64,000 nt of DNA from Mobula hypostoma (Eukaryota): contig NC_086097.1 in assembly GCF_963921235.1 (NCBI RefSeq), positions 54,066,001 through 54,130,000 on the forward strand. The letters run 5' to 3'. This document shows, in pieces, positions 1-64,000 of this stretch (positions are counted from its first letter, which is position 1; each line of letters starts with the position of its first letter). Position numbers and translations under genes: made by a program. The notes beneath the pieces were generated by a model. The model worked only from the letters and a program-made list of their open reading frames with translations. It made no database searches and was not told the origin of the DNA.

Positions 1-470
1 AAGATTAGATTAGATTAGATTCAACTTTATTATCATTGTGCCGAGTACAGATACAAAGCCAATGAAATGCGTTTAGCATCTGACCAGAAATGCAAAGAAT
101 AGTGTTATTTACAAAATAACTGCGAATTAAAAAAGTGCTACAGCACACAAATATAAAAGTACTGAGACAGTACAATACGGAAGCAATACTGCTTAGCGCT
201 GTGATGAGAGGTTCAGCAGGGTCACAGCCTCAGGGAAGAAGCGCTTCCTGTGCCTGCTGGTGCAGGAGTGGAGGCTCCTGTAGCGCCTACTGGATGGGAG
301 GAGAATAAAAAGTCCATGGTTAGGGTGAGATGCATCCCTGATAATGCTTTTCGCCCTGCCCAGGCAACGCTCATGGTAGATGTTCTCAATGGTTGGCAAC
401 TGGGTGCCGATAATCCGCTGGGCAGTTTTCACCACACGCTGGAGTGCTTTGCGGTCCGATACGGGACAAT
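1..470 (-). mobile_element. Rex1/Babar-type LINE 3' fragment (5'-truncated)
   Basis: Minus ORF 193..534 reads DRKALQRVVKTAQRIIG...SHPNHGLFILLPSSRRYRSL...FFPEAVTLLN, the typical Rex1 post-RT C-terminus. AATAAA and an (AATCT)n tail lie on the minus strand at the window start. Confidence 0.85.
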
Positions 471-1334
471 GATTTAGAATCATTGAAGATGATTCATTGA
501 AGATGGGACAATGAAGATGATTTATTATCTCCAAACTATAAATATTGCATTATGTTTTCATAAATCTTAATGTTAGTTATAGTTATCCACTGTATACATG
601 TTTAAAAAGACTTTAAAAGATATATCATATGAGAATTTTAAATTTATATTAAAGCATTCATCACAACACCTATCATATCAAATTGCAGATAACAATAATA
701 AAATTAAATTAGCCCTCTCCCACCAGGATAATTTAAGAACCATCAGCTCTATGGTATTCAATTGTTATTTCAAAGCATTTTTCTTGTATTCTTGCTGATA
801 TGTTATTGCCACTAGTTTTCATATGTCACACATATAGATTCAAAACCTTTAACAAAGTGTATATAAAAAATAGAGACCAAGAGAGCAATGCTTGGGAGGC
901 AACTGCAAAGGTAAACAGCCTTGTTCATGTCTTATGGGTACATGACTTTTAGACATTTTTATGCAATCATGAGTTGAGTATGGATAATAGATTCAATTCT
1001 GTTTTTTATCCTTAATTGAATTTAGGGACGATGATGTTGAGATATCTTCTTGAACACAGCTCATGTGGTTTCACACTGAGCAAGAAGGTAGGTTACTTGA
1101 AACTATGGTAACTCACCCAAAATGCCGGAGGAGCTCAGCATGGGCAACAACTATAGAAAGGAAGAAAGAGTCAATGTTTGGAGCTCTCTTGCTGAAAACC
1201 CAGAGTAGCATGCACCCACTTCATCAGCTACTTGGTAGGAAGTGTGTTAGAGTGACAAAGCAATGGCACTTTCCTCAGAATATCACTATCTGTTTGGGAT
1301 ATACTTAGCCCTGCAAGCATCTAACGTGCTACCC

Positions 1335-1920
1335 AGACCATTCACCTCCATTCAAGGCCCCAAACAGTCCTTCCGGCTGAGGCAAAAGCTGGAAGCAGAA
1401 CTTCCCAGAGGTGAAATATTTTAATTCCTATCCCTAATCCTGTTCTGACATGTTGGTCCATGGCTATGATGAGACTACCCTCAGGATGGAGGTGCAGCAC
1501 TCCATATTCCGTCTCAATAGCCTCAAAGTTGATGGCATGAATATCAATTTCTCCTTCCGTAAAAATACATATTCCTTTTCCCTTCCCTTTTCTTCTGTTG
1601 CCCACTCTGACTTCTTACCTAGTCTCACCTACCTAACACCTCCCCCTGGGTCCCCTTCTCTTTCCCTTTCTCCTATGGTCCACTCTCCTCTCCTGTCAGA
1701 TTCCTTCCACTCCAGCCTTTTGGCTTTCCCACCCTCCTAGCTTCATCTATCACCTTCCAGCTGTCCTCCTTCCCTTCCCCCCACCTTTTTATTCTGGCAT
1801 CTTCCCCCTTCCTTTCCAGTCCTGAAGAAAGGTCTTAGCCCAAAACGTTGACTGTTTGTTCATTTCTGTGGATACTGCCTGGCCTACTGAGTTGCTCCAG
1901 CATTTTGTGTCTGTTGCTTG
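1335..1920 (+). mobile_element. Penelope-like element 3' remnant (GIY-YIG C-terminus, pyrimidine-rich UTR, hammerhead-like motif)
   Basis: ORF 1450..1740 begins MLVHGYDETTLRMEVQHSIFRLNSLKVDGMNINFS, like the E.HLIFRL..L.P.GMN end of PLE endonucleases. CAGTCCTGAAGA...AAAACGTTGACTG at 1817-1854. Confidence 0.75.
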
Positions 1921-2286
1921 GGATAGTCATGTTGTTTTGTAGCTCCTTGGAGATGCACCTGAGACTAGAACTCCAGAGGACAATATTCCATCAGCAGGTA
2001 CCACAGGTATTTGTGTCATTAGCAACACTGTTTCAAGAAGTCACGAGCAGCTTTTTTCTAGGTGGATGCAAATCCCGCACTTCGGCCGTTACCTTTTCTT
2101 TTGGTGTCATTGTACACGATGAAAACAGCTTTCATTAATATTTTAATAACTATCACCGAGGTGATTTTTAGAATGCGTCTCAGATAACCGATCAGATAAC
2201 ACTTTTTCTTATTGTTCTCTTCTGAATTATCCCATTGAGCATCAAAGGCAGTCAAAGCCAAAGCTGAGTTCATTGTCATATGCAGA

Positions 2287-2640
2287 AAGATTCAAAGTAC
2301 ATTTATTATCAACGATTGTATGCAGTATACAATCCTGATCGTCATCTTCCCACAGACAGCCACAAAAGAAGAAAACCATGGAACCCGTTTAAAGAAAAAT
2401 ATCAACCCCCTCCCACCCCCATGCCAAAAAAAAATCATGCAAACGGTAAAAAAGAGCAAAAACGCAGATTATAGAACACAAAATCGAAAGAGTCCAGACA
2501 TATTCAGTTCAGCTCCTTTCTAATTCAGTCTAGTATTGTGTTGTTCGTTATCTGCAGGCCGCCCCAATCAAAATGACCCAAAATAGCAACAAAAGAAAGG
2601 AGCAACCAGAAACCAGGAACACATCATAACATAAACACAA
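2287..2640 (-). mobile_element. Non-coding element ending in a Rex1-like 3' tail
   Basis: Minus-strand end ...GTATACTGCATAC...TGATAATAAATGTACTTTGAATC resembles the Rex1 3' ends elsewhere in the window; no RT coding sequence. Confidence 0.5.
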
Positions 2641-2739
2641 GCACCTGAATGCACAGGTGCAATGAAAAATGTACTTGCATCGCCATCAGTGACACATAGT
2701 GTCATATCATAGCATCACCCATTATCTGTGAACAACCAA

Positions 2740-3355
2740 AGGTATGAAGCTCCATTCTATAAGCATAGATAAGGTAACAGTCATTTCTCTAGGGTAGATG
2801 AGACCAAAACTAGGGGACATGGACTTAGGGTAAGAGGGCAAGGATTTAAAAGGGACCAGAGAGGCATCTTTTTTCATACAGATGGTGGTTGGGTATATGG
2901 AACAAGCTGCCAGAAGAAATGATAGAGGCAGGAACAATGGATTCACTTAAGAAACAGTTGGTTTGGTACGTACAGGGATTGGGTTTAAAGGGATATGTCA
3001 GGGGAGTCAAGGACCAGAGAACTTGGTCTCAGAATAGAGAGACATCGAGATGAAGAGGAATTTCTCCAGCCAGAGGACAGTGAATCTGTAGAATTCATTG
3101 CCACAGGCGGCTGTGGAGGCCAAATCATTGGGTATATTTAAGGCAGAGGTTGATAGATTCTTGATTAGTCAGGGCATGAAGGGTCATGTGGAGAAGGCAG
3201 GAGATTGGGGCAGACATGATGGGCCAAATGGCCTAATTCTGCTATATCTTATGGTTTATGGATATGAGCCAAACGGAGGAAATTGGGACTAACTGGCTGG
3301 ATACATAGACTCAAAGATCCTATAATCCATGCGTTATTTGCATTTTGACTCTATG
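2740..3355 (+). mobile_element. Two nested CR1 LINE 3' fragments
   Basis: TRGH-type and FF.QRVV..WN.LP-type CR1 3' coding motifs occur twice. The inner copy (2998-3259) is flanked by a GGATATG duplication (2991-2997, 3260-3266). Confidence 0.8.
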
Positions 3356-3389
3356 ACTTTATCCCTCCATGGTACCAAAACAAGATGGT

Positions 3390-3575
3390 TTAATACTGAT
3401 TGATAAATCATGCAGTCTAACAAAGAGAACTGGCCCCAAAGATTTAATAAGTAATGATAAAAATGGTTTAGTGATGAGTAATGGACCCAGAGTTTTAACG
3501 AGGAACGCATGTCCCAGTGGTCTAATGAGGAGACATGGCCCTAACCATTTAATGAGCAGAGATGGCCCAGTAGTT
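3390..3575 (+). repeat. Degenerate 27-bp tandem repeat (~7 units)
   Basis: Units such as ctaatgaggagacatggccctaaccat / ttaatgagcagagatggcccagtagtt / ttagtgatgagtaatggacccagagtt; reads as LxxxxGPxx in ORF 3369..3629. Confidence 0.65.
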
Positions 3576-5311
3576 CAACACAGAATGCTTGCTAGCACTA
3601 AGTTTTCAAGTTTTTTTTTGCTTCCCTGACTGTTAAGCCACACTGTTCAATAGACCTTTTTTTTTTAAAAAATGACTGTGTGTACTCTTCTGCAAAGCAT
3701 ATGTTCCAAAATTGGCACATAACTTCTTTTTTACAGACTGCAGTCCAGTTTTGGCATTTACAACATCCGCACGTTGGTACTGGAAAGCAGCCCATAGAAG
3801 CTGTTATCCACCAGCAGTTAACATTAAACCATCAGGGCCAACAGTAAAATGTTATACAATACTTTGGGGAACAGCATGTGGTAATTTCAATCGTCTTGTT
3901 ATACTGTTCCCTGCTATAAAATGGGTATTGGCTTTCTCCCAAACACCACACTATAATGAGGGTTTGCTATATATGTCAAAGTATTAGAGAGTTATCCACC
4001 CCCTGTTTGGAATGATTGAATACTGGCATTTCTCTGACATACTTCACTGATGCTGCAACATATACTTCAGATGTGAAACACAATTAGAAAATCCTGAGAG
4101 TTCTACTCTGCCTGCTCTGAACTTTGGCTCTACAATTAACAGAAGTCTTCAAATAGAAAACTGATTATACAAGATTTAGCATTTCAAAAGTTTACCTTCA
4201 GTTTATCAAAGAAAAAAATTAAAGGGGAACCACCAGTTATTTTATCATATTCAGTTTATAAAGTGAATTTCAGTGAAAACTGCACTTCAACTTTAACAGA
4301 TGTAATTGTACAGGATTTCTTACACGGGTTGTATTTTCCCCTTATGTTTGAGTGTAAATATTGACTTCCATATGTTTTTGTCTTGCACAATATTCTCCTG
4401 GAAAATTGGCCTTTGTAAGTAGTTTAAACAGGGTTTGCCCTTGCTTGCTGAATCAGAAAGGTTGTTGTACTCATTAGGTTATAGACAATCTGTTCTTTTT
4501 CTGTTGATGAGTCAGCCAGATCTTTCTGCACTACCAATATTCGTCAAGGTTGATTTTAGGAAACATCTGTCCTTTTAACAATTGAGTCCAACCATTGCTT
4601 TATCTTATGAATTGATGCTTTAAAGTCGGTAAAGGTAATAAAAACTTGGCCACAATCCAGTTACGAAGAAAGGACTTGGCCTCGACATATAGTTCAGCCT
4701 GGAAAAAGAAAGATACAACCGAATGGACAACAGGTAATATTGTGCTGCTTCATTATTTAAATCAGGTAGCATGAGTCATGCCCTAATGCCTTCACACCTG
4801 CAGAGATAAATGAGAACAGACCAGTGAAGCCACCACCTAAATCATGACTGTAATGCTGGGAGTTCAAAGACTTTGTCAATGTTTTCAAGAATTAATTTTT
4901 CTTAATCTCTTCTAAAACAATTCACAAATCAAAAGATTCATTTCTCCCACCCATCCCTTTTCCCTCTTCATTTTACTAGAACCACTCTGACACAAAAAGT
5001 GCATAAATTAATTTTAAATTATAAAAAATGATTTATAAAATACATTAAATATTCTTCCCATCAGAAAATTCAGAGATGCGTGTGTAGTCTTCTGCGAGTA
5101 GTATGACAGGACAGTGCTTTACTGTTTGGTTACGCATGTGGTGTTTCTGTTGTTGGGATCTTGGTATGGCATTTGATGCCCAGTAATGGGCACTGTTAAA
5201 CTGTGAGCAGCATGTCTTCAGAGAAATGAGACCCATTCCTCAATGGAAGCATGTTAGAAAAGCTACCATTGAAATCAGTTGTTTTTTTTCTCTTCAGGCT
5301 TATATGATATA

Positions 5312-5847
5312 CATTCAGTGGGCACTTTTTTTGGCACACCTGTATGCCTGCTTGTTAATGTATATATCTAATCAGCCAATCATATGGCAGCAATTCAATG
5401 CATAAAGCATGCAGACATGGACTAGTGGTTCTGTTGTCCAAGCCAAGCACCAAAATTGGATGAAATGTGATGTAAGTGACATTGACCGTGGAATGATTGC
5501 CAGACAGAGTGGTTTGAGTATCTAAGATACTGCTGAGCTCCTGGGGTTTTCACACACAACACTCCTCAGAGCTTACAGAGAATGTTGCGGAAAACCAAAA
5601 ACATCCAGCGAATGATAGCTCTGTGGGTGAAAAGACCTTGTTAATGTGAGAGGTCAGAGGAGAATGGCCAGATTGGTTCAAGCTGACAGGAAGGCAACAG
5701 TAACTGAAATAACCACATGTTACAGTAGTGGTGTGCAGAAGAGCATCTCTGAACACACAGCATGTTGAACCCTGAAGTGGATAAGCTACAGCAGCGGAAG
5801 ATGTTAGCATACCTATCAGATGTGCCTAATAAAGTAACCACTAAATG
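5312..5847 (+). mobile_element. Tc1-like DNA transposon, internally deleted
   Basis: Inverted termini CATTCAGTGGGCACTTTTTTTGGCACA / TGTGCCTAATAAAGTAACCACTAAATG, flanked by TA. Decayed transposase N-terminus (DRGMI...LLGFSHTT...RGQRRMARLVQADRKATVTEIT). Confidence 0.85.
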
Positions 5848-6497
5848 TAAGTGTCTAAGGTGCATAGAACTAAATGCCCAAAAGTTAAACCTACTGCCAA
5901 TATTTCAAAAGGTTGCAGCTTTCATTCCTCTCCAACACTGAAAATGAGGGAATGCTGCTCTGAGACAGGGTTTCACTAATCTCTTTAATACAAAGCAGCT
6001 ACATAGCTATAGCTTAGAAAGCAGTCCCTATCTTAATTATCATCCACACTCTTTCCTGTCAGTTCCTCATAGGCACACTGTCTGTTGCATGCATAAGCAC
6101 AGCCATCGATTATATTGTGAAAGAAATGCACAGGGAAAAGTCATGCAAATCTGAAATGTATCCTTCCTTTGATAGTTTAATGTTTGCAGAAGTTTAAAAG
6201 AAGTGTTTTAAACCTCACTCAAAGTTGCAGCTTCTTAGGGCAATGGTCTCAGAGTAGAGTTACAGGAAAGTATGCCTCAACAAAGTTTAGAAGCCAGCAA
6301 ACACTCTCTGCTATTCACTTCATTCAGTAGCTTACTTAGAGCAAATGCAAGTAAAATCAATAAGAATGATTCCTGTTTGTACATGCAGAGTATTTTCTCT
6401 AACTTCCTTTTGTCAAATCCTACATTGGATTTAGATGGCAACCACTGTAGGGAAGACAAACTGATTACGTGAGTCATAAAATAATGATTCCAATATA

Positions 6498-8085
6498 TAG
6501 TACCTATGAAAAGTATTCCCCCCTCTTTGAAGTTTTCATGATTTATTGTTTTACAACATTGAATCATAGTGCATTTAATTTAGCTTTTTTGACACAATCA
6601 ACAGACATGTCAAGGTAAAAACTGATCTCCACAAAGTGATCTAAATTAATTACAAATATAAAACTCAAAATAATTGCTTGCATAAGTATTCACCTCCTTC
6701 AAGTCAGTATTTAGTAGGTGCACTTTGGCAGCAATTATAGCCTTGAGTCTGTGTGGATAGGTCTCTGTCAGCTTTGCACATTTGGACACTACAATTTTTA
6801 CCCATTCTTCTTTACAAAACTACTCAAGCTCTGACAGATGCATGGGGATCATGGGTGAAAAGCCCTTTTCAAGTCCAGCAACAGATTTCTCAACTGGATT
6901 GAAGCCTGGACTCTGACTTGGCCACTCCAGTACATTAACTTTGTTGTTTTTAAGCTATTCCGTGTAGCTTTGGCTTTATGCTTAGGGTCATTGTCTTGCT
7001 GGAAAATAAATCCGTCAAGTTGCACTTCTTTTGCAGACTGCATCAGGTTTTTTTCCAGGGTTTCCCTGTATTTTGCTGCATTCATTTTACCCTATCTTCA
7101 CAAGCCTTCCAGGGCCTGCTGCAGTGAAGTATCCCCACAGCATGATGCAGCCACCACCATGCTTCGTGGTAGGGATGGTGTGTGGTGTTCGACTTATGCC
7201 AAACATAGCGTTTATCTGATGGCCAAAAATCTCAATTTTAATTTCAGCAGACCACAGAAATTTCTTCCAGCTGACTTCAGAGTCTCCCACATGCCTTATG
7301 CCAGATTTCATGTGAGTTTTTTTTCTCTTTGCCACTCTCCCATGAAGCTGTGACTGGTGAAGCACCCGGGCAACAGGTGTTGTATGCGCAGTCTCTCCCA
7401 TCTCAGCCACTGAAGCTTAGAACTCCTCTAGAGTTGTCACAGGATTTCTTGGTGGCCTCCCTTACTTGTCCCCTTCTTGCACGGTCACTCAGTTTTTGAG
7501 GACAGTCTGCTCTAGGCAGATTTACAGCTGTGCCATATTCTTTCCATTTCCTGATGATTGACTCAACTGTACTCCAAGGGATATTCAGTGACTTGGAAAT
7601 TTTCTTGCATCCATCTTCTGACTTGTGCTTTTCAATAACCTTTTTGTGGAGGTGCTTGAAGTGTTCTTTTGTTTTCCTGGTGTAGTCTGATACTGACTCA
7701 GCAGTAGTTGGACCTTCCAGATACAGGTGCATTTTTACTACAGTCAATTGAAACACGTTGACTGCACACAGGTCTCTAAAAACAGATCTCCATTTAACTA
7801 ATTATGTGACTTCTAAGACCAATTACCTGCACCAGTGATGATTTGGTGTGTTGTATTAAAGGGGGGGGGGGGGAAGGGGTGAATACTTATGCAATTGATT
7901 ATTTTGTGTTTTATATTTGTAATTAATTTAGATCATTTTGTAGAAATGTTTTCTCTTTGACACCTAAGTGTCTTTTTCTGTTGATCAGTGTCAAAAAAGC
8001 CAAATTAAGTCTACTGTGATTCAATGTTGTAAAACAATAAAACATGAAAACTTCCAAGGGGGTAAAATACTTTTTATAGGCACTG
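6498..8085 (-). mobile_element. Near full-length decayed Tc1-family transposon (IR/DR type, ~200-bp TIRs)
   Basis: Long inverted repeats 6498-~6700 and ~7875-8085 with internal direct repeats. Minus ORFs give KKISKSLNIPWSTVESIIRKWKEYG, KHGGGCIMLWGYF and FIFQQDNDPKHKAK (DDE transposase), with frameshifts. Confidence 0.93.
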
Positions 8086-8364
8086 TGAAGCACATCAATA
8101 TAAATAATATTGCAAGACCAAAGTCGCAATCTTCACAGTTCATTACTGCAGATTTGGTTCTGAATATGTTTTGTGGCCAAATAGTGCAGTCACAAATGAG
8201 GATGGGAGCAAATATAACATTTCTCCAAAATGAATAGCAAGATGTATTTATATTATATTTTTGCTATTTTTAATCTGATGGCAGTGAATGTAATCCACTG
8301 ATTGTATTCAGTGAATGCAATGAATGAAGGTACACCTGTCCTAACATTTATATATTCAAAATAC

Positions 8365-8865
8365 AAAGCTCAAAGGAAAATTTATTGTCAAAGTACATGC
8401 ATATAACTACATACAACCCTGAGATTTTTTTCTGCAGGCATACTTAGCAAATCTATAGGACAGTAACCGTAAACAGGATCTGTAAACTGTAAATATCAGG
8501 AACTATAAACTAAACAAACTCTACAAATGCAGATATAAATAAATAGCAATAAATAATGAGCATGAAATAACACGATAAAAGAGTCCCTAAACGAGTGTAG
8601 TTATCCCCTTTTGTTCAAGGGCCTGGTGGTTGAGGGGTAGTAACTTTTCTTGAACCTAGTGGTGTGAGTCCTGAGGCACCTGGACCTTCTACCTGATGGT
8701 GGTGGTGAGAAAAGAGCTTGGCCTGGGTGGTGAGAACCTTTGGTGATGGATTCTGCTTTTCTACGGCAATGTTTCATGTCGATGCGCTCAGTGGTTGGGA
8801 TGGTTTTACCTGTGATGTACTGGGCCAAATCCACTACACTTTGTAGGATTTTCCACTCAAAGACA
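8365..8865 (-). mobile_element. Rex1/Babar LINE 3' fragment
   Basis: ORF 8601..8834 (AQYITGKTIPT...HHPGQALFSPPPSGRR...FKKSYYPST) plus 3' UTR and AATAAA. Confidence 0.85.
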
Positions 8866-11150
8866 TTGTCTCAAAGGCTCAAAGGCATCAAAATAATATA
8901 TTATATTATATTATTTATTATATGTTTGCACCTTTAGCATCAGAGGTGCACACTCTCTTTATTCAACTGAGGGAACATACAGGCCCCACAAACTCTATAG
9001 TCATCATCACTGACAGACGCTGCTCCTAAGACCACACACTTCGAGTATTTCTGGGCTAGCATGTCTGAGTTGTATTAACTGTGCCATTTTGCAATGTATT
9101 GCAGCACACGGTGAACCAAATAGTGGGCATTACCCATCGAACTCAACACAACATTGGATACATTTTCAAAGAGTGGACTGAACTCCCCATGGTTTTCCAC
9201 TCACAAATCACTTCAATCACTTCATGGGTCCATTAATAAACTCATTCAAACACATTCCAGAATGAATCAATATTATGGAAATACATTTTACAGTGAAAGC
9301 TTTCCTCTGTCAAGTCAGTCCAATATTAAATCCTTACTCTTTCTAATCATACAAATGAGAAGTGACAACGTGCTTGTCCGATAAGTGATGCAATGTCTAT
9401 GCAACTTCCAGGATTTTATATAAGTACTGGTGCTGAGAAAGGTGAGGTGTTAAGTAAAAATTAACATAGAGAATTTTCTGTATATATTATTTTGAGATAT
9501 TCTAGATTGAGTGTAAACAGGCCTGTCCTGGTCTTAGTCAGACCCAGCTCCCACATTTAACTACAAGCTTTGCTATAATTTGATTCCGTTTGGCATAAAC
9601 TGCATTGGATGATAAGAAGTGATGAGTATTAGGACACAGGACTAGGTCTTATTTAGCACATATGTAGATGTTTGCATCTGCAAATCTTCAGCTATGTGAT
9701 AACTCTTAGCATTACTTCAGCCTTGTAAGTGTGCGAATTCCAGAAATCCGAGTGACTCTTAGACTATGATGTTGGTGATAAGCAAACATTGAGCATTAGT
9801 TATTAATTCAGAACTGACTGTTATATTTAACCTGAATACTGCCCAACATATCAGAATTGCAATCAGAAATCAGGTTTGCTTATTTCCACTTTTCCAACTT
9901 AAAAAAGTGAAACTATTCAGCAATAAAAAAAACACAACTATCCCACTAATGGAAGCCAGCGAATCCCCTGTGATGGCAAGTTACCATAATCTAGCTTAGT
10001 CACATAGTCATCCAGAAAATAATTTAAAAAGGAAATGTACAGATGTTTTCTTTATATATCATTTCTGGAGACTTAGTTAATAACAATGATTGTTTGTGTG
10101 ATACACTGTAAGGATAACAAGAACTTGCTGTTCTTTTGCCAGCCCAGTTAATCAACAGGGTCTTGTGTAGGCTATGGCCAACACTGTCTATACAGCAACG
10201 CAAGACTTAGCTAACCTACAGTGCTTTTAAGATAACAAAGCAGCCTACTGTTAAATCTGTCCCTGTTCCTATTGGTAGAGAGCATCGCTGTCTCGGTGCT
10301 GCATCCAAACGTACTTTGCTGTCAGGTTATTGTTTTGGGACTTTGCTTGATCGAGTTGTCAACAGTCAATGTTAGCTGCTGTTGCAAAACTATACTGCAA
10401 GTTCTTAACAGAACTACCTTACCTTCAAAAATGTTAGGACAGGTGTACACACAGTGGATTGCATTCACTGCCACCAGATTAAATATAGCACACATCTTAA
10501 GTAAAAACCCTTCTGCCACTGGAGAAAAACAAACTGTTATGCTTACAGCAACTCTAAGCCTGCTGTTTCCAGACCGCTGAGCTGTAAGAGGTTAACATGA
10601 AAGCCAATCTCCAGAAAAAGACGCTTTGACATTTCCTGATGTGGTGCAGAGTAGCTTCATGTGTTTAACATTCCATACACCCTTTGTTAAAAGTTCTATA
10701 GATCTTTTCAAACTCACACAAAAAGATTTATAACTATCAGCATAAATGCCTGTAGGGGTTATACTTCAGGGAGAAACTTTAGGGCTATTGTGCTTTAGCA
10801 CACCTGCAGATACTGTATACATGAAGGTATTGGCCACAAAATGAAAGCTTCTTGGCATACATATCCTTTCCCTACATCTTTTGAAACCGTTTAGGCTGTA
10901 ATTGAAGTTGCAGAATGATACAAAAGAGACAGTATTCATACTGTTGTCCTGGGCAACCTGCAAATAACAAAAATCAAATATATATTTTGCTTTTGACATC
11001 ACACACCAGTTGTGTATTTAAAGCAAATGATAAAAGAAGAAGACACTGTAAAGCATCCAAATAAAAATGATGTTAAAACGATTTAAATGGATGTTCAGAG
11101 AACAAATATACATTTTTAAAACCAAACAAAACATCACTGAACTCTCAGAA

Positions 11151-11283
11151 ATAAGACCATAAGACTATAAGACATAGGAGCAAAAGGAGGCCATTCGGCC
11201 CATCGAGTCTGCTCCACCATTCAATCATGGGCTGATCCAATTCTTCCAGTTATCCGCACTCCCCTGCCTTCTCCCCATACCCT
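11151..11283 (-). mobile_element. CR1 3' end with (ATAAGACC)-type tail
   Basis: CR1 3' UTR (GGCCATTCGGCCCATC) and short tandem tail. Confidence 0.8.
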
Positions 11284-12749
11284 GCATATGAGTCTCAGGG
11301 TTGACAAACGGCGGTTAACAACTGACAAACCTGAGCTTTTTCAAATGATTCTGTTTCTATTTAACCTCCATTTAAACTCAAAAACAAGCAAAGTCAAATT
11401 GTCAGTTGTCAGTTGGTAATACCATTTCCCAGAGTGAAATCTTGCTCCTTCCTTTTGGGTAAAGAATGGTCAATCCAAAGTTAAAATTAAAATGACCTTT
11501 GTGATTTGGTCAATCTGGAAGAGAAGTGGAAGCAGGCTAATATGTGCTCTTGGAAGGCTTCAGAACATCGCCATGTGCTAGTGAGCTTATCACAGTGTAA
11601 AATGGCAGAAATGGAGATCTGGAGGATGAAGCAATAAGGCCAGAGACTTTTGACAAGTGACACTGGAACATAACTGGAATGGAATGAACAGTCCACTTCC
11701 GATTATGGATGGAGATTCTCCCTTCAATAATAAATATTTTGCTGCTGTTTCTTCCGCTGGACCTAAAGCCTAGTAGCAGCACTTACTGTTTTTAGACATC
11801 TCATTGAAACTTCACAATATGTCTTCCCTGTCTGACCCTTTTAAATTTGCTTCAAGCCTTTGCAGAACTGAGGACAGAACACATTTTGCAGCTCTCTAAT
11901 TGGCGAGATTTAAGTCGACACATGATCCATTTATCTCAGCATTAATCACAGCTTGTGGACTGCACTGCTCCTGTTGAACTGCTTATATTTTCAACCCAAG
12001 GCTACGTGCCACAAGGAAACTTTATTTTGATGTTGATTACTACCTGCTACTCGAAGGATGTTAAGCCACCCACCCTTAATTACACATTTATTAATCAAAT
12101 CTATTATCTTTGTTTCAAGTTTTTTTCCCAAAAGAAAATGGGACTTCCATTTTTTCATGATGTTGGGTAACAAAGCCAAGAGGTTTGTCAATAATCAATT
12201 TGGTCTGTATGCACTTGGACTCACCTATAGTAGGAACCTTCACTGATTTTGGTATATCAGTATCGAGCATTGTACACGATTGTCTAAAGATTCATCAAGT
12301 GCTTGAGCCCCATGAAAACCAAGTAAATAACCTGGTTTTGTATTCACGCCAAAGACATCAGCTGAAACACAATGTGCTCAAAAAAACATTCCAAACACAA
12401 GAACAGGTGTCTTTGGAACTTTACTCGTAGTTCAGAATCAGTACCACCAGATGGACGATTGGGTTCATTGACAGTTTGCCAGCCTGATGTTCAGAAACAA
12501 AAGCTGGTATTTTACTCTGATAGTTTATACTGAGTGCCAAGCCGATATTCCATTGTTCTGAATGTGGTCAGGGCTGCATGATATAATTTCTGTTACAGAG
12601 AACCTTTTCTACAAGATGTAGAATTTTACAGAAAATACTCAGGTCCATAATTTGTCATTTATCGTTTTTATAGTCTTCAGCAGGAGGGTGACTGTGAACA
12701 CCAGGAGTGCTGGTTCCGTTTCCTTCAAGGGCAATGTTTTTCATCCTTA

Positions 12750-13850
12750 GCAAACAAAAAACAACTGCTGGAGGAACTCAGCAGTGTCTGTGGAGACACT
12801 GCACTGGGACTGGGAATGTAAAGGGGAGATGAGATGACGGGGAGGGTTGAGGGAGGAGCTGGCAAGCGATTGCTGGTCCATATGAGGAGGATTAGATGAG
12901 TAGATGGAGTCAGCTGGGGGGATGAAGGGTGGAATTAGGTCATTAGGTCAAGCAGTGATGAGGGAGCATCAAGAGGCTGCAGATACTGGAATCTGGTAAG
13001 AAAGGAAGGCGATAAGCGCAGGGATGATGGGCAGGTGCGGAGGAGTTAGGGGAGCCAGTGGGTTGAGTGTGCAGGTGATAAAGAGAAGGACTCAGGTAGT
13101 GGAGTGGAAGGAATTTGGGTAACACAGGGCTGAGGAGAGGGGTTTTAAAAGAAGAGGATCTGTCTGTATCAGGATGAGAAAGAAAGAGACAGAAAAGGTG
13201 TGGGTTACCCGAAACTGGGGAAATCAATATTCATGTCATTGGATAATAGTCTATCCAGGTGGAATAAATGTTCTAGTTTGTATTTGGTCTCACTCTGGCA
13301 GTGGAGGAGGCTGAGATGTGGGAATGGGGAAGGGAAATGGCATTAATCACCAGCTTATTTCCATGCTCATCTCCACCCACCTCACTGCCCGATTACCCAA
13401 TTTTTTCCCCCTTTCCTACTTTGATTTTATCTGCCTGTCACCCACAAACTCAACCCACTGGGTTCTCTTCCCTATCCCTACAGTTCCCATCCATCTGCTA
13501 TCCCTCAGGTTCCACTTATCACCTTCCTTTCTGATCGGATTCCATTAAACCCAGCCCTCAGTTCTCTTCACACTACCTCCCAGGCCCCGTTCCCTTTCCC
13601 ACCAAGCTCCATCTGGCTGTCACTCCCTGCTCATCTCAATGCACGCAGCACCTGCCAGTTCCTGCCTCACCCCGACCCTCACCTCTTTGATGGCTATCTC
13701 CCCTCTACACATTCAGTCCAGATGCAGGATTTCAATCTGAAACATCGACTAACCCTTTGCCTCCACAGATACTGCCTGACCTGCTGAGTTTGTTCAGCAG
13801 TTTGTTTTTTGGCTCCAGATTCCAACATCTGCAGTCTCTTGGGTTTCCAG
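12750..13850. mobile_element. Two Penelope-like 3' segments in inverted arrangement
   Basis: A minus copy (12750-~13345) includes the endonuclease C-terminus. A plus copy (~13350-13850) ends with a hammerhead-like motif (13714-13751) and the GCCTGACCTGCTGAGT...CAGCA terminus. Confidence 0.65.
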
Positions 13851-14309
13851 TTTTCTTCCTTGATCAGACAACTCTTATTTAGGGATAATTTCCACTTCAG
13901 CGATCGGATTTGATGAAGACTTCTGAGACTCTGTAAGGCAATGTTTATCAGTTTGATGACAATTCACTGCATTCAATTTGAATCTGCTTGTTGGCGTGTA
14001 ATTCATTCTTAACCTTGGAGAACATTTGGAGTAATTAAATCAAATTCAATCTAATAGTATGTTCTCCTGGGCTGAAAAAAAAATAGAAATGCTGAAAGAA
14101 CAGCCACTCAAACAGCAATTTTTGGAAAGAGAAACCGGTTAATATTTTGGGTCCTCAGAACTGGTGGGGGGGGGGGAGGGAGTGGAGGGTTTGCATTTTT
14201 CCAAGAAGAGCTGAGGGGTGAATGATGTTTAAGAGAAAGGACCTTGTGGAGAATGATTATTTTTCTGTTGGTTTTTTGGCGATACATCAAAATAACAGAC
14301 CCCTGCCAC

Positions 14310-14500
14310 CCAATTACACTCACATGCCCAATTAACCTATTAACAGCAAGTCTTTGGAAGGTGGGAGGGAACTGAAGCACACAGAGGAAACCCACGTGGT
14401 CACAGGGAGAATGTACAAAGTCCTTACAGACAGCAGTGGGAATTGACCCGGGTGGCTGGTGTTGTAATGGTGTTACACCGATCACCACACCACCATGCCA
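14310..14500 (-). mobile_element. V-SINE (tRNA-derived, HE1-like)
   Basis: tRNA-like head with box B-like GGTCAATTCC and V-domain TTTGTACATTCTCCCTGTG...GTGGGTTTCCTC...CTCCCAC. Confidence 0.75.
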
Positions 14501-14956
14501 TCCCTTAGGTTATGACAGGTGGTAAAGGAGCACGAATGCTGATCATAAGCGAGGCTTTCTATAGAAAGGGTATGGGTCTGATAATGGGAAACGTTGGGGT
14601 GGCAGTTTACCTGAAGTTGGAAAATGTAATGTTCTTTCCCAATGATTGCAGAGGGACATCGTTCCTTTAGTTTACTTTGGGACTCACTGTATGGCAGTTG
14701 AGGAGGCTGCAGACAGGCCAAAATTGGAGTGGAATTGAGAATTAAAATGGCATACTGCAGGAAGCGCAGGATCAGTCCTGCAGATGGAGTGGAGGTACTC
14801 CACAAAACAATCACCCAATCTGTGTTGGGTTTCTCCAGTGCAGAGCTGGGCTCAGTCTGCACACCCGAAGGCAGTAAGCTAGACTGGAAAAAGTGCAAGT
14901 GAATTGCTCCTTCACCTGCAATGATTGTTTGTGTTCCTGGGTGGTGGGAAGAGAAG

Positions 14957-16933
14957 AGAAAAGAGGGTGTTTAGAGATGGAAACAGGGAGGAGCTGAGGG
15001 CAATACAGAGGGACCTGAAAGCCAGGATCAGGGAGACTAAAGACAGGTACAGGAGGAAGCTGGAGTGGAAACTCCAGCAGAACAACATGAGAGAGGTCTG
15101 GAGGGGGATGAGGACCATCACTGGGTTCCAGCAATCTAGTAACAGAGGAGCTGAAGGCAGTGTGGACAGGGCCAATGAACTTAACCTGTTCTTTAACAGA
15201 TTTGACATTGTGGCCCCTGCCCACACATGAGCCATCTGTTGTCAGCCCCCAACCAACACATATTCCACTCTCCCCTCCTACACCTCCTCACAGTCCCCCA
15301 CCCTGCTCTCATGACTATACCCCTTCCCCACATGAAAACACCACGGTGGGCTTCACAGCTGAACAGGTGAGAAGACAGCTGAACAGGTGAGAAGACAGCT
15401 GAATCGTCTCAACTCAAGCAAGGCTGCAGGACCGGATGGTGTCAGTACCAGGGTGTTCAAAGCCTGTGCCCCTCAGCTATGTGGAGTACTTCGCCATGTA
15501 TTCAACCTGAGCCTGAGGCTCCGGAGGGTTCCTGTACTGTGGAAGACATCCTGCCTCGTCCCTGTGCCGAAGACGCCGCGCCCCAGCGGCCTCAATGACT
15601 ACAGACTGGTGGCATTGACCTCCCACATCATGAAGACGCTGGAGAGACTTGTACTGGAGCTGCTCCGGCCTATGGTCAGGCCACACTTAGATCCCCTCCA
15701 GTTTGCCTACCAGCCCCTACTAGGAGTTGAGGATGCCATCGTCTACCTGCTGAACCGTGTCTACGCGCACCTGGACAAGCCAGCGAGCACTGTGAGGGTC
15801 ATGTTTTTTGACTTCTCCAGTGCGTTCAACACCATCCGCCCTGCTCTGCTGGGGGAGAAGCTGACAGCGATGCAGGTGGATGCTTTCCTGGTGTCATGGA
15901 TTCTTGATTACCTGACTGGCAGACCACAGTACGTGTGCTTGCAACACTGTGTGTCCGACAGAGTGATCAGCAGCACTGGGGCTCCACAGGGGACTGTCTT
16001 GTCTCCCTTTCTCTTCACCACTTACACCTCGGACTTCAACTACTGCACAGAGTCTTGTCATCTTCAGAAGTTTTCAGATGACTTTGCCATAGTTGGATGC
16101 ATCAGCAAGGGAGATGAGGCTGAGTACAGGGCTACGGTAGGAAACTTTGTCACATGGTGTGAGCAGAATTATCTGCAGCTTAATGTGAAAAAGACAAAGG
16201 AGCTGGTGGTAGACCTGAGGAGAGCTAAGGTACTGGTGACCCCGGTTTCCATCCAGGGGGTCAGTGTGGACATGGTGGAGGATTACAAATACCTGGGGAG
16301 ACGAATTGACAATAAACTGGACTGGTCAAAGAACACTGAGGCTGTCTACAAGAAGGGTCAGAGCCGTCTCTATTTCCTGAGGAGACTGAGGTCCTTTAAC
16401 AGCTGCCGGACGATGCTGAGGATGTTCTACGAGTCTGTGGTGGCCAGTGCTATCATGTTTGCTGTTGTGTGCTGGGGCAGCAGGCTTAGGGTAGTAGACA
16501 CCAACAGAATCACAAACTCATTCGTAAGGCCAGTGATGTTGTGGGGATGGAACTGGACTCTCTCACAGTGGTGTCTGAAAAGAGGATGCTGTCTAAGTTG
16601 CATGCCATCTTGGTCAATGTCTCCCATCCACTACATAATGTACTGGTTAGGCACAGGAGTACATTCAGCCAGAGACTCATCCCACTGAGATGCAACACAG
16701 AGCGTCATAGGAAGTCATTCCTGCCTGTGGCCATCAAACTTTACAACTCCTCCCTTGGAGGGTCAGACACCCTGAGTCAATAGGCTGGTCCTGGATTTAT
16801 TTCATAATTTACTGGCATAACTTACATATTACTATTTAACTATTTATGGTTCTATTACTATTTATTATTTATGGAGCAACTGTAACGAAAACCAATTTCC
16901 CCCGGGATCAATAAAGGATGACTATGACTATGA
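14957..16933 (+). mobile_element. Young Rex1/Babar LINE, 5'-truncated, with a 433-aa RT ORF
   Basis: ORF 15387..16688 has KAAGPDG, DPLQFAY, FFDFSSAFNTI, GAPQGTVLSP and FSDD. A 20-bp tandem duplication at ~15356-15400 shifts the frame. AATAAA plus (ATGACT)n tail. Confidence 0.95.
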
Positions 16934-17134
16934 TAAGGTGCTGCATCTCCTCCAGGTGCTAGAGAATGTGCCATGCAAAGGAAGAGAGTAACAGGCAGGG
17001 AAGGAAGAACAGACTAGCCGTGAAGCAAATGGTCCCTGCGAAAAGCAGGAAAAGTGCAGAGGGGTAGATGTGTCTGGTAGTGGAATCATGTTGGAGTTAA
17101 TGGAAAATGCAAAAGATCCTTAAGAAATCCATAT

Positions 17135-17255
17135 CCACAGAGGTTCTGCAGATGCTGGAAATCCAGAGCAACACACGCAAAATGCTGGAGGAACTCAGCA
17201 TCTATGGAAATGAGTAAATAGTCAACATTCTGAGCTGAGACCCTTCATCAATACT
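17135..17255 (-). mobile_element. Penelope-like terminal fragment with hammerhead-like motif
   Basis: Minus strand: TTGATGAAGGGTCTCAGCTCAGAATGTTGACT...GATGCTGAGTTCCTCCAGCATTTTG. Confidence 0.7.
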
Positions 17256-18239
17256 TAAATAATCCATATTTTGATTCTATGATTAATATTCATGATAGGC
17301 TATTTTGCAGCTTGTCAATGTAAAGTTCTCTAAATGGAGCCTGTGAGCTTTTTCTGACATTTGCATGTCTTGTAAGTATCCTTAAGTATGCTGACTTCCT
17401 CTTTTATATTTTGTTTTGCAAAGATTTTCAAACCAAAGAAATTTCAGTGTTATTTGACACAGTTCCATTGCATGGGGTAAAACCCACAAAAAAGAGTGTG
17501 GTGCCCAGGAAAAAGATATTGTTTCAGATCAATGTAAATCTAAGCAATTATGACAGGACTAACACAGCACCTATTCTTTCTTCATTATTTCTGAAATTTC
17601 TTGCTTTTGTAGTTAGTATTGTTCACTCATTTTAGGGGGCAGTAGATGAAATTTATACATTTTATAAATAGCTAAATATTAATAAGCTTATTTGGTAAAT
17701 GTACATTTAAGAGAACGGCTAAAATCTAAGATTTTATTAGATTAGCACTTCTGTTTCCTATTCAACTTAAAGTACATAAGAAAATTAAGATTTGAAAAAC
17801 CTCAGGAGGATTATGATTAAATAAAATTAATTTTTTTACTCTGAACTCCATAGGTAGATCGACAACTCAACTGCTGTCTTAGAGTGGGTCAATCTACAGG
17901 CAAAGCAAACTGCTCCTGTAAATTGTGACTCTGCCCACCAGGTTCTGTGCATTTGACACTCCACATGTTTGGAAATCAAATATTGTGATCATTTTGAGTT
18001 AGCGTGTTAGTCAGGAGCAAGTAGCGAGCCAAAGAAAACGGACGAGGCGGATGCAACAGGCAGATGCTTCAGGCAGGGAAAGGAGAATGTGGCCGTAGAC
18101 TTCCAATACAGTATGTATTTCTAAATTCAGCTGGGATTTTGTGGTTTGTACTGGATTTTATCTTCTTAGAGAAACATCTTTTCTGGCAGGTCGTGAATTC
18201 TTGCTTTGAAATTGGAGATTTTATTATATTTTGTTTTAT

Positions 18240-18492
18240 TTAGCTATACAGTGTGGAGTTGGCCCCTCCGGCCCTTCAAGCCATGCTGCCCCAATCAACC
18301 AATGACTAACTAACCTACCCTGTACGTCTTTGTACTGTGGATAGAAACTGGACGACCCAGAAGAAACCCACGAATTCCACAGGGACGATGGACAGAGACT
18401 CCTCAAGGGACAGTGCCAGAATTGAACTCTGAACTCTGGAATGCCCCAAATTATAATTGCTTCGTGCTAACTGCTACCTTGTCGTGGCACCC
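18240..18492 (-). mobile_element. V-SINE-like element
   Basis: Minus strand has a tRNA-like head (GAGTTCAATTCT), a V-domain (GTGGGTTTCTTCTGGG...CCAGTTTC) and a CR1-like 3' end. Confidence 0.6.
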
Positions 18493-18573
18493 AAAAAGTT
18501 TTGAACATTTTCTGTCGATGTGTTCATGCGATGTAAATTGTGGGCAATGCCACCAATTTCCATGTCTTAAAGC

Positions 18574-21500
18574 CATAGAGTCATAAAATACTACAGTCCA
18601 GAAACAGACCGTTCAGCCCATCTAACCTCTGCTGAACCAGTAATCTGCCTAGTCCCATTGACCTGCACCTGGACGATAGCCCCACAGACACCTCCCATCC
18701 ATGTACCTATCCAATTTTCTCTTAAGGTGTTGAAATTGAAGCCGCAGCCACCACTTGCGCTGGCAGCTTGTTCCACACGCTTACCACCCTCTGAGTGAAG
18801 AAATTCCTCCCCATGTTCCCCTTAAACATTTCACCTTTTCACCCTTAACCCATGACCTCTAGTTGTAGTCTCACCCAATCTCAGTGGAAAAAGCCTGCTT
18901 GTATTTACACTATCTATACCCCTCATAATTTTGCATACCTTTATCAAATCTCCCTTCAATCTTCTATGTTCCAGGGAATAAAGTTATAATAAAGTCCCAA
19001 TAACTCAGATAATCAAGACTCGGCAACATCCTTGTAAATTTTCTCTGCACTCTTCCAATCTTATTTACATCTTTCCTGTAGGTAGCTGGCCAAAACTGCA
19101 CACTATACTCCAAATTAGGCCTCACCAAAATCTTATACAATTTCAACATAACATCCCAACTCCTGTACTCAACACATTGATTAATGAATGTCAATGTTCC
19201 AAAAGCTCTCATTATGATCCTATCACCCTGTGACGCCACTTTCAATGAATTATGAATCTGTATTCCCAAATCCCTCTGTTCTACTGCACTCCTCAGTGCT
19301 TTACCACTTACCGTGTAAGACCTATCCTGGTTAGTCCTCCCAAAGTGCAAGACCTCTCACTTGTCTGCCTTAAATTCTATCTATGATTTTTTAGCCTATT
19401 TTTCCAGCTGGCCCAGATCCTGCTGCAATTTTTGATAGTCTTCCTCGCTGTCCACCATACCCCCAAACTTGGTGTCATCTGCAAGTTTGCAGGTCCAGAT
19501 TACCACATTATCATCCAGATTACTGACATAGATGACAAACAACAACGGGCCCAATGCTAATCCCTGTAGCACACCACTAGTCACAGGCCTCCAGTCAGAG
19601 AGGCAACTACTACTAACACTCTCTGGCTTCTCCCACAAAGCCAATGTCTAATCCAATTTACTACCTCATCTTGAATGCCGAGCAACTGAAGCTTCTTGAC
19701 CAACTTCCCATGCAGGACCTTGTCAAATGCCTTGCGGAAGTTCATGTAAACAACATCAACTGCCTTGCCTTTATAAATTTTCATGGTAACTTCCTCGAAA
19801 AACTCTAAAATTGGTAGGACAAGATTTACCATGCACAAAGCCATGTTGACTATCCCTAATTTGTCCCTGCCTTTCCAAATACTTAGATGTTCAGTCCCTT
19901 AAAATAATTTCCAACAACGTTCTCACTACTGATGTCAGGCTCACCAGCCTAATTTCCTGGTTTATTCCTAGAGCCTTTCTTAAACAATGGAACAACATTA
20001 GCTATCCTCCAGTCCTCTGACAACTCACCCGTGGCTATGGATGTTTTAAATATCACTGTTAGTTCCCTGACAATTTCTGCACTAGCCTCCCACAAGAACA
20101 CCTTGTCAGACCCTGAGGATATATCCACCCTAATTTGCCTCTAGACAGCAAACACACCCACCCTCCTCTGTAATCTGTACAGGGTCCATGAGCTCACTGC
20201 TGCATTGCCTCATATCTGTAGACTCTGCATCTGTCTCCTGAGTAAATACAGATGCAAAACATCCGTTTATGATTTCCCCCATCTCTTTCTAATCCACACA
20301 TAGATTTCCATTCTGATCTTCCAGAGGACCAATTTTGTACCTTGCTGTCTTTTTGGCCTTAATATATCTGTAGAAGTCCTTAGGATTCTCCTTCACCTTG
20401 TCTGCTAGAGCAACCTCATACCTTCTATTAGCCATTTGCTCCTTCCTGCCTATACTTGCTATGTACCTCCTTCTTTTTCTCAATGAGGGCCTCGATATCT
20501 CTGAAAAAGCAAGGTTCCCTTAACCTGTTATCCTTGCCTTTTACTCTGACAGGCACATACAGGCTTTGTACTCTCAAAGTTTCACTTCTGAAGGTCTCCC
20601 ACTTACCAAGTACACTTTTACCAGAAAACACCCTGTCCCAATCCACACTCGCCAGATCCTTTCTGATATCATCAAAATTGTCCTTTCTTTTTAGAATCTC
20701 AACCTGAGGACCAGAGCTATTCTTTCCCATCATTACCTTGAAACAAATGGCATTGTGATCACTGCACGCAAAGTGTTCCCCTTCACAAACTTCTGTCACC
20801 TGCCCTGTCTCTTTCCCTCATAGGATTCCACTCTCTGTAGTTGGGACCTCTTTGTATTGATTAAGGAAGCTTTCCTGTACACATTTGGCAAACTCTTTCC
20901 CATCCACCCCTTTTACAGTATGGGAGTCAGAGACAATATGTGTAAAGTTAAAATCACTGACTATCCCAACCCTTTTCTCTTGCAACAGTCTGTGATCTTT
21001 CTACAAATTTGTTCCTCTAAATCTCACGGACTGTTGTGTTGTCAATAATATAGTTCCCTTAAAGTGGTCATACCTATCTTGTTCCTCAGTTCTACCCATG
21101 TAGCCTCACTAGACGAGCTCTACAGTTTGTCCTGACTGACAGCGCCGTGACATTTTCTCTAATGAGTAATGCGACCGCTCCCTCTTTAATCTCTCCTGCT
21201 CTATCACCCCTAAAACAACAGAACCCCAGAACATTGAGCTGCCAGTCCTGTCCCTCCTGCAGCCAAGTCTCTCACTAATGGCTACAATGTTATAACTCCT
21301 CATGCTTATCCATGCCCTAAGCTCATCTACCTTCCCTACAATACTCCTTGCATTGAAATATATGTAGCCCCACCATGCTCGACCATTTGATTCCTGATTT
21401 TTTATGTAGGCTTAACAACATCGTTCTCCACAACTCCTCCACCCTCTGTTCTGGTGCTCTCTTTCTCTTCCCCCTGCAACTCTAGTTTCAATGCCACCCC

Positions 21501-21680
21501 TGTCGTGCAGCACTAGCAAACATTTCCACTAGGATATTGGTCTCTCTGCAGTTCAAGGGCAAACCATCCTTTTTGTACGGGTCCCACCTGCCCTAGAAGA
21601 GCGCCCAATGATCCAAAAATCTAAAGCCCTCCCTCCTGCACCAACTCCTTAACCACATGTTAAACTCTATAATCGTCCTA
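18574..21680 (-). mobile_element. Decayed CR1 LINE (ORF1 end, APE endonuclease, RT, 3' UTR)
   Basis: Minus ORFs contain SDHNAI, VDVVYMNFRKAFDKV, VTSGVLQG, LADDTK and LVRPNLEYSVQFW, with many disruptions. Confidence 0.93.
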
Positions 21681-21699
21681 TTTCTGTCTGAATGGATGT

Positions 21700-22050
21700 G
21701 GAACCATCAATTCCACCATCAAGCCAAGGCTGTACCATTCTCAAAATGCTCAGCTGTAACCCATCAGCTCTTCTGAAATAATATCTCTCAAATCCATTAC
21801 CTCTAACACCTAACAAGATTGCTTTCATGCTCCCTTGTATATCACATACCATTCTGATTCAGAAACATATCACTTTTTCATTAACACAGGATGAAAACCC
21901 TTTGATTTCCTACCATACAACTTGTGTCAATACCTTCATCCTTAGGAATTCAGCAGTTCAAGATGGAAGCTCAGCATCGCGACTCACAAAGCATTTTGAG
22001 GCGGGCAACAAATTGGCCTTGCCATCCCCTGAGCAGATAAAAGTAAGCTA
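21700..22050 (+). mobile_element. Old LINE 3' remnant (probably the family of 46570-49900)
   Basis: Decayed match to a common elasmobranch CR1/L2-group 3' region that I recall (CAGCAGTTCAAGATGGAAGCTCA...GGGCAACAAATTGGCCTTGCCA). Confidence 0.4.
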
Positions 22051-22159
22051 AGTTACTGGTACCTGTAGTCAATTCCAACTTAGCATGGGAGAAGAACCTG
22101 GCTATTTCTTACATAGTCCTGGTGAAAGAATATTAACTGGAGTACTAACGTAGACAAAT

Positions 22160-22530
22160 TGAAAATAGGAGCTGGAGAAGGCCAGTCAATGCCATGAGCG
22201 TTCTCTACCAGTCAATGTAGAGTGGCACAGGAGCAGGCCCTGCAGCTCATTATTTCTGCACTGGGCCTGATGCCAATCTAAACTAATTCCATCTGCCTGC
22301 ATAAGGTCCATATCCCTCTATTGCTTGCCAATCTGTGTCTGTTGAAATGCTTCTTCAATGTTGCTATCATCTCTGTTTCTACCACTTCCTCTGGCAGCAT
22401 GTTTGAGAAACTGAGCAACTTTGTGGTAAAGCTCTTTTGCACCTCCTCCAAAGCCTCTACATCCTTCCTGAAATGTGATGACCAAAACTGCACACAGGAC
22501 TCCAAATGTGGCCTAACTAAAGTTTGATGT
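22160..22530 (-). mobile_element. CR1 fragments
   Basis: ORF 22278..22547 contains LVRPHLESCVQFWSSHFRKDVEALE. Confidence 0.8.
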
Positions 22531-23040
22531 GGTTGGAATAGGATCATGACTGATCCTCTACCTGTACCATAATTCGGCTCTATATCCAGATCCCTTGCCT
22601 ATCTATCTGCTTCCAAAACTGCTGCCCAATCTTCTGCGTATTTCCACATTTCTAATATTTATTTTAGAATTCCTTCATCTGCAGTATTCTTCATTGTTAT
22701 CTTTTATTTCAACACTGCCTTCATACTTCCTTGCAAGTTGCATGCCATTTTGTCTCAGAAATATATCTGATTTTTTTTTATCAATACTGGATCAAAATCC
22801 TGCAAGTTCCCATCAAACAGACTTATGTCACTACCTTCGGAATGACTGCACTTTGTCTGTCAATAGTAAAGAAATCTGTAGCCAAGTGTGCGTGTTCTGA
22901 TTTTTTAGTCTTCTAAAGACAATAATCAGCAATTAGTGTGGGAAAATAGGTCTGAAATCTGCTCATGTGCAGTTACCCCAGATCTGTACAACTAACAAAC
23001 TTTGAAAGGTCAATGTGATCAATATGAGGTCATGTATTTT

Positions 23041-23066
23041 ACACACACACAGACACACACACACAC

Positions 23067-23121
<55 letters not shown>

Positions 23122-23124
23122 CTC
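23041..23124. repeat. Compound (AC)n(TC)n microsatellite
   Basis: Directly visible. Confidence 0.97.
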
Positions 23125-24059
23125 TTCAAGGGTTGAGAGCAAGCTTACAAACCTGGTTAAACTTTTTGATGATCTTTTATCAATGTTAATTAAGCCAGTC
23201 TCCATGGTGAACCATAACCTTGTCCTTATGAGATCTAGCAACATATTAAATCGCTGTCCTGACTCCTATTATGCCAATGCCCTTGTATGAGGGTGGGGTT
23301 CTCCTTCATAATGCCCTCATAGAAACTCTGACTTCAGGACAGTAATTCATATATCCAAGGCAGGCTTTGTTCCCAGCGCATTCTTGCTAAGCTTATAGCA
23401 AGAGTGTGCCAGAAATGCTCTAAACATTTGGCCTCAACATATAAAGCTGTACTAAAGAAATTAAGTACAGAATAAAAAGCTATTTCCTTAGATCACAAAA
23501 ACAGATAAAGACGACCATTCGGGCCTGCTTTGTTCATTCATCCAAAAACATACTTGAAGTCTTTCAATCAGAGTATCCGCTGCACTTAAAAAAAAATCTC
23601 AAGACGTTAGATCCACAACCCAAACCAGAATCCCAACTCACGTGCTAAACCCATCTAATATTACAGTCAAGAAAGGAAATGTTAGCTCTATTATGCTAGC
23701 TCTTTGCTAGAACAACCGAGGTATTCTAGTATCCTGTTTGCCTGCCATGTCCTTAGGTAATTTTAACTGATATAACCAATGGGATATTGATATGATGGGA
23801 CCGTAATGCCCTGGCCCTTTTTCATCCATTCTCACTTTGCTGCCCAGTGGGATATGTTAAACTCACTTCAGTAGTTTACTCATTCTCAGAAAGACAAGAG
23901 ATTCTGCAGATGCTGCAAGTGCAGAGTAACACTTACAATGCTTGGAACTTAGCTGGTCAGACAGTATCTATCCATTGATGTTTCTTGACCACCTGATTCC
24001 TCCAGCATTGTGTGTGTTATTCATTCTCAAATTCCTTTCTATATTTCCCCAAATAGGTC

Positions 24060-24462
24060 TAACAAGAGTCTGGTTGATTCAAGGCGACGGGCCCAGGCCC
24101 AGGCCCGGAGCATATTGTAGCAGTAAGCTCAATTCCAAGAGTGAGGAACAACCCGGGGTGAGGGATGGGCCAGTTCAGCTCACTGCTCCATGAGGATTAG
24201 TCATCTCTGCGCTGAACTGGGGCTGTGGCCTGCAACTGAGGGGCTCCTGAATCGGCTGCAGTGATGGCTGGCTTCGTGGCTGCGGACTCACTTTCGGAAC
24301 TTCAGTTCTGAATGCTATTTGCTTACTTTTATTGTCTGAATTTTTTTCTACACAACCTTTTTTTAATGGGTTTCTTTATTTTGTGGCTGCCCGTGAGGAG
24401 ACGAATCTCAAGGTTGTATACAGTATACATACTTTGATAATAAATGTCCTTTGAACTTTGAA
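24060..24462 (+). mobile_element. Non-coding element with a Rex1-like 3' tail
   Basis: GC-richer body ending GAATCTCAAGGTTGTATAC...TTTGATAATAAATGTCCTTTGAACTTTGAA. Confidence 0.55.
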
Positions 24463-24499
24463 GTCTCAATGTTGAAGCAGAGTGCAGCATGGAGATCGA

Positions 24500-25200
24500 G
24501 AGCCCAGTCACATGTTGTCATGACAACAATCTTTCCTTCAATGCCAGCAAAACAAAAGAGATGGTCATTGACTACAGGACGGGGGACATATTTACATCAT
24601 TGAAAGGACTGAAAGCTTCAAGTTGCTGGGAGTGAACATCACCAACAGCTTGTCTTGTCCAACAACAGTGAAGCTATGGTGATGAAAATTCATCCAATAC
24701 CTTGACTTCCTCAGGAGGCTGAAGTAACTTGGCTTGCCTTCTTTCAAACTCACCAATAGGAAGCATCCTATCCAGATGCATCATGGTTTGGCATGACAAC
24801 TGTTCTGTCCAAGACCTCAGGAGACTGTGGACACAGTTCTGTCTACAAATCTTGCTGCTTCAGTAAAGCAGCCAACATAACCAAAGACTCCACCCACCCC
24901 AGACATCCTCTTCAGCAGACGATAAAAAAAAAGCCAGAAAGCATGTTCCACCAAGCTCAAGGAAAGCTCATATCCCACTGTTATAAGACCATTGAATGAT
25001 CTCCTGGTGTAAGGATGGACTACTGACTTCACATTCTACCTTGGTACAGCCTTACAGATTATTGTTTGCCTGGACTGCACTTTATCTGTAGCTGTAGCGC
25101 TCTATTCTGTATTGTGTTATTGTTTTCCTTTGTACCAATGCGGATGGCATGCAAAGCAACGTTTTTCACTGTACCTGTGACAATAATAAACCAATTTTCC
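24500..25200 (+). mobile_element. Decayed Rex1/Babar LINE 3' part
   Basis: SKTKEMVIDYR, FKLLGVNIT and KAANITKDSTHP motifs; AATAAA near 25185. Confidence 0.8.
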
Positions 25201-26869
25201 ATTTATGTTACCATCTAGGCTGACACATACCACAACATTGGATCATTATCTTTTTGACATTAAACTGGCACTATTTCAAAAATTAGCCCCAAGGCTTTGG
25301 GTTACCTTCACGGGTGTACCATGAACTGTGAGTTAGTGTTGGAAATACAGCATCTCCTATCATTTATGTCATAAAGGACAGGAAATAACTAAGTCAATGG
25401 ATCATGAACAGGTGGATTTGAGTGAGATTTTTTAAAATTGCATTCACATACTCAACCTGGCTCAAACTCAAATATCATTAGTTTTAATGAGGTGACCAAC
25501 CAACTCCCAGGAGATGGGTTCCCCACTTCATTATGTCTGCAAAGCTTATGTGTGTACCAGCTTTAACACAGGCCTGCCAAGACCCCAGACCTTAGCTCAC
25601 CTGGCAGCTCCAGAGAATCGAGGATTGTTTGTCAGAAGAGTAGAGTGCAATTTTTCAAAGGACTACTTACAGACCAGGAGGAATAGAAGTATTTCTGTAA
25701 TGTAGCCAATCTTCAAGTACACTTTTAATAATTAATTCCATTGATTGATGTGTGACGGGTCACTAAATGATAGGCTTTGCCACCTTTGTTGAAAATGGCT
25801 TCTGTTTTAGTTGGTTTTCCAACTCATTACAAAACAAGTGATAGTAACGGTGCATCAATTATATAAAAGTTTCCAGCCTAATAGTTAGCTCATAAAATTT
25901 ATGTGACAAGTTGTTTTTGCAGTTACATATTAGCATGTGCTTTCTTAGCAAAGTACCATATGCTATAATTTTTTTAGAACTGCTGAAAAGTTTCTAATGT
26001 ATTTCACAGTTAGCTAACAGGTCCACCTAAGAGTGCTCCAAAATGAAATAAGATCCACTAAACTGGTGGCAGTAATAAAATAGCCACCTGTTTTTTTAAA
26101 AGAAGATTGAATACTATTTATTTTGGAGATACTGCAATCTGGCAGCGGAGATGAGGAATAACCTGTTCACATATTCTCACAGCTGGATTCAGCTTTATCT
26201 TCCGATCTTAAAGTTCTACCTCACGTTTAATATGCCTGAAATTTAGAGTAAATAAATCAGGAGTTTAAAGAACTTATCCTAAATGGTGGTCCTTCTTTAT
26301 CTTTTTTATTATATGTTGTTCTACAGCCACTGTGAGCCTGGAAATTGCATCGGACTGGCTTTGCGCATGAATGCAGTAGCCAGGATGCTCTCTCTTCCCC
26401 AATAGTCTATTCCTGCCAAGCATTTATCAGGCAAGAAATGGTCTGCCAACAATAGAAGATCATCCTGAGTGTCAGCAGGCTATTTGTCCATGGAGCACCT
26501 AACAGACTGGTAGTGTAATGGTTATACTGCTGCATGAGTATTCCAGAGATTTTTCCCTATAATCTACGGAAAATGAGTTCAAACTGCCACTGTGGCACCT
26601 TCAAACTTAAAACTAAAGTTAAAAATCAGAAATTTCTGAAAATTTTGCCCATAAAAAGCTGAAAGTTAAAAATAATTAGCATCAAGCTATCAAGTCAACA
26701 AAGAACCTAAAGAAATTCATTCTCAGCAGCCCTGGCCCCAAGGAGTGTACACAGTGCAGCTTCCAGTACTCCAAAACATCTGGCATTGTGGTTAAGCATC
26801 ACAGAACGCCAGTAATGCAATTGGAAAATATGATGGCACACGTAACTAACAGAAAAATATAAATCTTCC

Positions 26870-27180
26870 TGTTACTGATCTAAAGCAAAACACGTGCATT
26901 GACCAGTTTAAGTGTAACTGATAGATCATTGCACCATAAGATGCTTTCATGGAGAGTTAAGCTATCTCTAAACTCATACTGAATCCCATTTACCCATACT
27001 CCTGTGCTTGCTGGCCTATACTTGCTCTCTGATTCAACAATGCACTAACTTTAAAATCATTCTTCTTGATTTCAAATTGTTCCCTGCCTGTCCTGTTCCA
27101 TTGCCAAAACCTCCTGGGATCCTTAACTTCTGGTTCTTGTGAACCAAATTTTCTTCACTTCAGGCCGTGGCTTTTGTCAG
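26870..27180 (+). mobile_element. Old L2 LINE C-terminal remnant
   Basis: Decayed TPVLAGLY.L...FKIILL, matching the HITPVLA.LHWLP...FKIL L2 motif. Confidence 0.5.
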
Positions 27181-27249
27181 AAGTACATGCAACAAAATTT
27201 GAAAGCAACCCAGAGGAAAGGTGAATAAAATGCACCAGATTTTAAATGA

Positions 27250-27365
27250 GGAGACACAAGGAACTGCGCATACTGGAATTAGAAGCAAAAAAAAATAAAC
27301 TGCTGAAAGAACTCAGCAGGTCAAGCAGCATCTGTGGAGGCAAAAGGATGGTCTACATTTAGGAT
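27250..27365 (-). mobile_element. Penelope-like terminal fragment
   Basis: GAACTCAGCAGGTCAAGCAGCATCTGTGGAGG is shared with the other PLE ends. Confidence 0.65.
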
Positions 27366-27521
27366 CTAGCTTTATGCATGTGTATGATGCACTTCTTGAG
27401 AAGACGCCATGGACATAAAGAGACGGCTTCATGTTTCCTCTTGATTCAAGGCTTCTACAAAAACAGAAAAATCTCATCATGAAGCATGTTTCAAATGGTT
27501 CTGCATACAGTACCATTGTCA

Positions 27522-28549
27522 GTACTTTAAACTTTATACTTTATACTTTATTGTCGCCAAACAATTGATACTAGAATGTACAATCATCACAGCGATATTT
27601 GATTCTGCGCTTCCCACTCCCTGGATTACAAATATTAAATATAGTAAAAATTAGTCAATATTAAAAATTCAAGTTATAAATCATAAATAGAAAATAGAAA
27701 AATGGAAAGTAAGGTAGTGCAAAAATACCGAGAGGCAGGTCCGGATATTTGGAGGGTACGGCCCAGATCCGGGTCAGGTTCCGTTCAGCAGTTTTATCAC
27801 AGTTGGAAAGAAGCTGTTCCCAAATCTGGCCATACGAGTCTTCAAGCTCCTGAGCCTTCTCCCGGAGGGAAGAGGGACGAAAAGTGTGTTGGCTGGGTGG
27901 GTCGTGTCCTTGATTATCCTGGCAGCACTGCTCCGACAGCGTGCGGTGTAAAGTGAGTCCACGGACAGAAGATTGGTTTGTGTGATGTGCTGCGCCATGT
28001 TCACGATCTTCTGCAACTTTTTTCGGTCTTGGACAGGACAACTTCCATACCAGGTTGTGATGCACCCTAGAAGAATGCTTTCTACGATGCATCTATAAAA
28101 ATTAGTGAGCATTTTAGGGGACAGGCCAAATTTCTTTAGTTTTCTCAGGAAGAAAAGGTGCTGGTGGGCCTTCTTGGCAGTGAACTCTGCTTGATTGGAC
28201 TAAGTCAGGTCATTTGTGATATTGACCCTGAGGAACTTAAAGCTTTTGACCTGTTCCACTTGCGCACCACTGAGGTAAACTGGGTCGTGCGGTCCGCTAC
28301 TCCTTCTGAAGTCAACAACCAATTCCTTCATTTTGCTGATGTTGAGGGATAGGTTATTGTCTTTGCACCATCCCACCAGGTTCTTAATTTCCTCTCTGTA
28401 CTCAAATTCATCATTACCCAAGATACGGCCTACAATTGTTGCATCATCAGCAAACTTGTATATTGAGTTTGATGGAAACTTGGCTACACAATCATGGGTG
28501 TACAGTGAGTACAGCAGGGGGCTGAGTACACAGCCTTGTCGGGCACTGG
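27522..28549 (-). mobile_element. Rex1/Babar LINE, 5'-truncated
   Basis: [17 protein letters not shown]...KFADD...LTNFYRCIVESIL; (AAAGTAT)n tail; TGTCA duplication at 27517-27521 and 28550-28554. Confidence 0.93.
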
Positions 28550-29509
28550 TGTCACCCTGTTTCTGATCAAATATATTTGTATTCTGTTGAATGAGTGAGA
28601 AGAGGAAGCAAAACAAATATGTTTAAGGGAACACTTGTCTGTAATGGCAGTGCCAAGTCACCCAGTCTTTCTCTGCTCCACACAGAAAACTCCCATATGT
28701 AACATGCCTCCTCGTGACAGACACAGACAGGATTGTGAATTATTGTTGTCTCCCAGAGAATAGAACCTCTGACATTGAGAAATGGGAGTTGAACCCATAA
28801 TCGAGACTGACTCAGTGGCAAGATTGCTACCACCTGAGCCAACTTGGAACCAGTGCAACATCGGAATTGAAAAAATATTTAGAATGTAGCTGGAGGCTTC
28901 TGTAAACAGAGCAGATGATGGTTGCCAGAAATGTAAAGGGGTTTTGAGATGATAATGAAAACCTGCCATGAACATTCTATCACTTATAAGATAATGGCAC
29001 AGAACGATCATCTATGAGAATATTCATCCTGTGAAACCTTGGGAAAGCAAGACACCCATTACTGGCTGGTACCATTTTTGCTTAAGCTATGTAATAGTCC
29101 TTGAACCACTCTATTATATGATTATATTGAACTTAAGAAGAGGCACTGGGTGAAGCTCCAATGATAAAGTAGAGTAACCATGGAGAATTGGTGAAGATGA
29201 ACATAATAAGGGACACCATATTATTGCCACACTCTGAACTTCCAAGAAGCGATCACCAAGTTTGATTTTCAGCAGAAGTTTATGGGTGCTGGTTCTCTGG
29301 CATCCACTTCAAAAGTTTTGAGAGAGAAGGTGAAGAAGAAGCATTTGGTGAAGTACACAGTGTAAATGAGAAGAAGAAAACTGCGGTGTTGGATAACAAT
29401 GACAATGATGATGAACAGGATATGTATAGCTGTTGTCCCTCTGCAGGAGCCATGGAACCTGACCCACATATGCCAGTGCCTCTGCCACTGATTACCTGCT
29501 GATGAAACA

Positions 29510-31555
29510 ATGTGCAAAATCAGTTCATCCCCCAGAGAAGGAAGGATTCAAAGGGGGGAAAGTGGCCACAGTGGTTGACAAAGGAAGTCAGAGATAGCAT
29601 AGCATTAAAAAAGAAGTATAACAGAGCTAAGGTGAGTGGGAAGATGGATGATTGGGAAATTTTTAAGGAGCAACAGAACTTAACTAAAAAGGCAATACGG
29701 GGAGAAAAAATGAGGTATGAACGCGAGCTAGCTAGGAATATAAAGGAGGATAGCAAAAGTTTTTTTAGGCATGTGAAGAGAAGGAAGCCCTTGAAGAATG
29801 AATTGGGAGAAATTGTTATGGGAAACAGAGAAATGACAGACGAATTTAATAAGTACTTTGGATCTGTCTTCACTAGGGAAGACACAAGCAATCTCCCAGA
29901 TATATGGATGGGCCAAGGACATAGGGTAACAGAGGAACTGAAACAGATTGACATTAGGAAGGAAACGGTGATAAGTAGACTGATGGGACTGAAGGCTAAC
30001 AAATCCCCAGGTCCAGATGGTCTGCATCCTAGGGTACTAAAGGAGGTGGCTCTGGAAATTGCGGATGCATTGGTGATCATTTTCCAATGTTCCTTAGATT
30101 CAGGATCAGTTCCTGAGGATTGGCGAATGGCTAATGTTATCCCACTTTTTAAGAAAGGAGGGAGGGAGAAAACAGAGAACTATCGCCCTGTTAGCCTAAC
30201 ATCAGTAGTGGGGAAGATGCTAGAGTTCATTATTAAAGATGAAATAGCAGCATATCTTGATAGCAGTGATAGGATTGGGCCGAGCCAGCATGGATTTACC
30301 AAGGGCAAATCATGCTTGACTAATCTATTGGAGTTTTTCGAGGATGTAACCAGGAAGATAGACGCGGGAGATCCAGTGGATGTGGTGTACCTTGACTTTC
30401 AGAAGGCATTCGATAAGGTACCACAAAGGAGATTGGTGGGTAAAATCAGAGCTCATGGCATTCTGGGGAGGATATTGACATGGTTAGAAAACTGGTTGGC
30501 AGATAGAAAGCAAAGGGTGGCAGTGAATGGGTGTTTCTCGGAATGGCAGGTGGTGACTAGTGGGGTGCCACAGGGCTCGGTATTGGGACCACAGCTGTTT
30601 ACGATTTACGTCAATGATTTAGAGGAAAGCATTGTGAATAACATCAGCAAGTTTGCTGATGATGTGATGAGGATGTTAGGAGAATTCAAGGTGACTTGGA
30701 TGGGCTGGGTGAGTGGGCAGAAACTTGGCAGATGGCGTTTAATGTGAATAAGTGTGAGGTTATTCACTTTGGGAGCAAGAACAGGAAGGCAGATTATTAT
30801 CTGAACGGTGTGGAGTTAGGTAAGGGTGAAATACAAAGAGATCTAGGAGTACTTGTTCATCTGTCTCTGAAGGTGAATGAGCAAGTGCAGCGGGCAGTGA
30901 AGAAGGCTAATGGAATGTTGGCCTTTATTACAAAGGGAATTGAGTACAAGAGCAAGGAAATCCTTTTGCATTTGTACGGGGCCCTGGTGAGACCACACTT
31001 GGAGTATTGTGTGCAGTTTTGGTCTCCAGGGTTAAGGAAGGACATCCTGGCTGTGAAGGAGGTGCAGCGTGTGTTTACTAGGTTAATTCCTGGGATGTCC
31101 GGACTGTCTTACGCGGAGAGGTTAGAGAGACTGGGCTTGTACACGCTGGAATTAAGGAGATTGAGGGGGGATCTGATTGAGACATATAAGATTATTAAGG
31201 GATTGGACAAGATAGAGGCAGGAAATATGTTCCAGATGCTGGGAGAGTCCAGTACCAGAGGGCATGGTTTAAGAATAAGGGGGTAGGTCATTTAGGACGG
31301 AGTTGAGGAGGAACTTCTTCTCCCAGAGAGTTGTGGAGGTGTGGAACGCGCTGCCTCAGAAGGCAGTGGAGACCAATTCTCTGGATGCTTTTGAGAAGGA
31401 GCTAGATAGGTATCTTATGGATAGGGGAATCAAGGGTTATGGGGACAAGGCAGGAACCGGGTATTGATAGTAAATGATCAGCCATGATCTCAGAATGGCA
31501 GTGCAGGCTCAAAGGGCCAAATGGTCTACTTCTGCACCTATTGTCTATTGTCTAT
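29510..31555 (+). mobile_element. Young CR1 LINE ORF2, 5'-truncated
   Basis: ORFs 29512..30747 and 30696..31286 with KSPGPDG, YLDFQKAFDKV, GVPQGSVLGP and FADD. (CTATTGT)n tail; TGAAACA TSD at 29503-29509 and 31556-31562. Confidence 0.96.
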
Positions 31556-31819
31556 TGAAACACCCATTCATGATACGTTATCCCCAGATCCGATAGTGCT
31601 GGCTCCTTGTTCTACTCTGTAAGCTTGAAGTCAACTATAATAATTTTAGAAATTGGAGAAGATCTCCTGCAGCCTGCACCACAATGAATAAGCTAACCTA
31701 ACTTTTCACAGCTCCAATTTTCTCCCTAATTCTTTTTCCCTTAATTTCACTGTGGCCCAAAATCCTACATTCCCTCTCCCTCCCATATCCCAATGTGCAT
31801 TTGCGTCCAATTCATCCAT

Positions 31820-32270
31820 CAAGAAGATAACCAAAAGCTTGGCAAGAAGTTCATGAGATGCTATAAAGGAGGACAGGGAGGGAGAAAGCTGGGCTGGATT
31901 AGGAAATGAAATACTTGGGCCACTGGGCTGTAACTCCAGTACTGCAATGATTAAACACAAAAAGCCAGCACAGAGAATTGCAGAGCTGGAGGGCATTACA
32001 GTTACACGGATAGTACATCTAAATATGAGATTATTATAATTGAGCCATTGATTAACTGAGAGCCAATATACAGAGCTGATGAGTACTCAGAATTTGGCAT
32101 GACTTAAGACACGGATAACAAATGATCTCGGGTTTAAGGAAAGTAGAATCAGGAAGACCAAGTGGGAATAATCTAGTTTGAAGTTATCAAAGCACATATG
32201 GTGTCATCAATACCAGATGAGCCCCAGAAGGGTTAGAACTGAATAATTCATTTGGGATGGAAATTGATAG
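31820..32270 (-). mobile_element. Old L2-like remnant
   Basis: Weak, decayed similarity to the L2 C-terminal and 3' region. Confidence 0.35.
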
Positions 32271-32277
32271 TCTTGGA

Positions 32278-32412
32278 TGGCCCAATGAAGGGTCTTGGCC
32301 CAAAACATCAACTATTCAATCCTCTCCATAGATGCATCCTGTCCCGCTGAGTTTCTTCAGCATTTTGTTTGTGTTACTCAAGCTTTCCAGCATCTGTAGT
32401 ATGTCTTGTGTC
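32278..32412 (+). mobile_element. Penelope-like terminal fragment with hammerhead-like motif
   Basis: CCAATGAAGGGTCTTGGCCCAAAACATCAACT...CATAGATGC...CTGAGTTTCTTCAGCATTTTG. Confidence 0.7.
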
Positions 32413-32789
32413 TCAGTCTTAGATGTGCATCTTGGTCAGTTGGGCTGAAGTGCCTGTGACTGGTGATAGCAACTACTTAAGTGAAGTACTTGTCTGAACC
32501 CTGATAAACTTCAATAACTAGCTCCACCAAGACTTGACTCTGCATCAGCTTTCTTTGTGAAGAAATAGACAGAGAAGGTAGATTTGTTTAATTCATTCCC
32601 AGTAAGTTTGACAATCTGAAGCATTGGGTTGCTGATATGAAACAAAGAATCTGATATCCAAAATCCATTACTGCCACTCACACACCAAAATGGTGAGGTA
32701 AAATGCTTAAAATGAAAGAGCTGCTCTTGCCAAAAATAATAATGGCAAAAGGTACAATACAATGCAAAAATGTGGCTACAAAGAAAAGT

Positions 32790-32995
32790 ATCCATTGTCT
32801 TCTCCTAATAGATTCCTTCAGGCCTTTCTTACCTAACACCTCCCAGCTTCTTATCACCCACCCCTTCACCAACCTACCTTCTCCCTCACCTGGTCTCACC
32901 TATCACCTGCCAGCTTGTACTCCTTCCCCTCCCTCCACCTTCTTATTCTGGCTCCTGACCCCTATCCTTACAGTGCTGATGAAGGGTCTCAGCTC
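32790..32995 (+). mobile_element. Penelope-like 3' UTR ending in a truncated hammerhead core
   Basis: Pyrimidine-rich UTR similar to 1680-1820, followed by CAGTGCTGATGAAGGGTCTCAGCTC. Confidence 0.7.
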
Positions 32996-33131
32996 AGTAC
33001 TTTAAATTCCTCGGAGTTACCATTAAAGAGGATCGGAACTGGGACCAGCGTATAAAGAAGTTACAACAGTGCCTCTGCTTTCTCACAAGTTTGCATAGAC
33101 TCGACATGCCATCTAGAAATTTAACAAATTT

Positions 33132-33966
33132 ACATAGAAACATAGAAAACCTACAGCACAATATAGGCCCTTCAGCCCACAAAGTTGTGCTGAACATGTC
33201 GCTACCTTAGAAATTACTAGGCTTACCCATAGCTCTCTATTTTACTAAGCTCCATGTACCTATCCAAAAGTCTCTTAAAAGACCCTATCGTATCCGCCTC
33301 CACCACCAAGGCCAGCAGCCCATTCCACACACTCACCACTCTCTGTGTAAAAAACTTACCCCTGACATCTCCTCTGTACCTACTCCCCAGCACCTTAAAC
33401 CTGTGTCCTCTTGTGGCAGCCATTTCAACCCTGGGAAAAAGCCTCTGACTATCCACACGATCAATGCCTCTCATCATCTTATACACCTCTATTAGATCAG
33501 CTCTCATCCTCCTCCGCTCCAAGGAGAAAAGGCCGAGTTCATTCAATCTGCTTTCATAAGGCATGCTCCCCAATCCAGGCAACATCCTTGTAAATTTTCG
33601 CTGCACCCTTTCTATGGTTTCCACATCTTTCCTGTAGTGAGGTGACCAGAACTGAGCACAGTACTCCAAGTGGGGTCTGACCAGAGTCCTATATAGCTGC
33701 AACATTACCTCTCGGCTCCTGAATTTTATTCTACGATTAATGAAGGCCAATACACCGTATGCCTTCTTAACCACAGAGCCAACCTGCACAGCTGCTTTGA
33801 GCGTCCTATGGATTCGAACCCCAAGATCCCTCTGATCCTCCACGCTGCCAAGAGTCTTACCATTAATACTATATTCTTCCATCATATTTGATCTACCAAA
33901 ATGAACCACTTCACACTTATCTGGGTTGAACTCCACCTGCCACTTCTCAACCCAGTTTTGCATCCT
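33132..33966 (-). mobile_element. Young CR1 3' fragment
   Basis: Open frame within ORF 33223..34077 (WQVEFNPDKCEVVHFG...LVRPHLEYCAQFW...TRGH...FFTQRVV). Confidence 0.95.
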
Positions 33967-34549
33967 AACTTCTGCAAATGCACTCTGGATAGTATCCAAT
34001 CTGGTTGCATCATGGCCTGGTATGGAAACACTATGCCCAGGAATGGAAAAGTTTACAAACTGTGTTGGATACCTCATCGGTTAAGCCCTCCTCATCATTG
34101 GGACCATTTACAAAGAGCGCTGCCAGAAGAAAGCAGCAACCATCATCAAAGACCCCCATCAACCCATGCTCTCTTTTCACTACTACTGTCAGGCAGGAGG
34201 TACAGCAGCCTTTGATCCCACATCACGAGCATCAGGACCAGTTAGTACCCTTCAACCATCAGGCTCCTGAACCCAACCAGTGGGGATAATTTCACTCACC
34301 TCAATGCTGAAGTGACTCCACAACCTATAGATTCACTTTCAAGGATTCTACTGCTCATTTTCTCAGTATTATTTATTTATTTCTTTTGATTATTTGCACA
34401 ATTATGATTTGTTTTCTTGAGCACATGGGTTGTTTTTCAGTCTTTATGTACAGTATAGTTTTCAAAAATTCGATTGTATTTCTTTATTTCCCTGTTAAGT
34501 ACCTTCAAGAAATGAATCTCAAGGTCGTATGTGGTGATATATATATAGT

Positions 34550-34624
34550 CAGTCAGTCAGTGGGTGCTGTCCCGAACCCGGGGTTGGCGGCTATGCACCT
34601 CCATCTCATTCGATCTTGCGACAG
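34550..34624 (-). mobile_element. RTE-like LINE extreme 3' end with (ACTG)n tail
   Basis: LSQDRMRWRCIAANPGFGTAP resembles the RTE-clade C-terminal .QDR..WR motif, followed by ACTGACTGACTG. ATATATAGT is duplicated around the whole insert. Confidence 0.6.
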
Positions 34625-34787
34625 CACCATGTGCAGCTTCTCCTCCAGTTTGTTCTCGCTGGCCAGCTTGTCTCCGCCTGCCGCCGCCCCCACCGAACTC
34701 GAGCCCGAGGACATGTCGGCCTCCAGCCATGGCCGCTTCTTCGAGCTCAGCCCTTCCTTAGGCAGAGGCCTTGGGCAGGTCCAGACA
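34622..34787 (-). pseudogene. ZFTRAF1: Circularly permuted retro-fragment of ZFTRAF1/CYHR1 exon 1
   Basis: The minus strand reads CLDLPKAS (34787-34764), then EGLSSKKRPWLEAD...ASENKLEEKLHMVL (34756-34622). The vertebrate CYHR1/ZFTRAF1 sequence I recall runs KKR..[25 protein letters not shown], so the two blocks are swapped. Confidence 0.75.
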
Positions 34788-35531
34788 TATATAGTACGTA
34801 CATTGATAATACCTTTACTTCGAACTAGGAACAAAACATCAACACTATAGATGCTGTCTAACCCACAGAGTTCCTCCAGGAAATTGTACATGCAAATCAT
34901 TTTATGCAATGACAAAACAATTATAATTGCATTGCCACAGTTACTGCCACCTTTCAATGTTGATATACTGAAGGTCATAAAAGGAAAGATGCACAACATG
35001 TTTTTCAAGCTGGCAAGAAGCACAAGCTGAATGAACAGTTCAGAGAAATAATAGAATTTGTGTGGGATCAATTTGCATACAGTAAATTGGTGTATGTACA
35101 TACAGTGGATTCTAGTTAATTGGGACACTTCAGGACCAGTAAATTTTGGCCCAGTTAAGCAGCTGCCCTAATTAGCCAAAGTTTCATGGAAATAGTCAAA
35201 AAGGTATAAAAAAGACAAACTACAATTTAACTGAGTAACCAGCTACATATTTAAATAAATAAACAAAACAAATTAGAACATTGTCAATTCTACTACAATA
35301 CTCTAAAATTGGTATTTCTTCCTAATAGTTATCGACGGAGGAACTATTCCAATGTATGCTGCAGTGCTTTTTTGATCGATTGTAAACAAAAATCAGTGTA
35401 GACACCTAGTGGAGATAATGGACTGCCTTCATGCAATCCTTTCGGTGATTGCATCTTCCAAATCTTCATTTTCATGGTAACATTCATGATGATTGTTAAT
35501 ACCTTCAAATTATTCTTTGTTCCTACCTTGT

Positions 35532-37440
35532 TCAAAGTTCAAAGATCAAAGTAAATTTATTGTCAAAGTACACATATGTCACCATATAAAATGCTGAGAA
35601 TCATTTTGTTGCAGACATACTCAATAAATCCATAATTGGATAACAATCATAACAGTTACTCCTTTCTTTCAAAAGCCTTTATGATTGAGGGTTAATAACT
35701 GTTTCTGAACCTGATGCTGTGAGTTCTATAGCTCCTGTACCTTCTTCCTGATGGCAGCAGCGAGAAGAGAGCATATCCTGGGTGGTCGGGATCCCTGAGC
35801 ACGGACACAGCTGTCCTGCACCAACATTTCATATAGTTATGCTCGATAGAGGGGAGGGCTTTACCCATGATGGACTGCGCCATATCCACTACTTCTTGTA
35901 GAATTTTCTGTTCAAGGGCATTCGTGTTTCTATACCAGGCCATGATGCAGCCGGTCAATATACTCTCCACTACACCGAAATAGAAGTTTGTCACAGTTTT
36001 AGATGTCATGCCTGATTTTTGCAAAGTCCTAAGGAATAGAGGTGCCTCTATGCTTTCTTCATAATTGCACTTACGTGCTGGGCCTAGAACAGGTCCTCCA
36101 AAATAATAACACCGAGGAATTTAAAATTGTTGACCCTCCCCATTTCTGACCCTCCAGTGAGGACTGGCTTGTGGACTGCTGGTTTCCTCCTCCTGAAGTC
36201 AATAATCAGCTCCTTGGTCTTGCTGACATTGAGTGAGAGGTTTCTGTTATGGCACCACTCAGCCAGATTTTCAATCTCACTCTTATACACTGATTCATCA
36301 TCTCCTTTGGTTTGGCCTATGGCAGGGGTGACATCAATGGGGCTGTGCTTAGCCACACAATCGTAAGTGTAAAGTGAGCAGAGCAGGGAGCTAAGTACAC
36401 AGCCTTGTGGTGTACCTGTGCTGATGGAGATCGTGAAGGAGATGTTGTTGCCAATCCAAGCTGACTGGGATCTGCAAGTGAGAAAATCGAGGATCCATTT
36501 GCACAAGGAGGTATTGAGGCCTACACCTTGGAGCTTATTGATTAGTTTTGAGGGGATAATGGTATGAATGACGAGCTGTAGTCGATAAGAACATCCTGAT
36601 GTATGTATCTTTGCTGTCCAGGTGTTCCAGGGTTGCGTGAAGAGCTAATGAAATGGTATCTGTTGTTGACCTGTTAATCCAGTAGGCAAATTGGAGCACT
36701 TCCAAGTCACTTTTCAGGCAGGAGCTGATATGTTTCATCACCAACCTCTCACAACACTTCATCACTGTGGATGTAAGCGCTACCAGATGATAGTCGTTGA
36801 AGCAGATCATCATGTTCTTCTTGGGCACTGTTATAACTGAAGAGTGCTTGAGACAGCAGGGTACCTCAGGCTGCCAAAACAAGAGGTTAAAGATTTCAGT
36901 GAACACTCCAGCCTGTTGATCAGCACAGGTCTTTAGTACCCGGCCAGGTACGCTGTCTGAGCTGGATGCTTTTCATGGGTTCTCCCTCCAGAAGGCTGCT
37001 CGTACGTTGGCGTCAGAGACTGAAATCACAGGATCAGCGGGGGCTGTGAGAGCTCTTGAAGCTTCCTCCATGTTTTAATGGTCAAAGCAAGCATAGAAGC
37101 TATTGAGCTCAGTTGGAAACGAAGCCATACTGTCTCCTATGTAGTTTGATTTAACTTTATAAGAGGTGCTAGTATTCAAGCACTGCCCCAACTGTCGAAC
37201 ATCCTTTGCTGATTCACGGTTAGTCCGGGATTACCACTTTGCCTGTGAGATGGTTTTCTGGAGGTAGTACCTACAGCTCTTGTAACTTTCCTGGTCATTG
37301 GACTTGAATGCTTCTGATATGGCTCTCAGCAGGTTGTGGATTATTTATGTGGATGGTTTATCCAGGGCTTCTGTCTGGGAGAAACTCTGAATGCCTTTGT
37401 GCAGAGACACTCATTTACAACTGTTTTAGTGAAGTCCCTA
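35532..37440 (-). mobile_element. Decayed Rex1/Babar LINE
   Basis: ORFs 36535..36906, 36084..36506 and 35692..36024 with [14 protein letters not shown] and SGRRYRS. Confidence 0.92.
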
Positions 37441-37661
37441 AAGTGAAATTGTTTCATTTTCATTCCCCGCCATTCTGGCATGCTTGAAAACGCAGTCAGC
37501 CAGTTCTGAATTGTCCTACTGTTTATTTCTCACCAACTATCAGTGACAAAAATCATTGTTTTTTGAATGCAAACACACGGAATTGACGGTATTTAGAAAC
37601 GGTTTGCTCTTAGCACGGTGTAGTATCCAGTGGTCACGCAAGTGGATACAACTGACACTAG

Positions 37662-38321
37662 TGAAACACCCTGGTTTCCTTGGCTGTGTAAGTCTAGGGC
37701 AGACACCCTCGAGTCCCGCCAAACTCGTGAGATTGAGATGGCTCGTCGCACCCCAAACCCCCGTTTGTGTGGATGCCGTGTAATTTGCTACCCTGTTACA
37801 AATCAGTGCCATGAAATAACCAACAGTACACTGCATACGATTAAAGGAATTATATTTATGAATCTTAACCTAACCAAAGGGTTAGTAAAGAATAACAAAA
37901 TTAATTGGGCCCATTCTAATTAAACAGTCAAATGTGCACAAGTTGGAGCTCATCTTGAATTTCTCTGTCAGTCATGTGCTGGGCCCTTGGTCAATGTGAA
38001 AGCACACACCACCTTCCGAACGTCACTCGCAATTCATCTCCAACAAACAGGTCTCCCACCGAATTGTATACTACAACCAGTTCTTCCCAGCGTCTTCTCT
38101 CTCCATCTCCTGCTGAACACAAGCCCGAGACCAACCTTGGTGTCCCTCACCAGAGCAACCTCCCCTTAATTTGACCATCCAAATTGGATAGCACAAATTT
38201 CTCCTCAACTCTTATCTTTAACAATGACCCAAACAAGCTGAAAACAGAGCAGACTGCTCTTCCAGAACTGCTAAATGAAATACATACAGCTTAACAGTAA
38301 AAATATGAGCCAGGGCATTGA
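37662..38321. mobile_element. Probable solo LTR
   Basis: Imperfect inverted ends TGAAACACCCTGG ... CCAGGGCATTGA; flanks ACTAG / ACTAA; sits inside the Tigger-like element. Confidence 0.5.
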
Positions 38322-39816
38322 ACTAATAAGAAACTTTTTGGCAACAGCCTCCTGCCTCAGTTAAGCGGCAATGTGTCCCAAATAAATAAAGGGAATCCTG
38401 GCTATTTTCTTGATTAGTTTTTGTTCCTCAAGTGTTGGCCCAAATAAACAGCTGACCCGATTAAATGATGGCCCAATTAACTGGAATCCACTGTTCAGTC
38501 AAGAAATATAATGATGATCTGCTGCAAACGCCCTCCAAATCAGCATTTTACAAATTAACTACAAAAAGCATGTCAAGTCTATTCTTGAGGTATGGTACTG
38601 AATCACTATGAAATGTTTCCAAGCAATATGATAAGATAAAATAATATAATTCACGTATTTGTTTTCTGTTTTCACACACAGGAATTCAGAACGGAATAGT
38701 TATAAAACATCTAATAATATCAAAGCAAAAGATGTACACTGACATTGAGGCAGATTTCCTCAATGATCTTGCCCTAAGTTGGAACGAAGCACAGAGTAAA
38801 CAGTGGAAATTGCATTAGAAAGCCCAACACGACATCTTAGCCTTGGATGGAAATTATACACTGCCATGAACCTTAGCTGAAAAAGGAAACCCAGGACATA
38901 TTCTAGATTAAAAGCTAAAGAGGCAAAGTTAAATTCTTGACCAAAGCAAGGATCCTTATTAGTAGTTTGCCATTGGTGTCCTTTATAAAACAATGAGGGA
39001 TCCTCTCAATTTCAGGAATGGTTATATCAAGGTAAATCTGATTAAAATAAATTTCAGCCAGACCCTGGATATAAACTCACTGGGCAAAATATTAAGCATC
39101 TGGATGCAACTCCTGGGAACATTTCCCTGGCCCACAGACTCCGCCTGTTTCTTGCCTGAGGTCTTATGTGAGTATGACTATAAACCGTTTGCATCCTGTC
39201 ATTTTTATTGTCAAAAGCCCAATCAAGATACTGACTAGTACCAAGAAAAAAATAAGAAGTACTTTCACAAGTATTTTGTAGCTGATGTTCAAACTATTTA
39301 GCTTCTAACTCTCAATGTTTCTTTACAGGTGCTTTTTTTTATGCCATTAAGTTGTTTTGATTAAGTGCAACTTAATGAAAAAGCAGAAAATTTGGGTGTG
39401 CATCCGTGCTGGGGCTAGCTGTACAAAGCAGATGTGCAATTTGATTCTACGATACAGCTTCCGATTAGAATGCTATTGTAAGAATACTTGGAACAATTGT
39501 AGCCAAATAAAATCATGAAGTAGTTATGCAAATTGCACAAACACTAAAAGCTAAAAGCAAACTCAAAGATAAGGTTAGACAAATATAAGAAAAAAATATA
39601 CTGCTATAATTGAAGCTGCAAAACCTTTATGAAATACAAACATAATTCTGGACAGCCATTCTAGAAGACACCAACAACAATATTTGTTGTACACGATGCT
39701 AACATGAATTTCTTGTATCCTTTTAAGAATTTCCAGCAACAAAAACAGAATACAATACCTATTTATTAAAAATAGTTAATTTGCAAACCACTAACTTTAA
39801 AGGCTTGGTGGATATA

Positions 39817-41444
39817 CGAGGGATGATTGATAAGTTTGTGGCCTAAGGTAGAAGGAGTCACTTTTAGAAAACTTAGCACATTTATTTTTCAACATAGTCC
39901 CCTCCTACATTTACACACTTAGTCCAGCGGTTGTGGAGCATACGGATCTTGGACCTCCAGAAAGTGCCCACAGTGGTGATTGATAAGTTCGTGGCCTAAG
40001 GTAGAAGGAGATTAGTTACATGGCTCTCATTACATGCCCATGTAAAGTCAGCATGGATTTGTGAAAGGAAAATCATGTCTGACGAATCTCATAGAATTTT
40101 TTGAGGATGTAACTAGTAGAGTGGATAGGGGAGAACCAGTGGATGTGGTATATTTGGATTTTCAAAAGGCTTTTGACAAGGTCCCACACAGGAGATTAGT
40201 GTGCAAACTTAAAGCACACGGTATTGGGGGTAAGGTATTGGTGTGGGTGGAGAATTGGTTAGCAGACAGGAAGCAAAGAGTGGGAATAAACGGGACCTTT
40301 TCAGAATGGCAGGCGGTGACTAGTGGGGTACCGCAAGGCTCAGTGCTGGGACCCCAGTTGTTTACAATATATATTAATGACTTGGATGAGGGAATTAAAT
40401 GCAGCATCTCCAAGTTTGCGGATGACACGAAGCTGGGTGGCAGTGTTAGCAGTGAGGAGGATGCTAAGAGGATGCAGGGTGACTTGGATAGGTTGGGTGA
40501 GTGGGCAAATTCATGGCAGATGCAATTTAATGTGGATCAATGTGAAGTTATCCACTTTGGTGGCAAGAACAGGAAAACAGATTATTATCTGAATGGCGGC
40601 CGATTAGGAAAAGGGGAGGTGCAATGAGACCTGGGTGTCATTGTACAACAGTCATTGAAAGTGGGCATGCAGGTACAGCAGGCGGTGAAAAAGGCGAATG
40701 GTATGCTGGCATTCATAGCAAGAGTATTCGAGTACAGGAGCAGGAAGGTACTACTGCAGTTGTACAAGGCCTTGGTGAGACCACACCTGGAGTATTGTGT
40801 GCAGTTTTGGTCCCCTAATCTGAGGAAAGACATTCTTGCCATAGAGGGAGTACAAAGAAGGTTCACCAGATTGATTTCTGGGATGGCAGGACTTTCATAT
40901 AATGAAAGACTGGATCAACTAGGCTTATACTCTCTGGAATTCAGAAGATTGAGGGGGGATCTTATTGAAACATATAAAATTCTAAAGGGATTGGACAGGC
41001 TAGATGTAGGAAGATTGTTCCTGATGTTGGGGAAGTCTAGAACGAGGGGTCACAGTTTGAGGATAAAGGGGAAGCCTTTTAGGACGGAGAAGAGGAAAAA
41101 CTTCTTCACACAGAGAGTGGTGAATCTGTGGAATTCTCTGCCACAGGAAACAGTTGAGGCCAGTTCATTGGCTATATTTAAGAGGGAGTTAGATATGGCC
41201 CTTGTGGCTAAAGGGATCAGAGGGTATGGAGAGAAGGCAGGTACAGGGTTCTGAGTTGGATGATCAGCCTTGATCATACCGAATGGCGGTGCCGCTCGAA
41301 GGGCCGAATGGCCTACTCCTGCACCTATTTTCTATGTTTCTATGTTTCTATGCAGTTCAGCTCTTTGAGTGATTATGCAGAAAGTTTGAAGTTAATAACT
41401 CATCTCCTTCTACCTCAGGCCACGAACTTATCAATCACTCCTCG
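39817..41444. mobile_element. Mariner-like MITE with a duplicated left TIR, split by a CR1
   Basis: TA-CGAGGGATGATTGATAAGTTTGTGGCCTAAGGTAGAAGGAG and its inverse ending CTCG-TA at 41444; second TIR copy at ~39975-40010. Confidence 0.85.
40045..41349 (+). mobile_element. Young CR1 LINE RT and 3' fragment
   Basis: ORFs 40061..40627 and 40655..41254 are in one frame, separated by one TGA; (TTCTATGT)n tail. Confidence 0.96.
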
Positions 41445-41511
41445 TAATGCCACAGTCCATTATAGTCTCTGCATTTTAGTTATATAATTTTAAAACACAT
41501 TCTGCATTCAA

Positions 41512-42340
41512 TTTTCAATAGGTTTCAATAGGTACATTTAATGTCAGAGAAACATATACAATATACATCCTGAAATGCTTTTTCTTCGCAAACATCTACA
41601 AAAACAGAGGAGTGCCCCAAAGAATGAATGGCGGTTAAATGTTAGAACCCCAAAACCCCCCACAGCTCCCCTCCCACACACAAGCAGCAGCTAGGCAACA
41701 TCCACCCCCCCACCAACAAAAAAGCATTCCCCCACAACCACCGAGCCCTCAAGCGTGCAGCAAAGCATCAATAAAGACTCAAACTTGCAGTACCCCAAAG
41801 ACTGCCCATTCACCCAGTAATTCAACAAATCACTGGGTCTTTCTCGCCCTAATAAGGGAAAAAGAAGTGTCCCCATTTCACAGTGAGAGGGGAGACATAA
41901 CAAAACAACTCACTGATTTATGGTGTTAAAAGCCTGTTGCATTGCTTTTTCCGAGCTCTGTGCCCAAAGAACTTGGGTCTCTGGGCACACAGCCAGCAGC
42001 CACCCGCTGCCTCCGATCTTCCGTGTTCTCCCACGATGCATCAGTCAGCGGCACCAGTCTTGAATCAGCCCACCTTCACAACCACGAAAATCCGGCACCC
42101 TGAAGATGCACTAGTCTTCTAGGCCACGTCCTTGGCATATCAAAAAGTGGCCGGTCGTGAGGCCCTGAGAGTGGATCCCATTCCGGCAAAGAACTGAAGT
42201 CAGAGCGTAACTCCAGGTCAGGGTCTTCAAAAGATCCTTGAAAGGGGAAAAAAAGAGATATCAAAGATAGAAATAAAGCTGTTTCCAAAGATGCAAGTGA
42301 AGGAGTTGCCTTTTAATGCCATCATAACTAAGCTCGTCCC
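41512..42340 (-). mobile_element. Non-coding ~830-bp element with a Rex1-like 3' tail
   Basis: Minus end ...CAGGATGTATATTGTATATG...GACATTAAATGTACCTATTGAAACCTATTGAA; GC-richer 5' part; no RT ORF. Confidence 0.55.
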
Positions 42341-44187
42341 TCCGGTTAGCTATTTCTACTCCGGACGGCATTTTTCTTGATAGATTGACAGAAATAAATC
42401 TACAAGCGCAACACATTGTCTCTGCTGAACATCTGAAATTAAAACAAAAAATGCTGGTACCCTCTGTAGGTTAGATAGTATCCATGGAGAGGAAACTGAG
42501 TTACAAATCAATAATATTTTATTCCTAGTTTGATTGAGATCTGTCAGCCTGGAATGTTAACTCCGCTTATCTCTCCATAGATACCTCCTGACCAGCTGAG
42601 TATTCCTAAATATAAATTTCTTTACTGTAAAATTCCATAGTTGGAAATAAATAAGCCTAAATTTGTTACATTTGATTGCTATGACCCCATAGCTAATACC
42701 AACAATCTTCCCTGGACATCTGTAATGAATACATTAATACCTTAATTTAAAGTTGGCAATCTTTCATACTTCCTCAAATATGTATATAATGATTGATTGT
42801 CCCATTCACACAACACTATTTAAATCTACAAATGAGAATCAAGCAGTCCATATTTCATGTTTATTATGGGGTGAAATGCAAATTTTTTGTTCTATCACAT
42901 AAGAGATGCATCAAAATAAAACTACCTACCATTTCCAAATTGTTTACCATCTTATAACAGAATGTTTCCTGATCAACAGGAGCATCTCTACTTTTTCATA
43001 AACTCAAAAGATTCTGCACAGCATCTTTTTCTTCTTACTGTCAGGCCATTTTTGGATCAAATTTGCCAATTTCCTCTGGATCTCATTAACTAATATCACA
43101 CTTTGTCAAGCACTTCACTGAAATCCAAGTTGACCATACTGCATTGCCCTCAACAATACAGCTTGCTACCTCTTCAAAAAATTCAATCAAATTGCTCAGA
43201 GAGGATCTCAGCTTACCAAGCCATGCTGTCTACCTTTGGTTAGATGTTGCCATTTCGAAGCTAGGTTAATCCTACTCATCAGTATCTACTCCAATAACCC
43301 TCTGACCATGGACATTAGACTCACAGGCTTGAAATTAGCTGGCATATTTCTGTCATCCAATTTGTTATCCTCCAGTCATTCGGTACCTCACTTTGGCCAG
43401 TGAAGACTTTGAAGTCTCTGCCAGTGCTCCAACAACTTCTATCCTTGCCTCCCATAGCTGCTCGGAAACCTCATGATGTATCAACCTTTAAGGCTGCTGG
43501 GAACACTTAATTTCTTCTTCCTTTTTAATGCAATTGTCTCTAAATTTTCATTGTCTCCTTCCCTGAATTCATAAACTACAAAGTCCCTCTCCTAACTGAA
43601 TACAGATGAAATGGTAAAACATCATCCATGTCCTCTGGCTCTAAGGACAGATTCCCACTTTGGTTCGTAATGGGCCCTACTCCCTCCCTGGTTATCTGTT
43701 TCCATTTAATACATTTGTAAAATGCTTGCGGATCAACATCATGAATTACAATAATATATTGTGTTCACATTTTACTGTCTTGTTTTTTTAACTGCTGCCC
43801 CAGCATTTTCTGTGCTCTTGTTTGACCTTAGTTCTTTTTGCCTGCCATATGCTGTTTTTTTCTCCAATCTTTTATATCCATTGAAACCCAGGTTCTTTGG
43901 ATATGTTGTCTTTACCCTTCATCCTTAAGGCTTTATGTTGCTCTTTAACTCTCACCATCTCACTTCTATACGAAACCCATTCGTTGAATGTAGACATCTG
44001 GCAATGGCTTCCCCAGTCCGTCTGTATCAGATCCTGTTTTATGATACTATAACAGCCCTTCCCCCAGTTTAGGACCTTCTGCTCCATCCTTATCTCTTTC
44101 CATAACTCCCTTGAAATGTATAGACTTATGGTTATTATCTCCAGAATGCTCATCCATTGACACTCCATCCACTTGCCTGGCTACTTT

Positions 44188-44420
44188 TCTCAAGCAACAC
44201 ACACACAAAATGTTGGAGGAACTCAGCAGGTCAGGTGGCAACTATGGAAACAAATAAGCAGTCAACGTTTTGGGTCAAGACCCTTCATCAGGACTGGAAA
44301 GCAAGGGGGAAGATGCCGGAGTAAAAAGGTGTGGGGAGGGGAAGGAGGACTAACTATAAAGTGATAGGTGAAACAAGGTGGGTTGGAAAGGTAAAGGGCT
44401 GGAGAAGAAGGGATCTGATT
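44188..44420 (-). mobile_element. Penelope-like 3' segment
   Basis: Same UTR and terminus as 1700-1920, reverse-complemented. Confidence 0.75.
44259..44296 (-). ncRNA. Minimal type I hammerhead ribozyme motif (decayed)
   Basis: CAGUC-CUGAUGA-A-GGGUC-UU-GACCC-AAAA-CGUU-GACUG. Helix I, helix II and CUGAUGA are intact; GAAA and GUC carry CpG-type transitions. Confidence 0.7.
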
Positions 44421-46287
44421 ATTTTAAGCACCTGCTTAAGATTATCTCGTAAGCCAATTAAGACTCAAAAAGCTATTCTGGGCACGATTTAAAAATATCA
44501 CCTTTCCTAAATGTAAATACGGAGGTCATCATATTTGACATGGAAGAATTTAAAATGTCCTTACTACTATTGTTCTATTATTCTATATCTCTTTGTGATT
44601 CATTTATGTCTGTTCTTTTTCCTAATTACAAGGAGGCCTGTAGTTCACCATTTTTTGTTTATGTTACACATTCTACCTACGCAGCCTCATTGTTGTAGAA
44701 ATGGACTCAATGAACATTGCAATACCACCTCCTCTTTTACATCACCTCCTTTAACATAGATCATAAAACATAGAAAAGTGCAATACAGAAGCAGTTCCTT
44801 CGGCCGTGATGTTGTGCCAAAATTATTAAGCTAATTGTTCTTAATTAAACTCTTCTATTCTGCCTGCACATGGTCCATATTACTATATTCCCTAGCTATT
44901 CATGTGCCCACCTAACAGCATTATAAATGCCTCTACCGTATCTGCTTCCACCACCAACCCTGGCGGAACATTCCGGACACCCACCACTCTCTGTGTAAAA
45001 ATAACTTGCCCCTCTCATGTCCTCTGAACTTTCCTCCTCTTGCCTAAAATGCATGCCCTCCAGTACTAGACATTTCAACCCCTGGGAAAAAGGTATCAGC
45101 CCTCTATCTCTTCCTCTCATAATGGTATAATTTTATAAATATCTATCAGGTGAAGATTTACCTGACAATTCTACATTGTAGAATATTGATTTAGAGTCTT
45201 GCTATTCTTTCAACCATGTCACTGTGATAGGAATAATATCACATTCCTATGTGCAATTTAATACTCTCAGTTCATTTGCTTAATTAGTTAGACTCTTTGC
45301 TTTGAAATAGGCACAATTAGCACCATATCCCACTTACTCACCTTATCACACCTCTGTGTGCTCTGCCTTCAAAACTGTCTTATGCTTTTCTTCTTTATTT
45401 GACTGTACTCCCAACCCCCCACTCCTCAACAAAACTCTGTGCCCCATTTCCCTGCCAAATTAGTTTATTCCTTCTGCAATTGCACTAGCAAGCTTTGTAG
45501 TCAGGTGATAAATTGGCACATAACACCTCCACTACCAGTCCAATTGCAGTTCAGTAGATATCAAATATTGCTTCATGTCAGTGCACATAACAAGATAATC
45601 TTTGCTAAGTGTCTCCTCCAGCTGTACACGACACTAATTAAACTACTGACACTTAATTATCTCCACAAACTATGAGAGTTTAAAAATATTGTTTGATCAC
45701 ATTAAGTGAATCTAATCTAATCTAATCTTTGCTCATCCTACAAATTAATGTGTAGTGGGAAATACAGACAAGTTATCCAGATTTCAAGGGTGTAGATTTT
45801 GAAATCATATTTCACACACATAGCTTACACGATCCCATTCTATTCCCATTTGCCAAGGGTGGCTAATTAATGGGGAGAATCATATCTCTATCTCACGTTT
45901 TCAAGTAGCAGTCCTCAAAGGAGAGTGTGTGCATATCGAAGGAAGCAGGCAATTAAGTTGCACAAATAATGTGTTCACTGAACTGCAACTGACTTTTATC
46001 ATGTCAAAGACCATCTGAACACAGAAGCAATAAAAAGATTGTTGCCATGACCACCACTGAGAACTGACTGCAATAAAGATGGATTGCTTCCTAAATCAAT
46101 GTAACTGATGCTGCATACCTACCAGCTTTTCAAGTTAGTTTTGATCTGAATGTAGCATCAAAATGAAATACTCTAAATTCACTTTAATGGATGAAGAAAA
46201 TATTTTGGAGATGTAATTCTTATTGAGTGGTACAATGGAAATACAGTTGTTAAAATTATAGGTAAGTTTATAAGAAAACTTGCCACC

Positions 46288-46555
46288 AGGCGCCATGGTG
46301 ACATAGCGGTTGGCATGATTCTATCACAGCTCAGGATGTCAGATTCCTGAGTTCAACTCTGGTATCCTCTGTAAGAAGGTTTGTACGTTCCTTCCCGTGT
46401 GCGCGTGGGTTTCCCCCGGTGCTCTGGTTTCCTCCCACAGTCTGATGACATACCAGTTAATTAGTCATTGTAAATTGTCTCATGGTTAGGCTAGGGTAAA
46501 ATCAGTGGGTTGAAGGGCCGCACTGTACCTCTAAGTAAAATAAATGAATAAAAAT
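46288..46555 (+). mobile_element. V-SINE
   Basis: tRNA-like head (GAGTTCAACTC), V-domain GTTTGTACGTTC...GCGTGGGTTTCCCCCGGTGCTCTGGTTTCCTCCCACAG, A-rich tail. Confidence 0.85.
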
Positions 46556-46569
46556 ATATTAAGAAATGT

Positions 46570-49500
46570 AGTCTTACTAAAAATGATCATAAAATCACTG
46601 TATTGTCATAAATATTCGTCTGGTTTATTTACTGTGTGTCTTTCGGTGGAAGAGATCTGCCATGATTACTGCTCTGTCCCTCTTGTGGCTCCATTTCTAA
46701 AATGCTAAGCAAGCCGTCCTGTTCTATCATGAATGCTATGGTAAAATAAAATAAGAATGAAACTAAGATTACCAAGTTTTAACTCAGGCATCAAGTTTGC
46801 AAAGTCCCGACCCAGGTGACCCTGCAAAGTGATGCTCACAAATATCTAGGAACCAGCTGGCTGTCCCACAGACTAGTCGAGCAACAGACAATATGTCAAA
46901 TTATTTCATCCCAGTCCTTCAATATGCCCCATTCCAATGGCCAGTCTGATCCAGCAGGGGTGGTAGTACAGTGCTTTACAGGCACGGGGGAGTAGTACTG
47001 AGAGTACTCGTAGTACAGTGCTTTACAGGCACGGGGGAGTAGTACTGAGAGTACTCGTAGTACAGTGCTTTACAGGCACGGGGGAGTAGTACTGAGAGTA
47101 CTCGTAGTACAGTGCTTTACAGGCACGGGGGAGTGGTACTTAGAGTACTCGTAGTACAGTGTTTTACGGGCACAGGGGAGGAGTACTGAGAGTACTCGTA
47201 GTACAGTGCTTTACAGGCACGGGGGAGTAGTACTGAGAGTACTCGTAGCACAGTGCTTTACAGGCACGGGGGAGTAGTACCGAGAGTACTCGTAGTACAG
47301 TGCTTTACAGGCACGGGGGAGTAGTACTGAGAGTACTCGTAGTACAGTGTTTTACGGGCACAGGGGAGTAGTACTGAGAGTACTCGTAGTACAGTGCTTT
47401 ACAGGCACGGGGGAATGGTACTGAGAGTACTGGTAGTACTGTGCTTTACAGGCACAGGGGAGTAGTACTGAGAGTACTCGTAGCACAGTGCTTTACAGGC
47501 ACGGGGGAGTAGTACTGAGAGTACTCGTAGTACAGTGCTTTACAGGCACAGGGGAGTAGTACTGAGAGTACTCGTAGCACAGTGCTTTACAGGCACGGGG
47601 GAGTAGTACCGAGAGTACTCGTAGTACAGTGCTTTACAGGCACGGGGGAATGGTACTGAGAGTACTCGTAGTACAGTGCTTTACAGGCACGGGGGAATGG
47701 TACTGAGAGTACTGGTAGTACTGTGCTTTACAGGCATGGGGGAGTAGAACTGTGAGTACTCGTAGTACAGTGTTCTACAGGCATGGGGGAATGGTACTGA
47801 GAGTACTCGTAGTACAGTGTTTTACAGGCATGGAGGAGTAGTACTGAGAGTACTCGTAGTACAGTGCTTTACAGGCACGGGGAAGTGGTACCGAGAGTAC
47901 TCGTAGTACAGTGCTTTACAGGCACGGGGGGGGGGTAGTACTGAGAGTACTCGTAGTACAGTGCTTTACAGGCACCGGGGGTAGTACTGAGAGTACTCGT
48001 AGCACAGTGCTTTACAGGCACGGGTGGGGTAGTACTGAGAGTACTCGTAGTACAGTGCTTTACAGGCACGGGGGAGTAGTACTGAGAGTACTCGTAGTAC
48101 AGTGTTTTACGGGCACAGGGGAGTAGTACTGAGAGTACTCGTAGTACAGTGCTTTACAGGCACGGGGGAATGGTACTGAGAGTACTCGTAGTACAGTGCT
48201 TTACAGGCACGGGGGAATGGTACTGAGAGTACTGGTAGTACTGTGCTTTACAGGCACAGGGGAGTAGTACTGAGAGTACTCGTAGCACAGTGCTTTACAG
48301 GCACAGGGGAGTAGTACTGAGAGTACTCGTAGTACAGTGTTTTACAGGCATGGAGGAGTAGTACTGAGAGTACTCGTAGTACAGTGCTTTACAGGCACGG
48401 GGAAGTGGTACCGAGAGTACTCGTAGTACAGTGCTTTACAGGCACGGGGGGGGGTAGTACTGAGAGTACTCGTAGTACAGTGCTTTACAGGCACGGGGAA
48501 GTAGTACTGAGAGTACTCGTAGTACAGTGTTTTACAGGCACGGGGGGGTAGTACTGAGAGTACTCGTAGTACAGTGCTTTACAGGCACGGGGGGGGGTAG
48601 TACTGAGAGTACTCGTAGTACAGTGCTTTACAGGCACGGGGAAGTAGTACTGAGAGTACTCGTAGTACAGTGTTTTACAGGCACGGGGGGGTAGTACTGA
48701 GAGTACTCGTAGCACAGTGCTTTACGGGCACGGGGGGGTAGTACTGAGAGTACTTGTAGTACAGTGCTTTACAGACAAGGTGGAATATTACTGAGAGTAC
48801 TTGTAGTACAGTGCTTTACAGGCACGGGGGGTAGTACTGAGAGTACTCGTAGTACAGTGCTTTACAGGCACGGGGGGGGTAGTAATGAGAGTACTCGTAG
48901 TACAGTGCTTTACGGGCACGGGGGAGTAGTACTGAGAGTACTCGTAGTACAGTGCTTTACAGGCACGGGGGAGTAGTACTGAGAGTACTCGTAGTACAGT
49001 GCTTTACAGGCACGGGGGAGTAGAACTGTGAGTACTCGTAGTACAGTGCTTTACAGGCATGGGGGAGTAGAACTGTGAGTACTCGTAATACAGTGCTTTA
49101 CAGGCATGGGGGAATGGTACCAAGAGTACTCGTAGTACAGTGCTTTACAGGCACGGGGGGGGGGGGTAGTACTGAGAGTACTCGTAGTACAGTGCTTTAC
49201 AGGCACGGGGGGGGGTAGTACTGTGAGTACTCGTAGTACAGTGCTTTACAGGCACGGGGGAGTAGTACTGAGAGTACTCGTAGTACAGTGCTTTACAGGC
49301 ACGGGGGAGTAATACCGAGAGCACTTGTAGTACTGTGTTTTACAGGTATGGGGGAATGGTACTGAGAGTACTCATAGTACAGTGCTTTACAGACAAGGTG
49401 GAATAGTACTGAGAGTACTTGTAGTACAGTGCTTTACAGGTATGGGGGAGTAGTACTGAGAGTACTCGTAGTACAGTGCTTTACAGGCACGGGGGAGTAA

Positions 49501-49900
49501 TACCGAGAGCACTTGTAGTACTGTGTTTTACAGGTATGGGGGAATGGTACTGAGAGTACTCATAGTACAGTGCTTTACAGACAAGGTGGAATAGTACTGA
49601 GAGTACTTGTAGTACAGTGCTTTACAGGTATGGGGGAATGGTACTGAGAGTCCTCAGACCCCCATGCATCTTATGGCATCACATTAAAAATGAACAGGGA
49701 AACTCCCTCCTTATTTCCACCTCCCATCTTCCCTCAAGTTACCATGTTGAGCAATGTTTGGAAGAGGCACTAGAAGTTGAAAGGACACAGATCACATGAT
49801 ATTAGTATCAATAGCATTCACTGAGCAGGCTGAGACCTGAAGAAACAGCTGCCAGACTGGCTCAGCAGCAGCTAGTGAGTGAATCAATACAAGAGTAGAC
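46570..49900 (+). mobile_element. Old CR1/L2-group LINE 5' region and endonuclease remnant hosting the minisatellite
   Basis: CTGTCCCACAGACTAGTC (LSHRLV) before the array; LWHHIKNEQGNSLLISTSHLPS and HVEQCLEEALEV after it, which are collinear APE-endonuclease segments. Confidence 0.6.
46963..49655. repeat. 47-bp minisatellite, ~57 copies
   Basis: Unit GTAGTACAGTGCTTTACAGGCACGGGGGAGTAGTACTGAGAGTACTC; variable G-run; recurring variant blocks. Confidence 0.98.
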
Positions 49901-49917
49901 CGATCTGTTTTTGTAGA

Positions 49918-51345
49918 ATCATAGAGTCATAGAAAAGTACAGCCAATCTAGTCTGTGCCAAACCATTTAAGCTGCCTCCTCCCATCAACCTGCACCAGGA
50001 CCATCGCCCTCCATACCCCTACTACCCAGGTACCTATTCAAATTTCGTCTCAACGTTGAAATCGAGCTCCCATGCACCACTTGTACTGGCAGTTCATTCC
50101 ACACTCTCAAGACCCTCTGAGTGAAGAAGTTTCTCCTCATGTTCTCCTTAAAATGTTCACCTTTCACCCTTAACCCATGACCTCGGGTTGTAGTCCCACC
50201 CAACCTCAGTGGAAAAAGGCTGCTTGGATTTACCCTATCTATACCGTACATTATTTTGTATACCTCTATCAAATCTCCTCTCAAGCTTCTACGTTCCAAG
50301 GTTAAAATCATAACCTATTCAATCTTTCCCTATAACTCAGGTCCTCCAGAGCCAGCAACATCCTTGTAAGTTTTCTCCGTACTCTTTCAACCTGATTTAC
50401 ATCTTTCCCGTAGGCTGTTAACCAAAACTGCACACAATATTCCAAATTAGGCCTCACCAGTATCTTATAGAACTTCAACATAACATACCATCTCCTGCAC
50501 TCAGTACTTGGATTCATGAAGGCCAATGTGTCAAAAACTTTCTTTACGACCCTACCTACCTGTGAACCTACTTTCTACCACACTCCTCATTGCTTTACCG
50601 TTCACTGTGTAAGACCTACCTTGGTTGGTCCTACCGAAGTGTAATACCTCACACTTGTCTGCATGAAATTCCATCTGCCATTTTTCAGCCCATTTTCCCA
50701 GCTGGTGCACATCCCGCAGCAAGCCACGACTGCCTTCCTCACTGTCCACTACACCCCCATTCTTGGTGTCATCCACAAATTTGCTGATCCAGTTAACCGC
50801 ATTATCATCCAGATGACAATGTTGTATGGTTGATATAGATGACAAACACCAACAAACCCAGCACCAATCCACTAGTCAGTCCTCCAGTCAGGGAGGCAGC
50901 CACCTACTATCACTCTCTGGCTTCTCCACAAAGCCATTGTCTAATCCAGTTTACTACCTCATCTTAAGTGCTAAACAACTGAACCTTCTTAACCAACCTC
51001 CCATGAAGGACCTTGTCAAGTGCCTTGCTAAGGTCCATGTAGACAAAATCCACTGCCTTGCCTTCGTGAACTTCCCTGGTAACTTCCACAGCAAACTCGA
51101 CATGCTTGGTTAGACATGGCCTACCACGCATGAAGCCATGCTGACTATCCTTAATTGGTCTATGGCTATCCAAATACTTATATATCTGGTCCCTCAGAGT
51201 AGCTCCAATACTTTTCCCACTACTGGTGTCAGACTCACTGACCTATAATTTCCTGGTTTATTTTTAGAGCCTTTCTTGAATAGTGGAACAACGTTGGCTA
51301 TCCTCCAATCCTCTAGTACCTCACCTGTCAATAAGGATGATTTCA
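49918..51345 (-). mobile_element. Decayed CR1 LINE RT and 3' part
   Basis: ORFs with EDWRIANVVPLFKKG, SQHGF, FVDDTK, LVRPNLEYCVQFW and TRGH. Confidence 0.93.
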
Positions 51346-52247
51346 CCAGTCTACCAGCCGCAGATGCAAGTAAACATAACAGAGATGGTATCTGAGACTT
51401 TTTTGAGTTTGCTGAAAGGCCCTCAAACTGAAATATTAATTTGATGCTGCTCCTGGCTGGCTGCATGGTTCCTGAATGCTCAGCTTTTATTCTAGATGGC
51501 TGGCATCTTCATTGCTTTGATTTTTTACTTCAGCATTGGTAGCGATGATCACAGCACATTTGCTGTGACAACTAAATCTCACCATTTCCTAGAGAGTACT
51601 CTTCACCATGTTGTATGGTATATCAGTGCTCTCAATGTCTCAGAATAGAAATGGCAATTTAAAATTGGGCATCGAGGAAGCGCTCTGAACATCAATCAAG
51701 TTTTGCACCAACCTTGCTTTGATGAGGAATGTGGATCTGCATCCTGGTAGCAGCACCAAGTATAACTAAATTCTAGGAGATAACCTGAAGGAGCTGCATG
51801 CTAAACAGCAAAATCAACAGGGCTGACTAACAGTTATATCATTATAGAGTAATATAGCTCAGAAACAAGTCCTTAGGACCAGCTCATCCAGGCTCACCAA
51901 GATGCCCATCTAAGCTTGTCCCATTTGCCTGCCTTTGGTCCAAATCCCTCTAAATCTTTCCTATCCATGTACCTGCCCTCAGGAAAGGGAATGCAGAAGT
52001 CCGTGAGCCAGTCCTCATCAGAAGATCAGAAGTGGCGAAAGTCAGCAACTTCAAATACCTCAGTGTTACAATTTCAGAGGACCTGTATGGGCCCAGTATG
52101 TAAGTGCAATTACTAAGAAAGCACAGCAGTGCCTCATATTTCCTTAGGAGTTTGCGAAGATTCAGCTCACAAACTTCTATAGATGTGTAGTGGAGAATAT
52201 ATTGACAGGCTGCATCATCACCCAGTATGGGAAACAGCAATGCTTTG

Positions 52248-53286
52248 TGTTACATACCTCGTGGGTATCTTGTGACTATCTCATGAGCATGATGTAATGG
52301 TCTTGTGGAGGTCACCTGATGTAATTTTCCCACCAGTGTGAGGTCACATGATGACCTGTTCTCAACAGGTATATAAAGGGAAACCCTGTTGTGATTCAGT
52401 CAGTTTTTCAGTTAGTTTTGTGTTAGTTCGTCGGTCACTCCGTTATGCTGCATATTTGTCATAAGTCTTAACTCTTGACCAAGGGTTGAGAGTAAATGAA
52501 CGGTTTATTGTAAACATCTTTCATTTGTATATGAACAGAGAGTCAATGCATAACTTTTATTGTAAATAACTTTATTGAATAAGGACTCAGAGTCAACGAA
52601 TGTTTTTTTCTTATATGTAAATAACTTTATTTTGTAATAACTCTGAATAAAGTATTTTTGGAGAAAAAAAATTTGTCTCATGGCGCAGTTTTGTTTTAAA
52701 ACGGAGTTTTTCTTTCTATTTTGAGGTGGAAAGATTAGTGCTGGCAGTTTCGCCAATTGCTGCCAGGTTTGTGTGTTGCATCTATAATTTTTCCTTTACA
52801 GTAGTATTGGAGAATAAAGGCCTTACAAAAGTACAGGAACCTGAAGGATCGAATAAAGTTGGAGTCGTTTGGTGGTTTTATAAAGGATCGACCTTATTGA
52901 GTCTTCATTCAGAAATAGTGACATGCATCTGAGATAACTCCTGCAAGAGCAGAGAAGTTTGTGCAGTGTTCACTCGCCAGAAAAAGGTCAGTTCCTTCAA
53001 GCCGTTTTATTTCCTTCGTCGTGAATCCTTTGGAGAATCAGTGGTAACATCACATCTTCGAAGAAATCTGTTTCCAGAGAAGTCTCTACTTATTGACTGT
53101 GTAAATCATTTGGATTTTCAAATTTACCCTTTAAGAACTGTTCCAGAGCTGCCGTATAGCAGTTAACTTCTGGTTAAGTTAGTTGCTTAAATATTTTTCC
53201 GCTGTTGTTGAGCAGAGTTTAATAAATGTTTGTTTGTTTATAAAACCTGACTCAATTATATATTCATTGTTGCTGATTACGTAACA
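52248..53286 (+). mobile_element. Gypsy-like solo LTR
   Basis: TGTTACATA...TACGTAACA inverted ends; 4-bp TSD TTTG (52244-52247, 53287-53290); TATATAAA near 52370; AATAAA at 53221. Confidence 0.85.
52461..52670 (+). mobile_element. A-tailed retroposed fragment (L1/Tx1-type 3' end or mRNA 3' UTR)
   Basis: AT-rich, AATAAA then an A-tail; ATTTGTC duplicated at 52454-52460 and 52671-52677. Confidence 0.7.
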
Positions 53287-54024
53287 TTTGAATGGAAAAT
53301 CCTATAAAAAGTAGTGGATTTGACCCAGTATATCATGAGTAAAACCCTCTGAACAATTGAGGACATTTAGATGAAATGCTGTTGTAGGAAAGCAGTATCG
53401 ATTATGTGGGGTCCCCACTACCCAGGTTGTACTCTCTTGTCGCTGCTGCATTCAGGTAGAAGGTACAAGATGATGGAGCACAACCAGGTTGAAGAATAGT
53501 TAATACCATTCAACCATCAGGCTCTTGAACAAAAGAGGATAACTACACTCACTTGCCCTTCCAAAGACATGCTCCCACAATCAATGATCTCACTTTAAGG
53601 ACTCTTTATCTATTTATCTCAAGTTCTTGTTATTTATTGTTATTTAATTATATTTGCAGTTGAACAGTCTGCTGTCTTCTGCACTCTGGTTGATCTTTTA
53701 TAGTTACTATTCTATAGATTTGCTGAGAATGCCCACAAGAAAATGAACCTCCGAGTTGTTTTATGGTGACAGATACGTACTCTGATAACAAAATGTACTT
53801 TGAACGTTTTAACTTTGAAGTACCAAATAGTCATTAATAAACCACCCATCAATGCCTATTTTGGGTCCTGGCTCCAAATCTCATTAAAACCTTGGCCAAA
53901 ACAGGGACCGAAGAGCTGAAATCCACAGTTGTAAAGAAGTGAGTGACTCTTTTTGATATTAAAGCAGCATTAAGGCAGCAGTTGACTGAGTATGTCACTA
54001 GTTTAATTCGTTAATGGAGTTTAC

Positions 54025-54227
54025 TATGGTTAAGTGCAATGTTTGCATTTTGGGAAGTAAAACAAGGGTTGGAGTTTCATAGTGAATGGTAAGGCATTAG
54101 CGAGCATCGTAAAACAGAAGAACCTCAAAGTGCAAATGCATGGTTTCCTGAATATGGTATTACAGGTAGACAGAGTGGTGATGAAGGCTTTTGGCATGCT
54201 GGCCTTCAATAGTCAGGGCATCGAGTA
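54025..54227 (+). mobile_element. CR1 internal fragment
   Basis: HFG...VNGKAL...KAFGMLAF...IEY motifs. Confidence 0.75.
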
Positions 54228-57200
54228 TAGAAACATAGAAACGTAGAAACGTAGAAAATAGCTGCAGGAGTAGGCCATTCGGCCCTTCGAGCCTGCACCG
54301 CCATTCAGTACGATCATGGCTGATCATCCAACTCAGAACCCTGTACCTGACTTCTCTCCATACCCCCTGATCTCTTTAGCCACAAGGGCCATATCTAGCT
54401 CCCTCTTAAATATACCCAATGAACTGGCCTCAACTGCTTCCTGTGGCAGAGAATTCCACAGATTCACCACTCTCTGTGTGAAGAAGTTTTTCCTCATCTC
54501 GGTTCTAAAAGGCTTCCCCTTTATCCTCAAACTGTGACCCCTCGTTCTGGACTTCCTCAACATCGGGAACAATCTTCCTGCATCTGGCCTGTCCAATCCC
54601 TTTAGAATTTTATACGTTTCAATCAGATCCCCCCTCAATCTTCTAAATTCCGGAGAGTATAAGCCTAGTCGATCCAGTCTTTCATCATATGAAAGTTCTG
54701 CCATCCCAGGAATCAATCTAGTGAACCTCCTTTGTACTCCCTCTACGGAAAGAATGTCTTTCCTCAGATCAGGGGACCAAAACTGCACACAATACTCCAG
54801 ATCTTGGTCTCACCAAGGCCTTGTACAACTGCAGTAGTACCTCCCTGCTCCTGTACTTGAATCCTCTTGCTATGAATGCCAGCATACCATTCGCCTTTTT
54901 CACTGCCTGCTGTACCTGCATGCCCACTTTCAATGACTGGTGTACAATGACACCCAGGTCTCGTTGCACCTCCCCTTTTCCTAATCGGCTGCCATTCAGA
55001 TAATAATCTGTTTTCCTTTTCTTGCCACCAAAGTGGATAACCTCACATTTATCCACATTAAATTGCATCTGCCATGAATTTGCCCACTCACCTAACCTAT
55101 CCAAGTCACCCTGCATCCTCTTAGCATCTTCCTCACAGCTAACACTGCCGCCCAGCTTCATGTCATCTGCAAACTTGGAGGTGCTGCATTTAATTCCCTC
55201 GTCTAAGTCATTAATATATGTTGTAAACAACTGGGGTCCCAGCACTGAGCCTTGCGGTACCCCACTAGTCACTGCCTTCCATTCTAAAAAGGTCCTGCTT
55301 ATTCCCACTCTTTGCTTCCTGTGTGCCAACCAATTCTCTATACACATCAATACCATACCCCCAATACCGTGTGCTTTAAGTTTGCACACTAATCTCCTGT
55401 GTGGGACCTTGTCAAAAGCCTTTTGAAAATCCAAATATACCACATCCACTGGTTCTCCCCAATCCACTCTACTAGTTACATCCTCAAAAAATTCTATGAG
55501 ATTCGTCAGACATGATTTTCCTTTCACAAATCCATGCTGACTTTGTCCGATGATTTCACCGCTTTCCAAATGTGCTGTTATCACATCTTTGATAACTGAC
55601 TCTAGCATTTTCCCCACCACCGATGTCAGGCTTACCGATCTATAATTCCCCGGTTTCTCTCTCCCTCCTTTTTTAAAAAGCGGGGTTACATTAGCCACCC
55701 TCCAATCCTCAGGAACTAATCCAGAATCTAAAGAGTTTTGAAAAATTATCACTAAGGCATCCACTATTTCTTGGGCTACTTCCTTAAGCACTCTGGGATG
55801 CAGACCATCTGGCCCTGGGGATTTATCTGCCTTCAATCCCTTCAATTACCTAACACCACTTCCCTACTAACATGTATTTCCCTCAGTTCCTCCATCTCAC
55901 TAGACCCTTGGTCCCCTACTATTTCCTTAAGATTATTTATGTCCTCCTTAGTGAAGATAGAACCAAAGTAGTTATTCAATTGCTCTGCCATGTCCTTATT
56001 CCCCATGATCAATTCACCTGTTTCTGACTGTAAGGGACCTACATTTGTCTTAACTAATCTTTTTCTTTTCACATATCTATAAAAGCTTTTACAGTCAGTT
56101 TTTATGTTCCCTGCCAGCTTTCTCTCGTAATCTTTTTTCTTTTTCTTAATTAAGCCCTTTGTCCTCCTCTGCTGGACTCTGAATTTCTCCCAGTCCTCAG
56201 GTGTGCTCCTTTTTCTGGCTAATTTGTATGTTTCTTCTTTGGAATTGATACTATCCTTAATTTCCCTTGTCAGCCACGGGTGCACTACCTTCCCTGGTTT
56301 ATTCTTTTGCCAAACTGGGATGAACAATTGTTGTAGTTCATCCATGCAATCTTTAAATGCTTGCCATTGCATATCCACCGTTAACCCTTTACGTATCATT
56401 TGCCAGTCTATCTTAGCTAATTCACATCTCATACCTTCAACGTTACCCTTCTTTAAGTTCAGAACCTTTGTTTCTGAATTAACTATATCACTCTCCATCT
56501 TAATGAAGAATTCCACCATATTATGGTCACTCTTATCCATGAGGCCTCGCACGACAAGATTGCTAACTAACCCTTCCTCATTGCTCAATACCCAGTCTAG
56601 AATGGCCTGCTCTCTAGTTGGTTCCTCGACATGTTGGTTCAGAAAACCATCCCGCATACATTCCAAGAAATCCTCTTCCTCAGCACCCTTACCAATTTGG
56701 TTCACCCAATCTATATGTAGATTGAAGTCACCCATTATAACTGCTGTTCCTTTATTGCATGCATTTCAAATTTCCTGTTTAATGCCATCCCCAACCTCAC
56801 TACTACTGTTAGGTGGCCTGTACACAACTCCCACCAGCGTTTTCTGCCCCTTAGTGTTATGCAGCTCTACCCATATCGATTCCACATCCTCCCGGCTAAT
56901 GTCCTTCCTTTCTATTGCGTTAATCTCCTCTCTAACCAGCAATGCCACCTCACCTCCTTTTCTTTCATGTCTATCCCTCCTGAATAATGAATATCCCTGA
57001 ATGTTGAGCTCCCATCCTTGGTCACCCTGGAGCCATGTCTCTGTGATCTCAACTATATCATATTCATTAATAACTATCCGCACATTCAATTCATCCACCT
57101 TGTTACGAATGCTCCTTGCATTGACACACAAAGCCTTCAGGCTTGCTTTTACAACACTCTTAGCCCTTATACAATTATGTTGAAAAGTGGCCCTTTTTGA

Positions 57201-58080
57201 TTTCTGCCCTGGGTTTGCCTGCCTGCCACTTTTACTTTTCACCTGACTACTTTTTGCTTCTACCCTCATTTTACACCCCTCTGTCTCTCTGCACTGGTTC
57301 CCAACCCCCTGTTGCGAACTAACCTCCTCTCTCCTAGTCTCTTTAATTTGATTCCCACCCCCAACCATTCTAGTTTAAAGTCACCTCAGTAGCCCTCGCA
57401 AATCTCCCCGCCAGGATATTGGTCCCCCTAGGATTCAAGTGTAACCCGTCCTTTTTGTACAGGTCACACCTACGCCAAAAGAGGTCCCAATGATCCAAAA
57501 ACTTGAATCCCTGCCCCCTGCTCCAATCCCTCAGCCACGCATTTATCCTCCACCTCATTGCATTTCTACTCTCATTGTCGCGTGGCACAGGCAGTAATCC
57601 GAGATTACTACCTTTGCGGTCCTTTTTCTCAACTCTCTTCCTAACTCCCTATATTCTCCTTTCAGGACCTCTTCCCTTTTCCTACCTATGTCATTGGTAC
57701 CTATATGTACCACGACCTCTGGCTCTTCACCCTCCCACTTCAGGATATCTTGGACACGATCAGAAATACCCCGGACCCTGGCACCAGGGAGGCAAACTAC
57801 CATCCGGGTCTCTGGACTGCGTCCACAGAATCGCCTATCTGACCCCCTTACTATCGAGTCCCCTATTTCAACTGCCCTCCTCTTCCTTTCCCTACCCTTC
57901 TGAGCTACAGGGCCGGACGCTGTGCCGGAGGCACGGCCAGTGTCACTTCCCCCAAGTAAGCTGTCCCCCCCAGCAATACTCAAACAGGAGTACCTATTTT
58001 CAAGGGGCACAGCCACCGGGGTACTCTCTATTACCTGACTCTTCCCCTTCCCCCTCCTAACCGTGACCCACTTGTCTGCA
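54228..58080 (-). mobile_element. Young near full-length CR1 LINE (ORF1 SGNH esterase plus ORF2 APE-RT) with a few frameshifts
   Basis: ORF1: IGDSIVRG, CLPGA, VVVHIGTND, DGLHLN. ORF2: NARSIRNK, ITETWL, YRPP, GDFN, SDHN and RT motifs. (TTCTACGT)n tail. Confidence 0.97.
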
Positions 58081-58302
58081 TCGATGCAGATACAGTTCCG
58101 ATGCTCATACAGCTGGCCCAGTAACAAAGTTGAATTGCTGTAGGCACCATAGGGAGAAGTTGGTGCCCGGGCAGAGGAGACTCGATTCCAGGTGCAAAGT
58201 TGGATCATTCTGGGCGCTGAGCTCATTTGAAGAGCTTGACAGTGGCTTCAGGCCTGGCGATGAAATCTGGGCCTGGAGCAAGTCACAGAGCAGCATGGTC
58301 TA

Positions 58303-60312
58303 GACCTCATCCCGTTTTTTACCTATATCGTTGGTACCTATGTGCACCACGACCACTGGCTGTTCACCCTCCCACTCCAGAGTGTCCTGCAGCCGCTCAG
58401 AGACATCCTTGACCCTTGCACCAGGGAGGCAATATACCCTCCTAGAGTCTCGTTTGTGGCCGCAGAAATGCCTATCTATTCCCCTTACAATCGAATCCCC
58501 TATCACTATAGCTCTCCCACTCTTTTTCTTTCCCTCCTGTGCCGCAGAGCCGCCCATGGTGCCATGAACTGGGCTGCAGCTGTCTTCCCCTGATGAGACA
58601 TCTCCCCCAACAGTATCCAAAACAGTATATCTGTTTAGGAGGGAGATGACCTCAGGGGACTCCTGCACGACCTGCCTACTGCTACGCTGTTTAGTGACCA
58701 CCCATTCCCTTTCTGCCTGTGTAGCCTTTACCTGCGGTGTGGCCAACTCACTGAACATGCTATTCACGACTTTCTCAGCATCGCGGATGCTCCAGTGTGA
58801 ATCCAATTGCATCTCTGCCTTAAATACACCCAGTGACTTGGCCTCCAGAGCTGCTAGTGGCAACAAATTCCACAGATTTACCACCCTCTGACTAAAGTGA
58901 TTTCTCTGCATCTCAGTTCTAAATGAACGTCCTTCAATCCTGAAGTCGTGCTTTCTTGTCCTAGACTCCCCTACCGTAGGAAATAATATAAACTGTTCAG
59001 GCCTCTTAACATTTGGAAAGTTTCTATGAGATCCCCCCTCATTCACCTGAACTCCAGGGAATACAGCCCAAAAGCTACCAGACGTTCCTCATATGGTGAC
59101 ACTTTCATTCCTGGAATCATTCTCGTGAATCTTCTCTGAACCCTCTCCAATGTCAGTATATCCTTTCTAAAATAAGGAGCCTAAAATTGCACACAATATT
59201 CCAAGTGAGGTCTCACGAGTGTTTTGTAAAGCCTCAACATCACATCCCTGCTCTTATGTTCTATACCTCTAGAAATGAATGCCAACATTGCATTTGTCTT
59301 CTTCACAACTGACTCAACCTGGAGGTTAACCCTTAGGGTATCCTGCACAAGGACTCCCAAGTCCCTTTGCATCTCTGCATTTTGAATTCTCTCCCCACCT
59401 AAATAATAGTCCGCCCGTTTATTTCTTCCACCAAAGTACATGAACATACACTTTCCAACATTATATTTCATTTGCCACTTCTTTGCCCATTCCTCTAAAC
59501 TACTGCATCTAAATCTCTCTGCAGGCTCTCTGTTTCCTCAACACTACCCACTCCTCTATCTAGCTTTGTATCATTGGCAAATTTAGCCACAAATCCATTA
59601 ATACCGTAGTCCAAATCATTGACAAACATCGTAAAAAGCAGCAGTCCCAACACCGAACCCTGTGGAACTCCACTGTAACCAGCAACCAGCCAGAATAGGA
59701 TCCCTTTATTCCCACTCTGTTTTTTGCCGATCAGCCAGTGCTCCACCCATGCTAGTAACTTCTCTGTAACTCCATGGGCTCCTATCTTGCTAAGCAGCCT
59801 TCTGTGCGGCACCCGGTCAAAGGCCTTCTGAAAATCCAAGTACACCACATCTACTACATCACCTTTTTGTAACTTCCTCAAAAATTGTGGTAGGTTAGTC
59901 AGGCAGGATTTTCCTTTCAGAAAACTATGCTGGTTTTGACCTACTTTGTCATGTGCCTCCAGGTACTCAGTAATCTCATCCCTAACAATCGATTCCAACA
60001 GCTTCCCAACCACTGATGTCAGGCCAACAGGTCTACAGTTTCCTTTCTGCTGCCTCCCACCCTTTATAAATAGTGGAGTAACATTTGCAATTTTCCAGTC
60101 ATCCAGTACAATGCCAGAATCTATCGATTCTTGAAAGATCATTGTTAATGCCTCCACAATCTCTCCAGCTACTTCCTTCAGAACCCGAGGGTGCATTCTA
60201 TCAGATCCAGGAGATTTATCTACCCTCAGATCATTAAACTTCCAGAGCACCTTCTTACTCGTAATTTTCACTGCACAAACCTCACTTCCCTGACACTCTC
60301 GAATGTCCTGTA
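58303..60312 (-). mobile_element. Second CR1 subfamily: ORF2 RT part (60312-58812) joined to an ORF1 esterase fragment (58811-58303)
   Basis: ORFs 59495..60322 and 59181..59471, plus the fused ORF 58300..59046. Confidence 0.9.
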
Positions 60313-60319
60313 TTCTGGA

Positions 60320-60722
60320 CATCAGCGTTAAGAGGCATCACCTCTTGAAGATGTTCCTGATGGTGGGAGGGTTGTGCTCATGGTGGAACTGACTGAGTCT
60401 ATAACCCTTTGATCTTGTGCGATAGGACCACCATACTAGGCTGTGATACAACCATTCAGAATGCCCTCATCTGTATATCCACAGCAATTTGTAGGAGTCT
60501 TCGGTAACATACCAAATCTCTTCAAACTCCTGACAAAGTAGAGCCACTGGTGTGCCTGCTTCATGATTGTGTTGGGCCTAGGGTAGATGCTCTGGGGTGC
60601 TGACACACAGAAACTTGAAGCTGCTCACCCTTTCCACCACTGACCCCTCAATGAGGTCTGGTGCACATCCTCCCAAATTCCTCTTCCTGAAATCCACAAT
60701 TGGTCCCCTGGGCTCGCTGATG
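60320..60722 (-). mobile_element. Decayed Rex1 fragment
   Basis: IVDFRKR and SSFKFL motifs on the minus strand. Confidence 0.7.
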
Positions 60723-61289
60723 CCCTGGTAAAACTGTGGTCAACTGACTTCAATGACAATGGTTGGACTCACATAAAAGTTGATGGTTGTGACTGTTGGA
60801 GGTCACACACACATAGTGTCAAGCACCATTCCTGTCACACAACTACCAGGCAATGACCGAATCTAACCACCTATCCCTGATCGTCAATGGCACAACTAGA
60901 GCTGAACCCAACACCATCAGCATCCATGTGGTCACCACTGACCAGAAAATCAACGAACTCAGACAATGCTTACGTGAGCATGTCAGAGGCTTGGCAGCAT
61001 CTCATAAGAGTAATCCAACAATTGAAGACTCAGTCTTTCCGCCAAGACAAGTTATGTGATGGAAAGCAACCGACTTGCCTGATGAGTGCATTTCCAGCAA
61101 CACAAAACGATTGAAGTTCAAGTTCAGATCTATTGCCATCTGACTGTATGTATATACAGTCAGACATGTGACCATGGTGCAGCCACAAAACATTCATCAC
61201 ACACAGCACATAAAAAAGTTAATAAAATATAGTAAAATATAATAAAACACAGGTAAACAATAAACAGCTTGCTGTCCTAGATAGGTAGA

Positions 61290-63635
61290 AACTAGCCGAG
61301 TGTCTGAAATCCAAGAGTGTCAGGGGGCAGAAGTGAGTGTAGTTGCTATTACTAAGAAGAACATATTTGGGAAGCAGAAAGGTCTCAGGTCACCTGGACC
61401 GGGTGGACTATACCCCAGGGTCTGGAAAGCGATATCCAAAGAGATTGTGGCGCCATTAGAAATGATCTTTCAAGATTCTCCAGAATCTGGAATAGCCCTG
61501 GAGGACTGGAAAATAGCAACTGTCATTCCACTCTATAAACAGTGAGGGGGACAGTAGAAAGGAAATTATGGACCAGTTAGCCTGAATTTCATAGTTGGAA
61601 AGATGTTGAAGTCTATTACTAAGGGTGAGGTTTCAGGGCACTTCGAGGCACATGGTAAAACAGGCCCAAGTCAGCTTGATTTCCTTAAGGGAAAAACTTG
61701 ACTGACAATTTTATTGGAATTCTTTGAGGAAATAACATGCAGGATATGCAAAGGAGAATCAATAGATGTAGTTTATTTGGATTTTCAGAAGGCATTTAAC
61801 AAGGTGCTCCACATGAAGCTGCTTAACAAGATTAAAGTCCGTGGTATTACAGGAAATATACTGGCATGAAGAGAAGATTAGTCGACTGGCAGGAGGCAAA
61901 CAGTGGGAATAAAGGGGGCCTTTTCTGGTTAGCTGCCAGTGACTAATGGTATTCTGCAGGGGTCGATATTGGGACTGCTTCTTTTCACATTATATGTCAG
62001 TGAATTGGATGAAGGCATTGATGGCTTTGTGGCCAAATTTGCAGATGATACAAAGATAGGTGGAGGGACAGGTAGTGTTAAGGAGGCAGGGTGTCTGCAA
62101 AAAGACTTAGGTAGATTGGGAAAACGGGAGATCTAGAGATCAGAGATCTAGACACCCAGGAACTTGACACTGCTCACTCTCTCCACTTCTGATCCCTCTA
62201 TGAGGATTGGTATGTGTTCCTTCGTCTTACCCTTCCTGAAGTCCACAATCAACTCTTTCGTCTTACTGATGTTCAATGCCAGGTTGTTGCTGTGACACCA
62301 CTCTACTAGTTGGCATATCTCACTCCTATACACCCTCTTGTCACCACCTGAGATTCTACCAACAATGGTTGTATCATCAGCAAGTTCATAGATGGTGGAT
62401 GGTGTTTGAACTATGCCTAGCCACACAGTCATGTGTATACAGAGAGTAGAGCAGTGCGCTAAGCACACACCCCTGAGTTGCGCCAGTGTTGATCATCGGC
62501 GAGGAGGATATGTTATCACCAATCCACACAGACTGTGGTCTTCCGGTTAGGAAGCCGAGGATCTGATTGCAGAGGGAGGTACAGAGGCCCACGTTCTGCA
62601 ACTTCTCAATCAAGATTGTGGGAATGATAGTATTAAATGCTGAACTATAGTCGATGAACAGCATCCTGACATAGGAACTTGTATTGCTTAGGTGGTCTAA
62701 TGCCATGTGAAGAGCCATTGAGATTGCGTCTGCCGTTGACCTATTGTGGCGATAGGCAAATTGCAAAGGGTTCAGGTCGTTGCTGAGGCAGGAGTTCAGT
62801 CTAGTCATAACCAACTTCTCAAAGCATTTCATCACTGTCGATGTGAGTACTACCGGGCAATAATCATTAAGGCAGCCCACATTATTCTTCTTAGGACTGT
62901 TTTCCAAATGGGGACAAAATTCAGAAATCAGAGTTGCAAAGAGACTTGGGAGTCCTTGTGCAGGGTTCCCTGGAGTTTAACTTGCAGGTAGAGTTGGTGG
63001 TAAAGAAGGCAAATGCAACGTTAGCATTCATTTTGAGAGGGCTAGAATATAAGAGCAATGATGTAATGTTGAGGCTTTAGAAGGCCTTGGTCAGACTGCA
63101 CTTGGGGCATCGTGAGCAGTTTTGGACCCCTTATCCAAGAAAGGATGTGTTGGCATTGGAAAGGGTCCAGCAAAGCTTCACAAGAATTATCCCAGCAATG
63201 AACGGTTTTATATATGAGGAGCTTTTGATAACTCTGGACCTGTACTCGCCGGAGCTTAGAAGAATAAGGAACGTCTCATTGAAACCTAGAGAATATTGAA
63301 CAGGTTAGATAGAGTGGATGCAGAGAAAAAGTTTCTTATAGTCGGGGAGTCTAGGACCAGAGGGCACAGCCTTAGAATAGAGGGACATCCATTTAGAAGA
63401 GAGATGAGGAAAATTTTCTTTCGTTAGAGGATGGTGAATCTGTGGAATTCATTGCCACAGATGGCTGTGCGGGCCAAGTCACTGGGAATATTGTAAGTGG
63501 AGGTTGATAGCTTCTTGACTAATCAGGGCAAAAAAGGTTACGGTGACAAGGCAGGAGAATGGGGTTGAGAGTGATAATAAATCAGTCTTTATGGAATGGT
63601 GGAGCAGAGATTCTGTTCCTATGTCTTATGGTCTT
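61290..63635 (+). mobile_element. Decayed CR1 LINE split by a Rex1 fragment
   Basis: RSPGPGGLYPRV, EDWKIA and FADDTK; after 62896 LVRLHLG...TRGH and the 3' tail. Confidence 0.92.
62135..62893 (-). mobile_element. Internal Rex1 RT fragment lacking its 3' end
   Basis: ORFs 62386..62907 and 62148..62468 ([30 protein letters not shown]). Confidence 0.92.
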
Positions 63636-64000
63636 CTGATCACATATAATGGGCGGGAAGTTAGATCACATTCCACTGCTTACTTCAATGCCTCCTGATC
63701 AAAAATATATTTGATATTGTGTGAAGTATATCAATGGCAATTTCCAGGGTATCTTACATCAGCTACAAACTTAGCTCTAATTTCATGTTTTGAGTTACGC
63801 TTCCATTTCTGGCAATTTCCAAGATAGTCACTAATCAAGTTCATTTGTTCCCAGACAAGATGCCTCTTGGAGCACTGCTAGCAACTCCTTGGAATGACCA
63901 ACCCCCACACAGCACTGTGCACACACTGGGATCCAAATATATTAACTCCCACACTTGTATTCTGTCTTTGTGAATTTTACTCATGGAACTGACACCCTTA

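Follow-up and report, generated by a model that had tools for sequence, protein, structure and literature searches.

A probable daughter copy of a LINE-derived retroposon family carrying a circularly permuted piece of ZFTRAF1 exon 1

How did two pieces of a host gene, ZFTRAF1 (CYHR1), come to lie in swapped order ahead of the end of a LINE, and did this happen where they are now found? The question is raised by a short insert in the window, by which we mean the whole 64,000-nucleotide stretch of Mobula hypostoma DNA that was analysed. The first-pass annotation had read the insert as a one-off retrocopy of a circular RNA (circRNA), made at this locus. Comparison with the rest of the genome places it instead, as a truncated daughter, in a family of many hundreds of copies.

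Structure of the insert

On the minus strand, positions 34550–34786 form a GC-rich insert of 237 bp bounded by perfect 9-bp target-site duplications (ACTATATAT on the minus strand, ATATATAGT on the plus strand; 34795–34787 and 34549–34541). Its GC content in windows is 0.55–0.60, compared with 0.30–0.39 in the flanks. In the minus-strand translation, block B and the ...SQDRMRWRCIAANPGFGTAP tail share a frame that differs from that of block A, and (ACTG)3 follows at 34561–34550. The frame of block B is the native one (EGLSSKKRP...KLEEKLHMVL), and its join to the LINE tail is blunt. The ~240-bp GC-rich insert with flanking duplications described in the first-pass annotation was therefore reproduced, translations included. 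Its division into block A, block B and tail also stands, with limits shifted to 34786–34759, 34758–34621 and 34620–34550, respectively. The features, in the orientation of the element, are as follows.

34787..34795, minus strand: target-site duplication, 5' copy in element orientation (ACTATATAT); identical to 34541–34549
34759..34786, minus strand: block A, shortened at its 5' end to 28 nt (40 nt in the family); derived from parent context 696–723, in the 3' end of ZFTRAF1 exon 1 (exon end 727); element 347–386 corresponds to parent 684–723
34758..34759, minus strand: A-to-B swap junction, parent 723 joined to 546, common across the family; 413 exact genome matches, control 0
34621..34758, minus strand: block B, taken from the central part of ZFTRAF1 exon 1 (138 nt, parent context 546–683), with the AG before GAAGGG included; from comparison with parent exon 1
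34562..34620, minus strand: 3' tail from the partner LINE, covering the final ~20 codons of its ORF (QDRxRWRCIAANPGFGTAP); tail and repeat together make up 72 nt common to LINE copies L073–L076 (89–93%)
34550..34561, minus strand: (ACTG)3 terminal repeat with the LINE stop codon inside; from the sequence and LINE comparison
34541..34549, minus strand: target-site duplication, 3' copy; identical to 34787–34795

The surroundings of the insert had been described as a Rex1 3' UTR. This was not borne out: a genome search with the 305-bp flank returned 9 candidates with partial matches of ~45 nt only, and the two neighbouring ORFs tested contain no Pfam domain. Since the flank is near single copy, it offers no comparison with paralogous empty sites.

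A family built on the two ends of a LINE

Counting genomic copies of the chimera, as the first-pass annotation had proposed, gave 413 exact matches to the A-to-B junction motif and none to a control motif. Because the exact motif is present in 43 of 67 sampled copies, the 413 matches imply a family of at least about 640 copies. First-look genome searches returned 1,279–1,513 candidates, and all 40 matches scored from the 1,279 are 89–91% identical over the insert. Other copies reach up to ~360 nt further 5', all to one common start, and all 29 additional loci found through this 5' part are near-full-length copies with block A, block B and the tail. The 5' starts vary, with 34 of 67 copies beginning within the first 25 nt and the remainder further in. 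In a crude test, end strings of 7 nt or more were shared at both ends in 34 of the 67 copies, many of them 9–13 nt long. The varied starts in the family, together with the duplications at the window locus, agree with the earlier description of a retroposed element with target-site duplications.

A full-length member consists, in order, of ~50 nt of GC-rich 5' sequence, ~40 nt of the LINE 5' terminus, LINE nt ~143–395 including the LINE start codon, one complete turn of ZFTRAF1 sequence, and the last 72 nt of the LINE with (ACTG)n. On the block A side of the turn, full-length copies have ~345 nt of LINE 5' sequence. The window copy corresponds to element nt 358–596, and it lacks the first 12 nt of block A, present in longer copies, because it is 5'-truncated. 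We conclude that the insert at 34550–34786 is almost certainly a 5'-truncated daughter in a family of ~590-bp non-autonomous retroposons, presumably inserted by the machinery of the partner LINE.

Could the rearrangement nevertheless have taken place at the window locus, with an RTE enzyme priming here, switching to a ZFTRAF1 circRNA and stopping just short of one turn? A target-site duplication and the A–B–tail order are indeed present at this locus. However, the same A–B junction, the same B–tail junction and the same three differences from the parent recur in hundreds of copies elsewhere, and longer copies contain the missing 12 nt with LINE 5' sequence beyond. The window copy differs from the family majority at 20 of 227 positions, placing it among the more decayed copies, and the others cannot derive from it, as they include sequence absent from it. 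That the rearrangement was made at this locus is extremely improbable. The gap of 12 nt, taken earlier for a stop just short of one revolution, is the truncation of this one copy, as full-length copies hold the complete turn. The window locus is one decayed, 5'-truncated repeat copy at which nothing special happened; the family is the more interesting subject.

Several other identities for the family were considered and rejected. It is not a SINE in the strict sense, with a small-RNA head and a Pol III promoter: a tRNA scan of five full-length loci found none, and full-length copy L010 has no Rfam match at E<=1. It is not an ordinary processed pseudogene of ZFTRAF1, being permuted, limited to 178 nt of exon 1, tailed by (ACTG)n and present in hundreds of copies. 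Selection on the 93-codon chimeric ORF is also ruled out, as the frame is open in 40 of 66 copies and 42.5 +/- 3.8 are expected from substitutions alone. For annotation, the copies appear as scattered ZFTRAF1-like open frames, which should be masked as repeats rather than called as gene fragments.

The partner LINE measures ~3.4 kb from its 5' end to the tail and contains APE (PF03372) and RVT_1 domains. Its ORF ends inside the terminal repeat, and there is no 3' UTR. Judged by its sequence, it appears to be an APE+RT LINE of RTE-like build; its start (GTWNVR...) and end (...EGKRERGRQR..W.D...) have what we take to be an RTE-like look. A homologue search with the LINE endonuclease part gave 11 matches, none with an informative name. 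At the 3' end, element nt 525–596 are 89–93% identical to LINE copies L073–L076, all of which end in (ACTG)n. Upstream of the shared 72 nt these copies read ...KRAQDRRRWR..., unlike the family. The tail is the C-terminal coding end of this LINE, in keeping with the RTE-like tail proposed earlier. At the 5' end, element nt 123–334 match LINE 5' regions in six of six cases (82–87%), another ~40 nt upstream correspond to the LINE 5' terminus, and the first ~50 nt match none of the LINE 5' regions compared. The near-full LINE copy L076, itself without a 5' end, has no match to the family head. A pattern for LINE copies running past the join of the head to block A found two matches, both of them family copies with small indels; the LINE has a differing 11-nt stretch there. 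Both LINE/host joins are blunt and without microhomology. The CTGT microhomology suggested earlier for the tail junction is absent from the LINE, which reads ...AAAAGAG before CGCAAG.

The permuted segment of ZFTRAF1 exon 1

Block B of L024, a near-majority copy, matches ZFTRAF1/CYHR1 in four cartilaginous fishes (best E 9.5e-8 among 5.8 billion sequences). Block B of the window copy, which is more decayed, has no match at E<=0.01 in the protein collection of longer proteins. The parent gene lies on contig C5 of this genome in four coding exons, and its exon 1 is 91–97.5% identical to blocks A and B of nine full-length copies; block B is far less similar to the four database orthologues (54–69%). 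The assignment of the insert to ZFTRAF1/CYHR1 exon 1 is thereby confirmed. Parent exon 1 is colinear and has the normal B-then-A order, so that the A-before-B order noted in the first-pass annotation is non-colinear. A tandem duplication in the parent, which that annotation had named as a possible source of the swapped order, was looked for within 3.3 kb of the exon 1 region and is absent. The converse derivation, of the gene exon from the repeat, is ruled out by the colinear exon and its conservation across four further cartilaginous fishes.

The captured segment comprises 178 nt, parent exon-1 positions 546–723, opened between 683 and 684. Element 347–386 corresponds to parent 684–723 and is followed by element 387–524, which corresponds to parent 546–683; no other sequence of the parent locus was found in the element. 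At 3 of the 178 positions, the majority base among the 67 copies is not that of the parent. Block B ends at parent 683 in 63 of the 67 copies, and block A starts at 684 in 47 and at 682–685 in 65. Both outer joins of the captured piece thus fall at one bond, 683/684.

The swap junction can be written as parent 723, 4 nt before the exon-1 donor (727), joined to 546, or as donor 727 joined to 548 with a loss of 2 nt. Block A accordingly ends at the donor or no more than 4 nt from it. Block B starts just after an AG, and the would-be acceptor is a cryptic AG inside the first exon; the 21 nt before it are ~43% pyrimidine by our own count, which is weak for a splice acceptor. The first-pass annotation had proposed that the exon-1 donor was joined to an AG-preceded site. 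The positions of both ends agree with this, but the join is not clean: 2 nt are lacking in all sampled copies, and the 2-nt-longer junction expected of a clean donor-to-acceptor form has no match in the genome. AGG is found at the beginning of block B and again across the exon-1 donor, so a DNA circle joined through this microhomology would give the same junction sequence as a back-splice.

Origin of the founder and comparison with known systems

The best reading of these data is that the founder of the family was made on a circular template, either an RNA or a DNA circle. The host piece would have been captured once, in the founder, and inherited by all copies. In the scheme that we prefer, the LINE reverse transcriptase, copying LINE RNA, would have left it 72 nt from the 3' end and moved onto a small circular, or once-nicked, ZFTRAF1 exon-1 RNA. 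It would have copied exactly one turn, stopping where its product began or, on a nicked template, where that RNA ended, and then returned to the LINE RNA at about nt 395 and continued to the 5' end. The product would be a LINE with an internal deletion and the permuted host piece, still mobilisable through the two LINE ends that it kept. The window copy would have been placed later by target-primed reverse transcription with the partner LINE machinery, leaving the 9-bp duplication. For the whole of this account, truncated family copy and founder together, we see the chances as evenly balanced. Copying of an RNA circle by the LINE enzyme in the founder, as read from the genome, is at best an even call and perhaps slightly less. 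More tentatively, the family may be the germline record of a tiny circular RNA of 178–180 nt, from part of the ZFTRAF1 first exon, copied for one revolution by an RTE-type reverse transcriptase in the middle of a LINE RNA, the chimera then being amplified to roughly a thousand copies.

Several observations count against this account of the founder. The junction is not a clean back-splice join, with no 2-nt-longer form in the genome. The would-be acceptor is a cryptic first-exon AG in a weak pyrimidine context. The AGG repeat allows a microhomology-joined DNA circle with the same junction. The account leaves the first ~50 nt of the family sequence unaccounted for. Furthermore, the blunt LINE/host joins on both sides are better matched by broken molecules, whether through end joining or through template jumps from end to end, than by internal switching onto an intact circle. 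A hint of an RNA-level event comes from the right end of the segment, which lies 0–4 nt from the boundary of exon 1 and intron 1, where a DNA-level event has no reason to end.

Two other origins of the founder, both compatible with the window insert being a family copy, have to be weighed against the copying of an RNA circle. The founder could have been made at the DNA level, from a 178–180 bp extrachromosomal circle of the microDNA type, derived from the CpG-rich ZFTRAF1 exon 1, cut once and end-joined into a break in a genomic LINE that lost ~2.9 kb, followed by amplification. The exact permutation, with both outer joins at the same bond, agrees with this. Blunt joins without microhomology are what a circle cut once and ligated is expected to leave, and the AGG repeat at both segment ends in the parent could have mediated circle formation. 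Small DNA circles favour GC-rich regions of the first-exon type, and the source here is a GC-rich first exon. This origin, however, makes the position of the segment's right end within 0–4 nt of the exon–intron boundary a coincidence of a few percent. It also needs a 2.9-kb deletion and the capture of a circle at the same break, in the setting of a retroelement with an enzyme known for template switching. We regard it as unlikely.

A similarly low probability is given to an origin with no circle, in which the enzyme switched templates repeatedly along linear ZFTRAF1 RNA, such as a free exon-1 splicing intermediate, jumping from a 5' end to a 3' end within one molecule or between two, or in which a transient tandem duplication was later sampled. 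Non-LTR reverse transcriptases do jump between template ends, and a free exon-1 intermediate agrees with a segment that ends at the donor or close to it. Non-colinear junctions can also come from structured RNAs that are open-ended but have their 5' and 3' ends close together (Dong et al., PMC4897178). With independent switches, however, block A would start directly after the end of block B with a chance of only ~1 in 178, a tandem duplication is absent from the parent locus, and a jump within one molecule is topologically the same as a circle.

With either kind of circle, the two outer joins at one bond are a clean trace, left in nature, of the encounter between a LINE enzyme or the end-joining machinery and a template that was circular or a circle opened once. 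The choice between an RNA and a DNA circle is directly testable in one species. If the template was an RNA circle, a LINE-derived retroposon outside mammals has acquired circRNA-derived sequence as a fixed module, and the family provides a natural read-out of a non-LTR enzyme on a circular template: one turn, and then back to LINE RNA. The family unites a non-autonomous element made of both ends of a LINE, the capture of a host first exon, and a base-exact circular permutation, three known things that we have not found described together. In the literature searched, no description of such a family turned up, and among the papers listed none contained CYHR1 or ZFTRAF1.

In overall build, the family resembles the bipartite RTE-derived elements of Ohshima (2013; PMC3747384), whose Table 1 gives a head '(5'-end of RTE)' for Bov-A2 of ruminants, MAR4 and RTESINE1 of marsupials and RTE1-N1_LA of elephant. 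As far as that table and its accompanying account go, both have a head from the 5' end of the partner LINE, a tail that is the LINE 3' end with the same short repeat, no enzyme ORF, no Pol III-type head, target-site duplications and frequent 5' truncation. Within the same limits, the ZFTRAF1 family differs in having a 178-nt, circularly permuted piece of a host coding exon between the LINE parts, and its partner is likened to RTE by the look of its sequence. The capture of a host exon has a parallel in the SVA_F1 subfamily, which carries MAST2 exon 1 (PMC6928650). In that report's description of the subfamily, as here, a GC-rich host first exon was fixed in a non-autonomous retrotransposon and amplified along with it. 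The SVA_F1 exon is described there as a colinear, 5'-terminal piece that was gained through 5' transduction or splicing, whereas the ZFTRAF1 piece is internal and permuted.

The closest likeness for the permutation is to circRNA-derived pseudogenes, such as the 33 mouse copies with the exon 6–exon 2 junction of circRFWD2 (Dong et al., 2016, Cell Res, PMC4897178). These pseudogenes and the ZFTRAF1 family both contain non-colinear host exon sequence limited to the supposed circle, without poly(A), in many copies with one junction and in association with a retroelement. In the mouse cases, however, complete exons are joined at annotated splice sites, and the circRNA was observed; the ZFTRAF1 family is known from genome sequence, and its piece is a 178-nt part of a single first exon with a cryptic AG acceptor and a junction 2–4 nt off the donor. 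In addition, this piece multiplied in a cartilaginous fish, as a module inside a LINE-derived element. Finally, LINE template-switch chimeras, namely U6/L1 chimeric retrogenes, the tripartite chimeras of Magnaporthe (PMC2104539) and U6 pseudogenes (PMC4476161), also join pieces of different RNAs head to tail with a LINE 3' part, implying template jumps. In the cases that these reports set out, the chimeras are mostly single insertions of colinear pieces, whereas the proposed ZFTRAF1 founder would have returned to the LINE template and given a product that was still mobile.

The window copy and its family

The GC-rich insert in the window (GC 0.55–0.60, compared with 0.30–0.39 beside it) carries two pieces of ZFTRAF1 (CYHR1) exon 1, with block A placed before block B, the reverse of their native order, and ends in a LINE-derived tail. 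The repeats, blocks and tail lie as the first-pass annotation described them.

Features of the window copy, in element orientation
34795-34787, minus: flanking repeat ACTATATAT, 5' copy, read from sequence
34786-34550, minus: GC-rich insert, 237 bp, between both ACTATATAT copies
34786-34759, minus: block A portion, 28 nt
34758-34621, minus: block B, 138 nt, translation EGLSSKKRPWLEAD...KLEEKLHMVL
34620-34550, minus: tail SQDRMRWRCIAANPGFGTAPTD and stop inside (ACTG)3, same frame as block B
34549-34541, minus: flanking repeat ACTATATAT, 3' copy, read from sequence

Searched against its own 3.48-Gb assembly, the insert returned 1,279 first-look candidates, and all 40 of 40 scored matches span its nucleotides 3–237 at 89–91% identity. 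The likeness extends upstream of the start of the window copy in 28 of the 29 other fetched loci, and in the 29th (L030) as well once it is aligned with a small shift. Because the copies share up to ~360 further nucleotides and a common 5' start, the full-length element is estimated to be about 590–600 bp; aligned to full-length copies, the insert corresponds to nt 358–596. A query with the upstream part gave 1,513 candidates, and the head (the family sequence upstream of block A), both blocks and the tail were all present in 29 of 29 newly fetched loci. The A-to-B junction motif has 413 exact occurrences in the genome, compared with 0 for a reversed control; the insert is a repeat copy rather than a unique event. 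The exact motif is present in 43 of 67 sampled copies, which puts the number of copies with the junction at ~640 or more.

Copies diverge from the majority base by 3.0–8.8% (mean 5.2%), the insert at 20 of 227 positions, and their 5' start points differ. By a crude test, at least 7 nt are common to both ends in 34 of 67 copies, many with 9–13 nt. Since other copies run on upstream, the family is many-copy and start points vary, the insert is an ordinary 5'-truncated daughter copy and the locus itself is ordinary. The 12 nt that the first-pass annotation found missing from one turn of a circle were lost in this truncation, not at the original capture; its interpretation as a whole is partly supported.

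The 305 bp adjoining the insert are close to single copy in the genome. Around it lie LINE reverse-transcriptase C-terminal fragments at 30663-31467 (+), 33223-34080 (-) and 35692-36972 (-), with CR1- or Rex1-like motifs by eye; a Pfam scan of 33223-34080 and 35692-36120 gave no match. Elsewhere in the family, L003 and L023 lie on separate contigs yet agree almost fully in their 3' flanks, so that the element at these two loci is part of a larger duplicated or repeated unit. One copy (L019) is split between head and remainder by a ~640-bp insertion, and three (L021, L026 and L029) are without a ~25–30-nt block, further in than the first ~50 nt, that resembles an internal duplication. No tRNA was found in five full-length loci, nor an Rfam match at E≤1 in the full-length copy L010.

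A circularly permuted segment of ZFTRAF1 exon 1

The window's own block B gave no protein match as a protein query; a less decayed copy (L024) matches ZFTRAF1/CYHR1 of sawfish, catshark and two skates (best E 9.5e-8). A search with the sawfish protein led to the gene of this genome, four coding pieces on contig C5. Exon 1 of this parent (L034, minus strand) has a 327-nt coding stretch that ends ...VYQ, followed by GTACAG, and its boundary with intron 1 is fixed by exon 2, which begins CTNGH behind a pyrimidine run and AG. The parent locus was checked for duplication and none was found. Conservation of the colinear exon in four further species shows that the direction is from gene to repeat. 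Sequencing runs labelled as nine organisms contain 37–79% of sampled words from the parent exon-1 stretch (L034:1400-2100), indicating that close relatives have been sequenced.

In parent context numbering, the start codon is at 401 and exon 1 ends at 727. Alignment of nine full-length copies places element 387–524 on parent 546–683 and element 347–386 on parent 684–723. Block B starts at 546 in 63 of 67 copies and ends at 683 in 63 of 67; block A starts at 684 in 47 of 67 and within 682–685 in 65, and its last base is 723 in 58. Since the ends of A and B abut in the parent over these copies, the element contains a single unbroken 178-nt stretch of the parent, cut open at 683/684 and joined up again 723-to-546. 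The permutation is circular and exact. Parent and majority base disagree at 3 of 178 positions.

The sequence across the closure is ...CTA|AGGAAGGG... in the element. The parent has CCAG between CTA and the intron, and an AG directly before GAAGGG. The expected junction, a splice donor joined to an AG-preceded site, is only approximated: either 723 joins 546 without loss, which puts the closure 4 nt before the donor, or donor 727 joins 548 directly after the AG, with 2 nt (CC) lost later. Every scorable sampled copy (47 of 67) has the short form, and a genome-wide search for a junction 2 nt longer found no occurrence. By our own count on the parent sequence, few pyrimidines precede the cryptic AG. 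AGG occurs at parent 546–548 and also across the donor (726–728), so a DNA circle closed on this 3-nt repeat would equal a back-splice in sequence.

The partner LINE and the open frame

A pattern with any base but T before the tail was found at 108 places in the genome, with 0 in the control. Most of them have G before the tail and read ...KRAQDRRRWR.... The fetched examples are 5'-truncated LINE copies whose last 72 nt are common with the family (89–93%). A 366-residue frame in one copy matches RVT_1 (E 1.3e-28), and in L076, a longer copy, RVT_1 comes after an endonuclease part (PF03372). The partner LINE is ~3.4 kb, its endonuclease begins GTWNVRTM... and its ORF ends inside (ACTG)n. This build resembles that of the RTE clade, and the LINE is likely RTE-like; a homologue search for its clade gave no informative names. 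Two copies of the partner LINE (G000:C71:30574382-30575446 and 30577367-30578431) share strand and stop pattern, score nearly equally and are separated by 3 kb; they look like a local tandem duplication.

Family nt 123–334, a stretch containing the LINE's probable start codon, match 6 of 6 LINE 5' regions at 82–87%, and ~40 nt further upstream match the LINE's extreme 5' terminus; LINE nt ~43–142 are missing from the family. The family's initial ~50 nt, which are GC-rich and include an ACCATGG (e.g. L010:1146-1200, L025, L018), gave no match to the six LINE 5' ends or the ZFTRAF1 exon-1 neighbourhood. Because its tail and 5' parts match the partner LINE, the family is an internally deleted LINE that keeps both ends, with the host insert at the deletion point.

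In the family majority sequence, the reading frame that begins at the LINE start codon stays open for 93 codons, up to the LINE stop inside (ACTG)n. Block A is read out of its native frame, block B keeps the ZFTRAF1 frame, and the final 22 codons keep that of the LINE (full-length example L010:1146-1745; window 34553-34786 is the 3' part). Of 66 copies, 40 still have this frame open, compared with 42.5 ± 3.8 in a simulation of neutral decay. The open count matches neutral decay, and there is no sign of selection on the frame.

Origin of the founder and known systems

At the tail join, the base before CGCAAG is T in the family and G in the LINE, and in the parent that T is followed by G. At the head join, the LINE goes on with CCCTTGCG where the family passes into block A. 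No base is shared at either join, so the CTGT microhomology once proposed at the tail join does not exist. Both outer joins fall at one parental bond: block A begins at the base directly after block B's last one. For independent break points the chance of such adjacency is about 1 in 178; a circular template with a single point of opening or entry would produce it naturally.

As the founder template we favour exon-1 RNA in the form of a circle, intact or nicked once, for two reasons: the segment's right end falls at the edge of the exon, and the product is embedded in a copy of LINE RNA. The LINE enzyme would copy this RNA for one turn between two template changes and, by our reasoning, would stop where it reached the beginning of what it had already made, or where the nicked RNA ended. 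Capture of a DNA circle by end joining would suit the blunt outer joins, the imperfect splice junction, the weak cryptic acceptor and the AGG repeat at the segment ends, and the same features would suit jumps between the ends of a linear RNA. Set against the exon boundary and the LINE RNA context, the DNA circle appears unlikely, and we regard the linear-RNA jumps as equally improbable.

The founder, by our favoured reading templated by an RNA circle, unites known kinds: a LINE-derived non-autonomous element, host exon capture and a circle-derived retrocopy. Bov-A2, MAR4, RTESINE1 and RTE1-N1_LA are listed by Ohshima 2013 (PMC3747384) as internally deleted LINEs with both ends; the family is of this kind, but with a host insert at the deletion point. 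For a host first exon fixed in a non-autonomous family, a precedent is SVA_F1, which contains MAST2 exon 1 (PMC6928650). The closest precedent for the founder is in mouse, where 33 copies share one common non-colinear circRFWD2 junction, without poly(A) and with retroelement sequence associated; there the mechanism was stated to be unknown, and open-ended structured RNAs could imitate circles (Dong et al. 2016, PMC4897178).
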